Origin: Octopus sinensis
Lineage: Eukaryota
Reading direction: 5' to 3'
NCBI RefSeq assembly: GCF_006345805.1
Contig: NC_043008.1
Location: 76,136,001 to 76,200,000, forward strand
Length of the DNA stretch: 64,000 nucleotides
Position 1 is the first letter of the stretch. Every line of letters starts with the position of its first letter. The position numbers and the translations under genes were made by a program. Of the stretch, positions 1 through 64,000 are shown in pieces. Under the pieces are notes generated by a model. The model did not search any database and had not been told where the DNA came from. It saw only the letters and a program-made list of their open reading frames with translations.

Positions 1-806
1 GTTCGCTGGTTTAGGAACTAAGATGGTAACAGTTAGAGAGACAGGCAGAAATTGCCATTTATATATATATATAGAAGGCAAGTATTGCTACTTCTCAGTA
101 TAGTTACTACGTTCATCTCTTATAGAGATTTTCTATACACACACACACTCACACTCACACACACACTCACACTCACACACACACTCACACTCACACACAC
201 TCACATACATACATACATACATACAAACTTATGTGCATGTATATAAAGTGAAGTATAACATTTCCATAGCAGGTATTTTAAACATTAGAAATGTTACTTG
301 TCCCTCAAGACGTCAGCGAAGTTTCTTCGTTTCGGCGAATGATTTACTCACCATGTATCAGGTTCACTATTTCAAATTTTCTACCTGATTTGGTACGTTT
401 ACATGTCATCCTATAAATTTTATGTTTCTCCTTTCCTAGAATAACAGACATTATCGCACAAGCTTCGAGTAAAATCGGCCGGGATATTACATTAGTGTTC
501 ATTCCCATGAAGAATATGATACCACTATTGGCTGATTAAACACAATTGTGTAAGACACACATGCAATCACGGAATTTGCATGACACCATTTCCTTAGTAC
601 GATTCCACAGTTTGCATAATATCAGAATTCACATATTAAATGAGGAGCTGATATATTTTTGATGTTGTTAAAATCCATCCTCCTCCTCACTTACTCCCTC
701 TCTCTTACCGTCTCTCCCCACTCTCACTTTCCGTCTCTCCCCTTTCTCTCTCTCATTTTCTCTGTCTCTGTAGTAATTAAATTCATTAATTCTCTACACA
801 CACACA

Positions 807-837
<31 letters not shown>

Positions 838-903
838 TGATAAAAATAGTAAGACAACAAAAAATGAAAGAGACTTCGATATTATGCAAATAGAGAAATT
901 TAT

Positions 904-1039
904 CTGTAAATGTAATATGTGAGAGCAATTTTTCCGATGGCCGGATAACTGAAGAGATAGCGGCGTGGATTTCCACACCGCCATCCGAAAATCGGAGTTT
1001 TATCATGGCTACCGAATAATTGTCACATATTACATTTAC

Positions 1040-1041
<2 letters not shown>
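904..1041. repeat. Inverted repeat (19-bp perfect arms) enclosing a hammerhead fold
   Basis: ctgtaaatgtaatatgtga at 904-922 is the exact reverse complement of tcacatattacatttacag at 1023-1041; the right arm abuts (TA)n. Confidence 0.9.
944..1004 (+). ncRNA. Type I hammerhead ribozyme fold
   Basis: Stem I GAUAA(944-948)/UUAUC(1000-1004); core CUGAAGA 949-955; long stem II 956-985 (GAUAGCGGCGUGG/CCACACCGCCAUC, 2 mismatches, one extra C at 986); GAAA 987-990; short stem III with one mismatch; GUU triplet 997-999. Confidence 0.72.
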
Positions 1042-1581
<540 letters not shown>

Positions 1582-1583
1582 AA

Positions 1584-2304
1584 AGACCTTTAATTATCAA
1601 AGACCATGAAAAGAACTTCCTAACTAATCCTAAATGTAGGCCTATTAACACAGTTAAATCAGAACTTGGCATTATTAGTAAAGAAATTTTAGGAAAAATC
1701 AATGCAAAAGTCAAGAATACCACTATGTTAGTACAATGGTCCAATAGTATAGAAGTCGTTGACAGGTTTAAAGCCATTAAGAATAAGATAAAGCGAGATT
1801 TACGCAATTCGATATTGTCGATTTTTAAGCCTCTATCTATAAGGAACTGCTAGATAAAGCCTTCACCTTCGCGAATTCATAGAAATCATTACACAGGATA
1901 AGGACATAATCTTCCATGCTTGAAAGACTTTACTCTTCAGCGAGAACTCAGAGTGAGTGGATCAAGACTACTGATACATATGGTGTTTTCGATGTGAGCA
2001 CGGGGTCATATGATGGAGCAGAATATGCGATCTTATTGGACTATTCCTACTCGATACATTGGGCAAGATTTTTCCTGACGTATATTTCGCCATTTACAAA
2101 GATGATGCCCTAGCTTTAACCGCAAATACCAAAGGGCCAGCAAAGGATCGGTTTGGGGAAAACATTATCGGCAGTAGAAAGTGCAGTCTCGGTGAAATTT
2201 GGCTCATCTGGAAAAGCAGCTTAGACCCCGCCACACGTCTAAATTCAAGAACTGAACTTTTCGGATTATGTCCACATATGGCCAATTATTTGTTACGCTT
2301 TTAG
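1584..2304 (+). mobile_element. Penelope-like element (PLE) reverse transcriptase, decayed
   Basis: Frame from 1584 reads IIKDHEKNFLTNPKCRPINTVKSELGIISKEIL...QFDIVDF*ASIYKELLDKAF, then FDVSTGSYDGAE and AIYKDDAL (YxDD). These resemble PLE/GIY-YIG-associated RT motifs. Stops and frameshifts are present. Confidence 0.75.
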
Positions 2305-3250
2305 CCTCCCTGAGATTACAGATAGGACTTACTTTCTATATTGTGTCCACAAAGAAGCTTTTTATCTCTCTATACATTTTACTTATATTTCTTATATACG
2401 TTTTATACATTCTTTTACATATTTATAGAGATATTGTTTTATAGTCTTATTGTTCATATATTTTTACGCATAGTTTTTTCTGTATCCTACCTTCCACCCT
2501 GCATTGTTCCTGTCCGTATATAGGCTTGTATATGGTATATTTGTGCGCACGTGTGGATGTGTGCGTGCGTACGGGTATGTGCGTATATAGACGTGTGTAT
2601 GTGTGTGTGCATGCGAATATGTACGTATATAGACGTCTTTTACTCTTATTGCGTTTTTTTACACTTTTTTTTATACATCTTTCTATATTTAGCCTCGGGT
2701 AGTTATTTAGAAAATGTAAAAAAATTCATCATGAACAATTATCTAGGTTTGCAGTGTATGTTCAGCTGTTATCGGCATTTCTCAGAAGTCAGCATCCCTT
2801 GTCGAGAGCTGCGACACGCCGTGTCGCCACGTGCCCCGTTACAGTTCAGCGAAGTGCTGCCGAAATTCCTCATCCATCTGCTTGGACTCGTCTGCCATGC
2901 ACCCGTGAAGCAACGTCAAAGATCGAATTGTGGTTTTGGTGTCACGTTGTGCCTCAACTACCCGGACCCATCGAATTGCTTTCGTTCCTTCCTGATTTAG
3001 TGCACGTACCCTAACTCTCACAACACAACCTTAGCATTGAAAAATTGGTCAAGTGCCAGTCTCGCCGCCAGAACGTCGGTCGCTATGTCTTTACTAGGTG
3101 CCTCTTCTAATTTCCTCACTAGGTCTCCCTCTACTTTAGACTTCTCTATCGCTATTTCCTAGCTAAACCCTAACACTTTTACACTAATCTTCCTTTTCAG
3201 AGCTATCTACCATCGGTTGTTGACGACAGCACCCATCGACTTTCGATGAA

Positions 3251-3668
3251 CTGATCTTTACTGATTGGAATTCTTATCATGTACAGTGTTTTCGCTTGGC
3301 TTAAAAGATGATCTACAGCAAATATTCTGCTCAATACCTCAGATTTGCTTGTCACTTGTTTGACCTTAACCAGTTGAGCGTGTCCTTTGGTGGCTGACGA
3401 TATGTATATCTCTGATCACGAGCAGAAGTAATGGGGAAGCATCGTAGCCATGTGCTGAGAGGAATTCTTTGCAGTTTGCATAATTCATCTCTGAAAACAT
3501 GGGCGTTTCATTCACAATCCTCAAAGAACCCTTATTCAAGGACCATTTGAGCGGGATGGGCTACTCGACCTGAAGAAAATTCTAACTCGGCCGCACCTGC
3601 AAGGTCATACGCTTTTTGATATGAGATCACCATGTCGCGCACATATGGTCGTGATGCATGTTCCTGGT
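3251..3668. mobile_element. Interspersed non-coding repeat (family C), truncated copy
   Basis: Matches the copies at 44587-45018 and 55728-56284 (tacagcaaatattctgctcaatac...ggctgacgatatg...ctgatcacgagcagaagta). Confidence 0.85.
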
Positions 3669-3992
3669 AAATCGACTGCTACTTAATTTATTGACCCCGA
3701 AAGAACGAAATGCAAAGTCGACCTTGGCGGAATTTAAACTAGAACGTAGCGGTAGACGAAATACGTATTTCTTTACTGCCCACAAGGGGCTACACACAGA
3801 GGGGTCAAGCAAGGACAGACAAACGGATTAAGTCGATTATATCGACCCCAGTGCGTAACTGGTACTTAATTTATCGACCCCGAAAGGATGAAAGGTAAAG
3901 TCGACCTCGGCGGAATTTGAACTCAGAACGTAACGGCAGACGAAATACCGCTAAGTATTTTGCCCAGGTTCCTAACGATCCTGCCAACTCAC
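3669..3992 (-). mobile_element. tRNA-derived SINE family A, dimeric
   Basis: On the minus strand: head with gttctgagttcaaattccgccgaggtcgac (B-box-like), body, tail ending ccccttgtgggcagtaaagaaata at 3766, then a second headless body. Confidence 0.85.
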
Positions 3993-3996
3993 TTTC

Positions 3997-4013
3997 ATAA
4001 TAATAATAATAAT

Positions 4014-4060
<47 letters not shown>

Positions 4061-4092
4061 TGATGATTACAATAACGATGATGATGATGATC
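3997..4092. repeat. (AAT)n/(GAT)n microsatellite
   Basis: Directly visible. Confidence 0.95.
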
Positions 4093-4401
4093 ATCATCCT
4101 CATCATGAGCCTCTCCCCTCTACCCTTTTAAGCGGTCAAATTCGAACAAACATTATAGATAAGGCAAACAAACAGCGCTACCACATTTAATCATCTGAGA
4201 TCAGAAATATAATTTTAATGCTTACCAAAAGCCTTAATTGTTTTTTACCATTGCTGACACCTCAAGGTAGAATATAGATTATGACTTAATGAGATATGTA
4301 AAATAATTATGCAAGAATGGAAATAGTAAAATCAATCAATTAATTCTGTGCATCACAATACAATCCCACGCGCGCACGAGCGAGGAGAGGTGTACATGTA
4401 A

Positions 4402-4432
<31 letters not shown>

Positions 4433-5212
4433 TGTTAATGGTCTTCTGAAGCTTGTAACATAGGGCATGAATTGTGATCAATGAAGGTAACGAAGAAGCT
4501 AAAATATGGTTGATTAATTAAGACTCACGTGACAGGTTATCTATAAAATAATTAATTTCCTAATTATGGAAACTATAATGCTATCAATTAGTTCAGTTTC
4601 TCTCTCTCCTTATTTCTCCACTGTATGTATATGCGTGTGTCACTGTAAATATGTATAAATATGTTGTTTAATGAAGCAAACTGTTGTTGGATAGTTCACA
4701 TGACGGTTCTTCTGAATATTTCTATTTCAAGTGAACGTCGAATTGCGTTAGAATTCGTGATTAGATCTATAATTTGTCATGAATATGTAAGAAGAGATGA
4801 CAGTGGCTTAGCGTGTGATTGGCAACTTCAATACGCAATATGAATCAGAGAAATGTTAAAGCCATTGACTTTGTTCTTGCAATAATGTAAGTTTTAATAA
4901 GTTGCAAGTAAATAAAGACATTTGACATAAGAGATTTCATACAAATGAAGGTGGAACCCCCAAAATTGAACAATTTTCATCAATACATATAAATTAAAAT
5001 GTTTTACCAAGTAGAATAATACATTTTCCTATGTGACGTTTGAGAAAGTAACATATCGTGCTCGATAGTTCACTATCGTATGGTACCGCCTTTCTCTGAT
5101 GAAGTCTCTTACTCAAAGATTCTCTCAGGAAATATTCTGACTTGAAATACGGGACTCTTCAAGACAATGCTATCCGCTTTGGAAAATACTATATGTATAA
5201 TCGACTAATAAT

Positions 5213-5425
5213 CTTTTCTTCTAAAAACACAACGCCTGATATTTTGGTGGGGATGGGACAAGTCGATAACATCGACCCAAGTGTTTCACTGGTACTCAAT
5301 TTATCGATACGAAAAGGATGAAAGGCAAAGTTGACCCGGCGGATTTGAACTCAGACTGTAAAGAGGGAAGAAATGCTGCTAAGTTCTTTTCCCGGTGTGT
5401 TAACGATTGAGCCACCTCACCGCCT
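5213..5425 (-). mobile_element. SINE family A, diverged
   Basis: Contains aaggatgaaaggcaaagttgacccggcggatttgaactcag, the shared family A core. Confidence 0.8.
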
Positions 5426-5557
5426 TGTAAATGACTAGTAATACTATGCGGCCTTGCTTAGGTTTATAGGATGTTTTCGTAAATTTTGCATAGATTTTTG
5501 TGTTCTGCTTCGAATGATACGTGCCCCGTTACTCAAATTTCATTCACTTTCATATAT

Positions 5558-5741
5558 AGGTTTGAACTTTTAGCACAAGGCCTGCAATTTCAGGGGAGAT
5601 GCTAAGCTGATTCAATCGACCCCAGTGCTCAACTAGCATTTATTCCATCGATCCCAAAAGCTTGAAAGGCAAAGTCGATCCCGGCGGTATTTGAACTCAG
5701 AACATAAAGACGGACGAAAAGTTGCTAAGCATTTTGCCCTC
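5558..5741 (-). mobile_element. SINE family A, diverged
   Basis: Shared core; flanked by near-direct repeats actttcatatat (5546-5557) and actttcgtatat (5744-5755), a possible TSD. Confidence 0.8.
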
Positions 5742-5919
5742 TAACTTTCGTATATTAACATTTACAAGGAAGCAGAAGGTAACTTATCACAGAAAAAATT
5801 TGAATAGATCAAGTAATGATGAGGAAACTTTAGAGATTTTACAAGAAATTTTGTGAAAATCAGTACCGCCAAGCAGACGTACAGAACACACACACATGTG
5901 TGTGTGTATTTTACGTAGG

Positions 5920-6238
5920 TGTTATCAACTTACATAGCAGACGAAATAGTGTATTCAGAAGATATTATGAAGGTGCTTTCCACAGTTATGATGTGTGGCC
6001 ACTGTTATGATTGTAGCTCTTGTATCTACTCTAGTAGCCACAATATTTTCTTAGTATCGGATACAGTGTATCTTTTCTATATCGGAATGGTAATACACCG
6101 CTTCGTCTATCGAGTTATCGCTGAAAGCTCTGCAAGACACCGAATTTGAACATCTACATTGACTGTGACTCGAACTCGACTATAACACCAAACTGACACT
6201 TAACTCCAAATGAGAACTTGTACAATGATTGACACACA
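5920..6238 (-). mobile_element. Candidate 3' LTR of the gypsy element
   Basis: On the minus strand it starts TGT and ends ACA, is preceded by a purine-rich tract (aagtggggag, PPT-like) and lies just downstream of integrase. No second LTR was found to confirm it. Confidence 0.45.
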
Positions 6239-6239
6239 A

Positions 6240-9116
6240 CTCCCCACTTGTCCCGTGGGAGGGATGTACCGTTTCCACTACCGTTTCTTTTTGAGAAGCA
6301 AGTAGTTTTATTTTATTCACCCCATCTGCCTTTTATGAGATTTTTTCTCTTTTATTTGTACAACTTCATATTTTTTTAATTTCTGGCATCTATTTTTAGG
6401 AACTCTGTGTTCTTCCTTTTTATTCAACATTTACGCGTTTGTTCAGCTACCTGTAACGTTGTTCGTACCTGGAGTGCTTCATACAGTCATGCCTTAGGTA
6501 CTTTTAATCTGTTTGGTTAATTTTCTATGAATCTTTTCTCTAATTGATTTTAGTCTTTTTCCAATACCGTTTTTGCTTTTTATCCCACACATCATTTTTC
6601 CTATTAACTTTGTAATTTCGCCTTCTCAGTACTGTTCTCCGTTTTTATTCGACCTTATGTACACCTTGTGTCCTTCCTGGTACTTTTTCTTTTCTTGCCG
6701 GGTAGCAGTTTATCAAAAACTGATTTTACCTTCCTCGCAAACACCAGTTCTGCTGGTGAGCTTCCTGCTAGCGTATTCGGCTCCGGTGTCACCCTGTACA
6801 CATTTAAAAGTTGTTGAACAGCGAATTCGTCTGTGACCTTCTTGTTTGCTTTCCTTAAAGCACTTAAAGCTATCAACAAAACGTTCTGCATCTCCATTTG
6901 ATCTGGGATGGTTAGGCGCTATCGTTATATAGTCTACCCTGAACATTTCACTGAATTTTATAAATTCCCTAAACTAAATTGTGTTCCATTATCAGACACA
7001 ATCACATCTGGGATGCTAAATCTTGCAAATAACTCGTGAATAAAATTTGTTACAGTTGAGGAAGTTGGTCTTTCACACTTACCAATATCAAGCTATTTTG
7101 TAAAACTGTTAACTACTACTAAATAGTGATAACCATTTAACGGACCCGCGAAATCGATGTGTAATCTCGACCACGGTATTTTTACTTCTGGCCAAGGCTC
7201 CCATTTTTAGCGGGCAATTTCACTGCCAGAGCACGTCTTTTGCAGCCTTTTATCAAGTTTTCAGTTTCATTGTCCATCTTCGGCCAGCATATATAACTGC
7301 GCATTAGCGCTTTCATCCTGGCCAATGTGAAATTCTTTCAACGTTCTTTTTTGTAGTGTCTCCGGTGTCACTACCCTTTGGGCATACATCAGTACGTTGT
7401 CACATGTTGAATATATGTTTAGGCCTTGGTGTTTATTCATACCCATTTTTTCTTTGTTTGTTTGTTTTTGTAGACTTCAGTGGATTTTTTTTCATTTATG
7501 AATTTATCATTTGGCGCATTCCGCTTTATAACCTCCAGGGTTATCGGTAACTCCCGTACAATGCTCCACATTATGTTCTTAATTTCACCTTCGGCTCATA
7601 GAGCTGCTATTACTGTATCTTCGAATGGTTCGCCCTTTTTTAGTATTAAACTGGACAGGCCATCAACATATTCTAGCTTTTTCAAAGGTAAATATTTCAT
7701 TGCGTAGTCATAGTTTAGTAGTATGGTGCCCCATTTATTACAACGATGAATGAATGAATGAATAGGAATTCCTTTTCTGGTTCCAGAAATAGTCAGCAAT
7801 GGTCTGTTTGTAAGCGAAAATGTCTTCCATATATAGACCTGTGGAACTTTTTTACGCCTAATACAATTACCAATGCCTCTTTTTCAATCTGGCTATAACT
7901 TTTTCGCTGGCAATAGCGTCCTTGACGCGTGAGCTCTGGACTTTCTACTGCCATCGTCACATTTGTGTTGGAGTAATGCTCCCATCCCGTACTCACCAGC
8001 ATCTGTGACCAGTATCGTTTCCAACTTTGGATGGAAGTGTGTTAGCGACAAGTCTTAAATACTTTCTAATTCTGCAAATGCCTTCTCTCATTTTTCTGAC
8101 AAAAACCATTTACTATCCGTTTTTAACAGCTCATTTAGGGAGCCCGTACGTTGTGCATGTTTAGGATATATACTTGACAGTAGTTCACCAAGGATAGAAA
8201 CGCTAGTAGCATTTTGACGTTCGTTGGGGGAGGTATATTCCATATTACCGTGGCCCTTGATGGGTCTTGTTTTCGCCCCCTTTCGTCAATTACTTGACCC
8301 AAATATTTATTTTTTATCATCAAAAATTCACACTTTTCCTGTTTGTCTGAACTCATATTCATTTATTTTTCCAAATACTTTTTAATATGTTCGAAGTGTT
8401 GTTCTAGTGTCTCGCTCTTTATGAAAATATCATCGAGATATGCGATAGCGAATTCGCAATCTTTTAACATTGCGTCCATCACTCGCTGGAATATGGCAGG
8501 TACCACTTTTACTCTAAAAGAAAACCGCTCGAATTTATACAATCCAGTGTGTGCAGTCTTCCTCTGTGTGTATCAGTAGATAAGCCACCGAAAGTTTTAA
8601 TTTCGAGAACATTTTCCCTCCATTTAGTTTTGAAAATACTTCTCTGCTTGGTAATGGATAGTTGTGTTCGACTAAACAGTCAATAAATCCTGTTGAGAAA
8701 TCTGCACACACTCTTAGTTTATCCTTTTTTTCACATAAACCGTCTGTGCTGTCCAGTCTGACTGGTCGATTTTCTCAGTTATAACTAAACTTTCCAGTCT
8801 TTCCAGCTCTTTGTTGACCTGGTCTACCGCCGCGAACTGCACGTTCTGTTTAGGCCTAAAAAAAAGGTGTTGCATTTTCTTTTGCTGCAATCCTCGCAAT
8901 TGTTTTAGTGCAACAGCTCAATCCTTCCAAAACAACATTTGTAAATAATTTTTATTATTTTTTTGTTCTTCGATTAAGCCTTTGACCTTCCCAACTACAT
9001 TTACACAGAGAACACTAATTGGGTATCTCAAATTTTATATATCTTCATGCATTCTGTGCCCAATAAATTTAAAGATTTTTTTTCAATATAAATATTTGCC
9101 CCGTTCGTTTTACCTC
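6240..9116 (-). mobile_element. Ty3/gypsy pol, decayed (protease C-term, RT, RNase H, integrase)
   Basis: Minus-strand fragments in gypsy order: FRPKQNVQFAAVDQVNKELERLE; FAIAYLDDIF (RT); [18 protein letters not shown]...FRLQTDH (RNase H); RLHIDFAGP, VIVSDNG, HPRSNGDAERFV, SPAELVFARK (integrase). Confidence 0.92.
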
Positions 9117-9123
9117 GAAAAGT

Positions 9124-10795
9124 CGCGTCGCAAATACAACTGGTGAGTTGAAGTTCAATTATTGTTTGAGTTGCTGTTGAAATATTGTGCTTTTTAAATT
9201 GTTGTTGTGTTCTTTGAACACTTTGGATTTTGCTGCCTTGTGGTAAGCTAGTTGTGCTTCCCTTCCTCATAAAGGAGGGAAAGCAAATGAAAAATGGAAG
9301 AAATTAGTTCTTCAGATAACAATTACACTGAGGTGACCGATTCTGAGCAGTCAGATACTTTGTGGTCCAATAGGAATAGAAGTTTCGCAGAGACGGCTAA
9401 AGTAGCAGAGAGTAATATGGATTTGAACGAGCGGAAGAAATACTCCAAAATGATGAAAAGGGATGGAACAAAGGTGGAAGTTACAGCGCCAATGGAGATA
9501 ATTGATGTCAGATGAAGATGTATGGTAGTGCACAAAATACACTCAGTGGCCGAAGGAAGAATTAAAGAGATGGCGACGACCCTAGTTCAGAAGGCACTAA
9601 GGCCCGTATTGGGGGATATTAGGTATTTAACAAGAGGCAGTAAAGTTGGTACAATTGAAGTCCCATTTAATGATGTAGGCAGTGCAAGTTTGAACTCGTC
9701 AACCATATTAAAGGGGGAGGAAGTAGTGATGTGGAAGGTGTGCTATAAGGGCCAACGTAGAGGGAACCCCCAGACGTCGACGTGGCTTGAATAGTAGCCC
9801 CAGTCTTGCTTGGTAACGAGGAAGAGATAACGGTTCTCCAGGCCACCAAGACGGAAGCAAGGAACTGGAAAGGGCAATCCTTAAATATGGTGCTATGGAG
9901 ACCGAAGGATATAATAGAGTTGCCGGAAACAATAATATTTGACGACACAACAATGGTAGTCAGAGTAGATGGCAGGATACGCAGGTGCTACAAGTGTGCC
10001 CAAAAGGGTCATATTAGAGCAAACTGCTCTCTACAAGAAAAAAAGGAAGAACTGGTAAAAGAAAAGGAGAAAATAATAACACAACCAGCAGAAACAGAAG
10101 GAAGCGGAACAGAAGTCGAATGGGTGACACCAGGGAAGAAAAGGAAGGGGAAAAGGAAAAAATCCGGTAAAATAAATACTGAACTCCAACCCACCCAACT
10201 CCCACCCACACCCTCTTCTTCCCACCCGCTCCCTACAGACACTGAACCTACCCGCACCCCTCCAATACAAAAACAAATACAGTCGGACACTAGTCATTTA
10301 ATCTCTGCAAAGGAAAAAAAGAAAAACGGTAGTTATGTTATTAGGTACGATAACACTAATAAAAACCTGTGTGAAGAAACTAAAAAGTGGAAAGACTAGA
10401 GTGGTGGACGCTCGTAAGTGCGACAACGTGCAAGGGGGGAATTGCTGCCCGTTGTTGAACGAGGACGAAAGGGAAAAAATTTCAAACTTCAAAAAAGGAT
10501 ATTAAATGTGGGAAGTCGATTTGGACATTTATAAATTGCCGTGGAACATGAACTACACGTTTTTACTGATGGAGCAGTGTTGATATTCTGGAAGGCTCCG
10601 GGTACAAAGAGAGAAAATGAACAGAGGTAAATGTGAAGTAACTTAGAGATGGGGCTGAGGAAACTTCATTCTATTTCTCATCTTCATCTTACCATTCGTT
10701 ACAACATACCTTTTTCTTTTTTTTATCGTTATGTGTTCCCATATGTCTTTGTGTTGTCCCCTCTGCGTTGGCCCTTTATGGGCAATAAAGAAAAA
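9124..10795 (+). mobile_element. ORF1-only (gag-like CCHC knuckle) non-LTR element, unit 1
   Basis: Frameshifted ORF ~9290-10399 with CYKCAQKGHIRANC (9986-10027) and a basic/Pro-rich tail. About 400 bp of 3' region follows with no ORF2. Head and tail are homologous to unit 2. Confidence 0.7.
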
Positions 10796-10802
10796 GAAAA
10801 GT

Positions 10803-12369
10803 CACACCGCAAATACAACTGATGAGTTGAAGGCTGATTATTGTTTGAAGTTGCTGTTAAAGTTATTGCTGTTTGAATTGTTAGTTGTTTTGTGCTGCTT
10901 TCTCAGCGGTTTCTGGTTGTGCTTTCTCCCGATAAAATCAAGAGATAGCTATAGCGAAAAGGAGTTTGTATTCGGACCTTAATGGTTCCGAATTGTCCTC
11001 TTCAGAAGAAGAATTGGTTTGGTCTGTCCACGGGATAGATGAATGCCTAAAAAAGAAAATAAAACGTTTTGCTGAAGTAACCGAAGTAGACCTTTCTAAT
11101 ATTGACAGAAATGGAAAAATGGCTATAAGAGTAGGTGGTGACGTTAAGATTTCACCACCTCGGGAAAAATGGAAGAAATAGACAGGAAGACTGCGGTATA
11201 CAAGATGTACTCGGTGGAGGAAAGGAAAATTGAACATGTGGAGGCTGAAACTATAGAAAGAGCATTGTAGTCAGTCAGGCCAAACATTACGTATCTGGCC
11301 AGAGGGAATAAATTCAGAATGGTTATAGTACACTACAAGACGGAAAACAAGGCAAAGGTAAACGCGGTAAACACGATAAAAACAAAGTGGTCCTTCTACC
11401 CACTAATTTGGGAAGGACCTCAAAGATAAGGGTGGGGGGAATTGCACCGGAAATTGAAGTGGCTCGGGTCGTGGCTGCTGTTCTCTTTGGAAGTGATGGA
11501 GAAGTAGCCGTCCTCCAACTCGCAAAGACGGAAGGCTCAGTATGGAAAGGACAAACAATGGACCTCATTGTACAGGCTGCAGTGGAGACACTCGAAAATC
11601 TGTCAGAGACGGTATAAATTGGAGATCTCGTGTTGAAAGTGTGGGTGGAGGGCAGGGCTCAGTGTTTTAAATGTGACCAAAAAGGCCACATTAGAGCACA
11701 CTGCTCTCTGCAAAAGCAGACAACGGAAAGGAATGACGAGAGACCGGAAAAGAAGCAAGGGGAGGAAAAGGAGAGGAAGAATGGAAAATTACAGAAAGAA
11801 AAATGGAAAAAAGAACAGTGTCATGTGGAACCCTAAACCGTACCCACCTCACCCATTCCCCTTCTACACAATCCAAAAAGAATAAAGAAACACATTCACA
11901 ACAAAGTACAAAGAATTCCCCTCCCCATGAAGTGAATTACGTTTGTATACTGACGGACGGTGGCAATCAGGGTCTAATTCGGAAGTTAACAAGTTGGAAG
12001 ACGGCAAGATTTGTTAGTACAGATTAGGGTGGCACATGTTTATGTTGCATTAAAAAAAAAACAGATGGAGGAGGTGAAAAAATACAAGAAAGTTGTTAAG
12101 CTTTGGCAAACAAATACGGACATTAAAAGGATAACACACTGCATAGAATGTGAGGAACTATTTTGAGAAATTTGGTGTTGATGTGATAAAAGGACTCCCA
12201 TGGAAGTGATGCTGCATGAGGTAGGGCAGGCAGCTCATTTTCATTTTCTCATTTCGTTATTCATTCAGATTATCCTATCTATAATTTTATTTTAATTTTG
12301 TATTATATGTCTCCACATGTGCTTGTATTGTCCACTCTGTGTTGGCCCCTTGTGGGCAATAAAGAAACA
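10803..12369 (+). mobile_element. ORF1-only (gag-like CCHC knuckle) non-LTR element, unit 2
   Basis: Same head (gcaaatacaactg.tgagttgaag), CFKCDQKGHIRAHC (11663-11704) and same tail (gccccttgtgggcaataaagaaa). Clearly diverged from unit 1. Confidence 0.7.
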
Positions 12370-12376
12370 GAAAAGT

Positions 12377-12600
12377 TACATTGCATATGCATTCGCCGAT
12401 AAAATATAATTTCCTTCCAGTAACTCTATATGCTACTTTATTCATCTAAATAATTTTGACTTACCGATTTGTTTCCATGCTTTCTAATCTATGATTCTGA
12501 TGTCACTATCCGTGTCTTATTGCATTTCGACACAAGTGGTTTCGATTTTCACCTTCAAGACATTGATAGATATTTTTACTTTCCCTTGATGATTTAAAAC
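12377..12600 (-). mobile_element. N-terminal half of the gypsy aspartic protease
   Basis: Reads VEMQ*DTDSDIRIID*KAWKQIGKSKL (degenerate LDTGS motif). Removing the insert joins GECICNVT to FRGKT in frame across 12377/9116. Confidence 0.8.
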
Positions 12601-12866
12601 TGATGAATATGGTAATATTTTCTTATCGTACCGTCCTTCCAGACAAATTCATAAGTAGCGAATATCTTATTGTAACTTGTTGGTATCTAGATACTCAGCA
12701 ATAAACGGTGATACATGTTTCTGCAGCACCTTTTTCTCATCGTCTCGTTCAAAATATCAGAAGGTTGAAATACGTTATTGTACTTCCTCGAGAGACAGAG
12801 ATTACACTTTTGGTAGAAAATAATGAGAACATTCTACGTATGTATGTGTGTGTGTGTAATTATATA

Positions 12867-13612
12867 TATTTGGTAATCCCATAAATAATGTGTTTTGTTT
12901 TCGGAGGGGGACGGGATAAACTACCTGCATCAACTTGTTATAAAAGCAGGTAGTAATTTTACCGTATTCTTAATGGAAGCGACGAAGGAACATATTCGGC
13001 ATATTTTGCTTTATGAGTTCAATAAAAGCAACAACGCCACGGAAAGTGCGAGAAATATTAATGCAGCATATGAGGATCGGACAATCAACGTTAGCCAATG
13101 TTAACGGTGGTTCCAGACATTCCAAGCCGGAAACTACATCCAAGGAGACGATCCTCGCCCTGGAAGATCAGTAGAGCACGACTAGGACGTCCTTCAAATA
13201 CTTGTGGAACAAAATCCCATCGTAACTGTTGAAGAAGTATCAGAGAAGCTTAGATTTGGTCATTCAAACAATCATTCAAATCAACGCTAGAAGCAAAATG
13301 ACCATCTTTGGTTTCAAGACGAAAGGTGTTCTTCCATCAGGATAATGCTCGACCACATACACCGGGGACGACAGTCCAAAGCCTGAAGCAGTTTAAATGG
13401 GAATCGATGTCCCACCCACTATATTCGCCAGACATCTGATTATCATTTCTTCCGTAATCTTCAAAATTATTTGGACAGAAAAAAAATGAACATTACTGAA
13501 GGAGTATTTTTCGTCACGGACAAGTGAAATTTGGAAGAGGGGCATTGCAAGTTTACCAGATAGGTGGAAGAGCATTGTAGAAAATGAAGTATTATTGATG
13601 GTTTGGCCCAAC
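12867..13612 (+). mobile_element. Mariner transposon, internally deleted
   Basis: ATG at 12973: MEATKEHIRHILLYEFNK...RWFQTF...PRPGR (HTH), then FHQDNARPH, HPLYSPD, SDYHFF. The middle is missing. Degenerate TIR-like ends at ~12867-12890 and ~13590-13612. Confidence 0.88.
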
Positions 13613-13669
13613 ACGCATGCGGGCGCAAAACCGAGTTACACTCTTGGTGCTGTTCGAACGTTCTTATTT

Positions 13670-13825
13670 TGTATGTCTACGTTCTGAGTTCAAATTCCAC
13701 CGAATTTGTCTTTCATCCTTTCGGGGTCGATAAATTAAGCACCAGTTGCGTACTGGAGTCGATATAATCGACTGGCCTCCTCCCCAAAAATTTCGGACCT
13801 TGTGCTCAGAGTCGAAAAGGATATT
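13670..13825 (+). mobile_element. SINE family A
   Basis: acgttctgagttcaaattccacc...tttcatcctttcggggtcgataaattaag core. Confidence 0.85.
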
Positions 13826-14930
13826 TGAAAGTTCTATTTGTTTACAGTACAGTTCGAATTCAATATCCAAACATGTAAAGGTAGATTATTTTATCGATCT
13901 GCAGAGTAAATAATTTTTGTCATCTCTGAGCCGGAAAAGGGTTAAACAAGAAATTAAACAAGCAGTCTACTGTGCCAAATATCTGCAAAATGTCTCTGCA
14001 AAATGTCTCTGCAAACTGTTTTCTTCTATTATCAGAAGACACAAATGCGAGATTAGTCCCTATTTTACTATCCTGAAAGAGTATAATATCAGAGAGAATC
14101 TCATCAATGTTTGAACACACAGATAAAGAGGTGTAATTAAGTGCGACAATGTATTTTGTTAGTTCACCGCTCAATCATCTGAACTTATTTGAAAACAAAA
14201 GAAAAGAATATCTTTGTATTTCTTCACAGTAGCTGCCGCATGGAATAAATGGACGGTTGAATAAGTTTAATTTCCTGTTAATTACGTCAACTACAATATT
14301 GTGTTTGGTCGAAATTAGTCACCGGGAACAAATTATCGAGAGAAACCTTTTAAATGATAATTGAATAACTAGCATTTGTGCTGTCATACACAAAACTTAG
14401 ATGAAATATTCTAAATAGTCCTGCAACAAATTTCGATATTTGATCTCCATAAATATGTCCCTTCAATTATATCAAAAGAGTTCTGTTTCTCTAGCACGAA
14501 ATAAGAAACAACCAGACGATGAATGTTCTAAAGGTGTAATTGTAACCATGGGTGTTGTTTCTAAGTGTTACAGGTGAGGAGGTTAAAAAATATGTATATG
14601 AGGTATAAAATTGCTTTAATAATTATAAAATATTAATCGATTTGTTCTCGTAATTATATTCTATAATTGCATTGTGCTTGAAACGTCAATCGCATTCAAT
14701 GTTCCAAGTTAATCTCTATAAAAGCAACGGATTTTGGATATAATAATTATCCAGTTTGCAGTGGTGACGCTGGAAGAAATGGTATAAAGTCGCTTAGATT
14801 GTTTTGTAACGTTTCAGTAATAATTTTCTCGTTAAATCAAGCTTTAAAATTACACAAATGATTCAGAACTGTATTTGAATATTTCTAATTGTCAATGAAT
14901 AATTCTAATTATCAATATTTCTGATTAATA

Positions 14931-15142
14931 AGGCAGTGGGACTATAGAATGATTAACGCACCAGGCAAAATGCTTAGCTGCCTTTCGCCAGTCTTTACGT
15001 TCTGAGTTCAAATTCTGCTGAGGTTGACTTTGCCTTTTACCCTTTCAAGGATCACAAAGTAAGTACTAGTACTAGGGTCGATGTAATCGACTTAACACCT
15101 CCCCTGAAATTGCTGGCCTTGCGCCAAAAATTGAAACCAATA
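14931..15142 (+). mobile_element. SINE family A, near full length
   Basis: Head aaggcagtggg...gcaaaatgcttagc, core, and tail cccctgaaattgctggccttgcgccaaaaattgaaacc. Confidence 0.85.
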
Positions 15143-16012
15143 CAGTAATCCCTCTTCATATCGCGGTTCATTATTTAAGCTTACATCGATTCCTCCGTGT
15201 TATTGTTTCGCATTTATAATAAAATCTATACAAATTATAAAAATAATTTTTAAAAATACCGTAGAGTATTGCTTCTACTTCGTAGAGTTTCACCTATTGT
15301 GGTGGGGTTTGGAACGTAACAGCCGCGATAGTCGAGAGATTACTGTATTTCTAATTAGTAAGGCGGTGAGATGGCACGACGGATGAAATACTTAGCGGGG
15401 AAGACTTTGCCTTTCATCCACTCGGGGTTCAGCTTCGTTCAATATCTCTAGAAATTATAATCTCCGATTTGTAAACTACATTTAGTTTTACGTGTTAACT
15501 CCTTGACCTCCTCTAAATACAAAGCATTGTAAAATTACATTAAGAGTCAGGCAAATTCAAACACCAAAAAAAAAGAAAATTTCGCAATAAATTTAACATG
15601 AAAGAATATTTCTCATTTTGAAAGTATAGCTAAGTCACGTAGCTTCAATACATTGATTGTATTTATTTCATCTACGTTAGAATTATAAAAGTGAAAATCA
15701 GTTCAGCTTGATTAGAATGCATGGTTTTCGGCACAGGGTTTTTGGCACAAGGTAATCTGCCCTACACTGCCTTCAGTAATAGTAGTCGAGGTAGTAGTGC
15801 TGGTGGTTGCGGCGGTGGCAGTGATGGACGGTTTGAATGGTTGGTGGTGTCGGTGCTGGGGGTAGTGATGATGATGGTGGTGGTCAGAAGTATTTTATTA
15901 ATTTTCAATTCGAGCTGGAATTGATTTTTCACTTTATATTGTTTTCCTTTGTTTTGATTTGTTCTTTTTTCTGTTATTTTATGCGATTTTTTTGAGTTAA
16001 TTATTCTAATTA

Positions 16013-16035
16013 GTTTTGTTTTCTTTCTCTCTCAG
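16013..16035 (+). promoter_or_regulatory. Candidate 3' splice acceptor just before the GPCR start codon
   Basis: Polypyrimidine tract ttttgttttctttctctctCAG ends at 16035, 2 nt before the ATG at 16037. This implies an upstream exon. Confidence 0.65.
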
Positions 16036-16036
16036 G

Positions 16037-17260
16037 ATGGAAAATGCAGTCACTCATCTACCAGGAATGGCTAATAGAACAGAAGAGACAGACGTGAATG
16101 TCGCAACAATTAGCAATTCATCTGGCGAATACGAGTGGCGAGTTTACGTGCTAATCGTCCAGCTTTTGACTTTCTCCGTTCTTGGAAGCATCGGAAATGC
16201 TATTGTCGTTTATATTTATTCCAATAAGAAAGAGAAAGTAACATCTAACATCTTCATAATAAGTTTAGCAATTGTCGACTTATTTACCTGCATGGTTGTG
16301 ATTCCGTTTACAGTGATAGTGGAATCTCTTGAATACAAGGTCGTCTATGATGGCTTTTGCAAAATGTATTTCTTCTTAATAACATCGAATGTGCCATTTT
16401 CAATGTTTATTATGGTAGCTATCGCATTCGATCGTTACTTTTGTATTTGCCATCCTTTTCTTGGAGTGATGACCGTAAAAAGGGCGAAAATACTTATTTC
16501 CACACTTGGTCTCTCAGCAATCGGCCTTGGCGTCTTCACCAGTCTTATGCATGGTATGTATAAGAAGTATGAAATACCAGGTGATTATAATACAACCGTT
16601 GGCAGCTTAGATATACGAACTGAAGCCTACAACGATACTTTGCTATTTGGATTCGAAAATAGACTTAAATCATCTCCTGTGCCAAGTTATACTTACAATT
16701 ACTCTGCTGAATGTGGTCCTAATATTATCATCATAAATGAATCAACACGCAAAGCTTATCAAAAGTTTTATTCATTTCTATTTTTGGTTTCCTTTCTAAT
16801 CATTGCTGTACTTTATGCTCTAATTGTAAGATTTGTTGTACTGAAAAGATCTTGGCGCAACAAGACCAAATACACAGCTCCCACGTCTACTACTGTGACA
16901 CAAGATACTGTACTAGATGAAACGTGCGAAAATAATGCTACGGAAGCAACAAAAGCAGGAAAGAAAGATACAGTGAAAAATGGAAAAGATGGTGCATCAA
17001 AGAGGACTCAGCGAAAACATGATAAAGTTAAAGAACGGACTCAGTCTTCAAACCTGAAAATTGCCGGCGTACTTTTTGTTGTGACGTTGGTATTTGTCAT
17101 AGCATTTCTTCCAGGCTGGTTAATGGCGCATGCAGTTCTCCCACAGAACAAAATTGTATTTTATATGTATTTTATGTATAATGTTGCCAACCCTGCTATA
17201 TATGCTTTCATGAATCCAATTTTCAGAAAAGACATGAAAAAAATATTGCATTGTACATAG
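16037..17260 (+). CDS. Class A GPCR, neuropeptide-receptor-like, 407 aa, intronless coding region
   Basis: Uninterrupted ORF with seven hydrophobic segments: GN in TM1, LAIVD in TM2, Cys at the top of TM3, DRYFCICHP, TM6 FVIAFLP, TM7 NPAIY, and N-terminal NRT/NSS sequons. Subfamily cannot be assigned by eye. Confidence 0.95.
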   Translation: MENAVTHLPGMANRTEETDVNVATISNSSGEYEWRVYVLIVQLLTFSVLGSIGNAIVVYIYSNKKEKVTSNIFIISLAIVDLFTCMVVIPFTVIVESLEYKVVYDGFCKMYFFLITSNVPFSMFIMVAIAFDRYFCICHPFLGVMTVKRAKILISTLGLSAIGLGVFTSLMHGMYKKYEIPGDYNTTVGSLDIRTEAYNDTLLFGFENRLKSSPVPSYTYNYSAECGPNIIIINESTRKAYQKFYSFLFLVSFLIIAVLYALIVRFVVLKRSWRNKTKYTAPTSTTVTQDTVLDETCENNATEATKAGKKDTVKNGKDGASKRTQRKHDKVKERTQSSNLKIAGVLFVVTLVFVIAFLPGWLMAHAVLPQNKIVFYMYFMYNVANPAIYAFMNPIFRKDMKKILHCT

Positions 17261-18392
17261 AAGGGTATTACAATGACTGATATTTAAATACATGTACTGA
17301 TGTCTTAATTTCATGTACCTCTTCGAATATAAGGTACCTCTTTGTATATATTGGTACCTCCCTTAATATATAGAAAATGTATCCATACCTATCACATATT
17401 TTCTATGAAACTTTATCAATAATTATCTGAACTCATCCTTTCTTACGCATATTGAATGTCTATATGCCATACAGGTCTACTAACACATTCTCCACTAGCT
17501 GTGAAGTTAACATATACAAAATATAACTGACGCTTTGCCAAACAGTGTAGGAATCTGATACGTAAAACACACAGATCTTAATCTATTTCCACTTGTCGGT
17601 CACATTCACACAAAGTTATATGATTATAATTACCTGAATGCATATATATCATACATAAATATTGCAAACATTTGCACGTGTTCGTACTTCAAAGTATCTT
17701 GTTAACACAATGTACTTAACAAACAATATGTTTGGTACAGAAAAACTCAAAACAGAATCATAAATATTATTACACCGTATTTTACTAACATTTGCACATT
17801 CAAACATTAACGATACTACTAAATATACAAAGTACACGTCTAAAAATATAACAATCCCTTTGTGATTTCATAGAAAATGTGATCTTAATAGAACGTTCGA
17901 GCAATCTGCCAATTTATTATCAACGTGAGTGGAAATGGTGTACCAGTTTAGAATATGAGAACAGTTTATAACCGCTTTTCCACTTATTGTCGCTTTTGTA
18001 TTAGGATACCAGTCGTGGCTCAAACAGTGAAGAGCCAATCTAGTTTGTTCTTAAAATTTTTATGTTTGTAGTCCTAGAACGGTGAATCATTGTTCGCAGT
18101 TGAAATACCATCGAAAGCAGAACTTGGCTTCCATCACTACCAGGTCGACAGAATAAATGAATAAATGATAGTAATCACTCGTTTCTTTTCAGCCAGTGTT
18201 GTCGATTTATCCGTCAACAGAAAGCAGTATGTACACGAAAATTGGTATCTTTCGTGATTCAAAAGGAGTAGATGCCCAACATGCAAAATATAATGTCCGA
18301 AAGAGTTATAGAATGAATGGAATAATACTTTGTACAAATAACATAGTTATCAAGCTTATGAATCAGTTGTAAAATACTTCAGCTTATTTAAT

Positions 18393-18441
<49 letters not shown>

Positions 18442-18494
18442 GAAATATTAAAATTACTAAGTCTCTCTAAAGGAGATTACGGCAGCGTTACTGG

Positions 18495-18570
18495 ATATTA
18501 ATAGTTATCGCCATACAGATTTAGTCTTATATTTAGACTGCCATATTAATATGGCGATAACTATTAATAT
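18495..18570. repeat. Perfect 21-bp inverted repeat
   Basis: atattaatagttatcgccata (18495-18515) and tatggcgataactattaatat (18550-18570); the right arm runs into (TA)n. Confidence 0.9.
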
Positions 18571-18758
18571 ATATATATATATAATATATTATATTTCTTA
18601 AACATATAATTCTTAAATATATATGATATATATATATATATATATTATATATATTATATATAACTATATAATATAAGTTATGTATATATATATATATTAT
18701 ATATATAATATATATAACATATATATATATATTATATATATTTATAGTAATATGTCAT

Positions 18759-18803
<45 letters not shown>

Positions 18804-18898
18804 ACTATATAATATAAGTTATGTATATATATATATATAATATAATATATATATATATTATATATATATATAATATATATATATAATATATATGTAAT

Positions 18899-19223
18899 CG
18901 CAGGAGTGGCTGTGTGGTAATTAGCTTGCTTACCAACCGTATGGTTCTGGGTTCACTCCCGCTGCGTGGCACCTCGGGCAAGTGTCTTCTACTATAGCCT
19001 CGGGACGTGTGTGTTTGTGTATGTATGTATGTTTGTATGTCCTTGTTTGCCCCCCCCCCCTCAATATCGCTTGACAACCGATGCTGGTGTGTTCAAGTCC
19101 GCGTAACTTAGCGGTTCGGCAAGAGAGACCGATAGAATAATTACTAGACTTACAAAGAATAAGTCCTGGGGTTGATTTGCTATATTAAAGGCGGTGCTCC
19201 AGCATGGCCGCTGTGAAAATGAC
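18899..19223 (+). mobile_element. tRNA-derived SINE family B
   Basis: Head gcaggagtggctgtgtggt (A-box-like) and gggttcactccc (B-box-like); tail ggcggtgctccagcatggccgc. Confidence 0.88.
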
Positions 19224-19436
19224 GTATATACACATAAAATATATGTAACATATATATATGAAATGTATATATATATATCCACAATATATATGTATTATAT
19301 ACAAAATCTATTGATATTACATATATTAAATATATATGAAAATATATCACATATATAATATCTATATATTTTACAGATATATAATACATATAAAATATAT
19401 ATATAGTATACATATATATGATATATATATATTCTT

Positions 19437-19473
<37 letters not shown>

Positions 19474-19626
19474 CAATATATGCATAGATAGTATATATAT
19501 ACAATATCTGTAAATAATATATATATAGGTATATATATATATATATATATATACTTATTTATATACGTATATATATGTATATATATATTATATACAACAT
19601 CTGTATACAACATATATATATATATA

Positions 19627-19920
19627 TATTTTATATAAAATCCGTTCTGTGTGTGTGTCTCGGGCGTCCTTCATCTGATTGCGCTCAAATTTGGTATGTA
19701 GATACCCACGGTTTAAGGGCGTGTATAAGGCTTGAAAAAATTACAGAAATTGATCGCAGGTGAGAATGCGATCGATAAAGCCGTGAGAAATGCTTTTTGT
19801 TTGGAATAGAAAAAAGTCTATCTTTATTTCCTCTTTTGCTGGTGTCTCAAATTTAGGTTAAATCAGTGTTTCTCAAAGGGGAGACCTATGGGACGGTAGG
19901 ACAAGTTGTTTTGAGAAAAT
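19627..19920 (+). mobile_element. Possible non-autonomous Helitron-type fragment
   Basis: tatataaaa...ctgtgtgtgtg...ctcaaatttggtatgtagatacc resembles invertebrate Helitron-N 5' ends. Pattern recall only. Confidence 0.3.
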
Positions 19921-20065
19921 TTGTTTTAAATGTTTGACAACTCAGCAGCGTCATTTGGATGGGGGAGTTTTGCTCGTATATATATTATATATATATATAC
20001 ATACATACAGAATATGAATAATATATAAATATGTGCATATATACATACATATATGCATATACCTA

Positions 20066-20113
<48 letters not shown>

Positions 20114-20220
20114 GCATAAAATGCGTACAGGACATCAAAAAACGAAGAACACAATGAGAAACGAAAACATAAATACAAAAACATGGAAACGAACTTTTTT
20201 CAAGCATAGGTAATATAAAA

Positions 20221-20592
20221 GGCGCAGGAGTGGCTTTGTGGTAAATAGCTTGCTTACCTACCACATGGTTCCGGGTTCAGTCCCACAGCTTGGCACGTTC
20301 CAAAATGTCATCTACTATAATCTCGGGCTGACCACTGACTTCTGCCTTAATTTGGTAGACGGAGACTAAAAAAGCACGTCGTATATCTAAGTGTGTGTAT
20401 GTTTCTGTGTCTGTGTTGGTCCCAAATCGAAGTATGACAACCGATGTAGGTTTCTTTACGTGATCTAAACTTAGCGTTTGAACAAAGGATACTGCTAGAA
20501 TAAAAAAGGCTTACAAATAATAAGTCCTGGGTTTGGTTTCTTCAACTAAAAACAGTGCGCTAGCATGACTGCAGTCGAAAGGCTCAAACGAA
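20221..20592 (+). mobile_element. SINE family B
   Basis: ggcgcaggagtggctttgtggtaaatagcttgc...ccgggttcagtccc; same body and tail as 18899-19223. Confidence 0.85.
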
Positions 20593-20623
20593 TAACATAA
20601 TGACATCATATATATATGCATAA

Positions 20624-20689
<66 letters not shown>

Positions 20690-21360
20690 TATATATATGT
20701 ATTATATATATGCATATATATATGTATATATATATATATATATAATATATTATATGTATTAATATATATATATTATATGAATTATATATATATATTGTAT
20801 TTACTTATATACATATATAATTTATATATTTAAATATATTTATATATATACATATTATATTATATTTATTTATGTATATATAATTTATGTTTATATATAT
20901 ATATATTATATGTATTAATATATATATATATATTTATTATATATATATATATATACATATTATATATATATATATATACACTTATAAATATATATTATAT
21001 ATATATATTATGTATATATATGTTATATATATATATATATATGTATATATTAAACATAAAATACATATGTTATATATATGTATTATATGTATATAATATA
21101 CGATATATATATATATTTATTATATATATAATATATTTTATATAGAGGTATTATATTTATCAATATTATACAATATAGATATATATGAATTATATATAAT
21201 ATCCATATTATCTATATGCATTATATATATAATATTATATATATATATATATTGTATATATAATATATATATATATTATATATTTAATATATATATATAT
21301 TATATATAATATATTATATGTATATTATATAATATATCATATATGTATAGCATATATATT

Positions 21361-21416
<56 letters not shown>

Positions 21417-21604
21417 TATAAATATATATGGTATATGGTATATGGTATATATATTACATATATGTTTGTTCAGTGATTTGATCGGGCAAACGAAACACAA
21501 ATATATATAGGCACACAAACATGTATATTTATATATATGTATACATTTATATAAGTGCTTATATTTATATATATGTATATACATATATATATATCTTTAT
21601 ATAT

Positions 21605-21715
<111 letters not shown>

Positions 21716-21899
21716 TATACATATATAATTCACACATACATCTCCATACTCCTGACACGAGAAAAGTCATTGCCAAGAAAACTTACTGAAATGATTCATT
21801 ATTTCTGCCATGTCATTCCGTTAAATGTCTTTTAAGCCCGGCCAAGCTTTTACACATTTTATTACATATTAGACAACTGTGCTTGTTGGCAGGAGATGC

Positions 21900-22468
21900 A
21901 GATGGCACCATATACACTTGCGTACCCTGCTTATTTAGACCTCCAACTGAGGGGCACACCCTTCCACATTTTAACACGTTCTTTCATGAATTTTATAACC
22001 ACACACATAAAACATCTATGTCTCACTTTACACAGTTTACCCTTCTAAGCCCCCTCCTAATTCACTCATGCTTCACTCTCTCCCTCCCAAACCTTGAACA
22101 ACCCTCGTGCACTATTTGCCTCCACGAATCACGGTTTTCTGCCTCCCTCTCTCACATACCAGCTGCAATTTCTGTCTGTATACAGCATTTTTAAAGCAAT
22201 CCTTAAACCCCAGTTTCGGCTTATGCGCTGGTCTCCCTCCATCTTCCAGCTCACCATACAGAATCAGCAGGCCTAGTAGTGCTTGATAGACGTCTATGGA
22301 AACAGCATCATGTATGTTGACAAATTAAAGTTAAGGTATATAATTCATGCATCACACCATCTTTGCTATATGGAAGTGAGGCATTGTTGTTTACGGTAGG
22401 CAGGTAAGGCAATTAGAACGATTTCATAAATACTGTCTGAGAAGAATTTTGTGAGATAAAGTGGGAAA
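21900..22468. mobile_element. RTE-clade LINE 3' fragment with an inverted upstream piece
   Basis: Minus strand 22270->21900: LYGELEDGGR...GFKDCFK...NRDSWR...KCGRVCPSVGGL. Plus strand 22288->22468: RLWK...KVYNSCITPSLLYGSE...LERFHKYCLRRIL. Confidence 0.8.
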
Positions 22469-22496
22469 TATATATAAATAAATAAATATATATATA

Positions 22497-23930
22497 TGTT
22501 TTTAAAGTTTCAGCTCAAATCTGCGGCCATGCTCATGCACCGCCGTTTTGAGCTACACTGTTATTACTAAGAGCCTCCTCTAATATGTGGAACTTGATGA
22601 AGAATGGAGTTTGATATAGCTACCCTCATTTGCACCTCTTGCCTTGAGGTAGGCTCATCTGGGACTCTCGACAGGAAGAGGTCCAGCTTTGATTTAAAAG
22701 CCCCTACATCTACTTTGTGCAAGTTTCTCAGACTCTTTGGGAGAATATTAAAAAGCTGTGGGCCCTTGAAACCCAGGCTGTTGCAGTAACTGCTCCTGAA
22801 GCGTGATGGCATTGCTAGAATCTTTGATACCATGCAGTGTCGTCCCGTTCTGGCATTGGTGTAGCTTTCAATGCCAAAATTTGGCACAATTTCTTCCATG
22901 ATCTTCCAGATATATATTACTGCATACCTCTCCCGTCTTCTCTCCAGAGAGTAGAGTCTTAGCTGTTTCGGCCTTTCCCAGTAGCTGAGCTGTTGCAAAG
23001 AGATGATCTTCTTTGTGAATCTTCTCTGGATTGCTTCAAGGTCCGCTTTCGATCTCACACTGGTGGGTGACCATAGCTGTGAGCAGTAATCCAGGCGGCT
23101 GAGGACGAATGTCCGCCAGAGGACCATCATGGTTTCCTTATCTCTGGTTCTGAATGTTCTTAAGATCCATCCAGCCAGTCGTCTGCACTTTGTCGCCATC
23201 CTGGTAATGTGCACTTGGAAAGAGGTATCACTACTCATATCGATACCCAGGTCCCTCACTGACTTAGGCTCTGGGATTGAAATTCCATGTGGACCGGTGT
23301 ACCCTGTATGTTTAATATTCAGTTTTGGATGCTGGTAGCACAGGGCCTGTAATTTCTCAGCATTAAACTGCATATTATTATCCTCAGCCCATCTGTAAAT
23401 TGGGTCCAACTCCTGCTGCAGGTGTGTCATCGCTGGTGTTCTGTATTTTCTGTGAGATTTTCGTATTATATGCATAGCTTACCAGAGTGGGTATCCGGGC
23501 ATTTGAGGACATATCTGAGAGGGCCACTATAAAAAGCAGTGGTCCCAAGACAGTGCCCTGTGGAACACCGTTCACTATTTGTGTGTTCATAGAGGTGGCT
23601 ACATTAACCACTACTGAGTGACTCCTATCATTCAGGAAGTCATGTAACCACACTCCAAGTTTTCCAGCTATGCCGAGGCCACGCAGTATGTGGCATATCA
23701 TACCATGATCCACCTTGTCAACAGCTTTTGCAAAATCAAGGTATATTACATCCACATTTGATTTGTTGAGTAACTGCCTCAACACCCAGTCATATTGTTG
23801 TAAGAGCGGGGTCAGGCAGCTCCTACCTGATCGAAAACCATTTTGAGTATCACTTAGCAATTTATTTTTTTTCAAGGAATGCGATTATCTTCCATCTGAC
23901 TATCCGTTCCATGACTGTGCTGATGTGCTG
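22497..23930 (-). mobile_element. CR1/L2-type LINE, 5'-truncated RT plus 3' tail
   Basis: QNGFRSGRSC, YLDFAKAVDKV, GVPQGTVLGPLLF, RDLGI, DYCSQLW, LEAIQRRFTK, LYSLERRRERY; one frameshift near 23475. Confidence 0.92.
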
Positions 23931-24021
23931 ATGTATAATTATATATATATATAAATATAGCTATATATGATATATATTTATATTATATGTATATATATAT
24001 ATATATTATATATATATTATA

Positions 24022-24059
<38 letters not shown>

Positions 24060-24190
24060 ATATATATATGATAGATATATATTATATATATTATATATAT
24101 TATATATGTATTATACTTATGTAAGATATATATATAATATTTATATTATTATATTATTTATGTAGTATGCATATATATACATATATATAT

Positions 24191-24240
<50 letters not shown>

Positions 24241-24310
24241 CATATATATATATAAATTATATAAATACGATATATACATATATATATATATATATATGAT
24301 AGATATATAT

Positions 24311-24379
<69 letters not shown>

Positions 24380-25380
24380 AAATATGTGATTTATATATAT
24401 GTATTATATATATATATATATTATATATATATATATATTAATTAATTAGTTTTCCGTGAAAGTTTGGCGCGCTGTTGGTTGGGGCATTTGAATTATAACG
24501 TCGGATGTAATCAATTGAACCACACGCGTATTTATCGTTATGGTAAAATCTGGCGTGTGATTGAGTGGATTTCATCCAGATAGTCTTGGCTGACGAGCTA
24601 CAAATGGATTTTTTTGTAAGTAATATTACATTTAATTCATTAATAGCGAAACAATTGTCCCAAAATAATCTGTATTTTTGTTATTTTTTACTTGCCCTGT
24701 CCGTGTGAGCTAACGGTCGTACTGGCTTTCATGGGAAACATGTATCTTCGTGGTTGAAACCTTTTGGATTAACTGGTGCTAGAGTGAGCAATATATTGAC
24801 CACTCTCTTATATTTGTTGTGTATATATATATTATATAAATTATGTGTATTATATATGTATATATATTCTATATATTATATAAATATATATATTATATAT
24901 ATATAGTATATCATATATTATATATATGTTTATATATTGTATATATATATATATATATTATATTTATTATATATATACGATATATATATGATATATATAT
25001 ATTATATATATGCTACATATAAATTATATATATACCATATATTTATTATATATATATTATAAATATCTATATTATATCAATATATATAAATATTATATAT
25101 ATGTATGTATATTAAATATATTATATATACGATTATATATGATATATATTATATGTATACATATTATGTATTCAAATTATATATATATATATTATATATA
25201 TACTATACATATATTATATATATATATACTATACATATATTATATATATATATATATTTAAATACTATATATATATTATATTTTTACATATATACTATAT
25301 ATTTTATAAATATTATATATTATATATATGCATATATATATATATGTCATATAAATATTTGTATATTATATATATATATA

Positions 25381-25415
<35 letters not shown>
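23931..25415. repeat. Degenerate (TA)n field with a unique island at ~24450-24820
   Basis: Directly visible. Confidence 0.93.
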
Positions 25416-25432
<17 letters not shown>

Positions 25433-25687
25433 CAGAGAGAGAATATGAGAAGCATTTGTGTCAAGAAGCCCCAAATGGCTCAGATAATGCTTAATATGTT
25501 CCATCGTCTATTATTAAGCTGTAGTTTTGATAAAGATACGAAAGAGGAGTGTATTAGCATGCATATATAAATATATATATATACATTAACAGAATGAGAT
25601 AGAACTTCCATGGCTGTGAATAGTTATCAGAACTACTGAAACAGGACAAATTTGAGTTAATCTACTTCGGCAAAGACGATAACCTGA

Positions 25688-26040
25688 AGGAGGTTTGGGT
25701 TTGTGGTGAGAAGCTTGCTTCTAGTCCTTACTGTTCCGCGTTCAGTCCTACTGCGTGTTGCCTTAGGCGAGTGTCTTTTTCTATAGCCTCTGGCCGACCA
25801 AATATTTGCGAATGTATTTGGGAGACGGAAAATAAAAGCTCGTCGTATATATATATATATATATATAAATGTTTCTTCGCGCCAGTTTTTGTCACTGTCA
25901 CTTTACAACCAATGTTTTTAGTGTATATGTCCCCGTAATCTTGGCTTCCTTGCGAAAGTGATCGATACTATAAGTACTATGCTTACAAAGAATACGTTCT
26001 GTGATAGGATTCTTCGACTAAAAATCCTTTACGGTGAAAC
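25688..26040 (+). mobile_element. SINE family B, old copy
   Basis: Degenerate match: gcgttcagtcctactgcgtg...gagtgtcttttctatagcc...gcttacaaagaata. Confidence 0.7.
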
Positions 26041-26747
26041 ATTTTAAAGAATAAAATTGAACATATATATATATATGTGTGTGTGTGATGTATGCTGGTG
26101 TGTATGATGTATGTGTGTGTTTGTATGTAAGTATGTACGTAAGCATATAATTATGCATGTATATATGTATGAATGTGAGAGCTACATTTGGTTAAAACGT
26201 AAAACACGTAGTGGTCCTCAAATATTTTGCTTTTAAACTCCGAAATCATTTTTGAGAATTAGCCCCACGTGGTAAACATGGTTATTAGTGAAATCTATTC
26301 AGCTGGTGAGCAGATAGTGATCAGATAAACACGATAATGCTCAAAACATACACATATACATATACATACATGTACACTTCGACATAAGCATAGTTATAGA
26401 CCTATAGAAGATAAATACATACTCACAGCCATATATATATATATATATATATATACAAATCTATTTACATAGAGCATAATATATAGAGAACTCTGGGTTG
26501 AGATTGCATAGACTTTTGACATGACAGATGTTTCAGGTACATCGGAATTTTTTGTCTTCAGAAAATACAGAATACTATTCTGTATTTCATGCTCTATGTA
26601 TATATATTTGTCTCTCCACATTATCATCGATAACTTCACACATATATGTTCAGTTCAGTATATCTATATATTTGCGTGTGTGAGTGTGTGTATATGCGTG
26701 TGTGTCTATGTGCGTGAGTGTGCATTTATATATCTATATTTATATAT

Positions 26748-27139
26748 TCTTGTATTCCTTTACTTTTTTCAGTCATTTGACATCGGCCATGCTTGAGCAC
26801 CATCTTGTGATGTTTTATAATCGACCTCAATAATTGTTATAAGGCCAGTACTTATGTTGAACCGCTAAGTTACGGGGGCGCAAACACACCAGCTCCAGTT
26901 GTCAAGCAGTAATGGCGGGGATCAAGCAAAAAACCACAAAGACACATACAGAGGTATAGACGTTTATATACGACGGATTTCTTTCAGTTTCCATCTACCA
27001 ATAACAAATGGACTCAAGATGCTTTGGTCGAACTGAAGATATAATAGGAAACACTTGTCCAAGGTGCCATGTTGTGGGACTGAATCCGGAACCATGTGGT
27101 TGGGATGTGAGCTTCTTCCCACACAGCCACACCTACACC
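26748..27139 (-). mobile_element. SINE family B
   Basis: Reverse-complement match from the tail (cagtcatttgac..ggccatgc) to the head (ggactgaatccggaaccatgtgg). Confidence 0.8.
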
Positions 27140-27244
27140 TGTCTCATATGCATATGTACATATATAATGCATTATGTACATATGTGCTTATACATTCTTG
27201 TAACAGTTGAGTGGTACATACACTGTATCTTACCCATATATATA

Positions 27245-27896
27245 TATATGAATAAATGAAAGAATGGAGTCGAACGAAGTCAGGAAAGAGAGGGAGCCTC
27301 TCTCGACAACAAGACAAACAAAAATTTCGATGCTTGCCTACATGCTAAACAAAGCGATAATGAGTGTTTTTTTTAAAAATCCGTTAGAATTGACGTCAAA
27401 AATAGATATTAGGAAGAGGAGGAATAAAATAATAATAGGTAGGGAACAGTATGTTTGATGTATGTATGGAAATGTGTTAATGAGTGCGTGTGTTTGTGTG
27501 TGTGTGTATGTGTGTGTATAACTGCATTTGTGTCTCTCTGTGTGATTGTGTGTGTGAGAGAGAGACAGACGTCAAAGATAGATAGTAGGAAGGGAAGGTA
27601 TAAAGGAATAATAGGCAGGGAACAAGTGAAGAGGGAAGGATATTTTTGACGTCAATTCTTCTAACGGATTTTTAAAAAAAACACTCATTATCGCTTTGTT
27701 TACCATGTAGGCAAGCATCGAAGTTTTTGTTTGTCTTGTTGTCGAGAGAGGCTCCCTCTCTTTCCTGATGAGAAGATTGCATAATGCAACCTTTATTCCT
27801 TTGGAATGAAAACATGCTGTCTTCGAAACATGTGTCGAGAGTAAAGGAATTTTGTTAACATCTTCGTTCGACTCCATTCTTTCATTTATTCATATA
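27245..27896. mobile_element. Fold-back element with long inverted arms (27245-27404 / 27641-27896)
   Basis: The arms are near-identical reverse complements, but the left arm lacks the 93 bp equivalent to 27769-27861. The spacer contains a ~60-bp direct repeat. Confidence 0.9.
27741..27841 (+). ncRNA. Hammerhead ribozyme, intact core
   Basis: CUGAUGA 27765-27771; stem II GAAGA/UCUUC (27772-76/27820-24); GAAA 27825-28; C-AUGU-G stem III with ACAUGU palindrome; GUC 27834-36; stem I CUUUC/GAGAG. An alternative type III fold uses GUC 27741-43. Confidence 0.85.
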
Positions 27897-28042
27897 CAAC
27901 ACACAAATTTCTACACATGAACCTGGAATTTCTATCCTTGACAGGTCGCTTCAACCGTGTATTCTGACGTGAATTTGTTACCCAGGTTTCGCTTAACGAA
28001 TTTTCCATGCTGACGATAAACATAGGATAATTCATTCACCTA

Positions 28043-28131
<89 letters not shown>

Positions 28132-28852
28132 ATATATATTACAATGCATTCACTTGGGCGGTATATCATTTCTGCAATTGATATAATGCCAATACATTTT
28201 TGTCGGTAACTATTCAACCACATTTTGAATAGTGGCGCCAATTTTGCGTGAGTGTATAAGACGAGATTTCTTGAGTTCGATTAAGTGTAGGGAATCAATT
28301 ATCCAGCGTCTGTTGTATTGATCGTTTCCTGTACAGTATCTTGTTAGGTGGACTATCTTGTGCTGACATTTTGTACTGTTCAGTAATTACAACATAGTTA
28401 ATAAAGTTTTACACAATTATAGAATTGATACAGCACTCGAATGATTTTATTGTTTTATATATATAGATAAGATACAGTGTATATCGTGGGGATATTGTAT
28501 GTGATACTCTATATTACAATATTTGCGTTGATATGCATTTATTTATATTAGGCGCGCGTGCGTACTAGAATGTTGTATACGAATGTTGCATGGGAGTAAC
28601 TGTATGTGAAAAACATACGTGTGTTTGTATGTGTGTACATATGTGTGTACATGTGTGTGTATACAACGCGTTCATTGCACTAGTCAGTAGAGATTTCCCT
28701 TTACAAAGCTCGTTTTAGACTGGAATTTTAGTGCTATTTGCAATATATAATATATATATATATAGCTATATTGCTCTCTTCTCACTTTTTGCGCATATAT
28801 CTATGTTTATATACACAAACTCATGCATACACACACACAAACACACACAAAC

Positions 28853-28890
<38 letters not shown>

Positions 28891-28955
28891 TACATGCACA
28901 CATTATTTATATTACTTACATTTCATGGATAATTGTAATCATCTTGTTTGTTGTT

Positions 28956-29001
28956 AACACAAAGTTTCCGCTGATATACCATCCAGCCTTCATCAGGTGT
29001 C
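28956..29001 (-). ncRNA. Minimal type I hammerhead fold
   Basis: Minus strand: GACAC-CUGAUGA-A-GGCUG-gaugguauau-CAGCG-GAAAC-UUU-GUGUU. Core intact; one stem II mismatch. Confidence 0.72.
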
Positions 29002-29076
29002 TTTATGAAATTTCAAACCTGGGTTCTCATCCTAAGGTATTTTTCGATTTTATTATTATTATTATTATTATTATTA

Positions 29077-29128
<52 letters not shown>

Positions 29129-29158
29129 CTTACTGTCTGCAATCGAACTCGGAATCTT

Positions 29159-29230
29159 GGGCATATGGCGTGGTGGTTAAGACCGAGGGCTACTAACACC
29201 AAGATTCTGAGTTCGATTCCCGGCAGTGAG

Positions 29231-29233
<3 letters not shown>
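29159..29233 (+). promoter_or_regulatory. tRNA-like internal Pol III promoter (A and B boxes)
   Basis: A-box-like tggcgtggtgg 29166-29176, anticodon-loop-like ctactaa, B-box-like agttcgattcc 29210-29220. Confidence 0.7.
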
Positions 29234-29285
<52 letters not shown>

Positions 29286-29333
29286 TCGAAAAATACCTTA
29301 GGAATGAGAACCCAGGTTCGAAATTTCCCCCAA

Positions 29334-29379
29334 GACACCTGATGAAGTCTGGATGGTATATCAGCCTAAAAGTTACGTT
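29334..29379 (+). ncRNA. Minimal hammerhead fold, probably inactivated
   Basis: GACAC-CUGAUGA-A-GUCUG-loop-CAGCC-UAAAA-GUU-ACGUU. GAAA is mutated to UAAA. Homologous to 28956-29001. Confidence 0.6.
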
Positions 29380-29935
29380 AACAACAAACAAGATGAGAAC
29401 AAATATTCGTCAAATGTAAATAATGTATATAATTCCTCATCTCTTAAATATAGAACTGTATACATACACACACCTGAGGAAAATATAGTCGTGTACATGT
29501 ATGCTTAAGTGTATGCTAACTTATTTACACATTCGTGCGAATCCTGTACCTTACGCTGTGATTAGCCTCATCTATATATGAATTGCCTATAGATTTTGGA
29601 GAAACACTCGGATAGTATATCAATTCGAAAAGTGTGTGATTATGTATTATTTATGGTAGTAACCATGGATTATCAAACCTGAATTCTGCAACTGTTTCCC
29701 TTCACTTAATTTTCCAGCCTTTTTATTTCATATCATCCTTATAAGAAAACAATGTTTCCATTATCATCTGAAATATGATTATATAAATGCGAGTATATTC
29801 GCATGAAACCATTCGTATCATATTCACAGAACTCTTCTTTCAAATGCAAATTATTCATTCATTAAAGTTGCACTGATGTCATTCGTTAAGCGTGTTACTA
29901 GCGTGTTCATCCACAAGCATACACACACACACACA

Positions 29936-30212
29936 CATCATCATCATTGTTCGACCGTGGTCCAGACAATGGAATTTACCATGTTGCGCCAGACTTCACG
30001 GTCCATCATAGCATTACGGAGGTCCTGTTGCTGGATGCCTGTATCCCTGGAGATTACATCAGGGTAGGAGAGTGTGCGCCCTCTGGTGTTGCGAGTAGAT
30101 TGCTTCCAGAGGAGAAGAGTAGAAATTACTTCTTTTTCAGCTCTACAACAATGTCCAGCAAACTGGACTCTCCTACCCTTCACAAGAGATGACACAGGTG
30201 GTAATTTCCCAT
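29936..30212 (-). mobile_element. RTE-clade LINE 3' end
   Basis: RRVQFAGHCCRA...LLWK...SYPDVISRDTG...MMDREVWR, followed by a short (TGA)n tail. Confidence 0.82.
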
Positions 30213-30214
30213 AT

Positions 30215-30248
<34 letters not shown>

Positions 30249-31739
30249 ATATATTATATATATATATATATAAACACGCACGTAAAGAGGAGATAAAATG
30301 TGTATGTGATGTGAGTGGAGGAAAATTTTTTTCGAATGAACAACCTGGAATTATAAACAGTATATTATTAAAAGTTCACAAATCTTTGTAAATGCAACAA
30401 TACTTCCAATATTCCCCTACAATATACAATAAACCCATTCTGTATACGTACACACCAATGAATATAAAAGTACATGGGTAATATGGCTGAGTAGAAGCAA
30501 ACCTGAAGTAAATCTACGTGTATTAGAATATTTTGTAGACTTGTATAAATGTCTCTCGCCCACTATGTATATGCGTATATATGTACTCATACCTACCGAT
30601 GTGGGCAAACATGCATACACACACACACACACGTACGTATCTAAATGTACAAATGAGCATGTGTTGTATCTACAACATAATTTGTCATGACCTGATGGCA
30701 TTTACTTAAGCAATAGTTGCCTAAAGAAGATAATATAATACCTCTAATGTAATTATATCAAATATCAACGAAATATAAACGTTTGGGATTGAGAAATTGA
30801 ATGATAAATTGAATAATTAACTTGCAATATTTGAAGACATTTGTGTCTTTCTTTATTAACATAATATTTGTGGAAACTGATGGGAATATATTTCGAGGTA
30901 TCATAGAATATTTTAGAAAGAACAAATATACATATACACATTTTACCAACACTACTTTATTTGATGAATATTTCAGATAGTCATTCTTATATATGTATAA
31001 TATATTGGTATATATACATATGCATACATGCATACATACATACATATACACACACAGGCATATATATACACATATATACATACATGTATACACACACACA
31101 CATACACCTATATGCGTGTGTATAGGCGACTAGGGTAACTGAATGTACAATTCAACGCGGTAACTGAGCAATCGCCCATTAGTTGAACATCATCGGGCAA
31201 ACTTAGCTGTATTGTAAGCTTGGTTCTCATTGGTTGTGGCAGATCACGTGAAGTCCGCAATTAAAGCTGCATATGGCTGAGTTTCTTGTCAATGTAGACG
31301 TAGACATCTGATCGAAAAAAGTAATTATGCTTCTGCGTATGAAATTCCGAGTAATAAGCATTTGTTTAACTAGTGATCATCTACACACGAACATATACAC
31401 GCGTGCACACAGAAACATTCATAGCTACGGATGTTTCTATGTTAGTCCCGGACTTCCTTTGTTTTTACACTGATTTAAACGTGGTGGTTTGATGTATTAT
31501 TTATTCACGAAATTTGCTATTTGACGAAAGGAAATCGATAAATTAAGAACAGCAATTAAACATTTTATCGACAAAAACTACTGAAGCAAGACCTTCGCAT
31601 GGCCGTAATCCTATACTTAGTAAAAGAATGAAAGAACGTATGGTGCTTGTATGAAATATTTCTTCTGAATATCACATGTGATATTAGCAAGTATCCATTG
31701 TTACCGACCCACTTATGTTCACGGCAATCAATCGAAGAA

Positions 31740-34150
31740 GAATAACTTCTTTATAAATTATTCTCTGTATAAGATTCTCTGTGCGATGGATATGTTCTGG
31801 ACATTAACACACGTCAACAAGTAGTTTAGAATGTGTTCTTGATAGTAACATTTAATACTAAGTAGTTCATCTGTATAAATAGTTCATCTGTATAAATAGA
31901 AATGTTTTTCTAAATACAGAGTATACACTTACAGAAATGTTTTACAATATATTTGTCTCTTAAAAGTGCAGTAAAATCTATTTACTCTGGCTATAATGTT
32001 TTCCGCATTTCAAGTCTCGCAACTAAATGCCGAAAGTCCTAGTAGCTCTCTCAGAATTTTCATAACGCTTAGTGGATGAGAGACAAAAGTTTTCATGTTT
32101 AGGAGATTAATTTTGATATCGGTAGCATGCCCATCATGCTCACACCTGTTCAATGCAGGGATGGTATCACTCTCTGAAAATTATTTTTTCATAACACACC
32201 GCTGACAGATTATATCTATTTAGCCAGTTGTTGTTAAGTACCTTATTGTCTCAATCATCCAACGTTTTTCTTTGTATTTTATAGACTTCATATATTGATC
32301 TATCATATTCTCGAAGGACTCAGCGTAATTGCTTCCTTAGATCATGTAGAAACAAACATAATACAACTCTTATATTGGATCTCTTGTAATTATCAAATTG
32401 ATGTGAAATTCTCAATGTTGTAGTGATACGAAACTTTCCTTTACAATTCACCAATAACTAAACAAGACAGCGTCCCTGTGAATATTGTCATCGATATTAT
32501 ATCAAATATATTATTATATCAACAATCAATTCACCAACCTCGTCATCACCAACCAAAAATTGTGCAGAATTATAAGATTAATTATATTTAATTCGTCTGT
32601 CTGCAAATTCTTAAAAAGAAATCTGAATTAATCGTATCCCTAATACAACTATATACCCAACTAATTCTTCACTGTCTTCAGAAATTCAGAAAACATTCTC
32701 CAAGGCTATTTGCCAATCTCATTGGTAGTTTTCTTTTATTGCTTTTGCTATTTTTAGTATTTCGTTTGAATTTACTTTTGCTATTTGTGTGTATGGAGTG
32801 ACAATTTTCGAAGATGACGTAGAAATAGACACACATATATGGAACTATATATTTTGTCCTTTCGTTTATTCTTTTTAAAAAAGAAAACTGTGAGTCAGAG
32901 ACTGGAAATGGAATTCCTTAACCAAATAGGATGGACGTGAAAACATTTAAAATATATCGATTTTGGTCAAGATTTATTAAATATTTCTAAGATTCCTAGA
33001 TTTAGAAGATTTAGTTTCGCTCCTTTTTATTTTGCATTTATTTCATTATCTTTCACATGATTTTCTTTTCATTTTAACTTTACTGTATAACCTGAATTAT
33101 AGAAAGTGTGACATAACAATTGAATTCGATTCACAAATATTAATTCTAGAACATATATGCCACTATTAAAATCGCAATTGATTGTAAACAAAAAAAGTTA
33201 GTTAACCGCCAAAGACTTGATGTTATATTTCTAAGATTAATTCGTATTCTACGGTATTATATTTGCAAATTGAGCTATTTCGTTGCTACACGTAAGAAGA
33301 AGTAATGATGACCATCACATTTCTAGCAAGATTCAGTAATTGATCAGAATGTAAGATTTGTTTGAGATTGAATTCTATTTAGAATGCAATATTATTAAAT
33401 TATAAATTGGAGCTCGATCATTATGTATTCTATAATTTTCTGAGTAATGCAAAAGTTACATAATTAACTGAATGGTATAATATGACCATAACAATATTAT
33501 GGTGTTTGTAGTAACTGGTTTTAAGCAGAAATGAAGCTATGTTTTTAAGTTAAGTAATGCAATATTGGACAAAGCTTCACTTTCTTTGCAGAATATCCCA
33601 ACAGATGAATTATTTCATTTCATTGGTGATAAACAATGAAGGACTTTCTTTTCAAGCAAAATATTCGATATTTCAAATAAGGACCAATATAAATGGTTCT
33701 AAAGGCTCTTTGATATATACAGAGCATTCAGTTGTATATAGTCAGGAAACTAGTTCTATGTATATCCTATGTGTAACTGATTAAACTTCAACTTTTAAAA
33801 TAGGTTTCAATAGACCAGATATTTTTCTCATCTTATCACACAGCGCCACTAAAAATCAAATATATTCATGTGTTGCAAAACAAAGAACTTGTATATAGTC
33901 TCCAACCCATACAAAAATTGTACATATCACTCACAGTTCATGAGGTGTCTATGAATAAAGTTAGCTTCAATAATACATGTAGCTATATGTTCTGTATCTT
34001 TGATGACGTTTATAGCGATTTAACAATAACGACCGGAGAATGGAAACTATGCAGCTGCTACAGTATAGTGATGACATGTGAGAATTTGTTTGTTGTCGCG
34101 GTGAGTACTGGGAACTATGCCATAATGGAATCTACATATCTCCTGTTACT
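31740..34150 (+). pseudogene. Possible decayed BTB-BACK-Kelch gene
   Basis: Weak motifs in correct order with many stops: LCD and KSIYSG (~31775-31990), KVLVA (~32035), QLLYWIS (~32364-32384), EHSVVY..MYI (~33720-33770), DLTITTGEWK (~34016-34046). By-eye only. Confidence 0.35.
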
Positions 34151-34974
34151 GCTTCAGGCTCATGTATATTTGTCTGTTGCTATGTCTGTTTATACACACC
34201 CACCCACACATATTTATTTATATAAATATAAATATACTTATATATATGTGTGTGTGTATATGTTTCCATATATATATATATACATACAGAGAATGAGAGT
34301 TACATAAATGTATACATGCATAAAAAACATTCATATACATATAACACGTACGTACACACATGCATACATTCATACATTCATTCATTCATTCATAAATGCA
34401 TACATAAGGTATATTTTGAGTCACAGAGAGAATTGAATTACACAATAAAGATATAATAGAAATATATTCTAACAGACATCATATAGAATAGTTTGAATTA
34501 AATTCCTTATGTTTATTAATACTGAATCTAATTTTGAAAGGTGTTGAGATAATTTGGTTTTCTAACAAGACAACATCAATAGGCATGATTGTAATTGTAT
34601 CTCGCTGCAACTAGCGACACATTTGTGTCTCTAGTCCAACACAAACAATCTATAAGCTTCACTCCTTTTTCTCTCAGTACAAATGAGCATAGTTTACCGT
34701 ATGTCACTCTTGTCTATTCCACTAGACCCAGGACGCTAAAATTCATCGGTATAGGATAAACACGGACAAATTATGGAGCGGAGGCAACGATATTGGAATC
34801 GAGAGAAATCAATGTTAGCCTAGAACATAGATTAATATATAAGTATTATACGAAGATATTATTCAAAGCAGTGATTGTATTTTGTATGCATATATACGCA
34901 CTGAACAGAAGTAAACATACACACGCGTGCATATATGTATGTACAACAATAAATTTGTCTATGAGTATATATTC

Positions 34975-35037
<63 letters not shown>

Positions 35038-35039
35038 CA

Positions 35040-35073
<34 letters not shown>

Positions 35074-35150
35074 CATACATACATACATACATACACACAC
35101 ACATATATATATATAAAGAATAAAAGAAAATATGTATATATATTCTTTTA

Positions 35151-35531
35151 TTCTTTTATTCCTTTCAGTCATTTGACTGTGGCCATGCCAGAACACAGTC
35201 TTCAGAGGTTTTAGTCGAACATATCACCTTAGGACTTCTTTGTAAGCGTAGTACTTATTCTATCATCTCTTTTGCTGAACTACTACGCTACGGGGACATA
35301 AACACACACCACCATCAGTTGTCAAGAGATGTTGGGGAGTCAAACACAGACAGAATGACACACACATATAGATATCTGCATATATATACGACAGGCTTCT
35401 TTCAGTTTCCGTCTACCAAATTTGGTAGGTCCGAGGTTATATTAGAAGATACTTGCCCAAGGTACCACGCAATGGGACTGAACACAGAGCCATGTGGTTG
35501 AGAAGCAATCTTATATATCTATGCCTGCGCC
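35151..35531 (-). mobile_element. SINE family B
   Basis: Reverse-complement match: cagtcatttgactgtggccatgc tail, cttctttcagtttccgtctacc body, cctgcgcct head. Confidence 0.85.
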
Positions 35532-35600
35532 TATATATGTAAATAATGTATATACATGTGTGTGAGTGTGTGTGTGTGTGTGTGTGTGCTTTTGTGTGTG

Positions 35601-35632
<32 letters not shown>

Positions 35633-35945
35633 CCATTTTTTAAAAATTTGGTTTGCAAAATTCCTGGTGTGAATTTGTTCACTGAAACATATTTTGTTGT
35701 ACAAATCCAGGATCATTACTCCAATAATCAACACACGAATTATTTGGATTACACGTCTTTACTATCATTCTTGAATTCGTTAGCTGTTTTGCCAACTACC
35801 TAGTGCATTGTTTGCTTAATCATTTAGTTAAGCAATTAGTCAGTTCTGTTTCTAAAATTCATTCGCCACCTATCGAATGATGTGCCTTCTGCAGCATGTC
35901 GGCTTCAGATCTGTCTTCTACTTTAAGGTTTAAAGACAGACAAAC

Positions 35946-35978
<33 letters not shown>

Positions 35979-36067
35979 GGCATACAGACAGATAGATAGA
36001 TACATACATACATCCATCCATACATACATACATACATACATACATTACATAAATAAAACGAGTAGGT

Positions 36068-36272
36068 TAATCTTTTCTACTCTCGGCACAAGGCCCGAAA
36101 TTTTTGAGGAGGGGGGGCAGTGAATTAGAACGGCCCCAGTACACAACTGCTACTTAATTTATCGACCCCGAAAGGACGAATGGCAAAGTCGACCTCTTCG
36201 GGATTTGAACTCAGAACGTAAAGACAGACGAAATACTGCTAAGCATTTCGCCCGTCGCTTCTGCCAGCACAC
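36068..36272 (-). mobile_element. SINE family A
   Basis: atcgaccccgaaaggacgaatggcaaagtcgacc...gaactcagaacgtaaagacagacgaaatactgctaagc. Confidence 0.88.
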
Positions 36273-37139
36273 GGAGTAAGATAATGTAATAAGACTAACA
36301 TATATAAAAGGAAGTCGGACAAGCGCCTCAAGAAGTGTAAACGCATGAAGTGAAACAACATGAGAGTGTGAAATGTTCAGTAAAACCGTATAAGGTGATG
36401 AAGGAAACAGAAGAGAATCAAACATTTTGATTTTATACTCATTTATGGACGAGAAACATTTGAAATAAGAAGGCAGAGGAAAACAATATAACGATACTGA
36501 ATTTTCGCAGTCTGTTTAGTTTACATGTTAGACCTAATGTTATTGCTACAAAAACATATATGTATACTAACATACACCCATCTGCACACGCAAGTATTCA
36601 CGCACACAATCACACACTTGTACGTATATGCTGTTCGCAGCACGTTAAAAACAATGACTTTCAAAACTGAAATTTACTACACCAAAATTGACAGTTATTA
36701 CACCTTTCGATCATGTTTTTTTTTTTGTATGATGGCCAACATCCTAAACAATGCAGAAAGATTGCGGGACCACATTTTACACACTTTCGGTACTTCAATG
36801 TAAGATGCAAGTGAAAGTGGACTGGAAAATCAGGGCTGCGACTTTTTATACTACACCTTCTGTAAAATCATTAACGAAACCCCATCGTGTCTCGTGATTA
36901 CAAGGAACCCAAATCTTGACTTGTGTTTGGGAAATATATTGCTGGCTGCTGCTGCCCATCATATATTGTAGAGATAAATGTTTGTAAGTTTGTGTCCGAT
37001 GTGCGTTACTCTCTAGCTTTTTGAATCCAATGAAATGGCAACAAGCAAGCAAAGTCCGGTTATATGTATATTTTCTGTGTGTTGACAAAAACCTAGACTC
37101 TTAAAACACTTCTCATATTGAAAGAATACCAAAGACTTT

Positions 37140-37525
37140 TGGCAGCCTAGAATTTAACGTCTGGTCACAGCACCATATCGAAACGCATCAATGCATATTA
37201 CTCGTTTGATTTTTTGCACTGTTGTTTTCTCTTGAAACTTCGACATTATACACGCGTCATGTAAAAGATTTGAGAAATTTCTTCAGAACTGCCTCTGCCA
37301 CATACTCAGAATAAGCTAGACCTCATTCACTCCTGATATTGAGTTTTATGCGGAAGCTAGGCTCACATCAATCCAAGCCATGCTTTTTAGGAATCAACAA
37401 CGATAGACAGGCCATCGCATCTGTGTTGATGATGAGCGCATTCCCCCAAAAATGCTTTGTGGTGAACTTACGCTGTGAACGAGAAAAACTAAAACCTCAA
37501 TGTAAAGATTTAAAGACTCTTTAAA
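37140..37525 (+). mobile_element. RTE-clade LINE fragment, decayed
   Basis: ARLTSIQAMLFRNQQR*TGH...DDERIPPKMLCGEL matches the RTE C-terminal pattern (LRWAGHV..M.D.RIPK.LLYGEL). Confidence 0.7.
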
Positions 37526-38169
37526 ATCAATTTTGAAATGGTTTAAATTATGTTTTTTTAAAATAATTGTCTAGAATCACTTTTGACAGATAGGAAAGTG
37601 TGTGTGTGGTGCGCGGTGTTAAAGATTTTGAGCTTGAGAGAATCAAGTATGCTACAACAAAAACAAAATTTCCAAAAAATCGGACGAATATCAATAGCGT
37701 TGCGAGTGTTTTTCATTTATACTTTCAATGTTCCTTATGCTGAAAATATGCATATTTCATGCTGGAGATCGCACCAGCGTACTCATGCGAATAAGGCTCA
37801 CGTTTGCTCATGGAATTTTATTCTGAATGGCCAGTTTCATTGCAATGTATTTCAAAAACCTGCAAGTTACGTGGAGGATCGTAGCGGCTTCTGAAACATA
37901 CATGATAGACAAGACTATGAGCAAGCCAAAGCTGAAATGAGACATTGCCCTTTCAGAGCTGAAAAATGATTTAAGACGCTTAGAAAGAACAATTATCGGT
38001 ACAGGAGGTCAATCCCTGCTAGAAGCAAGCAGCCACCATACATATGTATACTTATATGTATGCATCAATATATGTATATATGTGTATATACGAGTGTGTG
38101 TGTGTATGTGTGTGTGAGTGATGTTTATGTATGCATGTATGTATGCGAGTATAAACCTAATACTTCATG

Positions 38170-39017
38170 GCCGTAGAATCTTTTGAATTCATCTACCGTT
38201 TAACATGTTTTGTTACTTTATCCTGTTATTTTCATTCGACGGGATGTCCAAAATCACATTTTTCTCTAATTTAAGCTTGGCAGGGTTACCAGTTTACTTA
38301 CCGGCAATCGAACTATGCATAGGTTGTGCAAACTTACATGTTTACCTGTAGGAAGCCACTGGTTATGAAATATATTAAATATTTGTTGTTTACTTCAAAT
38401 GTTGTAGAATATAAGTGCATATGTGTGAGTTTGAAAATGTGAGTTTGAAAATGTGTGTATTTTAATAATTAACTGCAGGTCCTGTTTTTGTTCACGATTC
38501 TTGATGTGAATGAGAAACTAATATCCCCTGGACATGGTACAGTCTATTGTATATAATTGTACTATAATAAACACGCAAAAGTTACTAATCAAGTTCACGC
38601 TGATATATAGAATCACTCGCCACTTGAAAAGTAAATTGTGCCGCTAAGCTGTAACTATGTAAATTTTGGAAATGGACCGAACCCAATGGAAATAATCTGA
38701 ATCAAAACTCCGACTTCTTGACTTCTTGTCAAATACACTATCCAATCGGTCATTACTTCTTTGAAATTCATTTCACTTGAAATCAGGAGATGAAAAGATG
38801 AAATTTATAAATTATTAAATGTTATCACTTAGTCATTCCCATAGCATAGAGAATTGTGATTAAGCCTTGTATCAAATATATTTTTTTTAAGTCGCTATCT
38901 ATGCACAAGTTACATTTAATTTCAATATCTATAGATTAGACTGACATATATATATATATATTATATATGCGTGTGTGTGCGCGTGCGTGCGTGTGTGTAT
39001 GTAAATATACATACATA

Positions 39018-39058
<41 letters not shown>

Positions 39059-40050
39059 GCGCACACACAGACACACACACACACACACAGATATACATAT
39101 ATGCTATTACCTCATAATCAGTTGGAATATGGGTAACGTTATATTTTTGGATAGAAATTGATGTGATATATACAAATGTGTTTGTGTATGTGCTTTCTGT
39201 AAATATTGGCGTATATATTGAAATTATTATAAATGGCAATTCATAACATGTTCGTAGGGAAATTAATGATAAACTATTTTTTCTGTATCAATTAGAAAAA
39301 AATATATTGTATAATATGAATATATCAATAGTTTTTTTGTTGTTTTGTTTTCGGTTTATATTTGTATATAAATGCTTCTTTATTCCGTAAATAATTTTAG
39401 TTTTTTTAGTAGTGCAGGAAAATTAATCATATTTCATTTACAACAATTCGTTTCACCAAATATATGGAACCTTCCATTCTACAGCCGACATCTTTATGTA
39501 TTTCAAATATTACCCAAGGATTCCTGGCTCTATATAGAAAATTACGGTGTTCTTATTAACTGATAAATTAAGATGAAGATTTTTAAAGGTGAAAAACATA
39601 GACCGTACATACTAATTTTTGAAATATGCTTTTCTATCAAGTTGTAAGGTTGGCGGAAACTGCATGATTCATATTTTTACAAGTGATATTATATTCAGGT
39701 TATATTCTTTGGATTGTTACAATATTAGACTGGCAAACGAAATGCTGATGTGAGAGAGCCAAATATACCTCGACTGCAGTATAACATGTTGAACTTAGAT
39801 TACCAGATAGAGTACTTTCCTGTATTTTGTGTTACGCATTCATATTCTCTTTTAAAACTTTTCTAGGATGAATTCACCGCTTATGTTCCCTATTTTCATG
39901 TGACATTTCTTTTCTAATTAAGATAAATAATTACGACAGAATTCCAGAAAAACTAAAGAAAAAATGTTTCTAATATTCCTGACATCATGGAAAGATTACG
40001 ATTCCTAATTATAGTCAATTAATTACAAATATTGAACAAAAATGTGCTGT
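38170..40050 (+). pseudogene. Possible second decayed BTB-BACK-Kelch relic
   Basis: FEFIY (~38182), SPNIWNLPF...DSWLY (39450-39535), DCYN and PRLQYNMLNLDYQIEYF (~39710-39820). Weak. Confidence 0.22.
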
Positions 40051-40106
40051 TACAGTCCTAGTTTATTGCAGACATGGAATACTGTTCAATAAATGTACTG
40101 AACAAG

Positions 40107-40167
<61 letters not shown>

Positions 40168-40604
40168 CACAGACAGACAGAGACAGAGACAGACAGACAT
40201 ATGGAGTGATAGATTCTTTAAAAGTTGAAAGACTAATAATTAGCTAGACAGAAAAATAGATAGACAAACACATACATGTATGCATACATACATACATACA
40301 TATATACATACATACATACATGCATGCATGCATGCATACATACATAAATACATACATATACATACGTACATATATGTAAGGAGTTTTCGTCAACTGACTT
40401 AAAGTAATAGGTATGTATTATCGTGCTCTGACTTAATGCTAAATCTCCGGTTGAACAACTAAACCTGTAGCGTTGAAACTACTTATCAGAAGTGGCTATC
40501 ATTCGTTTTTCCTTAAGGAAGTAGATAATGATTTGCGTAAAAAGGAAAGAGGAAACCGCTTGTCTACATGTGTAAATTTAGACAGATAATATAGATATAC
40601 TGAG

Positions 40605-40694
40605 CCTCTTACAGCTGTTTCTAGAATAGCCAAGCGTATGGACCATGATATTAAGTAAGGATTCTATAGGCCGAATATACCATCATCAGAAAGG
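40605..40694 (-). ncRNA. Type I hammerhead ribozyme fold
   Basis: Minus strand: stem I CCUUU/AGAGG; CUGAUGA 40689-40683; stem II UGGUAUA/UAUUCUA (6 of 7 paired, 47-nt loop); GAAA 40621-40618; C-AGCU-G with ACAGCUGU palindrome; GUA triplet, cut between 40610 and 40609. Confidence 0.78.
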
Positions 40695-40999
40695 GCGAAG
40701 TCAGAGACATGTAAACCAGAGGGAAAATCCCCAGTCGAGGATAATAGTGTATTCTAGTTTGTCAAGAATGGGGCATTGATCAGAGTAGAAAAGTAATGTG
40801 TTAGCTAGATGCATGATCAAGTGAAAATGAAACACACACTTACATTAATACATATCTGGGACTGTAAAAATCTACAATACCTTCTTAAAATTGAAACGTG
40901 ATGATCAAAACAAGATGCTTTTCTAAAGAACCGAGCTACCAAGTAGGTGGCCTGTCAAAATTTACTCTAAATTAAAAAGAGGAGAACATACACGCATAT

Positions 41000-43070
41000 A
41001 TAATTCTGTAAGCTTTAACATTGTAAAGTAGTGAAAGAAAAAGACGTATTCACATGACGCTAGTATCGTATCTTTATTGTAAAACTAATTTTACTAAACC
41101 TGTACAACTTGCACCGTACTGTTAGACTTTTCTCTGAAATAAACCTGCGTTTGTATGTCTTGAAGGGAAAATACATTTCCATTATATCACAAAATTGTTG
41201 AGTTTATCAGCATCAATACATTCAGTAGTATACATGTTCTATTAGACAGATCGTTTATTTATCAGTCAATATCTAGAATCATAATTAAGCTAGTTATATT
41301 TTATAATTACTATACGAGAATAATAACATAACATACGATAGAGGAGAGGATAAATGAATAAATCAATCTTGCGGAAGAATGTTTTTCTAGCTTTGCTATT
41401 AAAAAACAATGTTTTGGTTATTACCCATAGAGACAGCATGTAAGTCTGCCTATTTAAAGATCGTAATTTCGACATCGTTGACTTAACTTTGGTGCAGCAG
41501 AATCATGCAGTCTGTTTTAGTCAGTGTCGCTCTCTACATCAATAATCAATAACCGGAGAAAACTATACAGCAGTGTTTATTGGCAATAAGTGTGCGAGAA
41601 AGAAAGACGCAACTCCCCATAGAAAATAGGATTTGTTTCAAATAGTTTAGGACAAGGTTTCTTTACATTTCTTTACTAGAAACACTCCTTCGCGGACTTA
41701 TTACTACTACAAAAATACTTTGATATATTACTTTAAAGAGTAACTCAACATTTATAGATTGTTTTGGAATTGTTGATTCACTCAGAATTGTTGTATCCAA
41801 GTCATTCAGAAAAGTTCTGCTCCATTGAAATTAGCAAAATAAATGAATATAGAACAAAGAAACTCGACTTTCTTTTCACATTTTTAAAAAGTTTTCTGTC
41901 AAAACGTTCGATTTTTTCTTTCTTTTTTTCCAAACTAATTACAGGAAATAAATTATCAGTAACTTTTTTTCCATTTGCTATTGAATTACTTTAAATATAC
42001 AGTATCGCTTGTGTTTAATATCAGTTGGTAAAACTCAAGATAACAAATGTCAAAAACAAATGTCACCTCCTCTACAGCCTTCCATTTAAAAAGATAATTT
42101 GCTGCTGTCCACTCTATATGGTCTACAGTCTGGACTTTACATAGATGCAGATCTCTTGAATGTATTAACATTGTACAAGTAACGAATATTTACACAAAAA
42201 TTAGTGTTATTGAACACGATAATAAATGATGGCAAGAAAAGCTTTACATGGCCAAGACCTGAAGAGATTGAAGAGGCGAAATTAAACAAGGGATTACCAT
42301 GTTGCTTGTAAAGCTAAGGACTGAAATGCACGGGCTGCAGGATTCATGATTATAGCGTACAACAGATAGCTCTATATGAGATACCACTGAAAGCAATATG
42401 TAAGTGGATTACATTATAGATTAAACAAATATTAGAAACTTCTAGTACAAAAGAACGAAATCCGAAAAGGCTTCCGAGAGTGACAAAACAATTATACTCT
42501 GAGATGCTCCAGGACAGATAGTACGGGGACCAAAGATAATTCATCAGATAACGTTAAGAATGACAAGATGAAAAAAATAAATTGATAAATTGTGGAAGAT
42601 CATATATTTTGCGATACTATATGATATTAGAGTGGATAACAAGAAAATTGAGAACTTTTTAGAACACAAGGACCTAGCGAGAGAGATAAAGTAACTGTGG
42701 CAGATAAAGGAGTAAATTGTTCTTGTGGCTACTGGCAAAGATCCTGAATGCTAAGATACTGAATGATGTTGTAATTAAGACACGTTGGATATAATAATCT
42801 ACACAGATAATGACTCACATCGTGATCCAATCATTTCTCTCTGTGTCGTACTCCTAAGATGTTCCGGTACATCTCCTAATCGCATATGATATACTATAAG
42901 ATAATTCACAATTAGTATGTGAGCATCTGCTACTGCTGCTGTTGCTGAAGTATTTTATGACATTTAAGGATAAATGTACAAAAGGAGGCATAGTAAGTCC
43001 TCTAAAGAAACGTTTGTTGCAGAAATCGCCTTGCACAAAGCGTGACTAGCAACCAAAACAAAGTATATTA
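41000..43070 (-). pseudogene. Possible third decayed BTB-BACK(-Kelch) relic, interrupted by a LINE fragment
   Basis: Minus strand: VLVASH...NVSLEDLLCLLLYIYP (~43055-42968), then after the insert TAANYLF...LEFYQLILNTSD (~42110-42000) and KLFKNVK (~41880). Weak. Confidence 0.28.
42225..42760 (+). mobile_element. Very decayed R4/Dong-like fragments
   Basis: WQEKALHG, GTKD and DLAREIK.LW remnants. Confidence 0.4.
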
Positions 43071-44174
43071 CCTAACACAATAGAGAGTTCTAAGTTATAT
43101 ATTTGGAGTAGAATTGCTTGCAATACTTACTCATTCATCAAATGCCTTGCTTTGTAAAAGTTTACTATTATTTTACCTGATAATGCATGTTGTCAATGTT
43201 ATTTCTACACCAAAAAGCGTTATAAAGAGAACAGCACCACCCCCTTATTTTTGGGTTTATTTGAAATAATTTTACTTCTTTCTCTAATGCCGAAAATATA
43301 CTATATTTGATTCAACTCATTAAATCTCTACAAATGATTGTCCTCGCCCAATATCAAACGCGAAAAAAAGTACTGCAACAAAAACAATGGAAAGCTGGAA
43401 TGAATTCCTTCTAAAAGTTAGTTATCTCCATTTGAAATCAGTTGAGTTGATGCCTTGTGGAACGCAGTTTTTTTTTCTTGTGTTTCTACATAACTATTTA
43501 TTTACTAAGGATGGATATATATATATCTCCGTGATGTATGCACTTTTGTTGATACAAAAACAAAATATAGCACCCTTTGCCTGCAATCGCTTCTATATAT
43601 TTTGTGTTCACCATATGAGAATTAACTGAAGTCAACCTGAATATCTAGAAATTAAAGAACAGATTTTGGTGCCAAGGAATTACCACCGACGAATACAACG
43701 ATCAAGTTACATCACGATTCTCATTATAACGATAGGCAGATGTCTAATTCTTATAGGCAACAAACATAGCCTTTTGGAAAAACGTATATTACAGGTGGCC
43801 AAATAATAGAGATTCTTTCGGGAAAACCGTATGTAAAGATTATCTCTAAGTGCGTAAACTGAATCCACGTATTTATATGGTAGAAATGTAATTGATTAAG
43901 CTGATCCTTGTACATATCTCTTAATGGATTTATCAATCTGTGAAGTTAAGCGTCAAATTAAGATTATTTCTACTCAGGTTGATTCCAAACTTAATTCAAA
44001 CTGTGCACTAATTAGCGCAGCATTCGGCAATATCTGCGACGTTACTCAAACCTATTATATAGATCAGTACTTGTGTTAAAAACCCAGACCGTCAACAATT
44101 CCAGTATAAGCCTGGAAGGTGACCAAAAGTAAGCTACAAAGGGTTTTGATTTACGTTAATAATAATAATAATAC

Positions 44175-45300
44175 AAAGACAGGCATATTTTCAAGGGGAG
44201 ATAATAAAGAAGTTCTTAAGGCCTTCTGTCATGCCATTGCACCTACCTGAAAAACTCTGATGACTGGAAGTTAAAACTTCTCTTAAAGCACGAAAACAAG
44301 AAATCATCATCCTCAGTAACAAAACGGGCAAAGAAATATCTAAATGAATTTCAAATTCAGCAAATACCAGAAGTAGACGTACAGGAAACAAGCACAGAAA
44401 AAAGGGCATATGAAAACCCGTGCTAAAGTTGCTGCTTTAGATATTCTTACCGATAAATTGCAATAAAAACCTCTCAATTCAAAAGGGAGCTAATAAATCC
44501 GATGTTGACAAGGCACTTACCCATCAATGGTTAGAGTCTTCTGGCTTAAAATCGGAAACAGAAGGGTTTATCAGAGCAGCCCAAAGTGGGCTATAGCAAA
44601 TATTCTGCCCAATACCACAGATATGTTTGTCAGTTGTTTGATCTTAACCATCTGAGCATGCCCATTAGTGACTGACAATATGTGCAATTCTGATCACGAG
44701 CAGAGGTAGTGGGGGTACATCATAGCCATGTGACGAGAGGAATTCTTTTGGGATTCGATAATTCACTCTAGGAAACATGGGTGATTCATTCAACATCCTT
44801 AAACAACCTTTATTCAAGGAACCTTTGTACGTGTGGGTTACTCGACCATAGGAAAATTGTAAATGTGCCCACATGCAATCTCATGCGCTGTTTATCTTGA
44901 TATTAGATCATCATGTCGCGCACATATGTTTGTGATACATGAGCCTCATGATTGGTATACACGGCTTCATATTTTTTACTACCGTGTCACTTTGTTTGCA
45001 TGCATATCACTCTCACTCAATAATAATAGTAATAATAAGGTCTTGTCCTTCACCCATCCTACGACGCTGGGTGTTTCTCGACAAGTGATTGTAATAAACA
45101 TGCAGAATAATTATAATAATGGAATAAAAAATATGCGGGGCCTTAAACCAAAGACTCTTCTTGTTATTGTATGTGCCCTATGTATTAGAAAAATGGGATG
45201 CCAGAAACATATTGCAACATCCCAAGAAAACCATGTCTCACGGAAATGCAAAATATTGTCCTGACATGTACTGCCCACATCCTTAGTAAAACCCTGTTAA
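44175..45300 (+). mobile_element. Decayed R4/Dong-like copy interrupted by family C
   Basis: Starts after (AAT)n; GIFQG-like, QWLESSGLKSETEGFIRAAQ up to 44586, resumes ~45120 and ends EMQNIVLTCTAHILSKTL. Confidence 0.7.
44587..45018. mobile_element. Family C repeat
   Basis: Matches 55728-56284; followed by (AAT)n. Confidence 0.9.
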
Positions 45301-45309
45301 TTTTAATTT

Positions 45310-46540
<1,231 letters not shown>

Positions 46541-46786
46541 GCCGAAACTCCGACGATGGGATGGAAACAGTGGACCACATAATCTCTTGATGTAAGGTTT
46601 TACCAGCTGTAGATTACAAATCATGGCATGACAGAGTTGGCCAATATCTACACTGGATAATGAGTCGGCATTATAAAATCAAAACTGCTGAGAAATGGTA
46701 CAGGCAGCACCCTGAGCCTGAAACTGAGGGAGAAATTGTAAATATTCTTTTGGACTTCCCAGTATGTATAGATCGAACCATCATGC
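46541..46786 (+). mobile_element. R4/Dong-like fragment
   Basis: ETVDHIIS*C...WHDRVGQYLHW...KWYRQHPEP...ILLDFPV. Confidence 0.8.
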
Positions 46787-47723
46787 ATCTAACAAGCGCT
46801 ATGTGCAATCAGAGTGGTCTTTGCGAAAATCATATGAGCCAGGAGTTTCTAGCGTCCGGGGTAAGCCACTTTTAAACCCAGAAAATGTTCTTCTTCCCTC
46901 TCTTCACATAAAGCTTGGCCTCATGAAACAATTCGTGAAGACACTTGCCAGGAAAAGCTCAAAAGGTTTTTGAATACGTGAAGGCCAAACTTCCAAAAAT
47001 CACCGAGGCAAAACTGAAGGAGGGCGTATTCGTAGGTCCGCAGATAAAAGAACTCCTGAAGGACAACCACTTCCTCACAGCACTGGAAGAGATCGAGCTT
47101 AAAGCCTGGGAATTTTTCAGATGACTCAGTAAAAATTTCCCAGGCAACATGAGACCTCTAGAATTTAGAAATGGAGTAAAATGTCTTCTAGACTCCTACA
47201 CTGCAATGGACTGTTGGATGTCACTAAAAGTCAATTTCCTTGATTCACATCTGGACTTTTTTGCAGAGAACCTTGGATTAGTGTCTGATGAGCAAAGGGA
47301 ATGATTTCATCAAGATATTGCATTGATGGAACAACGTTATCAAGGATTTTGGAATGCAGGAATGTTAGCTGTCTACTGGTGGATGTTATACAGGGATGAA
47401 CCTGAGTCAAAACAACATAGAAAGTCCAAATGCCAAAGATGTTCGGTTGTTATGCATTTTAGTGTATTCTAACTTATTTGTACGCAATAATGTTAATTTT
47501 GTACAATAAGAAGCCATGAAATTATCGTATATTGTATTCAATATACTTTATATAGTTATGCTTTACGTATCCTATAAGTGAAAACAGCTGGTATCATTAA
47601 CATGAAAATATAACCTGATAGAGGAAATCGGACTTCAGATTCGTAATCAGCATCAAACATTAACCCAGAAAAGTCAATCAGCAACTCTGATGATCAAAAC
47701 ATGTTTCATTTTGTTGACCAGTG
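46787..47723 (+). mobile_element. DNA transposon 3' half, probably CMC-Chapaev type
   Basis: NVLLPSLHIKLGLMKQFVK, KLKEGVFVGPQIKELL, SLKVNFLDSHLDFF, SDEQ.E.FHQDI, MEQRYQG; terminus ...ttgttgaccagtg. Superfamily assignment is from recall. Confidence 0.75.
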
Positions 47724-47879
47724 TAATAATTCCGCTGTTGTGTATCTGTAATAGAGCGGATGAAACCATTGCCCATATCTCAAACGAATGCCCTAGTATT
47801 GTCCAAAACCAATACAGGTTGTGGTGACATAATCATGTCACGAAAATGCTACATTGGAAACCTTGCGAAAAGTGGGGAC

Positions 47880-49650
47880 TAGAGTGTGGCAGGACGTGGT
47901 GTATGAGCAAAAAGCGCAGAGAGTGGAGGAATCGGAGACTAACAAAATCCTCTGGGGTTTCCCAGTCCAAACAGATAAGGTGCTAGAGCATAACAGAGAA
48001 TTATAAGTATCGAGGACTATAAGAATCTGACAGAGTATTGACTATAGAAATGAAAGAGAACATTGAGAAAGAGTACATCAGAATGGCTAGGAAGTTAATA
48101 AAGTCAAAGCTAAATGGCCCGAATTTAGTGAAGGCTGTAAATACTCTGTCAATATCGCTACTTTGATATTCATCACCTTTTATATATTGGAGAAAGTTTG
48201 AGTTTCCAAATCATATCAGAAGAACCATGAAGGAACTCAGTATGAATGGAGGACTTCACCCAAGAGCAGGAGTAGCAAGATTATACTTACATAGAAAAGA
48301 AGGTAGTATAAGGTTAATATCAGTAGAAGACTGCGTGAAGTTAGCTAGAATAGATAGAACTTGCTATATAGGTAATAGTGAAATAAGTTTAAAGAGCTGC
48401 TAGAGTAACAGTAGGAGGTAGGGTAACCAAAGAATACACTGTGTAACGTGATTTTTGTCCTTGGTTTATTTTCTATTTGCATACACCTAGAAACTATGAA
48501 AAATGGATATTTCCTTCAAGCTTTGCTTTTGTCACATTTATTCAAATCCTAAACAGCCCCTTTCGACACCTGGCTATGACACTCTCCCACTACTCCTGGT
48601 CATGTTCATAGTTGCATATATTGTTAGACACGAAGGGACATGTTCAAATATTTAAGGCCATCAACTGACAAACAAATCTATGATGTGGAGCAGAATATTT
48701 GTTACAGTGATGTTTCTGCTTGAGCTACACAGGAGTCAATATGCCTGAAATGTAACGGAAAATAGGTCAGTTTCCAAACATTGATGTCCACGCCACAAAA
48801 GCAAAGTTTGAAAGGAATAACTGTCATTTTGTTGGACTTGTACATACAAGCAAATATGAAATGACACTTGCTGATCAAAGAGAACATGAAATAAAAATAT
48901 TGTTGCACAATTTTATGTGGCTAGCAAGAAAAGGCCTCACATTAAAGACTCTCAAAGACGGTTGCAGAAAATAGTAATAGTGAGACATGGTTATGGTTGC
49001 AGAAAAGAAGTATGACAAGGGGGACAGAAAGTTCGTTAGTAGCAGCACAAGATCCAGCATTGAGTAGTACTTGGATAAAAGCCAATAGAGGCTAAAACCA
49101 GGTAGATGCCCAATATAGGTTATGTAAATCTGAAACGGGAAGTGTTACTCACAAAGTAAGTGAATGTAGCATGCAGGCACCAAAAAACTACAAAAAATAT
49201 ATTGCGACATAGAGAGAACAATCCACTGGCATTTATGTAGGAAGCCAGAATTTCAACATACTGTTAAATGGTGTGAGCATGAACCTAATAAAATGCTAGA
49301 AAGTAAGAAATATAAGCTGTTGTTGAATTTTAACATTCATACTGACAGAGGAATAGAAGCTAGAAGGCCTGATTTACTAGTAGTAGATAAAGAGAATGAA
49401 AAGTGCCAGATAATTGGCTCTACTGTCCCAAATGGTGAGAAAGTCAGTTTCAGAGGAAATAAGGAAATATCAGGATCTCGCCGTTGAGTTACAGAAGTTA
49501 CGAAGAGTGGTGTATGCCTGTAGATGTAGGCGCATTAGGAACTATCCCTCAAGATTTGAACAAATGGATATAGGAAACCTAGTTTAGAAAATTTCCAGTA
49601 AACAGTGTTATTAGGGGCAGCTCGGATACTTAAGAAGATCTTCGACATCT
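47880..49650 (+). mobile_element. Scrambled older R4/Dong-like fragments
   Basis: ILWGFPVQTDKVLEHNR; KSKLNGPNLVKAVNT; LHPRAGVARLYLHRKEG; FNIHTDRGIEARRPDLLVVDKE. A reverse-oriented decayed family C piece lies at ~48545-48715. Confidence 0.75.
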
Positions 49651-49728
49651 AAGGTTACATGTAGCCCGATATCACAAATCATAATTTCCAACATTTCAAG
49701 ACTGTTTCATGCATGTGAAATAATAATA

Positions 49729-50750
49729 ACAAGAGCATTCAGAGAGCGCAAACCTCCGCCAAGGCAACACCAACGTCCTCTCAACGATTAACAGGAGATG
49801 ACTTTTAAAATGAGAGTATCAAAAATGAACTCGACTTCTCTCACGAACGAGAATGCTAAAGATGAACCCGACCACTCTAAAAAAATTAAGTAACAAAAAT
49901 ACGGAAACATAATCCAGAATCCTTGTCTGTTACCTGCTTGACCTAAATGGTAGTCATGGAATGTGAAGGTGGGTGTGCAGGCCGTGATTGTAATGCTGTG
50001 TGCGTGTCATATGCAGTAGGAACAGTGGCATTTTTTCTATGAAGGCCATTTCCATTCTATCCACTTCCTAGTATCTTTACGAACATTGAGGTCTAAAGTG
50101 AAAACTTTATCCGTGCGTGAATGAAAAGGGAAGGGACCAGCATACAGTGCTTTTAACGGAGGTTTAACAACATCGCTGCGCACAAAAAAGCGAATCAGAG
50201 AGGTAAAGCTACAAATGCAATCATCAAGTAGGTAAGAAGTTTTAAGCAGTAGCGATATATTCAAAATTGGTAAAACTGAAAACCGTTGAGAATAAATTAA
50301 ATTCATTATTGTTACTGAATATGTTAGTGTTAGTTAATTTCTCAACGGTTTTACTGCGGTTTGTTTATGTACTTTGATTCCTTCATCCAACAGTTTCTAC
50401 TAAGATAGAGACTCGACTAAAGTTAATAACAGAGAAACGAAAATAAAACTTTGGAAACAGCAACGCCGCCGTACTTCATGTAGAAACCATGAGCGTGATT
50501 TCAATGGAGATAATTAGAGAAAGACTTGAAAGTCAACGTAAGATCGTAATTCTCTATGTAAAAGAAAGTAAATTTAACAAACATTCCAGAATCCTTCTCC
50601 ATTACCGGATCGATCCCCAAATCTAATTAGTTTCATTAGTTCGTGCCAATCACGAGGCCAAACATCCCTGAAATTTTCATCCGAATCCATCCAACAGTTC
50701 TCGAGATATCTTGTCCAAGGCAAACAAAGGAACAATCACGCTTGAAAACA
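49729..50750 (+). mobile_element. Possible Helitron/Helentron-derived non-autonomous element
   Basis: Starts acaagagc; motif ccagaatcctt..ttacc recurs at ~49913 and ~50586; gaaattttcatccgaatccatccaacagttctcgagatatc resembles HINE/Helitron-N cores. Recall only. Confidence 0.25.
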
Positions 50751-50778
50751 ATAATAATGAAAATAATAACAATATTAT

Positions 50779-50943
50779 GAAGAAGAAGAAGAAGAAGAGA
50801 AGAAGAAGAAGAAGAAGAAGAAGAAGAAGAAGAAGAAGAAGAAGAAGAAGAAGAAGAAGAAGAAGAAGAAGAAGAAGAAGAAGAAGAAGAAGAAGAAGAA
50901 GAAGAAGAAGAAGAAGAAGAAGAAGAAGAAGAAGAAGAAGAAG
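50779..50943. repeat. (GAA)n microsatellite
   Basis: Directly visible. Confidence 0.97.
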
Positions 50944-51269
50944 ACACCGGGGACGTTTAACATGTGAGAACGACAAAACACTCCTCTGAAATTTATCCAA
51001 AAACATCGGAAATGAAGACATCGCATGAAGTCAAAGATAGCTGACAAAGAGTTGCACTATATCCGACTAATTAATACTCATTGAAATTTATTTCTATTTT
51101 CCAAATGAAATAATGTATTTTAACTGGATATCATCTCCACTGCTCGCACACCACATGTAAACACGCTCGACACATTACGATCTATCAACAACAGACCATT
51201 TCCGGCCCCAAACACCATGTACCAAAAAATTACAAATAAATTAAATAATACCGGTATTATTCAACCCAA

Positions 51270-53586
51270 CCCAAGAATAACAATCGGGAAGTGCGTACTT
51301 TAAACTTGTTACAAAAAAGTACGAAGAACTACACGTGCAAAACAATTTAACAACAGAAATGAACGGACCGGTGCCTTACGAAGATAATGACCGTCAAAAT
51401 AATGAGCCGTACGTTGTTCCTCATGTCCCGCAAATAAAAGTAAAAAGGCATAAATGACACATGAGGAATATATTTCAAACCTGCATGCTAATTTTACAGC
51501 AGTGCTCTACCCAAAGACCGAAAGCACAACTACATATACATATAAAATCTGGAAGAAAAAATAACCTAAATAAAGACTTGGATACAGCAATGAATCCTAA
51601 TACACTAGCTAACATACGAAGATAAATTGTCAAAAAAATATATATATCAGAAATAGAAATAGAACATTTAAAAGGTAAAATGCATAAGGAAAATGTAGAT
51701 AGTAGCCACATTGCAATGTCAAATATTACAAACACTGAGATAGTAAAACACGAAGACAGACGTAACATTTGCAACAAAAGCGAAGTAAACAACAAAAGAC
51801 AACAAAACCAGATCGTAGGAATGTATAATAATGTGCAAAAAGCACCACTACTGACAAACATATGAATGAGAAGAAAGGCGAAACTAATCTAAAATCTGGA
51901 AACAGTGAAGGGGAACCTAATGATTATGATACTATGAAAATGAGTATAATCAAAGAACAGAAAACCACAGATCTCAGACTAGACCACCGATTATACCACC
52001 CAAAAATCAAAATAGACAATAAAACAACATCAATAATAAATAGCATGAACCTGGCCGTCAGAAACAAATGTCAACATCACCGAGCTAAATGACATAAAAT
52101 ATGCAGAAGCCACTGCAGCTACAAAAGAAGCTGGATACTCCCTCAAATCCATCCAAACAGGAATACCATCACCCAAACAAACCCTGAGGATAAACAATAT
52201 CCAAAAAATAGAAAAAGTGAAAAGATCTGTCGATTCTTAACGAAATTAGTAGGTAATCAACACTACTAAGCAACAAGAAGGCAACAAAAAAACTGTGCAA
52301 ATACATTACAGAAAAAGATTTACCTGAGTTAAAAGAAAAACTAAAGCAGGATATAATTGCCAAAGCACAAAGGATCCGCCGGTATGAGAAACGCCAACGT
52401 TTCTTTGAACAAAACAAACTGTTCAAATCTGACCCCAAAGAATTCTACCAGGAAATTAGTAAAGATAAAATAGACATCAATGCAGCACCAATAGCAGAAG
52501 AAGTGGAAGAATTTTGGAAAGAAGAAGAAGAAGAAAAAGTAAAAGAAGATGAAGAAGAAATAGAAAAGTAAAAGAAGAAGAAGAAGAAGAAGAAGAAGAA
52601 GAAGAAGAAGAAGAAGAAGAAGAAGAAGAAGAAGAAGAAGAAGAAGAAGAAGAAGAAGAAGAAGAAGAAGAAGAAGAAGAAGAAACAAAAGCTATAAAAC
52701 AAATGAAATCCAAACTAAAAATAGAACAGCTACGAACCATGATAAAACGATGTCAAGAAAAGCCCCTTCATGGCAAATACTGGACTAAATTAAACGCCAA
52801 AGAAATAGACAGAGAAAAAACCCAGCAATGGTTGAGAAACTCTGGGCTCAATGCAGAGACTGAAGGATTTTTAATTGCAGCACAAGACCAAAGCCTCCCC
52901 ACCAGAAATTACAAAAATCATATAAGGAAAAGAAACATAACAAGTAACTGCAGAATATATGGCGATGGACAAAAAACAATATATCATATCTCTGGCTGCC
53001 CAGTCCTGGCTAAGAAGGAATATATTCACAAACGCGACAGAGTTGTGACCTACATACACTGGAAGCTATGCCAACCCTACGGAATACCAACAGAAAAAGA
53101 TGGTATAAGCACACACCAGAAAAGGTCACAGAAAACGAGAAAGAATCCATACTACAGGATATGCCAATATACACAGATAGAGAAATGAAGGCCAATAGAC
53201 CAGATATAGTTGGCAGAGATCATGAAGAAAAAAATGCTTTCTAATTGATGTTTTAATACCAGCATATGACAGCGTTTCTCCAAAAGAAATGGAGAAACTT
53301 TCAAAATACAAAGACCTGGAAATAGAGGTAACTCTAATGTGGAATCTAAAAACAGAAGCAACTCCTATTATAGTGGCTGCATTCGGTGTGATAAAAAATA
53401 TTCAGACAAATACATAACAAAAACTCCAGGACTTACAAATATAAATAACATACAGAAAATTGCCCTACTGGGCACTGTACACATGCTACGCAAAACACTT
53501 TCAATACAGTAACCATAAGAGCATCACAGCAAACCACAAGCGCTCGGTAGTGAAGTGAAAGTACGTTATTAAAATAAAATTTCTAA
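51270..53586 (+). mobile_element. R4/Dong-like element with N-terminal region joined to the C-terminal endonuclease via (GAA)n; RT absent
   Basis: NTLANIRR...KAQRIRRYEKRQRFFEQNKLFKSDPKEFYQE..EEVEEFWK, then (GAA)n 52520-52683, then KQMKSKLK..EKPLHG..CCHC-like..RPDIV. The 3' UTR matches 46260-46350. Confidence 0.88.
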
Positions 53587-53696
53587 ATAATGATAAAGAT
53601 GATGATGATGACGATGATAATGATAATAATAATAATAATAATAATAATGATAATAATAATGATAAAAATGATAATAATAAATAATAATAATAATAG

Positions 53697-54380
53697 GTGA
53701 TCAGAAGATTGGTAAACAGAAATAAGCAGTTCGAGGAGAACAGATTATTCAAAAATAACTCGAAGCTCTTCTTGAGACAATGGAGAATATATTGCTCCTG
53801 ATGCAAATCAAGCCAAGGAATTCAGGAAGCAGTGTGGTACATAAAAGGGAAGCAATGTGAATAGGGACTATCAAGACAGAACTACAAGGCGGAAAGAAAC
53901 AAAGGAAAATTGGTATAAGCACGGGTAATGTGAAAGAACATGTGGTTGAAGTGCCTAACCTGAAAGCTCCCGGACCAGATGCGATTCATAGCGTCTGGCT
54001 GAAGAGACACCACGCGATGCATGAAAGACTAGCAGCCCAATTGAATGAGTGTGCCCCAAAAGATACAGTCCCCGCGTGGATGGTTACTGGGAGGACAACA
54101 GTTGTAACACTTCTAACGAAAAATAGAACAAAGGGGAATATTTTGGGAAGCTACAGTCTCATAGAATGCCTAAGAATAATCTGGAAGATATTCACTGGAA
54201 TATGTGCTGCGAACACATACATTTTCCAGGAACAGGGAGAAACACTATCAAGGGAACAAAAAGGATGTAGGGAGTGTTCTCAGGATACAAAGGATCACCT
54301 GTTTTGAGGAATTGTAGATAACATCATGCAGTCATGACAAAGGCTTCGATTGACTTTAAGAAAGCATATGATATTATAGC
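53697..54380 (+). mobile_element. R4/Dong-like RT N-terminal fragment
   Basis: Follows (AAT)n; KAPGPDAIH..WLK, PAWMVTGRT, CLRIIWKIFTG, EQKGC...TKDHL, DFKKAYD-like remnant. Confidence 0.82.
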
Positions 54381-54405
54381 GGAGCTTAGTGAAATTCATC
54401 CTCTC

Positions 54406-54453
<48 letters not shown>

Positions 54454-54479
54454 ATATATAACATAAATACGGACGTAGC

Positions 54480-55220
54480 AGATAACAGCCAACCTTTGGT
54501 CGCTTAGGCCCAGTTGTGTCCACTACTATGAATGGTTGGTTTTGGTGCAGTTTGTCTCTTGCTTTATTTCGCGCGACCCAACCAATCGCAGCCTTCTGAT
54601 AAGGTCCCGTGTCACTGCATTTCTAAAGCTCTGTTTGAGACTACAATTTCCTATAAAATACAGCGATTCATCGAATCGCGCGTCTTTGGTTCTCCAACCA
54701 CTGACCACAGAGCACTGAGGCAGTTCCCGCGACGCAGCCATGTTCCAGCGACAGACAGCCAGTTCCAGCGAACGACAACGCCACCAGCAGTATTCAGGAC
54801 CTTCACTATCGACGCGTTCATCTTAACGTCACCTTCAATCTTAACGTCGTCTCCAGATCGTTGCCTTCAGTTTATCGACGCCACCAACATCAATACGTAC
54901 ACAGCAATCTGCTCAGGTTTAACTTCACGCTGTTTGTGAATACTCACTAAGGTTAACAGCTAGCTCAAGCTGCGAGATCCTTCTGTACCAAGTAACCCGA
55001 CACAGCATAGCACCAAAACCTCTACACGCGTACTAACCGGCTCTGCTTTGTGACCTCTACATCTTGTAAGGATTCCAACTATTGTGTATCTCACTACGAA
55101 CTGGTATTTAACTTCATCTCGTGTCTGAAATTCTAACGTCCTGATGTAAACACTTTCTATGCGCTGTATTTTATCTCACACGCATACTCCTTGTTTGTAC
55201 ACACTTATACATTATTTTAT
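54480..55220 (+). other. GC-richer LTR-like or promoter-like block
   Basis: ccaatcgc (~54581) and cctataaaa (~54650) in CCAAT-TATA spacing; no coding motif and no partner copy seen. Confidence 0.3.
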
Positions 55221-55233
55221 GCTTGACGGCCTG

Positions 55234-55645
55234 TCAATACCACAGATTTGCTTGTCAGTTGTTTGACCGAAACCAGTTGAGCATCTCCCTTAGTGGCTGA
55301 CGATATGGGCATCTCTGATCACGAGCAGAAGTAGTTGGGGAGTATCATAGCCCTGTGTTAAGAGGGATTCTTTGGGGTTTGAATAATACACCTCTGGAAA
55401 CATGGGTGTTTCGTTCAACATCCTTAAACAACCCTTATTCAAGGACCTTTTGAGCGGGATGGCTACTCGACCAGAAAAAAATTCTAACTGAGCCCTACCT
55501 GCAAGGCCATGCACTGCTTAATTTGCACATATGGTTGTGATGCATGTGCCTGGTGTAACCTTATAAGACAGGTAGTCATGATGGGTATACTGGGCTTCGT
55601 ATATTTTACTCTAGTGTCACTTTGATGGCATGCCCTGCTCTCTCA

Positions 55646-55648
<3 letters not shown>
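55234..55648. mobile_element. Family C repeat, partial
   Basis: Matches the adjacent full copy; ends in (AAT)n 55649-55727. Confidence 0.9.
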
Positions 55649-55727
<79 letters not shown>

Positions 55728-55730
<3 letters not shown>

Positions 55731-56284
55731 GCCCTGATGCAGTATCAGGCAGTGGCTCTCATGGCTTCTGATCTTAACTGATTGAAAGTGTTATCATGTA
55801 CATTGTTTTGTCTTGGTATAAAAGATGGGCTACAGCAAATATTCTGCTCAATACCACAGATTTGCTTGTCAGTTGTTTGACCTTAACCAGTTGAGCATGT
55901 CCCTTAGTGGCTGACGATATGCGCATCTCTGATCACGAGCAGAAGTAGTGGGGGAGCATCATAGCCATGTGTTGAGAGGGATTCTTTGGGGTTTGAATAG
56001 TTCACCTCTGGAAACATGGGTGGTTCTTTCAACATCCTTAAACAACCCTTATTCAGGGACCTTTTGAGCGGGATGGGCTACTCAACCTGAAGAAAATTCT
56101 AACTGGGCCCCACCTGCAAGGTCATGTGCTGTTTATCTTGATATGAGATCACCATGTCGCGCACATATGGTTGTGATGCATGTGCCTGGTGTACCTTTAT
56201 CAGACGGGTAGTCATGATGGGTATATTGGGCTTCGTATATTTTACCCCAGTGTCACTTTGATGGCATGCACAGCTCTCTCACTC
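55728..56284. mobile_element. Family C repeat, apparently full length (~557 bp)
   Basis: aatgccctgatgcag...gctctctcactc, with (AAT)n on both sides. Confidence 0.9.
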
Positions 56285-56299
56285 AATAATAATAATAAT

Positions 56300-57050
56300 A
56301 ATCTCAAGACGGTTACAAAACCAGTGACTGTGGGAGCACTTGAAATGACCAGTAAAGGAACAATAATTAGTTGTGAATGACCCATGGATTACCACTCATA
56401 CAGGGAGCACAAAAGATAATATTAAGTGTTAATTGCAAACGTAAACAAACGTTATACGTAAAGAAAGAATGGTGGCAGAGGACTGAGTAGAATAGACCAT
56501 TGTATAAGGGACCATTATATAAGGAGTGAAAGAAGAACGCTTGCCGAGTATATGGGAAATAGTGACGAAGATCTGCCTCAATATATTATTGATAACTTTA
56601 AATGCCATAGTTAGAACGATGGTGGTAATGATAATCTCTGTGGTTATGGAGGCGACTCAATGCAAGCATGTTATTTAAATATGTGTGTTTGTACATACAT
56701 GTGCACGTGTATATATAAAGAAAGAAAGGAAGAGAAGGATGGGATCTCAATAACAACTCTCGTGGGAACCCCACGAAAGATTTAACGGCGAGAACGAAGC
56801 TGTAGCCGATCATGGTGAAGGTTTCCTGCCCGGCATGTTCGAAACCGCCCGCATCAGGGGCAGTGATCTGTTCTCGGATTGTCGTTCTGTTACAACAGAT
56901 CACATACATGGTGTGCGCAGAAGCAAACATAAGTGGACGAAGGAAGAGTACGATACACTTATTGAATATCATGAAAGAGCAAAGCTGGATAGAAGTCGTG
57001 GAGTATGCCGACGTACCTTGAAATTTTGGATGGAAAATGACATGTGTCCA
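56300..57050 (+). mobile_element. R4/Dong-like fragments including an N-terminal Myb-like motif
   Basis: PVTVGALE; RKNGGRGL; KHKWTKEEYDTLIEYH...RGVCRRTLKFW. Confidence 0.6.
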
Positions 57051-57352
57051 GTGTCTTACCACCTTCCTTCTTCACTCCCGCTTTTCATCGCCATTTTCAG
57101 TGTTTAATTTCTTCGAAGCAAATTTTCGAAGAAATTTGAAAACACAAAGGTTTGTATCACCCCAAAAATGGGGCTTTGGTTAACAAACGTCACCTCCACA
57201 CACACACCCCAGATGGGAAGCTAGCTTGCAAAACGAATTAAACAACGAAATGCAGTATAGAAACTTTTAAACAATTGAATAAGTCTTAAACTTACAGCGC
57301 TCGAAAAACACGCTGCCAGCTATGACGACAATAACAACAACAACAATATTAA

Positions 57353-57426
<74 letters not shown>

Positions 57427-57541
57427 TCGGCATGCACTGTTGTCTTAATAATAACAAAGTGAATATTATTCTATAGTGATAGAACTGTTATAATGCCGAC
57501 AGACAATCTCAGAATAAATCCATATATAACACAAGAATATT

Positions 57542-57739
57542 GGTTTCAAATTTTAGCACAAATCCACCAATTTCGGAGAGACGGTGAATTTGATTACATC
57601 GAACCCATTACTCTACTGGTACTTACTTTAAGGAGAGCGAAAGGATGAAAGGCAGAATTTAAATTCAAAACGTAAAGATTGACAAAATGCCGCTAAGCAT
57701 TTTTCCCAACGTGTTAACGATTCTGGCTGCTCGACACCT
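57542..57739 (-). mobile_element. SINE family A with 19-bp TSD
   Basis: tatataacacaagaatatt at 57523-57541 and 57740-57758 flanks the copy. Confidence 0.88.
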
Positions 57740-57756
57740 TATATAACACAAGAATA

Positions 57757-58148
57757 TTCTTTTCTACTCTAGGCACAATGCACGAAAATTTTGGGAAGGG
57801 TGCCTGTCGATTAGATCGACCCAGTACGCAAATGGTATTTAATTTATCGACCCTGAAAGGATGAAAGGAAAAGTCTACCTCGGCGGAATTTGAACTCAGA
57901 ACGTAGCGGCAGACAAAATACCTATTTCTTTACTACCCACAAGGGGCCAAACACAGAAAAGACAAACAAGGACAGACAAACGGATTAAGTCGATTATATC
58001 GACCTCAGTGCGTAACTGGTACTTATTTAATCGACCCCGAAATGATGAAAGGCAAAGTTGACCTCGGTGGAATTTGAACTCGAAACGTAGCGGCAGGCGA
58101 CATATTGCTAAGCATTTCGCCCGGCGTGCTAACGATTCTGCCAGCTCA
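57757..58148 (-). mobile_element. SINE family A, dimeric
   Basis: Same monomer junction as 3669-3992 (gacaaaatacc|tatttctttactacccacaagggg). Confidence 0.88.
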
Positions 58149-58759
58149 TTGTTTCTAAACTATCAATTGAACTTACAAAATAGAGTATACGAAAGTAAAA
58201 GTTATAAGGTTATAAATAGCCAGACACCTAGTCATCTCAGCAGCTTCGGTCTACTTTCACCACTTAGATAAATAAGGCAATGTTTTTCTAGAATTGTTCT
58301 AAGTAATTATAAATACAAATAGTTATTGTTTTCTGCGTAAGCTTATGGGGGTAAAAGCGATATTCGAGTAGTAGCTTAATGCAATATTGGGTTAAATACA
58401 ATGTTCGGCTTTGTGTAAGTTTAAAGTTCAAATGACACTAATATCTAGGCTTCTATTCATCATTCCTAGGTCGATAAAAATAAGCGTTATACATGTAATT
58501 CGTGTAGTTAAATCAAGGCAAGGAATTCAGTAACAACAATCACACTTAAACGTTTGCTGCAGTGTATTTCATTAACATTTCAATGTTTTTGTTTTGACAA
58601 ATTCACTGGAATATTCACCTTGTATGTAAAGCCTCAAACCGTGTCTGACGCATTCAAACACACTACTTTGGAGAAATAATTTCACAAACATCTGTTTATC
58701 GCTGCATTCTCTAACCGCTGCTTTATCCTCACTTTTAACACCCTACTTCTTTCTCTAAG

Positions 58760-58930
58760 TATGTCTAACTCTGTCTTTGAATGCATCTCTCTCATCTCCC
58801 CTCTCTCTCCTCTTTTTATCTCTTTTTGCGCTTTGTTTCTTCTTCTACTCTCTCTCCTTCTCTCTATCTGTCTGTCTCTCTCTCTCTTTCTTTCTCTCTC
58901 TCTCTCTCTCCCTCTCTCTCTCTCTCTGTA
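58760..58930. repeat. (TC)n-rich low-complexity tract
   Basis: Directly visible. Confidence 0.9.
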
Positions 58931-59825
58931 CATTGTTTTTTTCTATTTCCCTTACTTGGTAACATTTTCCGTTTCTTTCTCTTACTCTTTTTTTCTTAAT
59001 TATTTTTTACCGCTTAATAAAAACTATTTCCTGGCTCCTCTCTTACTCTCACTTAGTTCATTCGTCTGCAAAAAGACAGAAAAACAAGCAAAGTAAGAAA
59101 TGGACTGGGCAATAATGCGACAGAAAAAAATGGAATGGAGATACACCGATAGAGTCACAAAGATTAACGCACGCACACCCACACACTCCCCCGTACCTTC
59201 ACACACACATGCACACAGAAGCAGACACATAGACACACACAGATACACACAATCAAACAGCAGCATATACACACATTGACACATTCACAAACAGAAATGC
59301 ACAATTACACAGATCCATAGACACATACAAGGACACAGAAACATTTAGACAGATACACAGTGAGACTCATAGTAACGCTAACATACATAGAAACTCACAA
59401 ACACACACGAAGAGACATATGCAAATCCACACATACACATATACTGTTACGTACTCACCGAGAAGCCTGTAGAGATAATCAGAGACAAACATATACACAA
59501 ATATTCAGACAAGCTAATATAAAACAGGTTAGATTACCTTCCAGTCCATAAAACTGACAGAAAATAAAAGACTTGATTTGTAGGAAAGTTGTAGCAATGA
59601 GCTTCTTATTTAGTTAAAATAAAAAGTCTACCCAACAGCAACTGTCAGAACTTCCCATTTTCCTAAAATATTAGGCAGCTTAATGATTACTCCAGTTGAC
59701 ATACTGTGTGGAGTCAATTTTATCTTATGTATAGTCAAAATATATGTATGCGTATATATGAGTGTGTATGAATTATGTATATGTATGTGTTTATGTTTGT
59801 ATGTGTGTGCGTGTAAGTATACATA

Positions 59826-61339
59826 CACCCAGGACCACGCTAATAGCTTAGGGGTGAAATTTAGGATTTATGGGTTTTCTGTGAATCGATTTTGATAACA
59901 AATTTCGCAGCTGATTTGAACAGTGCGGCAACACCATTGTTATGTTTTCATTATTCTGTGTAGCGCCCTTTCTTCTTTATTTCAGGTTCTTCAGATTTTG
60001 GGTGAAACACGCTAAAAGCTTTTGAATGATAATAGCCCATCTAGACATTGTTTTTTAAGAAAATGAAGGATAATGATACATATTAAGCATACAGAAAACC
60101 ATAATAATATCATAACATTTATTGACATAATGAATTATTTAGCCACATCAGCGCCATTTCGACGGATATATTAAAAAAACTTATTAGTCATAGAATCTGT
60201 CAATTTCTTAATTGTAGCAAGCTGGATTGCTTCTGCTGCAGCTTTGATGGTCGCCCATAAGACATCATTCGGCGTAAATTGGCGTCCATCGGCATAAACG
60301 TCTTGTTTAATGATAGGCAAAAGATTTTCGATAGGGCTTAGATCCGGAGATGTTGGAGGCCACACCATCAACCTTTCACCTTGTAGGCAATAAGACCCAA
60401 TAATGTTTGGGTGGTTCTATCAGTGAGAGAGTGAGCGTTGTCATGCATGAATACGATATTCCTTAGAAGTGGTAGCAATATGTCATGTAGTCAAGGGTCC
60501 ACGACCTACTTCAGGAGATTCCAGTAGACGGTTGCGGTCACTTTAAACCCTTCAGGCACCCTGACTGGGCAAACAAGTCTGTCCACAATGACACCAGCCC
60601 ACAACATGACTCCTCCACCCTGTTGTTGATGTCGTAATCGTTGGTGACACTCATCTCCAAAATAGACCCAGCCATTTGCCCCACCGTCGGGTCCGTCAAG
60701 GATCGCCCTGGTTTCATCAGTGAACAGTACACATCTCATGTCTAACGTCATGTAAACTTCAAACTCCTGTGACGTTAAAGAAAGCTGTTTTAGGAGTTCT
60801 CGCACCGAAGCCATGGTCGCGGGGATGCAATTTCTGGTGTTTTTTGGTACATTAGGAAGTCCAGAAACCATGAAAATGGCTTTATGTGTTTGTCCAGATC
60901 TCCAACGTAACTTGCAGCCAATATTCCTTAAATTCTTAAATACCACAGTCTTCGAGGTCGCACAATCGGATCGTTTCTTCCTTGGCGATGGGTCATTCAG
61001 GAATCGTCTAACATTATCCACATAATGACCTAACAACTTCTCCGCAATGACATGAAGAGAGGTGCCTTTAAGCACTTCCCTTGATGATGACAGACTTTTC
61101 TTCATCATTAACGCCTTTGCCATGTCCAATTGTTCTCAGAGAGGAAAGACGCTATAAGCGTGTTTCACCCTAAAATTTAAGAAGCTGAAATAAAAGAGAG
61201 GACGTTACACAGAATAATGAAAACAGAACAACTGTGTTGTTATAGTGTGCAAACCAGCTGAGGAAAATTTTATTAAAATCGATTCATAGAAAACCGATAA
61301 ATCTTAATTTCACTTCTAAGCTATTAGCGAGGTTCTGCG
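59826..61339 (-). mobile_element. Tc1 transposon with ~190-bp TIRs and frameshifted transposase
   Basis: TIRs ~59826-60016 and ~61152-61339 (gctaatagcttag..gtgaaat...gggtgaaacacgct), TA at both ends; LFTDE, GGGVMLWAG, FMHDNA, WPPTSPDLSPIENL. Confidence 0.93.
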
Positions 61340-61353
61340 TATATATATCACAG

Positions 61354-61479
61354 AAAATGAGATAACAAAGCCAAGGTTGTGAGGAGTTTTCAGGACATTT
61401 ATAAGGGAAAATATATAGATGTAGTCTTACAGCTGTTTCCTGAAACCTCCTCACAGCCTTGGCTTTGTTATCTCATTTT
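61354..61479. repeat. 42-bp inverted repeat (2 mismatches) with 42-bp spacer
   Basis: 61354-61395 versus 61438-61479. The minus strand across the spacer/arm junction reads GAAACAGCUGUA, a hammerhead 3' half. Confidence 0.9.
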
Positions 61480-61628
61480 GTCAAATATATATATACGCAT
61501 GCTAATACAAGACCCACATTATACTCCTCGCTTGTATCACTATCGACCAAGAGTTTAACTACGGTCTGTCCATAGCGCTTACTTAGCGTTACCTGCCACC
61601 CTTTGGGACTTCTAGATACCAGTACCTC

Positions 61629-61695
<67 letters not shown>

Positions 61696-61708
61696 ATGTG
61701 TGTGTGTA

Positions 61709-61714
61709 TAGATG

Positions 61715-61776
<62 letters not shown>

Positions 61777-61801
61777 GAGATAGATAGATAGATAGATAGA
61801 G

Positions 61802-61890
<89 letters not shown>
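61709..61890. repeat. (GATA)n microsatellite, preceded by (TA)n/(TG)n
   Basis: Directly visible. Confidence 0.97.
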
Positions 61891-61892
<2 letters not shown>

Positions 61893-62454
61893 CATAAAAT
61901 TTTATATTCACGTATCCACCTTGTCGTATGCTTATAAAACCCCGTTCACCGTATTCCGCCAACTGATATCAACAACAACATGGAGAGAGATGATATTGGA
62001 TGTACTCCAGGAATTTCTTTGTGTCCGTAGAATTTATAAAATATATGAGAGAAAGCAAATAGAAACACATGACTCTTTATTCGTAGCCACTATACTCGTT
62101 TCGATCGATGAGATGAGATGCTATACAAAGAGTTTTGATCCATCATAGGTGCATAAGGAACCAAGAGATAACGGATACTTCTTCGCAAGTAAGCAATAGA
62201 ATAAAGTATACAACGATTAAAGAATATAGAATCAAAGGAATAATAAATTAATGAAATAAAAGGTAAATCACCGATAATAAGACACCGAGGGAAATAAAAA
62301 GATATAAATGAGATCAGAGTATAACAAAAATTGAACAATCGAACATTTATAGTGACTTTTACATTTCATGAAAACAAATTATCTAACATATCCATATAAA
62401 CATATATGTTTACACATATGAGATCGAGAGAATTTTCATATAGAAAAAACTTAG

Positions 62455-62600
62455 TAACGCTCTTCAACATCCGAGATATTTTGCATCGAAAATTCACCCC
62501 CTCCAGGGCCAGACCGTCAATCAAGAGTTCTACTGCGAAGTTTATTCGTTAACTTGTGTGGAACATTCAGAACTCCGGAGATTATGGATGAGTTGATGTT
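62455..62600 (+). mobile_element. Mariner transposase fragment
   Basis: FNIRDILH...QGQTVNQEFYCEV matches the mariner catalytic-domain pattern (FFD..GIVH.EF.P.GQTVN..FY.EVL). Confidence 0.7.
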
Positions 62601-63829
62601 TGATGTTGGTGGCCATTTCTCCTATACGACGGGAAATTGTTTTATTATTAAGTGAAATTGTCATGATAACTGTATCAAGCTTTTTATGCATTACTATCAG
62701 GTCGAATTAATATGTAAGTCATACCGACCATGCGACCAGTAACGTAATTTTGTACGACGCAATCATCCCGTTATTTTCCGGCTTTCTGAAATTTTGAAAT
62801 CAACGTTTTCCGCTTTCGAATGAAGTTGTAAAAAAATTGACAAAGCTTTTTCCTTCTGGTCAGGATGTTTAGAATATAAATGATATTTTAAGCGTGAATA
62901 TTTCATGGTTTTATTGTTTAAAGTTTAGTCGCACACAAGTAATTTACTCTTCTGAGGTGAAGCAATAAACCCATAAGACAATTAATCAATGCGATATTCA
63001 CGTCAAATTTTCTTAATTGGAGACATTTGAGTATTTTAAAATCCTAAAATACAAGTAAGTAGTAGGGACAACCAAATGTTTTTAAACAAGTTATACTATT
63101 ACTCGAAATCTGTTTTCAGTAATCCACAAATACGAGAGTGCTGCAGTCGCTTGGTGATCAATACAATCCAAGAACTTCAATTGGCTGTCTGTTTATATGA
63201 GCATGTGCATTGAGCTGTGGATAGGTCCCTTTTTGGGATTTTCATATTTTGTCTTGTTTTCTGCACCCCCGTGTATCAATTATATAAGTGATCTCTCGGT
63301 ACTGGCGGTGTGGATGAGATTATCCCGAGCTCATTTCTTACGACTACTGGCAAAGTTGTTCTTGGTCTTCCCTTATATAATCTACATTTTAAAACAAATG
63401 CTGTTTAGTCCGAACTAACTAAATCTTATTGAGAATGCTATTATGGAAGCTCATAGTATGATAACTGTATAATAACTGCATACAATATAAAATCATAATG
63501 ATATTTATTCTCCGATTTTGAAGCGACAATTTTTCAATATAAACAAATAACCGAAAAACGATGAGCTAACGTCAGGCTGAATCGAACCCACAAATTGATG
63601 CCTTCATGCGAATTTGATTGGCCAAACGCTTGCCCATTAATTTCAGTCAAATTTTAGTTAATACATACTTAAACTGTTTTAATACTACATAAATAATATT
63701 TTTATAAACAGACCCTTTGATTTTTTTTTTTAAGTAGCATTTGATAAAATAAATTCTTAATACTCAGATTCCTATATCACCCACCGTTTTCTGTTTAGTT
63801 GTTCATCACACATCTAACATTTAAAATCG

Positions 63830-63970
63830 TTTTTCATTATGGAAGATGATTTATTGGCCTGCAACAATATTAATGGTCAGATGGAAGGTTTTGGTATTGG
63901 ATACGAAGCCAGTCACTGGAAGCTGTTCATAGATTCATCAAAATCTAGTCTAAAAGGCGTCTTGCAGCAT
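63830..63970 (+). mobile_element. Chapaev-like transposase fragment, N-terminal to the part seen at 46787
   Basis: EDDLLACNNINGQMEGFGIGYEASHWKLFIDSSKSSLKGVLQH (W.LFIDSSK.SLK.VL.H motif). Recall-based. Confidence 0.65.
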
Positions 63971-64000
63971 TAGCTTTTTTTAGTTTCCGTCTACCAAATC

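Follow-up and report, generated by a model that had tools for sequence, protein, structure and literature searches.

What kind of element leaves a palindrome in which a tRNA-like head, a microsatellite and a hammerhead module face a truncated mirror image of themselves, and how is such an element copied? We analysed a locus that raises this question within a 64,000-nucleotide stretch of Octopus sinensis contig NC_043008.1 (hereafter the window), where the original prediction had placed a candidate SINE–retrozyme hybrid at 28900–29427. Our analysis gives us good confidence that positions 28902–29459 of the window are a single retrotransposition event, in which the 3′-terminal unit of an O. sinensis Penelope-like element (PLE) family was inserted. 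Judged by the tRNA-like promoter boxes and the minimal hammerhead that it carries, the unit is a genuine mobile element, yet one of a largely known kind, and its copies should be annotated under PLEs rather than as unclassified SINEs.

In the window insertion, one unit is present twice in inverted orientation; it comprises a tRNA-like head with A and B boxes, (AAT)n and a body of about 150 bp, and a 12-bp target-site duplication (TSD) lies outside the pair. Every feature of the predicted arrangement is present, including the mirrored copy with its truncated head; the element itself thus stood, whereas its end had to be moved to 29459/60, a 35-nt tail and the TSD having been missed. The left TSD, ATACATGCACAC (28890–28901), matches the right TSD, ATACATACACAC (29460–29471), at 11 of 12 positions, the pair reading ATACAT[G/A]CACAC with one variable position, and the first A of the right TSD doubles as the last base of the tail. 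On the reverse strand, the left arm comprises a body at 28901–29052 that ends in the TAAATAATG repeat without the 35-nt tail (blastn to consensus 1–160, 88% identity; nhmmer E = 6.6e-45) and contains a decayed minimal hammerhead at 28955–29001, the reverse complement of which is GACACCTGATGAAGGCTGGATGGTATATCAGCGGAAACTTTGTGTT. There follow (ATT)n at 29053–29125, which is the internal (AAT)n microsatellite as judged by sequence reading and inverted-repeat alignment, and a 5′-truncated head at 29126–29160 that retains the B-box half alone (blastn to head positions 40–87, 92% identity); this head is cut at consensus position 40 and joins the right head through GG microhomology. On the forward strand, the right arm has a complete head at 29159–29233 (blastn to head positions 1–87, 92% identity), (AAT)n at 29234–29283 (sequence reading), a body at 29284–29425 that again ends in the TAAATAATG repeat (blastn to consensus 1–194, 90% identity; nhmmer E = 4.6e-57) with a decayed minimal hammerhead at 29334–29379 reading GACACCTGATGAAGTCTGGATGGTATATCAGCCTAAAAGTTACGTT, and the 35-nt tail at 29426–29460, which agrees with the consensus TACATAATTCCTCATCTCTTAAATATAGAACTGTA and is present at this end of the element alone. 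Because both ribozymes and one head are broken, the window copy is old and dead.

A 558-bp near-palindrome with long inverted arms could also be an assembly fold-back artefact, or a DNA foldback or MITE with terminal inverted repeats, explanations to which we assign next to no probability. The arms are diverged and asymmetric: the outer parts (28902–29003 and 29332–29433, 102 nt) are 84% complementary and the inner parts (29077–29160 and 29199–29282, 84 nt) 94% complementary, one head is truncated and one end bears a tail. Perfect head-to-head centres of the form ACTACGCCATATGCCC-NN-GGGCATATGGCGTAGT, with a 2-nt spacer, occur at 943 loci in the genome compared with 13 for a 3-nt spacer, so that at least 943 loci share a common centre in different flanks. 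TSDs vary in length from 10 to 13 bp, and monomers and ORF-linked copies exist; the symmetric terminal inverted repeats and fixed-length TSD of a MITE or foldback element were not found in this family. With 943 perfect centres, diverged arms and a TSD that bounds the whole pair, the palindrome is real. Read-through of the pair is predicted to give the long double-stranded RNA hairpin that had been proposed (−288 kcal/mol, z = −30).

Among the first 30 loci that we fetched, a sample biased toward copies resembling the window copy, 18 are dimers. At least 13 of these 18 have one 10–13-bp TSD around the whole pair, and in every dimer with both outer ends readable the tail stands at exactly one end. 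The sample also includes one partial tandem (L024) and a monomer (L026), and the 35-nt tail has 11,486 copies in the genome at up to three mismatches. PLE insertions are characterized by 5′ truncation, an inverted 5′-truncated partner, a 30–40-bp tail at one end and partial tandems (Craig et al. 2021, PMC8557442), and the octopus loci have this architecture. We thereby demonstrate that new copies of the unit arise by target-primed reverse transcription, which leaves 10–13-bp TSDs, and that integration very often yields two inverted copies with their 5′ ends joined, one often 5′-truncated and with the tail at exactly one outer end. Within dimers, the arms share private variants only weakly (18 versus 8.2 expected, P about 0.04), and for this reason snap-back is not separable from twin priming. 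A T-run in the TSD, considered as a terminator beside the tail, was inconsistent across loci and was rejected.

The original prediction had proposed a free-standing hybrid mobilized by a PLE. The tie proved more direct, as the unit itself forms a PLE 3′ UTR. In several copies (L027/L070, L071, L073 and L019), the head, (AAT)n and hammerhead module follow an ORF that probably encodes a reverse transcriptase (RT) and a CxC/GIY-YIG-like endonuclease, with the stop codon about 30 nt 5′ of the head, and in L021 ORF-end sequence is present in both arms. The ORF ends with ...GIADHVWKNG..LWDEVK..REHH.K.RKLKEAA.MLGHNNLLSRP..MNSIWEPVLRKDRRILDL and the stop codon (L070/L027, L071, L073 and L019). The stop lies about 190–260 nt 5′ of the ribozyme in L070, L071 and the ENA-assembly copies that retain the ribozyme, and L073 has a version of the region with a deletion; the hammerhead thus occupies the PLE 3′ end. 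Pfam RVT_1 is present in homologues (59–67% identity), on the N-terminal side of the matched region. The source of one homologue calls it a GIY-YIG endonuclease, and another is an O. sinensis protein. The predicted endonuclease has the motif VYSIPCSCGRLYKGET..R..EH, and hhalign aligned it to Pfam-positive PLE endonucleases over the GIY..YIG core (E = 9.8e-5, probability 58%). Pfam GIY-YIG itself gave no match to this unit-linked endonuclease, and the module was absent by blastn and nhmmer from 30 PLE loci taken from a Pfam GIY-YIG search and considered as the partner. That search missed the true partner because its endonuclease is too divergent for the model; the partner was recognized through the ORF 5′ of the head in L027. 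Among 150 scored copies there was no intact full-length ORF, the longest open frame being 551 amino acids. ENA-assembly copies have the stop, A/B-box segment, spacer, hammerhead and short 3′ end in the same order with (AAT)n absent, and in a short Logan contig the A/B-box segment is likewise present, the contig ending before the hammerhead region.

This order also bears on whether the head and the hammerhead are nested but unrelated, a tRNA-SINE with an (AAT)n tail lying beside a different, (AAT)n-targeting hammerhead element. An unrelated repeat of about 650 bp that ends in (AAT)n does sit in the element's microsatellite in five loci (L006, L008, L009, L019 and L029), and since it inserted there, (AAT)n is a target for something in the octopus genome. 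Nesting is nevertheless very improbable. TSDs surround head and module jointly, and head, spacer and hammerhead succeed the PLE ORF in that order, also in the ENA-assembly copies, which lack any (AAT)n. The predicted linkage of head and module held in about 22 of 29 other copies, and no orphan heads were seen in about 320 kb.

The ribozyme that had been pieced together from the two window copies (GACAC-CUGAUGA-A-GGCUG..CAGCC-GAAAC-GUU-GUGUU) is exactly the family consensus. In full, the consensus reads GACAC-CUGAUGA-A-GGCUGG-AGGGUAUA-UCAGCC-GAA-ACGU-U-GUGUU, with a helix I of 5 bp and a helix II of 6 bp, and the minimum-free-energy fold predicted for its 63 nt contains both helices. The hammerhead core (C3U4G5A6N7G8A9, G12A13A14, A15.1–U16.1 and H17) is complete in the consensus as CUGAUGA...GAAAC-GU-U and in neither window copy. 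On the right, G12 is changed to T, helix II has a G-to-T change, ACGU is broken and helix III/I is altered; on the left, C11.1>G and G16.2>T abolish the G10.1–C11.1 pair and the ACGU palindrome, and the copy does not satisfy our hammerhead descriptor. PLE minimal hammerheads lack helix III and loop 3, have one unpaired nucleotide between 9 and 10.1, a G10.1–C11.1 pair and a palindromic 15.2–16.2, and combine a short helix I with a long helix II (Cervera & de la Pena 2014, PMC4209133); the octopus consensus has 4 of the 4 minimal-hammerhead features of that study. As it has no helix III loop, two RNAs would have to pair through ACGU.

None of the Rfam hammerhead models (Hammerhead_1, Hammerhead_3, HH9, HH10 and II) matched the window at E ≤ 10 or at the gathering threshold, and none matched at E ≤ 1 in 14 loci with consensus-like copies or in relatives from other sequence sets. 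We infer that Rfam misses the ribozyme since its models appear to need helix III, which is absent from the motif. Because Rfam and ARAGORN backed neither a hammerhead nor a tRNA, we wrote our own minimal-hammerhead descriptor and ran it with dinucleotide-shuffle controls on 319 kb of fetched sequence. It matched 27 times compared with about 0.1 in the shuffles, which excludes chance, and its sole other clear matches were the 3′ ends of bona fide PLEs. In the O. sinensis genome, a 41-mer of the ribozyme has 975 exact copies and 13,259 at up to three mismatches, and its CpG-free half has 18,259; the reversed control gave 0 in each case. In the ENA-assembly copies the ribozyme core departs at N7 alone, and one helix II pair is altered on both sides.

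A dimer-dependent hammerhead would suit a retrozyme or Sm-alpha type of element, in which tandem units yield hammerhead-cut, unit-length and possibly circular RNAs for rolling-circle reverse transcription. Animal retrozymes have been proposed to depend on PLEs (bioRxiv 10.64898/2026.07.22.740005), and Sm-alpha is a Pol III-transcribed element that bears a hammerhead (PMC6765202). We give this explanation very little credence for the octopus family, the copies of which have fixed ends, the head on one side and the TAAATAATG repeat or tail on the other, rather than ends at GUU/G, and the ribozyme of which has no Rfam Hammerhead_1 match. In the palindrome the two ribozymes lie on opposite strands and therefore could not work together in a single transcript. 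The copies, scattered as single units or inverted pairs, have fixed ends, and hammerhead-delimited tandem arrays, which a retrozyme hybrid would imply, were not found among them. A 319-bp same-strand close pair that resembled a retrozyme tandem is a segmental duplication with its flanks included, and two exact ribozymes 5 kb apart, also considered as the terminal repeats of one full-length PLE, belong to two dimers that inserted independently. The further proposal that the ribozyme defines the RNA end does not fit copies that begin at the head and run 60–95 nt past the predicted cleavage site; since copy ends differ from the cleavage site and ribozyme-delimited tandem arrays are absent, neither that proposal nor the term retrozyme is supported. 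The hammerhead would instead have been inherited from the PLE 3′ end without a role in setting the ends of the copied RNA, and processing or recognition of PLE RNA would be its likelier role.

The 5′ end of the copies coincides with the tRNA-like head. In the right window copy, tRNA position +1 falls at about 29159, the A box at 29166–29176 (TGGCGTGGTGG) has one mismatch to TRGCNNAGTGG and the B box at 29210–29220 is AGTTCGATTCC. The consensus has an exact A box, TGGCGTAGTGG, at head positions 8–18 and a B box, AGTTCGATTCC, that agrees at 10 of 11 positions; the two boxes start 44 nt apart, matching tRNA positions 8 and 52, and the A and B boxes thus have the spacing seen in tRNA-derived SINEs. 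The corresponding boxes in the ENA-assembly copies are TGGCGTAACGG and GGTTCAATCCT. Recognizable tRNA descent was detected neither by ARAGORN, which found no tRNA in the window and none in the consensus even at relaxed settings, nor by the Rfam tRNA model in the window (E ≤ 10), in consensus-like loci (E ≤ 1) or in relatives from other sequence sets. The consensus sense strand is free of T4, and the first TTTT 3′ of the window head is indeed at 29594, as had been noted. At up to three mismatches, the genome contains 13,259 copies of the ribozyme 41-mer, 10,721 of a mid-head sequence and 1,688 of a sequence crossing into the upstream UTR, so that 19% of copies are lost across about 170 nt and then 84% across about 65 nt, a jump of about 20-fold per nucleotide exactly at the head. 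In about 84% of head-reaching copies the end lies at a mini-palindrome, GCCC-AC-GGGC, located 6 nt 5′ of tRNA +1. Like a tRNA-derived SINE, the short form therefore has a discrete promoter-side 5′ end and a 3′ end in common with an autonomous partner, that 3′ end being the partner's UTR. One copy was present in a random genome sample of 55 kb.

On sequence grounds, the A and B boxes, the T4-free sense strand and the sharp 5′ end 6 nt before +1 make Pol III transcription from the head plausible, and the 5′-end excess fits a short, head-initiated, SINE-like RNA. Processing of a long PLE RNA or an effect of the RT could be an alternative source of the pile-up. On that account, which we consider rather unlikely, the short copies derive from long Pol II transcripts of the PLE by ordinary 5′ truncation, the head has no promoter function, and the pile-up reflects either RNase P-like cleavage at a tRNA-like fold in the UTR or stalling or switching of the RT at the mini-palindrome. 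PLE insertions are known to be heavily 5′-truncated with inverted truncated partners (PMC8557442), breakpoints within the octopus head and microsatellite are common, 1,688 copies reach upstream of the head, and more than one sequence set shows the head within the UTR of the autonomous element. Simple truncation sits poorly with the abrupt loss of copies exactly at the head, however, and a hairpin of 4 bp would offer an RT little resistance. RNase P would be expected to cut at +1, but the dimer centres and monomer L026 retain the native GCCC-AC 5′ of +1, and the head neither folds nor scores as a tRNA.

Initiation at the head is the reading that we develop into a mechanism. From 5′ to 3′, the unit comprises the GCCC-AC-GGGC mini-palindrome, a tRNA-derived-looking A/B-box segment of about 75 nt, (AAT)n(AAC)n, a body of about 150 nt with the PLE-type minimal hammerhead, one to four copies of TAAATAATG and, in some copies, the 35-nt tail; where copies are longer, this unit forms the 3′ UTR after the putative RT/CxC-GIY-YIG-like ORF. 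Most templates would be short RNAs that start 6 nt 5′ of tRNA +1, the position, 14 nt 5′ of the A box, at which Pol III would be expected to start. This would make the head an internal promoter and the short form a PLE-dependent SINE. The run-off cDNA would have the 3′ end ...GCCCGTGGGC-3′, a self-complementary sequence, and either snap-back of this cDNA or its pairing with a second cDNA may generate the uniform head-to-head centre.

Taken jointly, these features suggest a broader scenario that we put forward tentatively. A cephalopod PLE lineage may maintain the tRNA-like head in its own 3′ UTR as a functional Pol III gene, and this gene may launch a PLE-dependent SINE with more than 18,000 copies. 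Through the self-complementary 5′ end, cDNA snap-back would cause a large share of insertions to be born as perfect hairpins of about 250 bp. The unusually heavy ADAR editing of octopus transcripts would then draw much of its long double-stranded RNA from these hairpins, a source specific to the lineage, and the family would be a natural read-out of the PLE integration mechanism.

No major class of retrotransposons is less well understood than the PLEs, in which the role of the hammerheads and the origin of the inverted and tandem insertions are unexplained. In the octopus family, short insertions that can be dated number in the thousands, and they carry landmarks sharp to the nucleotide, namely the −6 start, the 2-nt centre, the tail at one end and the 10–13-bp TSDs, which constrain models of PLE target-primed reverse transcription. 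If the A and B boxes are functional, the family would clearly exemplify a PLE-dependent SINE born within its partner's UTR, and its palindromes are a countable class of long inverted repeats and candidate ADAR substrates.

Among known systems, the octopus unit resembles the pseudo-LTRs of endonuclease-positive PLEs in having its ribozyme in a terminal region after what is probably an RT and GIY-YIG-type ORF (PMC4209133, PMC8557442), and its insertions resemble those of PLEs in being 5′-truncated, often with an inverted truncated partner, and in carrying a 30–40-bp tail at one end (PMC8557442). Opposite-strand pairs of Schistosoma minimal hammerheads 100–700 bp apart were already noted in the PLE minimal-hammerhead literature (PMC4209133, PMC8557442). 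Unlike described PLEs, the octopus unit has a tRNA-like A/B-box segment between stop codon and ribozyme, a sharp excess of copy starts just 5′ of that segment, an internal (AAT)n and an endonuclease that Pfam GIY-YIG does not score. The searchable literature contains no account of a tRNA-like A/B-box segment in a PLE UTR or of an octopus hammerhead SINE.

Sm-alpha and Sj-alpha of Schistosoma are short, non-coding, hammerhead-bearing and reportedly transcribed by Pol III (Ferbeyre 1998, via PMC6765202 and PMC8490949), and the octopus unit is likewise short, non-coding and hammerhead-bearing. The hammerhead of Sm-alpha is a canonical type I ribozyme of high activity, and the element forms tandem arrays from which units are released by cleavage (PMC6765202, PMC8490949). 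By contrast, the octopus ribozyme is of the helix-III-less PLE type without a match to Rfam Hammerhead_1, and the copies are dispersed singly or as inverted pairs with ends that cleavage does not define. Like animal non-LTR retrozymes, the family is non-autonomous, hammerhead-bearing and probably dependent on PLE enzymes (PMC7229834; Li et al. 2026 preprint). Those retrozymes consist of hammerhead-bounded tandem repeats that yield circular RNAs (Cervera & de la Pena 2020, PMC7229834). The octopus family differs in lacking such arrays and in having fixed, non-ribozyme termini. Classical tRNA-derived SINEs, in the model attributed to Ohshima and Okada, are said to carry a LINE-derived 3′ tail. 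The octopus family has the Pol III-type head, body, 3′ end of an autonomous partner, TSDs and high copy number of such elements. It departs from them in three respects: its partner is a PLE rather than a LINE, its head pre-exists in the partner's UTR rather than having been fused to a copied tail, and integration as inverted pairs is common.

The insertion at 28902-29459 is an inverted pair of one unit. Its right arm (+) has a complete tRNA-like head (+1 at about 29159; A box TGGCGTGGTGG, 29166-29176; B box AGTTCGATTCC, 29210-29220), (AAT)n at 29234-29283, a body of ~140 bp at 29284-29425 and a 35-nt extension, or tail, at 29426-29460. The left arm (-) comprises a body (28901-29052), (ATT)n (29053-29125) and a head truncated at consensus position 40 (29126-29160), and the pair is bracketed by the repeats ATACATGCACAC (28890-28901) and ATACATACACAC (29460-29471). 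The arms are 84-94% complementary, and the hammerhead is mutated in both copies. Direct reading of 28900-29460 bore out how the original prediction had described the sequence, including the mirrored order of head, (AAT)n and body and the lack of TTTT before 29594, the earliest 3′ of the right head; only the tail had been left out. Rfam found neither a hammerhead nor a tRNA in the window element, even at E ≤ 10, and ARAGORN gave zero matches there. Rfam matches to 'mir-297', 'mir-3149' and 'mir-1277' (window 28786-28903 and many loci), all below gathering thresholds, were dismissed as low-complexity false positives on (TG)n/(TA)n microsatellites. An open frame just right of the element (29944-30375, -) appears unrelated to it; its end, ...GRRVQFAGHCCRAEKEVISTLLLWKQSTRNTRGRTLSYPDVISRDTGIQQQDLRNAMMDREVWRNMV, looks like the C-terminal tail of LINE ORFs.

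Searching with the right-hand body yielded more than 3,000 candidates in the 2.72-Gb genome, with 91-94% identity among the 40 scored. A firm family consensus, built from a 50-copy alignment, includes AAGACAC-CTGATGA-A-GGCTGG-AGGGTATA-TCAGCC-GAAAC-GTT-GTGTT, identical to the ribozyme that the original prediction had composed from both window copies. Pattern counts over the whole genome, where each reversed control scored 0, establish a high-copy family: the ribozyme 41-mer has 975 matches without mismatches and 13,259 with up to 3, and the ribozyme's CpG-free 5′ half, of 35 nt, has 18,259 with up to 3. G12 and C15.2 lie in CpG dinucleotides, which decay fast family-wide. Nearly half of the first 100 position-sorted exact ribozyme-half matches fall at about 110.5-116.3 Mb of one contig (C1), against roughly one per 2-3 Mb in the rest of C1 among the matches listed, making this ~6-Mb stretch a possible hotspot of young copies.

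The window palindrome is an integration signature of Penelope-like elements (PLEs), described by Craig et al. (PMC8557442) as heavy 5′ truncation, a 5′-truncated inverted copy adjoining the 5′ end, a tail of 30-40 bp confined to one end, and partial tandems. Head-to-head dimers, whose recurrence the original prediction had left to be checked, occur 18 times in the first 30 fetched loci, a sample skewed to copies resembling the window copy, and a target-site duplication (TSD) of 10-13 bp encloses the whole pair in at least 13 of the 18. Wherever both outer ends are readable, the 35-nt tail (11,486 genome occurrences) lies at exactly one, the other arm stopping within the TAAATAATG repeat; one locus (L024) has an additional partial tandem copy. 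The perfect centre ACTACGCCATATGCCC-NN-GGGCATATGGCGTAGT is found at 943 loci genome-wide, NN being mostly AC/GT or the CpG-decayed form AT. This recurrence, the TSDs around pairs and the one-end tail exclude a fold-back made in assembly, as well as a foldback DNA element, as the source of the palindrome. The window palindrome has a predicted fold of -288 kcal/mol (z = -30), and octopus has abundant dsRNA-forming loci and hyper-editing (PMC5625713); dsRNA formation by head-to-head pairs would be physically reasonable.

In the head alignment, some copies are also alike upstream of the head (...TAAAATTCACTCCATAATTGCCC-AC-GGGCATATGG), and in locus L027 this shared sequence forms an ORF end. The ORF encodes a thumb region of PLE type (..VYRK.TFT..YLNFNSHH..) together with a CxC GIY-YIG-like motif (VYSIPCSCGRLYKGET..R..EH), and stops ~30 nt upstream of the head in L070/L027, L071, L073 and L019; in L021 the ORF-end sequence is present in both arms. 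A first partner search, in 30 PLE loci retrieved via Pfam GIY-YIG, did not find the hammerhead module because that model gives no match to the linked endonuclease, which profile comparison relates to Pfam-positive PLE endonucleases (E = 9.8e-5). In database homologues at 59-67% identity, RVT_1 precedes the matched part; one of them carries the label GIY-YIG endonuclease, and one is recorded as a protein of Octopus sinensis. At least 150 genome copies of the endonuclease region share 74-84% amino-acid identity; no intact ORF was seen among those scored (longest open frame 551 aa), and ORF-linked copies show ~8-9% pairwise nucleotide divergence, similar to short copies. These findings identify the unit as a PLE 3′ UTR; the proposed search for an autonomous PLE sharing the module ended at the ORF upstream of the head.

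Relatives from two other sequence sets share this plan. Copies in ENA ERZ21867824 run from the stop codon through 60-90 nt, an A/B-box segment (TGGCGTAACGG ... GGTTCAATCCT), a spacer and a minimal hammerhead to a final ~60 nt, without (AAT)n; a short Logan contig (SRR25097168) has the A/B-box segment and stops before the hammerhead region. The head is therefore an old part of the PLE lineage's UTR, and a recent nested SINE as its source is rejected on the same evidence. One ENA locus (L074) holds two related PLE ORF copies inverted (1-1258, -; 1501-2850, +), repeating the head-to-head architecture at ORF scale.

Curated Rfam models did not recognise the family hammerhead, in the relatives from other sequence sets either. 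The consensus nevertheless shows the complete feature set given for PLE minimal hammerheads by Cervera & de la Pena (PMC4209133): the catalytic core is complete, a single unpaired base separates positions 9 and 10.1, the G10.1-C11.1 pair is present, 15.2-16.2 is palindromic (ACGU) without loop 3, and helix I is short (5 bp) and helix II long (6 bp). A descriptor coded from these rules matched 27 times in 319 kb of fetched DNA, versus about 0.1 in dinucleotide shuffles; 21 matches are copies of the window family and five are 3′ ends of another, bona fide PLE family with a published U3-A8 core variant. Helices I and II are both predicted when the 63-nt consensus is folded to minimum free energy. 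Between O. sinensis and the ENA relatives the core differs only at N7, a free position, loop 2 is divergent, and a U-A pair of helix II in the former is C-G in the latter, changed on both sides by CpG-type steps via a G-U wobble intermediate. Judged from sequence comparison, this covariation and the kept core give the putative hammerhead modest but real support.

The other PLE family, Pfam GIY-YIG-positive with open frames up to 883 aa, has its minimal hammerhead about 100 nt from the 3′ end, with U3-A8 covariation (TTGATAA-GGTTC..GAACC-GAAAC-ATGT; L038 2362-2402, L047 2365-2405, L051 2210-2253, L053 2363-2403, and L052 2608-2648 (-)); in these loci the element end adjoins (TA)n. Locus L039 holds inverted copies, at 969 (+) and 2311 (-), of a further PLE-type hammerhead (CCTGATGAATGACTGCG...GCAGGCACGAAACGATCGTAGTGT, palindrome ACGATCGT).

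The ribozyme had been predicted to define the RNA end. Copies start at the head and extend 60-95 nt beyond the predicted cleavage site between GUU and G, and cleavage therefore does not delimit the retrotransposed RNA. A palindrome's two ribozymes lie on opposite strands and cannot cooperate within one transcript. Among the close pairs examined we found no hammerhead-bounded tandem arrays: a same-strand pair of 319 bp arose by a duplication that took in the flanks, and a 5-kb pair is two separate dimers. At L068 (C1:197596350-197597550) a ~340-bp tandem duplication holds a 5′-truncated unit copy with its flanking DNA, which makes it segmental and no tandem retroelement. The retrozyme label does not fit.

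Copy number breaks at the head. From the ribozyme 41-mer (13,259) to mid-head (10,721) the loss is only 19%, and crossing into the upstream UTR (1,688) it is 84% over ~65 nt. The break coincides with a native mini-palindrome, GCCC-AC-GGGC, whose first G precedes the tRNA +1 by 6 nt and the A box by 14 nt, roughly the position of an expected Pol III start; monomer L026 has its 5′ end exactly there, adjoining its own TSD, and the sense consensus lacks T4. RNA starting at the mini-palindrome would give a run-off cDNA ending ...GCCCGTGGGC-3′, which could snap back or anneal to another cDNA to form the observed centre with its 2-nt spacer. From the count break, the L026 start, the predicted cDNA end and the absence of T4 we infer, as the best reading, a short RNA initiated at the head, and hence a PLE-dependent SINE; the main rival is that processing of, or template switching on, a long PLE RNA explains the short copies. 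Private variants common to both dimer arms are in weak excess (18 observed versus 8.2 expected, P about 0.04), too little to distinguish snap-back from twin priming.

Two other repeats recur in the window and in fetched loci. One, of ~650 bp and ending in ...GCACTGCTCTCTCACTC(AAT)n, occurs in the window (55649-56295, 55234-55659, 3251-3668, 44583-45028) and, inside the PLE unit's (AAT)n tract, in five loci (L009 821-1470, L019 1699-2295, L029 2101-2753, L008 2215-2842, L006 5-475), as if it targets (AAT)n microsatellites. The other, a very common ~124-bp repeat scattered across the window and fetched loci, precedes the truncated PLE copy in L027 (510-633) and recurs at window 57923-58046 and 3766-3889 and in many other loci.

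Of the original interpretation, the PLE association stands, and the retrozyme and the ribozyme-set RNA ends do not. Less ordinary are the conserved tRNA-like box segment within the PLE's own UTR and the abundant short form starting just upstream of it, a combination of which we found no description in the searchable literature, which does not cover Repbase and Dfam. The mode of the Schistosoma SINE-like hammerhead element Sm-alpha (PMC6765202) does not fit this family, and the element is best filed as a PLE terminal unit that bears a putative minimal hammerhead and was inserted in the inverted form usual for PLEs.
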